Of a DNA stretch of 9,831 nucleotides, positions 1 to 9,831 are shown piece after piece (positions within the stretch are counted from its first letter, which is position 1; each line of letters begins with the position of its first letter). The translations under genes and the position numbers were made by a program. The notes under the pieces were generated by a model. That model ran no database searches, was not told where the DNA came from, and saw only the letters and a list, made by a program, of their open reading frames with translations. The stretch is from a virus (lineage: Duplodnaviria > Heunggongvirae > Uroviricota > Caudoviricetes). The stretch lies in the IMG/VR virus record IMGVR_UViG_2645727901_000016; one strand, given 5' to 3'.

Positions 1-5801: not shown

Positions 5802-6619
5802 ATACAGGCATCTATTACGACATCAGCAACGAGGACTACCACGCCGGTGACGGCGTGAGTAAGTCACAACTGGATATGGTGGCCAAGAACCCTGCCCTTC
5901 TGAAATGGGTGAAGGCTGCTCCGGAAGATGAAGAGAAGAAATCCGCACTGGACATGGGTACTGCGCTGCACTGCCTGCTGCTTGAGCCGGATGAATTCGA
6001 TAAGCGTTTTGTGAAAGAGCCGAAAGTTGATCTTCGAACTACGAAGGGAAAAGTGGCATTAGCTGCATTCAAAGAATCAATAGATGGGATGGATATAACA
6101 CCTATTCCTGATGAGGATTGGAGAAAGCTAGGTTTGATGCACAAAAGCGCAATGGCTCACCCGGCGGCGCGCTGGATGCTGGAAGCGCCAGGCCACTGCG
6201 AAGCATCGATGTACTGGAATGACGATGAGACTGGCGAGTTGTGCCGAATACGACCTGATAAGTGGCTGAATGAACACAACGTGATCGTCGACGTGAAAAA
6301 GGTTGCAGACATGGATCGCTTTGCTCGTCACATCGAGGAATTCCGCTACCACGTGCAGGACGCCATGTACAGAGAGGGCGCACTGAAAGTAACTGGGCAG
6401 CCACACGGATTTTTCTTCCTGGCTGTGAGCGAAACCATCGACTGCGGTCGATACCCGGTCCGCGTGTTCGAACTGGATGCGCTGGATGTTGACGCCGGGC
6501 ACCAGTTATTCCGCCGGGATTTGAACACCTATCACGAGTGCCGCATCAGTGATGAATGGGGTGGCGTGGAAATTATTAAACGCCCTGAATGGGCAAGAAA
6601 ACAGGATATGTACGTATGA
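5798..6619 (+). CDS. recE: RecE-type exonuclease VIII, nuclease domain only (PD-(D/E)XK)
   Basis: GIYYDISNEDYHAG, GTALHCLLLEPDEF, CRIRPDKW, IVDVKK, FRYHVQDAMY and DCGRYPV line up with the C-terminal nuclease domain of Rac RecE as I recall it. AAGGAA Shine-Dalgarno upstream. Confidence 0.85.
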   Translation: MNTGIYYDISNEDYHAGDGVSKSQLDMVAKNPALLKWVKAAPEDEEKKSALDMGTALHCLLLEPDEFDKRFVKEPKVDLRTTKGKVALAAFKESIDGMDITPIPDEDWRKLGLMHKSAMAHPAARWMLEAPGHCEASMYWNDDETGELCRIRPDKWLNEHNVIVDVKKVADMDRFARHIEEFRYHVQDAMYREGALKVTGQPHGFFFLAVSETIDCGRYPVRVFELDALDVDAGHQLFRRDLNTYHECRISDEWGGVEIIKRPEWARKQDMYV

Positions 6620-7497
6620 GCAACGATATCGCAATCACATCACAGCCTGGCGCTACCGTAGGGACCGCTGCGGCAATCTTCAGTCCTGAGGGTATGGACC
6701 GCCTGGTGCGTTTCGCAACCCTGATGGCAGACAGTAAAGCAACCGTTCCGCAGCACCTGGCAGGAAAGCCTGCTGACTGCCTGGCGGTAACCATGCAGGC
6801 GGCGCAGTGGGGCATGAACCCGTTCGCTGTGGCCCAGAAGACGCACGTTGTAAACGGCACTCTTGGCTATGAAGCGCAGCTTGTTAACGCCGTCGTTTCG
6901 TCTTCAAACCTGCTTTCAACCCGCCTGAATTACCGCTGGGACGGCGACTGGTCAAAGGTGAATGGCAAGAGCGACAAGTCACCATCACTGACCGTAACAG
7001 TATCGGCAGTGCTGAAAGGCGAAGCAGAGCCGCGTGAACTTACCATCAGCATGGCTCAGGCCGGTGTCCGTAACTCTCCACTGTGGGAACAGGATCCACG
7101 TCAGCAACTTGCTTATCTGTGCGTTAAGCGCTGGGCGCGCCTGCATGCCCCTGATGTTCTTCTTGGTGTCTATACACCCGACGAACTGCAGGAGACAACA
7201 CCGCGTGTTGAGCGCGACATCACGCCACCTGCGGCAACGGCTCAGGGCATGAACAGCCTGATCAACTCAAAGCCTGAGCAGAAGCAGGAAGATCGTCAGC
7301 AGTACAAAGATGATCGCGGCCCTGAAGAGATTCTGCACGCATTTTCCGTAGCGGCGATGAACTACAACACTCAGGCCGAACTGGACAAAGCGTACAAATA
7401 CGTTGCTCAGAAACTGGCAGGTGATGATGACCTGCTGGCAAAAGCAACTGACGTTTACACCATCCGCTGCGACGAACTGAACGAAGTACCGATGTAA
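6616..7497 (+). CDS. recT: RecT-family single-strand annealing recombinase
   Basis: Follows recE with an ATGA overlap, in the recE-recT order seen in Rac. 293 aa. Central region (AVTMQAAQWGMNPFAVAQKTHVVNG) resembles the RecT/Bet-type core. The 6589 in-frame ATG is an alternative start. Confidence 0.8.
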   Translation: MSNDIAITSQPGATVGTAAAIFSPEGMDRLVRFATLMADSKATVPQHLAGKPADCLAVTMQAAQWGMNPFAVAQKTHVVNGTLGYEAQLVNAVVSSSNLLSTRLNYRWDGDWSKVNGKSDKSPSLTVTVSAVLKGEAEPRELTISMAQAGVRNSPLWEQDPRQQLAYLCVKRWARLHAPDVLLGVYTPDELQETTPRVERDITPPAATAQGMNSLINSKPEQKQEDRQQYKDDRGPEEILHAFSVAAMNYNTQAELDKAYKYVAQKLAGDDDLLAKATDVYTIRCDELNEVPM

Positions 7498-7543
7498 CCA
7501 CCACTGCGGCGCCGCGCGCGTCGCAAATGCAAGAGAGGTAATT

Positions 7544-7792
7544 ATGAAAAGAGCATTTGGCAAAAAGGAACTGATGGCAGTGGTGCCGGTATCTATGAGC
7601 ACCATTGATCGCATGGAGCGCAATGGCGAGTTCCCGCAGCGATTCTGGATTACTGATAAGCGTTGTGCATGGAACGCTGAAGAGGTTGAGAACTGGCTTG
7701 ATGAACGTCAGGCCACCAGCCCCGCAGAGTTCACCGGAAAAAAGCCGCCGGTTGATCAGCGCGTTTACCGCCCAGTAAGTAACGCCGCATGA
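7544..7792 (+). CDS. AlpA-family phage transcriptional regulator / excisionase-like HTH protein
   Basis: 82 aa. Motif VSMSTIDRMERNGEFPQRFWITDKRCAWNAEEVENWL fits the AlpA pattern (S.STI.R....G.FP...........W...EV..WL). AGAGAGG Shine-Dalgarno upstream. Confidence 0.7.
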   Translation: MKRAFGKKELMAVVPVSMSTIDRMERNGEFPQRFWITDKRCAWNAEEVENWLDERQATSPAEFTGKKPPVDQRVYRPVSNAA

Positions 7793-7819
7793 CAGCGCTG
7801 ATCAGGCACTGGGAAAAAT

Positions 7820-7845
7820 GGTCAGGATGGTACTTATTCCTGACC
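7820..7845 (+). terminator. hairpin (8-bp perfect inverted repeat GGTCAGGA / TCCTGACC, 10-nt loop) followed by a weak T-rich stretch; possible terminator or protein-binding palindrome
   Basis: Direct reading of 7820-7845 plus the downstream TCTGTTTCC. Located between the AlpA-like and PerC-like genes. Confidence 0.25.
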
Positions 7846-7901
7846 TCTGTTTCCGCCTGGCTGTATCTGCTGGCGGTAATTTTCATAGAAGGCTGGATCC
7901 G

Positions 7902-8201
7902 ATGAGCAAATTAACCCGTCTTGAAAAGTATCACCTGAACTATGTGTCTCAGCGTCAGGCTTCAAAGGTTGTCGCCGTAACTCCTGCGGCGATGGAGGTA
8001 GAAAAGCGCGCTGTTGAGCGAGAATCGAAAGGCCAGTTCCGCATTGCAGCCAGGCTTTGGTTGCTGTGCATGGATGCAGCAGTCGGTGAGGTTGAACGCG
8101 CAAGGATAGCGATACGCCGCGATCAGTGCATATCGAAAGGTAACGGCCTGCGCCGTGGTGAATACGCAGGGATCGGATGTCGCGGGGTGGTGTATGACTA
8201 A
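7902..8201 (+). CDS. PerC/ANR-family-like small transcriptional regulator (tentative)
   Basis: 99 aa from the ATG at 7902. Segment EVEKRAVERESKGQFRIAARLWLLCMD...RRDQCIS resembles the PerC-family core (LE.RG.YRRAA.RW ... C). The 7818 start is also in frame. Confidence 0.45.
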   Translation: MSKLTRLEKYHLNYVSQRQASKVVAVTPAAMEVEKRAVERESKGQFRIAARLWLLCMDAAVGEVERARIAIRRDQCISKGNGLRRGEYAGIGCRGVVYD

Positions 8202-8352
8202 CCCTCACGACAATATCCGCGTCGGTAGCATCACGCTGGTTTATTCATCTCTTCGTTGCGGATGGATTGTGCCAGGCAGAAAGGTTATCAAAAACCCATT
8301 AAAGGCTCAGCGCATTGCTGAGCTGATGAATAATAAGAAGGTTGCAGCATGA
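8194..8352 (+). CDS. small hypothetical protein (about 52 aa)
   Basis: ATG at 8194 overlapping the end of the PerC-like gene. Its stop overlaps the ATG of the ASCH gene (ATGA). An alternative GTG start at 8155 exists. No family recognised. Confidence 0.35.
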   Translation: MTNPHDNIRVGSITLVYSSLRCGWIVPGRKVIKNPLKAQRIAELMNNKKVAA

Positions 8353-9011
8353 AAGAGCGCGGAATGATTTTCAACGAGCACCAAGTGCGTGCCCTGCTTG
8401 ATGGCAGCATGACGCAGGTTCGTCGGCCCATAAAATGGCGTCAGACTCGGGCTACAGAAATTGCAGAACGTGAAGACGGTAGCCGGTGGCCGTGGAGTGA
8501 GGATGCTGAAAATGTGTGCGATTACTGGCATCCATGTCCATTCGGTGCAGTCGGCGATGTTATTTACGTCAGAGAGTCATTTTCACGGCTCGACGCATTT
8601 AACTTCTTCGATTCCGCCGTGCCTCATGAAGTCCCGGATTTCTGGTATTGGGCAGATGGTGATCCGGAGTGGGGAGACTGGACACGCCCACAATCTGGCG
8701 CAGTCATGCCTCGCGCCGCCAGCAGAATCAGCCTGGAGATAACCGGAATTCGCGTCGAGAGGCTTCAGAATGCCGATGAATCAAACCTCCTGAATGACCT
8801 TGGAGATATGCTAGAGCATTGCGATACCGTCGCAGGCCGCGCCTTCAACCATGCAGAGCATTATGCGATCGCAGGCGTTCCGGTTGGATTATGTCCGGAA
8901 ATGCATGGCTTTAAAGCGTGGTGGGACAAGGTTAACGGAGCTGGCAGCTTTTATTCCAACCCGTGGGTCTGGGTGATCGAGTTTAAGCGCATTGAAGGCG
9001 GTGCAGCATGA
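8349..9011 (+). CDS. ASCH (PUA-like) domain protein with insertions, 220 aa
   Basis: N-terminal FNEHQVRALLDGSMTQVRRP, GDVIYVRE, and C-terminal WVWVIEFKRI parallel E. coli YqfB (ILAGRKTITIR ... GDVLRV ... FYVIEFK) as I recall it. AAGAAGG Shine-Dalgarno 8 nt upstream. Stop overlaps the methyltransferase start. Confidence 0.65.
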   Translation: MKERGMIFNEHQVRALLDGSMTQVRRPIKWRQTRATEIAEREDGSRWPWSEDAENVCDYWHPCPFGAVGDVIYVRESFSRLDAFNFFDSAVPHEVPDFWYWADGDPEWGDWTRPQSGAVMPRAASRISLEITGIRVERLQNADESNLLNDLGDMLEHCDTVAGRAFNHAEHYAIAGVPVGLCPEMHGFKAWWDKVNGAGSFYSNPWVWVIEFKRIEGGAA

Positions 9012-9655
9012 CCGTTAAATACACACTTATCTACGCTGATCCGCCTTGGGTCTACCGCGATAAAGCCGCCGACGGCGAGCGCGGTGCCGGGTTTAAATAC
9101 CCAGTAATGAACGTGTTGGATATCTGCCGCCTGCCGGTTTGGGATCTGGCAGCCGACGATTGCCTGCTGGCTATGTGGTGGGTGCCGACGCAGCCGGTTG
9201 AGGCACTGAAGGTAGTCGAGGCGTGGGGCTTCAAGCTGATGACCATGAAGGGATTCACCTGGCACAAGACGAATAAGCACAAAGGAAACAGTGCGATCGG
9301 AATGGGCCACATGACCAGGGCGAATAGCGAAGACGTACTCTTTGCGGTACGCGGAAAACTTCCTGCACGAATGGACGCCTCTATCTGCCAGCATGTCACG
9401 GCGCCGCGCCTGGAGAACTCGCGCAAGCCGGACGTGATCAGAGAGAAACTGGTGCAGCTGCTGGGCGATGTGCCGCGCATTGAGCTTTTCGCCCGCCAGT
9501 CGTCGCATGGCTTCGATGTATGGGGAAATCAGTGCGACGGTCCGGCAGTGCAACTGCAACCTGGTTATGCACTAGATATCTCAGGAATGGCGAAGGCATT
9601 CAAAAACGCCCCGCTATCACCATCAGACAGCCAGGGACGGGAGCGTGCAGCATGA
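9008..9655 (+). CDS. MT-A70-family DNA N6-adenine methyltransferase (phage orphan methylase)
   Basis: DPPW catalytic motif at residues 11-14 (LIYADPPWVY). 215 aa. This is the typical prophage MT-A70 architecture. No restriction endonuclease gene is adjacent in the window. Confidence 0.85.
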   Translation: MTVKYTLIYADPPWVYRDKAADGERGAGFKYPVMNVLDICRLPVWDLAADDCLLAMWWVPTQPVEALKVVEAWGFKLMTMKGFTWHKTNKHKGNSAIGMGHMTRANSEDVLFAVRGKLPARMDASICQHVTAPRLENSRKPDVIREKLVQLLGDVPRIELFARQSSHGFDVWGNQCDGPAVQLQPGYALDISGMAKAFKNAPLSPSDSQGRERAA

Positions 9656-9831
9656 ATATGTTCAATGAGGCGGAGTTAATCCGCCAACTGGAAGAGCAGC
9701 GCGCTGTGATTGTGCAGAAAAGCGCGCAAGTTAACTGGCTGCAAACGGAAAATAGTGTCTTGCATAAGAAATGCGAAGAACTGCAAATGACAGTTGAACT
9801 ACAGCGAGAATTTATACAATCCAGAAATTAA
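9652..9831 (+). CDS. small coiled-coil hypothetical protein (59 aa)
   Basis: ATG at 9652 overlaps the methyltransferase stop (ATGA). Heptad-like sequence ELIRQLEEQRAVIVQ...CEELQMTVELQREF. Stop at 9829-9831, the window edge. Confidence 0.45.
   Translation: MNMFNEAELIRQLEEQRAVIVQKSAQVNWLQTENSVLHKKCEELQMTVELQREFIQSRN

What the first reader, a model, noticed from the sequence alone, without database searches (positions are those of the whole stretch)
8349..9655. ASCH-domain protein translationally coupled to the MT-A70 adenine methyltransferase: possible reader-writer or anti-restriction module
The 220-aa protein shows ASCH/PUA-like signatures, with an N-terminal strand motif and a C-terminal VIEFK like E. 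coli YqfB. Its stop overlaps the start of a DPPW-motif MT-A70 methyltransferase (ATGA). PUA-like domains (ASCH, EVE, YTH) are known binders of modified bases, so the pair could couple recognition of modified nucleic acid with adenine methylation. The position where ASCH enzymes such as YqfB carry the conserved Lys (GRKT) reads GSMT here, a Lys to Met change, which would suggest a binding rather than catalytic role if the alignment is right. The protein also carries insertions of about 100 aa relative to minimal ASCH proteins.
Basis: partly seen in the sequence, partly recalled or inferred. Interest (0 to 1): 0.6.

Follow-up and report, generated by a model that had tools for sequence, protein, structure and literature searches.

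The report
Degenerate phage ASCH gene beside methyltransferase
A prophage gene next to an adenine methyltransferase encodes a divergent ASCH-fold protein that has lost its family's catalytic residues, but the two genes are independent, interchangeable cassettes joined by a generic linker and not a conserved reader-writer pair.

Summary

It belongs to a very large, uncharacterised phage family: PHROG 874, about 52,000 clusters at 50% identity, including P1 PmgT and Mx8 p14. Canonical members keep the YqfB-type octapeptide GxKxxTxR and the acidic residue at 98-100%. The window allele reads GSMTQVRR, so both the Lys and the Thr are lost. Its subclade is still under strong purifying selection (dN/dS 0.06-0.18), so it is probably a non-catalytic binder or an altered enzyme.

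- The ASCH gene is a discrete cassette between two copies of a generic junction 9-mer, GCAGCATGA, which forms 21% of all ATGA junctions in related phages.
- A 96%-identical methyltransferase occurs without it.
- Most family members have no methyltransferase next to them.
- Controls show that methyltransferase proximity follows phage lineage, not ASCH presence.

One caveat remains. A 73%-identical Stx-phage MT-A70 is reported to use the protein encoded in this same upstream slot (PNB-2, unrelated fold) as a specificity subunit. A partner role is therefore unlikely but not excluded.

The parts
8349..9011 (+). Gene for the 220-aa divergent ASCH-fold protein (PHROG 874 / P1 PmgT-like family), degenerate-octapeptide allele
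8403..8426 (+). Codons for residues 19-26, GSMTQVRR: the degenerate form of the ASCH octapeptide GxKxxTxR (K21 to M, T24 to V)
   Evidence: Family tabulation: K/T in 146 of 149 diverse representatives. Alignment to YqfB residues 13-26. YqfB K21A and T24A are inactive.
8784..8801 (+). Codons for residues 146-151 (N-L-L-N-D-L). Canonical members have D146...E150-G151 here, aligned without gaps to YqfB H70...E74-N75.
   Evidence: D146 96%, E150 100%, G151 99% in representatives; the window has N146, D150, L151. The ungapped correspondence to the YqfB sequence was made by eye.
9008..9655 (+). MT-A70 family adenine methyltransferase gene (215 aa)
   Evidence: PF05063, E 2.4e-23. PHROG 359. PADLOC MTase_II. 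96% identical to the E. coli ET846 prophage enzyme. 73% identical to the Stx-phage enzyme.
9038..9049 (+). DPPW catalytic motif IV of the methyltransferase
   Evidence: Read from the sequence. The same motif was mutated to APPA in the homologue studied in PMC10810198.
8344..8352 (+). Linker 9-mer GCAGCATGA at the DUF1317|ASCH junction (left cassette boundary)
9003..9011 (+). Linker 9-mer GCAGCATGA at the ASCH|MT-A70 junction (right cassette boundary), preceded by the SD-like GAAGGCGG at 8994-9001
9647..9655 (+). Linker 9-mer GCAGCATGA at the junction between MT-A70 and the 59-aa ORF
8155..8352 (+). DUF1317 gene (probable true start further downstream). In related prophages it abuts MT-A70 directly.
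   Evidence: PF07026, E 1e-23. Contexts.
9652..9831 (+). 59-aa ORF of unknown function (PHROG 4701), last gene of the operon before the integrase

Best explanation
The 220-aa protein is a divergent ASCH-fold protein. It carries three insertions totalling about 117 aa and belongs to a very large, uncharacterised phage family (PHROG 874; P1 PmgT, Mx8 p14).

Canonical members keep the YqfB-type catalytic set: octapeptide GxKxxTxR plus a downstream acidic residue. They are therefore most likely hydrolases with YqfB-like chemistry, meaning deacylation of an N-acylated base such as ac4C in a nucleoside or tRNA (inferred).

The window allele belongs to a derived enterobacterial subclade in which the catalytic Lys and Thr are Met and Val, while the scaffold and the Arg-rich surface residues are kept under strong purifying selection. 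It most likely no longer performs that chemistry. It probably acts as a non-catalytic binder of a nucleic acid or modified nucleotide (inferred).

Its position and ATGA overlap with the MT-A70 gene result from insertion of a self-contained cassette at a generic linker (SD-like run plus GCAGCATGA) in the hypervariable accessory region between the recombination genes and the integrase of an E. coli prophage at guaA. The methyltransferase and the ASCH gene are independent accessory cassettes that are co-transcribed and sequentially translated like all their neighbours. They are not an obligate two-gene system.
For: Fold:
- Foldseek top hits are YqfB and PH0355.
- BFVD hits are phage ASCH or uncharacterised proteins.
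- Pfam ASCH is sub-threshold in 48 of 82 diverse members.

Catalytic set in the family:
- K21 99%, T24 98%, R26 99%, E150 100% in 149 representatives at 50% identity.
- Same register as YqfB K21/T24/R26.
- YqfB K21A, T24A and R26A are dead and E74A is 1000-fold down.
- The Lys is essential in TthASCH, EOLA1 and TRIP4.

Degenerate subclade:
- 34 M/V and 11 M/T alleles among about 200 close relatives.
- dN/dS 0.06-0.18.

Cassette nature:
- BUCT554 and E. coli ET846 join DUF1317 to MT-A70 at the same linker, with homology breaking exactly at the 9-mer.
- The ET846 methyltransferase is 96% identical, including the tail.
- The slot holds DUF1382, other ASCH alleles, DGQHR or PNB-2 in relatives.
- GCAGCATGA occurs 98 times against 4.3 expected, and forms 76 of 360 ATGA junctions in related loci.

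No specific association:
-.
- Controls: zf-DksA loci 84% without ASCH against 89% with; DUF4060 loci 4 of 47 without against 0 of 33 with.
- No family model in PADLOC.
Against: - No biochemical data exist for any member of this family, so the YqfB-like chemistry of canonical members and the non-catalytic status of the window allele are inferences from conservation and homology.
- E150 is replaced conservatively by Asp, and E76, R25, R26 and R126 are retained, so a different catalytic mechanism cannot be excluded.
- Adenine methylases of three different families lie directly next to family members in about 14% of enterobacterial loci.
- ASCH/N6A-methylase associations are reported in the literature.
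- A close homologue of this methyltransferase uses the product of its upstream gene as a subunit.
- My locus samples are the best 80 hits of each scan. They are lineage-redundant, and gene calling was crude.
Confidence: 0.6

Rival explanations
1. Specificity-subunit model. The degenerate ASCH protein binds the MT-A70 enzyme and directs it to a particular RNA or DNA substrate. It would play the role that the unrelated winged-HTH protein PNB-2 plays for the homologous Stx-phage enzyme. The gene slot upstream of phage MT-A70 genes would then be a site for interchangeable targeting partners.
For: - The Stx-phage M.EcoPA8orf6770P forms a 1:1 complex with the product of the gene immediately upstream and then prefers 16S rRNA (PMC10810198).
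- The window methyltransferase is 73% identical to the Stx-phage type.
- PNB-2 occupies the same ATGA-overlapped slot.
- ASCH domains bind RNA and tRNA.
- The arrangement is kept for three different ASCH alleles in the guaA prophage lineage.
- A non-catalytic but strongly conserved protein suits a binding role.
Against: - A 96%-identical methyltransferase, tail included, occurs with no ASCH gene.
- Methyltransferase tail length does not track ASCH presence (215 aa with and without; 197-199 aa with other alleles).
- Degenerate alleles occur away from any methyltransferase.
- Canonical K/T alleles also sit upstream of MT-A70.
- Controls show no enrichment.
- No fusion proteins appear among the 150 best representatives.
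Confidence: 0.13
2. Still an enzyme. The GSMTQVRR subclade retains hydrolytic or other catalytic activity through different residues (for example E76, D150 and the Arg cluster) and acts on a different modified base or nucleotide.
For: - E76, R25, R26, R75, R122, S125 and R126 are invariant or nearly so and are retained in the window protein.
- D150 conservatively replaces the family's acidic residue.
- Purifying selection is strong.
- In TthASCH the catalytic logic differs from YqfB, which shows that the fold tolerates alternative mechanisms.
Against: - Loss of the Lys abolishes activity in every ASCH enzyme tested.
- Several other near-invariant positions change together in the window allele: H119V, W73Y, P116S, S117G, D146N, G151L. 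That is typical of relaxed constraint on an active site.
Confidence: 0.15
3. Reader-writer, anti-restriction or ligand-sponge model. The ASCH protein recognises m6A-containing DNA, RNA or nucleotides produced by the neighbouring methyltransferase or by host Dam. It would then regulate methylation, shield DNA, or sequester a modified-nucleotide alarm signal sensed by PUA-type defence systems.
For: - PUA-clan domains (YTH, EVE, ASCH) read modified bases, and ASCH has been predicted as an m6A reader associated with N6A methylases.
- A PUA-domain defence system senses m6-dAMP.
- The K21M and T24V changes make the pocket more hydrophobic (inference).
Against: - There is no conserved linkage with methyltransferases.
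- No aromatic-cage signature was examined or shown.
- No binding data exist.
Confidence: 0.07

Closest known systems
E. coli YqfB, N4-acetylcytidine amidohydrolase (minimal ASCH domain; PDB 9kyf, 1te7)
   Same: - Same register of the N-terminal helix and octapeptide (residues 13-26).
- Same C-terminal VIEFK strand.
- The family consensus GRKTQTRR plus the acidic residue reproduces YqfB K21/T24/R26/E74.
   Different: - The window protein has M21 and V24 in place of the catalytic Lys and Thr, and D150 in place of the Glu.
- It is 220 aa against 103 aa, with three insertions.
- It is phage-borne.
- There is no significant sequence-profile match to any solved ASCH structure and no Pfam hit.
Phage P1 PmgT / Mx8 p14 / PHROG 874 (uncharacterised phage proteins, sometimes labelled 'morphogenetic protein', 'RNA-binding protein' or 'ASCH domain protein')
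   Same: Full-length homologues: 30-32% identity over 97-99% of the protein, PHROG 874 at E 2e-59. They share the same architecture and the same kind of early or accessory genomic setting.
   Different: Those members carry the canonical GxKxxTxR octapeptide, which the window allele does not. None has a demonstrated function.
M.EcoPA8orf6770P-PNB-2 holoenzyme of Stx prophage phiPA8 (and the related M.EcoGV)
   Same: - The methyltransferase is 73% identical over the catalytic core, with the same DPPW region.
- It sits in the same position near the integrase end of a lambdoid prophage.
- The upstream gene overlaps it by ATGA.
   Different: - The upstream partner there is a 143-aa winged-HTH-type protein, not an ASCH protein.
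- The methyltransferase C-terminal tails differ after residue 186.
- No interaction has been shown for the window pair.
ASCH domains fused to or operonic with N6-adenine methyltransferases (Iyer et al. 2016, BioEssays)
   Same: An ASCH-fold gene lies next to an N6-adenine methyltransferase gene.
   Different: The association here is not conserved, there is no fusion, and it disappears against lineage-matched controls.

Membership tests
ASCH superfamily (PUA-like beta-barrel) | [quoted passage not shown] | tested here: met
   [not shown]
ASCH superfamily (PUA-like beta-barrel) | Match to Pfam PF04266 above the gathering score | tested here: not met
   No hit for the window protein at E 0.1. 48 of 82 diverse family members give only sub-threshold hits, best E 1.3e-4.
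ASCH superfamily (PUA-like beta-barrel) | Octapeptide motif GxKxx(E/T)xR | tested here: not met
   The window reads GSMTQVRR. The family consensus GRKTQTRR meets it in 146 of 149 representatives.
YqfB-type N4-acylcytidine amidohydrolase | Catalytic Lys21 (base) and Thr24 (nucleophile) | tested here: not met
   M21 and V24 at the aligned positions. K21A and T24A are inactive in YqfB.
YqfB-type N4-acylcytidine amidohydrolase | Arg26 oxyanion-hole residue and Glu74 acid | tested here: inconclusive
   R26 is present. The Glu74-equivalent position (family E150, 100% conserved) is Asp in the window. That correspondence rests on an ungapped sequence alignment, not on a superposition.
YqfB-type N4-acylcytidine amidohydrolase | Hydrolysis of ac4C or N4-acylcytosines | not testable with these tools
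   Needs an enzyme assay.
PHROG 874 (phage protein family of unknown function) | Full-length profile match | tested here: met
   E 2.1e-59, residues 1-218.
MT-A70 methyltransferase family (downstream gene) | PF05063 above the gathering score, with DPPW motif IV | tested here: met
   83.4 bits against 23.9, full-length domain 1-172. DPPW at residues 11-14. PDB hits to MT-A70 and METTL3 chains.
MT-A70 plus upstream specificity subunit holoenzyme (M.EcoPA8orf6770P-PNB-2 type) | PNB-2 homologue encoded immediately upstream | tested here: not met
   PNB-2 is a 143-aa protein beginning LKQIAFYRRS, reported as winged-HTH-like. The window has an ASCH-fold protein in that slot.
MT-A70 plus upstream specificity subunit holoenzyme (M.EcoPA8orf6770P-PNB-2 type) | Physical 1:1 complex that changes substrate preference | not testable with these tools
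   Needs co-purification and activity assays. No multimer prediction was available.
Conserved ASCH + N6A-methyltransferase reader-writer operon | Conserved co-occurrence and gene order across genomes | tested here: not met
   - 3 of 80 loci have MT-A70 directly downstream.
- Order and spacing are variable.
- Distant phages lack it.
- Controls show no enrichment.
- A methyltransferase orthologue exists without ASCH.

The most novel reading that the evidence does not exclude
The gene slot immediately upstream of phage MT-A70 methyltransferases, joined by an ATGA overlap, is a plug-in site for interchangeable nucleic-acid-binding partners: winged-HTH PNB-2, the catalytically dead ASCH protein, DGQHR/DndB-like proteins and DUF1382. 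Each would retarget the same catalytic subunit to a different DNA or RNA substrate. The window's ASCH pseudoenzyme would then be a repurposed RNA- or tRNA-binding module acting as a methyltransferase specificity subunit.
Probability: 0.12. Interest if true: 0.7.

Novelty: new variant of a known kind. Interest (0 to 1): 0.3.

Why it matters
For the finding as posed, the result is mostly deflationary.

Three by-products have some value:
1. A very large phage protein family (about 52,000 clusters at 50% identity) falls below the Pfam ASCH threshold and carries misleading labels such as 'morphogenetic protein'. It can now be described as an ASCH family with a YqfB-type catalytic set. That makes phage-encoded deacylation of modified bases such as ac4C a directly testable hypothesis.
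2. A subclade under strong purifying selection has lost the catalytic Lys and Thr. It offers a natural pseudoenzyme/enzyme pair for dissecting what these proteins bind.
3. The variable slot upstream of a methyltransferase whose close homologue needs an upstream-encoded subunit suggests a cheap experiment on partner-dependent retargeting of phage MT-A70 enzymes.

Tried and rejected
- **Sequence-only recognition failed.** Pfam and NCBIfam gave nothing for the window protein. A family profile against PDB sequences returned only insignificant eL14 noise. hhalign against the single YqfB sequence aligned only the octapeptide region. The ASCH assignment therefore rests on structure prediction and fold search.
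- **Defence or anti-defence membership.** No PADLOC model matches the ASCH protein, diverse family members or PNB-2.
- **Fusion proteins as evidence of a functional link.** None of the 150 best representatives is long enough to be a fusion with a methyltransferase. Two have N-terminal extensions of 72 and 114 aa whose nature I did not determine.
- **Degenerate octapeptide as a marker of methyltransferase partnership.** Rejected: MT-A70-adjacent members L030, L075 and L078 have the canonical motif, while degenerate P0005 and P0021 have no methyltransferase nearby.
- **Internal GCAGCATGA at the GSMT codons as a selected DNA signal or recombination scar.** It is present in 16 of 23 degenerate alleles and varies at synonymous positions in the others, so there is no evidence of selection on the DNA. 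Left as probable coincidence.
- **Literature search for 'PmgT'.** It returned only unrelated uses of the string.
- **AFDB fold search.** The library was unavailable.

Full report
**1. What is in the sequence**

The window is the early-left (recombination to integrase) operon of a lambdoid E. coli prophage integrated next to guaA. The gene order is cI-like repressor, a 330-aa charged protein, a DUF3799 exonuclease, RecT, AlpA, a PerC-like protein, DUF1317, the 220-aa ORF, MT-A70 and a 59-aa ORF. The integrase lies just beyond the window.

ORF 8349-9011 and ORF 9008-9655 overlap by ATGA. The downstream protein is a full-length MT-A70 domain (PF05063, 83 bits) with DPPW at residues 11-14. All factual elements of the finding are present.

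**2. The 220-aa protein is ASCH-fold, but only structure shows it**

Pfam and NCBIfam give nothing, even at E 0.1. PHROGs places it in family 874, of unknown function (E 2e-59). A family profile finds no solved relative by sequence.

- EF3133, PF0470, an ASC-1-like protein and ZmASCH

Foldseek ranks YqfB and PH0355 first. In the viral structure library the best matches are uncharacterised phage proteins and an 'ASCH domain protein'. Pfam's ASCH model gives sub-threshold hits in 48 of 82 diverse family members. The protein is about 117 aa longer than YqfB because of three insertions.

**3. The family**

The family has 6824 clusters at 90% identity. In the representative library at 50% identity it has 51,999 clusters at E <= 1e-3 and 20,800 at E <= 1e-30. 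Almost all are standalone proteins of 200-250 aa, with no methyltransferase fusions among the top 150.

Members occur in phages of Enterobacteria, Pseudomonas, Vibrio, Burkholderia, Salinibacter, Myxococcus (Mx8 p14), Microcystis, Flavobacterium and Roseburia, and in P1-like phages, where the gene is pmgT. That is the apparent source of the 'morphogenetic protein' label. I found no functional study of the family.

**4. Catalytic residues**

Published work defines an ASCH octapeptide, either GxKxxExR or the YqfB-type GxKxxTxR.
- In YqfB, K21A, T24A and R26A are inactive and E74A is 1000-fold down (PMC6972931).
- The Lys is essential in TthASCH, EOLA1 and TRIP4 (bioRxiv 2026.02.27.708502).

In 149 diverse representatives of this family the octapeptide is GRKTQTRR or a near variant. 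Conservation is K21 99%, T24 98%, R25 100% and R26 99%. Also conserved are E76 100%, H119 89%, D146 96%, E150 100% and G151 99%.

hhalign places family residues 4-26 on YqfB 4-26. The stretch from LEIT to AEG aligns without gaps to YqfB TIEVT...HAEQEN, which puts E150 on E74 and D146 on H70. I made that alignment by eye from the sequences, so it is an inference. The family therefore looks like a set of YqfB-type enzymes.

The window protein reads GSMTQVRR (M21, V24). It also differs at V119, N146, D150, L151, Y73 and other near-invariant positions. Among about 200 close relatives, 34 are M/V and 11 are M/T, so this is a derived enterobacterial subclade.

The gene is not decaying. Pairwise dN/dS within the subclade is 0.06-0.18 at dS 0.3-2.

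**5. The pair is not a conserved module**

(a) From the methyltransferase side:
- DNA homologues at 84-90% identity in 33 complete E. coli genomes and 24 phages begin exactly at the junction. Their upstream genes are DUF1317, DUF1382, a PerC-like protein, hypothetical proteins or a DGQHR protein.
- In Enterobacter phage BUCT554 and E. coli ET846, DUF1317 is joined to MT-A70 at the same linker with no gene between them.
- The ET846 enzyme is 96% identical to the window's over all 215 residues, including the C-terminal tail.
- The methyltransferase's 90% cluster has 3412 members, against 274 for the ASCH allele.

(b) From the ASCH side:
- Among 80 IMG/VR loci, 15 have MT-A70 within 4 kb but only 3 have it directly downstream. 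In most it lies upstream at variable distance.
- Immediate neighbours are typical accessory genes: zf-DksA/TraR, DUF4060, Ead/Ea22, DUF4222, RecT, lambda P and NinX. Adenine methylases of three families occupy about 11 of 152 neighbour positions.
- Degenerate alleles also occur with no methyltransferase. P0005 lies between a RecT-adjacent gene and DUF4060, and P0021 lies between cII and the replication genes.
- Canonical alleles also occur upstream of MT-A70.
- Distant phages show no adjacent adenine methylase.

(c) Controls:
- In loci retrieved with an unrelated zf-DksA/TraR accessory gene, a methyltransferase lies within 4 kb in 36 of 43 loci without an ASCH-family gene and in 33 of 37 with one.
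- In loci retrieved with DUF4060, the figures are 4 of 47 without and 0 of 33 with.
- Methyltransferase proximity follows phage lineage, not ASCH presence.

Caveats: each set is the 80 best hits and so is lineage-redundant. ORF calling was heuristic.

**6. The ATGA overlap is generic**

The 9-mer GCAGCATGA (Ala-Ala-stop overlapping Met) marks three consecutive junctions in the window: 8344-8352, 9003-9011 and 9647-9655. In the 80 related loci it occurs 98 times against about 4.3 expected, and 96 of those are on the coding strand. It forms 76 of 360 (21%) of all ATGA junctions between ORFs of at least 50 codons, and it is preceded by a G-rich, SD-like run.

The ASCH gene is exactly the segment between two copies of this linker. 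Translational coupling is thus a property of the whole operon, and the linker is a plausible site for cassette exchange.

**7. A published precedent keeps one rival alive**

In Stx prophage phiPA8, the MT-A70 enzyme M.EcoPA8orf6770P co-purifies 1:1 with PNB-2, the product of the gene immediately upstream. The complex prefers 16S rRNA in 30S subunits over DNA (PMC10810198).

The window enzyme is 73% identical to the Stx-phage type over residues 1-186. PNB-2 is a 143-aa winged-HTH-type protein in the same ATGA-overlapped slot.

A partner role for the ASCH pseudoenzyme is therefore conceivable. The near-identical methyltransferase without it, and the absence of any tail/partner correlation, argue against it. 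I give it about 0.12-0.13.

**8. Comparison and verdict**

By fold and family motif, the protein works most like a YqfB-type ASCH protein. It fails the defining catalytic-residue test and the Pfam threshold, so I file it as a degenerate member of a divergent phage ASCH family and not as a YqfB-type amidohydrolase.

The general association of ASCH with N6A methylases, and the idea that ASCH may read m6A, were proposed by Iyer et al. (PMC4738411). The finding is a correct observation whose headline interpretation is not supported.

Interest is 0.3. It rests mainly on the size and neglect of the family, the natural pseudoenzyme subclade, and the testable variable-partner idea.

Noticed in passing
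window 8344-8352, 9003-9011, 9647-9655; loci L008-L087: A conserved junction 9-mer, GCAGCATGA (Ala-Ala-stop overlapping ATG), preceded by a G-rich SD-like run, marks three consecutive gene boundaries in the window. It forms 21% of all ATGA overlap junctions in 80 related phage loci (98 copies against about 4 expected). It looks like a portable linker for cassette exchange and coupled translation in lambdoid accessory regions.
   Followed up: partly
window 8404-8412: A fourth exact copy of GCAGCATGA lies inside the ASCH gene, on the codons for G-S-M-T of the degenerate octapeptide. It is present in 16 of 23 degenerate alleles and varies in the others. This is probably a coincidence of codon choice, but it is unexplained.
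   Followed up: partly
slot upstream of MT-A70: window 8349-9011; L104, L105, L106, L107; phage hits H22-H30: The position immediately upstream of this phage MT-A70 gene is variable across relatives: empty (DUF1317 abuts), DUF1382, several ASCH alleles, a DGQHR/DndB-like protein in epsilon15-like phages, or the winged-HTH PNB-2 in Stx phages. PNB-2 is the only one with a reported role.
   Followed up: partly
family-wide (P0121-P0269; L088 Mx8 p14; L089 P1 pmgT): The family is very large (about 52,000 clusters at 50% identity) and below the Pfam ASCH threshold. It carries inherited labels such as 'morphogenetic protein' (from P1 pmg, 'putative morphogenetic') that have no visible basis. Its canonical members keep a YqfB-type Lys/Thr/Arg/Glu set at 98-100%.
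   Followed up: partly
alignment A1, window residues about 140-200: The C-terminal third of the protein exists in at least two alternative modules among close relatives: LxxLGDML...AGRAFNHAEHYAIAGV...PEMHGFKAWWDK, or the common ISEEDAxAEG... form. These combine with either canonical or degenerate N-terminal octapeptides, which indicates recombination within the gene.
   Followed up: no
window 4499-5491 (+): A 330-aa ORF with a long, highly charged Glu/Lys/Arg/Ala-rich central region (probable coiled coil) and no Pfam match. It is conserved at this position in related prophages (L002-L005).
   Followed up: no
window 9560-9655 (MT-A70 residues about 185-215): The methyltransferase C-terminal tail varies between relatives (215, 197-199, 192 and 208 aa forms) and diverges completely from the Stx-phage enzyme after residue 186. 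In the Stx enzyme the tail was suggested to be needed for PNB-2 binding.
   Followed up: partly
window 7818-8201 (+): A PerC-like ORF just under the Pfam threshold (22.5 bits against 22.6). It matches PHROG 868, 'transcriptional activator', strongly. The annotated start in relatives gives a 99-aa product, so the 127-aa ORF is probably over-extended.
   Followed up: no

Follow-up and report, generated by a model that had tools for sequence, protein, structure and literature searches.

An orphan MT-A70 adenine methyltransferase at the integrase-proximal end of an epsilon15-like Salmonella prophage, with GATC as its probable target

The window analyzed here, a stretch of 9,831 nucleotides of viral DNA, contains close to its right end a gene which is best explained as a stand-alone GATC DNA methylase of an epsilon15-like Salmonella prophage; taken as a whole, this explanation is probably correct. 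As judged from its sequence, the product is an MT-A70 adenine methyltransferase of an ordinary and already annotated kind. Its motifs are intact, it lies near the end of a phage operon without a restriction partner, and it is conserved in the lineage. Specificity for the adenine of GATC, suggested by characterized relatives, would make it an enzyme acting on the site of the host Dam methylase. Coordinates of the features are reported in Table 1.

The open reading frame starts with ATG and ends with TGA. Its product matches the Pfam MT-A70 model (PF05063) from the first to the last of the 172 model positions (E = 2.4e-23; 83.4 bits, cut-off 23.9), and is also matched by PHROG 359, "DNA methyltransferase" (1e-114), and by MTase_II, the PADLOC model for type II methyltransferases (1.8e-75). 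In a sequence search of the PDB, the solved structures coming closest are the DNA 6mA methylase MTA1 from the ciliate Tetrahymena (3e-11) and METTL3 (4e-6). The motif order is that of the beta class: DPPW is found near the N-terminus, followed by SRKP at residues 138–141 and WGNQ at residues 172–175, both aligned with MTA1. When 25 homologs are aligned, P12 and W14 of the first motif, S138, K140 and P141 of the second, W172 and G173 of the third are invariant, while D11, P13 and N174 are nearly so; every residue invariant in the family is retained by the protein. WGNQ is present in all 37 related methylases tabulated. For the SRKP motif a role in cofactor binding is presumed, from what is known of METTL3 and MTA1. 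A sequence-only reading had proposed an MT-A70 N6-adenine methyltransferase, featuring a DPPW motif, at this position, and the full-length Pfam match, along with DPPW at residues 11–14, bears this out. The protein approximates a bare catalytic domain, with no separate target-recognition domain found by Pfam. Its AlphaFold2 model (pLDDT 53.5) is too poor for a fold search. The protein belongs to a 90% identity cluster of 3412 member sequences.

Table 1. Features of the methylase locus. Coordinates refer to the window; "Basis" indicates the evidence used for each assignment.
Feature	Coordinates	Strand	Basis
Early-left-type operon, 12 co-directional genes	4353..9831	+	Junctions and domain assignments
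ASCH-like (putative PUA-like fold) protein, 220 aa, optional insert	8349..9011	+	PHROG 874, AlphaFold2/Foldseek
Junction motif GCAGCATGA, Ala-Ala-stop overlapping the methylase ATG	9003..9011	+	9-mer count
MT-A70 family beta-class N6-adenine methyltransferase, 215 aa	9008..9655	+	ORF, PF05063, PHROG 359, PADLOC, PDB sequence matches
Motif IV, D11-P12-P13-W14, catalytic, adenine-binding	9038..9049	+	Read from sequence; aligned with DPPW of MTA1
S138-R139-K140-P141 motif, MT-A70 core	9419..9430	+	Aligned with SQKP of MTA1
W172-G173-N174-Q175, end of conserved catalytic core	9521..9532	+	Homolog alignment
Methylase C-terminal tail, aa 187–215, "long" variant YALDISGMAKAFKNAPLSPSDSQGRERAA	9566..9652	+	Similarity to phiPA8 gp5 ends at residue 187
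orf59, 59 aa, PHROG 4701, last operon gene	9652..9831	+	ORF, PHROG match

The window corresponds, with no mismatches over 9831 bases, to positions 3–9833 of contig JHTE01000012.1 (assembly GCA_001266335.1, Salmonella enterica), and the exact methylase protein is encoded in Salmonella enterica assemblies. Past orf59, the contig continues with a convergent gene for a 417-aa tyrosine integrase (int), and then with the host genes guaA, guaB and xseA. The methylase gene is therefore the second to last one, at the int-proximal end of the prophage. The sequence-only reading had regarded the gene as an orphan, located between a 220-aa ORF and a 59-aa ORF with no nuclease-like gene adjoining: the neighbors are as described, and the search for a cognate restriction endonuclease just past the window edge revealed none, a partner in that position being ruled out by the run of the contig into int, guaA, guaB and xseA. 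The adjacent cognate endonuclease, by which type II restriction-modification systems are recognized, is thus absent, the flanks being formed by the ASCH-like ORF, orf59, int and guaA.

The same holds for the homologs. Across Enterobacterales, 40 loci taken from different genomes place the methylase in three or more phage contexts: at the int-proximal end, following genes for an exonuclease, RecT, AlpA and PerC; in the nin region, flanked on one side by an O-like replication gene and on the other by RusA, an antirepressor, DUF968 and Q; and downstream of DnaB and NinB. A nuclease partner was sought near these homologs and discarded, the only recurring genes being those of recombination and of the nin region (RusA, NinB, DUF968, exonuclease/RecT). 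Conservation within the lineage was surveyed on 80 phage contigs carrying the RecT found in the window (83–100% identity), 57 of which extend to int and were taken as complete loci. The MT-A70 gene is present in 56 of the 57. No restriction endonuclease is found beside the methylase in the 40 genome loci or in the 80 phage loci, about 120 altogether: the methylase is a core gene of the lineage, and is orphan throughout.

The genes of the operon are, in order, orf49, orf330, orf100, a PD-(D/E)XK exonuclease, RecT, an AlpA-like gene, orf38, a PerC-like gene, DUF1317, the ASCH-like gene, MT-A70 and orf59. Nine of the 11 junctions are overlaps of 4 or 8 bases, and two are gaps (7 and 46 bases); the methylase gene overlaps both the 220-aa and the 59-aa ORF by 4 bases. 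The motif found at its start, GCAGCATGA, recurs at 8344–8352 and 9647–9655; four copies are present in the window, where 0.15 are expected, and the same motif closes the methylase gene in 9 of 37 related loci. In the region 7300–9831, neither promoters nor terminators for the methylase were predicted above the expectation from shuffled sequences, and an Rfam scan of the window gave zero matches. The methylase would be made from the early operon, together with the exonuclease and RecT, after induction or infection, and not in the quiet lysogen.

The C-terminal tails of the lineage methylases fall into two types, a long one (about 29 aa) and a short one (about 11 aa). Co-variation of the tail type with the upstream gene was considered and rejected, since both types are found with as well as without the ASCH-like gene; the weak skew observed (Fisher p = 0.013) is computed ignoring shared ancestry. 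On the downstream side, orf59 is kept in many relatives within the survey, and in Salmonella phage SPNIS2 it is fused in frame to the methylase.

The label "ASCH", given to the upstream ORF by the sequence-only reading, finds tentative backing in the predicted fold, and no counterpart in sequence profiles: the 220-aa protein matches no Pfam family even at E <= 10, a sequence search of the PDB is likewise empty, and the matching PHROG 874 is of unknown function. Its AlphaFold2 model, based on 24 homologs, has a pLDDT of 74, with a disordered insert at residues 79–116. When the model is compared to the PDB by Foldseek, the top 13 matches are ASCH proteins without exception (PH0355, YqfB and ZmASCH among them); probabilities span 0.54–1.0, although E-values are weak (3e-3 to 0.5) and query-normalized TM-scores reach only 0.31–0.34. 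The gene is found in 16 of the 57 complete lineage loci; wherever it occurs in the lineage (19 loci), it adjoins MT-A70 on the upstream side. A DndB-like (DGQHR) gene fills the same slot in a few loci, and in 38 of the 57 complete loci neither of the two is present there. Since 40 of the 56 complete loci with a methylase have no ASCH-like gene, and both tail types occur either way, the ASCH-like protein is no obligatory partner.

The sequence-only reading held that the target of the enzyme could not be read from the sequence. Homology to characterized relatives, namely BZS1 p32 and gp5/M.EcoGV, does point to one, and GATC is accordingly the best guess. With p32 of Serratia phage BZS1, whose GATC specificity was found by experiment, the methylase shares 41% identity (E = 1e-49): plasmid DNA from a Dam-minus host expressing p32 is no longer cut by MboI but is cut by DpnI, and its HinfI and Hin1II sites are still cleaved (PMC7556043). 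Over residues 1–187 the methylase is 73% identical to gp5 of the Stx-phage phiPA8. M.EcoGV is called highly similar to gp5 and is stated to methylate GATC in vivo on overproduction (PMC10810198, PMC6602927); REBASE is said to list enzymes similar to gp5 as GATC-specific (PMC10810198). M.EfaBMDam of Tn1549, a member of the same prokaryotic MT-A70 group, is GATC-specific too (PMC7556043). From these homologies, the adenine of GATC in double-stranded DNA appears as the probable target.

Some data weigh against this assignment. Purified phiPA8 gp5 is almost inactive on DNA in vitro, DNA from Dam-minus cells included (PMC10810198), and the M.EcoGV result comes from overexpression. The putative recognition loop, which follows the FTWHK strand (residues ~86–98), is the part of the core most divergent from gp5, and in BZS1 p32 a 24-residue insertion is found in the loop after the corresponding FTWxK strand; because of this divergence, the specificity of the methylase could differ from that of its relatives. 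GATC is neither avoided nor enriched in the window (observed/expected 0.89), which speaks neither for nor against a GATC target.

A phage GATC methylase looks redundant in a Dam-positive host. The most likely role of such an enzyme would be to keep the DNA of a fast-replicating phage fully methylated at GATC, the site of host Dam being reached by an unrelated enzyme class. Full methylation may shield progeny DNA from restriction enzymes blocked by GATC methylation, or from nicking by MutH, and the phage would thereby become independent of the Dam capacity of the host. Virion DNA of P22 and lambda is in fact under-methylated at Dam sites, possibly since the host enzyme cannot keep pace with replication (PMC8022706); what phage Dam-like enzymes do is, according to the authors of the BZS1 study, still poorly understood (PMC7556043). 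An anti-restriction or epigenetic role, as suggested by the sequence-only reading, is plausible. Methylome sequencing of the lysogen would probably be uninformative, because host Dam already methylates GATC and the operon is expected to be repressed in lysogens: with GATC as its probable target, the enzyme would leave no mark of its own in the methylome of a Dam-positive lysogen.

DNA is not certain as the substrate, because 16S rRNA is the reported target of gp5, the 73% identical enzyme, when it is bound to a partner protein. In the study of Gong et al. (2023), purified gp5 by itself was almost inactive on both DNA and RNA. Its complex with PNB-2, which is encoded by the adjacent upstream gene, favored RNA over DNA by a factor of more than 13, preferred 16S rRNA and 30S subunits, and raised spontaneous induction; the effect on induction and virulence was lost when DPPW was changed to APPA (PMC10810198). 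By analogy, the methylase described here could, with a partner protein, have the 16S rRNA of the 30S subunit as its methylation target and so tune spontaneous prophage induction, instead of modifying DNA; the gp5 gene, too, is located toward the int end of its prophage and overlaps the upstream gene by 4 bases. Were this so, "DNA methylase" would be the wrong label. The partner, however, is missing: no PNB-2 homolog was found by tblastn (E <= 1, 85 sequences) in the window, in the source contigs or in the 80 lineage loci, and the 220-aa ORF, considered as a PNB-2 or PNB-1 homolog, shows no similarity to either. The C-terminal ~27 residues of gp5, the proposed PNB-2 binding site, have no counterpart in the methylase, and the frequent lack of both ASCH-like and DndB-like genes from the upstream slot also argues against an rRNA enzyme with a partner. 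For the rRNA activity the evidence consists of SAM-consumption assays, with the modified base unmapped, as the authors say (PMC10810198), and no follow-up paper on it was found; an activity of this type is considered unlikely here. Another unlikely reading is an adenine DNA methyltransferase of relaxed or almost absent specificity, which, like M.EcoGII or Serratia prophage OS31 p25, would provide broad protection against restriction systems. Non-specific phage adenine methylases do exist (PMC7544214, PMC7556043), and both the lack of a recognition domain and the differences in the putative recognition loop would fit such an enzyme. Yet the characterized members of the prokaryotic MT-A70 group (BZS1 p32, M.EfaBMDam and M.EcoGV) have all been described as GATC-specific, p32 gave no protection to HinfI and Hin1II sites (PMC7556043), and the known non-specific enzymes are not necessarily relatives of this MT-A70 clade. 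That the gene is an inactive remnant is very improbable. Nothing specific favors it, apart from prophage methylases found silent or inactive in methylome studies, such as M.SenLT2IV (PMC8022706) and the unexpressed M.EcoGII (PMC7544214), while an intact frame, retention of the invariant residues, presence in nearly all complete loci and the size of the 90% cluster speak against it.

The relationship with the upstream gene offers two further readings, both rather improbable. The methylase and the ASCH-like protein could form a two-gene module, in which the latter serves as a specificity or targeting subunit, or as an m6A reader. In all the lineage loci that have it, the ASCH-like gene immediately precedes MT-A70, a linkage between ASCH and N6A methylases in bacteria has been described by Iyer et al. 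(PMC4738411), and phiPA8 provides a precedent for an upstream partner (PMC10810198). The 4-base overlap of the two genes fits too, but says little, as nearly all genes of the operon overlap. In 25 of 80 diverse phage loci containing the ASCH-like family, an amino-methyltransferase (one of four Pfam families) is located within 4 kb, a proximity that is a lead only, since it comes with no background rate for comparison: the RecT scan, tried as background, returned only close relatives (83–100% identity) and is unusable as a control. A module is at odds with the many methylases found without an ASCH-like gene and with the tail type, which is not specific to its presence; moreover, in two of the three other contexts examined, the ASCH-like family either lies away from any methylase or shows no such gene within 3 kb. 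The slot upstream of phage MT-A70 genes could otherwise host interchangeable nucleic-acid-binding adaptors, PNB-2 in Stx phages, ASCH-like or DndB-like proteins here, retargeting a minimal methylase to rRNA, to particular DNA forms or to already modified DNA; the annotation "DNA methylase" would then be only partly right for the clade. A lineage where the slot is either empty, ASCH-like or DndB-like is a natural series on whether the upstream gene alters the methylase substrate.

The preferred reading is thus a small, stand-alone beta-class MT-A70 enzyme of an epsilon15-like prophage, which is inserted beside guaA in Salmonella enterica. Orphan phage methylases are a textbook class, and identical or nearly identical proteins already carry the annotation "adenine methylase" or "MT-A70 family methyltransferase" in Salmonella, in E. 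coli and in epsilon15-like phages. Identity to the methylase described here amounts to 93% for the epsilon15 and 66FD enzymes, both from Salmonella phages, and to about 80% for that of phiV10. The Uetakevirus-type phages epsilon15, SPN1S, 66FD and phiV10 feature the same gene order, recT-alpA-perC-...-MT-A70-(small ORF)-int; the E. coli relatives, including the E2348/69 prophage with its "MT-A70 family methyltransferase", share both the layout and the guaA insertion site. Among these epsilon15-type relatives, variation is limited to the C-terminal tail and to the insert upstream of the methylase, which is optional. No experimental characterization of epsilon15-type methylases was found in the literature, nor a methylome paper for E2348/69.

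More distant systems share single traits. The phiPA8 enzyme gp5 (M.EcoPA8orf6770P) has the DPPW motif, a similar size (208 aa) and a location near the int end of a lambdoid prophage; its upstream neighbor PNB-2 (143 aa, winged-helix-like) is replaced here by the unrelated ASCH-like protein, and the tails are unrelated as well. Reported substrates are in conflict: GATC DNA for M.EcoGV, 16S rRNA for gp5 with PNB-2. BZS1 p32, from phage vB_SspM_BZS1, is also an orphan encoded near the integrase gene of a temperate phage, with different flanking genes. The ciliate enzymes MTA1/AMT1 (DNA 6mA) and METTL3 (mRNA m6A) have the same catalytic domain and DPPW motif. They act as heterodimers with a catalytically dead paralog and additional subunits; unlike in those systems, no paralog is encoded here. 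By analogy with the behavior of beta-class enzymes (PMC7544214), the methylase is expected to be a homodimer. Finally, Dam of E. coli and Salmonella, T4 Dam, the PF05869 phage Dam and M.EcoVT2Dam, also orphan, probably share their GATC site with the methylase, but these Dam-type enzymes belong to the alpha class, while the methylase is of the beta class, and no sequence relationship between the two is detectable. GATC specificity in both classes would amount to convergence, as noted by the authors of the BZS1 study (PMC7556043).

The methylase gene is flanked by three consecutive gene junctions made of the same 9-mer, GCAGCATGA, which occurs four times in the window against 0.15 copies expected. 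The 9-mer encodes Ala-Ala-stop, overlapping the ATG of the following gene; among related loci, the methylase gene ends in such a junction in 9 of 37. GCAGCATGA may serve both as a translational coupling signal and as a cassette-boundary or recombination linker.

The enzyme itself is found with two alternative C-terminal tails, when the window methylase is compared with those of the 80 loci (L139-L218) sharing the RecT of the window: a short one, of about 11 residues (C.VPVV.TEAA), and a long, conserved one, of about 29 (YALDI.GM..AF.NAPLSP.DNQGRERAA), which is the type present in the window. The long tail is kept among enzymes that are just 78-100% identical to the window methylase, suggesting that it has a function. 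In Salmonella phage VB_ST_SPNIS2 (L002, 5002-5814), the methylase and a homolog of the downstream 59-aa ORF are joined in frame into a 270-aa protein; this fusion may be genuine, or may reflect a sequencing or annotation frameshift.

Coordinates of the features (window positions, unless L002 is indicated)
Feature	Position	Strand	Remarks
Divergent operon	738-2803	minus
RuvC-like protein	738-1202	minus	weak; divergent operon
DnaT-domain replication protein	1324-2139	minus	divergent operon
Metallophosphatase	2129-2803	minus	divergent operon
330-aa ORF	4499-5491		PHROG 1376
PerC-like transcriptional activator	7902-8201		three genes upstream of methylase; PHROG 868, Pfam PerC
GCAGCATGA, junctions flanking methylase	8344-8352; 9003-9011; 9647-9655
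GCAGCATGA, fourth copy	8404-8412
Slot upstream of MT-A70, window	8349-9011		occupants surveyed in 80 loci (L139-L218)
Slot upstream of MT-A70, L002	3938-5005
Methylase C-terminal tail	9566-9652		long type

The PerC-like ORF matches its PHROG at 3e-55, its Pfam score (22.5 bits) being marginally below the 22.6 cut-off; proteins of the PerC family are virulence-gene regulators in pathogenic E. coli. The 330-aa ORF, for which a Pfam search gave no match, features a long, strongly charged middle part with an abundance of Glu, Lys, Arg and Ala residues.

Of 80 diverse phage loci from IMG/VR (L059-L138), all carrying a gene of the ASCH-like family of the window, 25 encode an amino-methyltransferase less than 4 kb away, a count without a valid background control. 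Four Pfam families are represented: PF05869 Dam (10 ORFs), MT-A70 (9), N6_N4_Mtase (6 ORFs, spread over 5 loci) and D12 (2). In many cases, a single small gene is all that separates the methyltransferase from the ASCH-like gene.

Within the lineage sharing the window RecT, the slot directly upstream of MT-A70 is variable: among the 57 complete loci, those extending to int, it holds an ASCH-like gene in 16 and a DndB-like DGQHR gene in two, while others have neither. In the Stx phage phiPA8, the matching position is occupied by PNB-2, the reported specificity subunit (PMC10810198).
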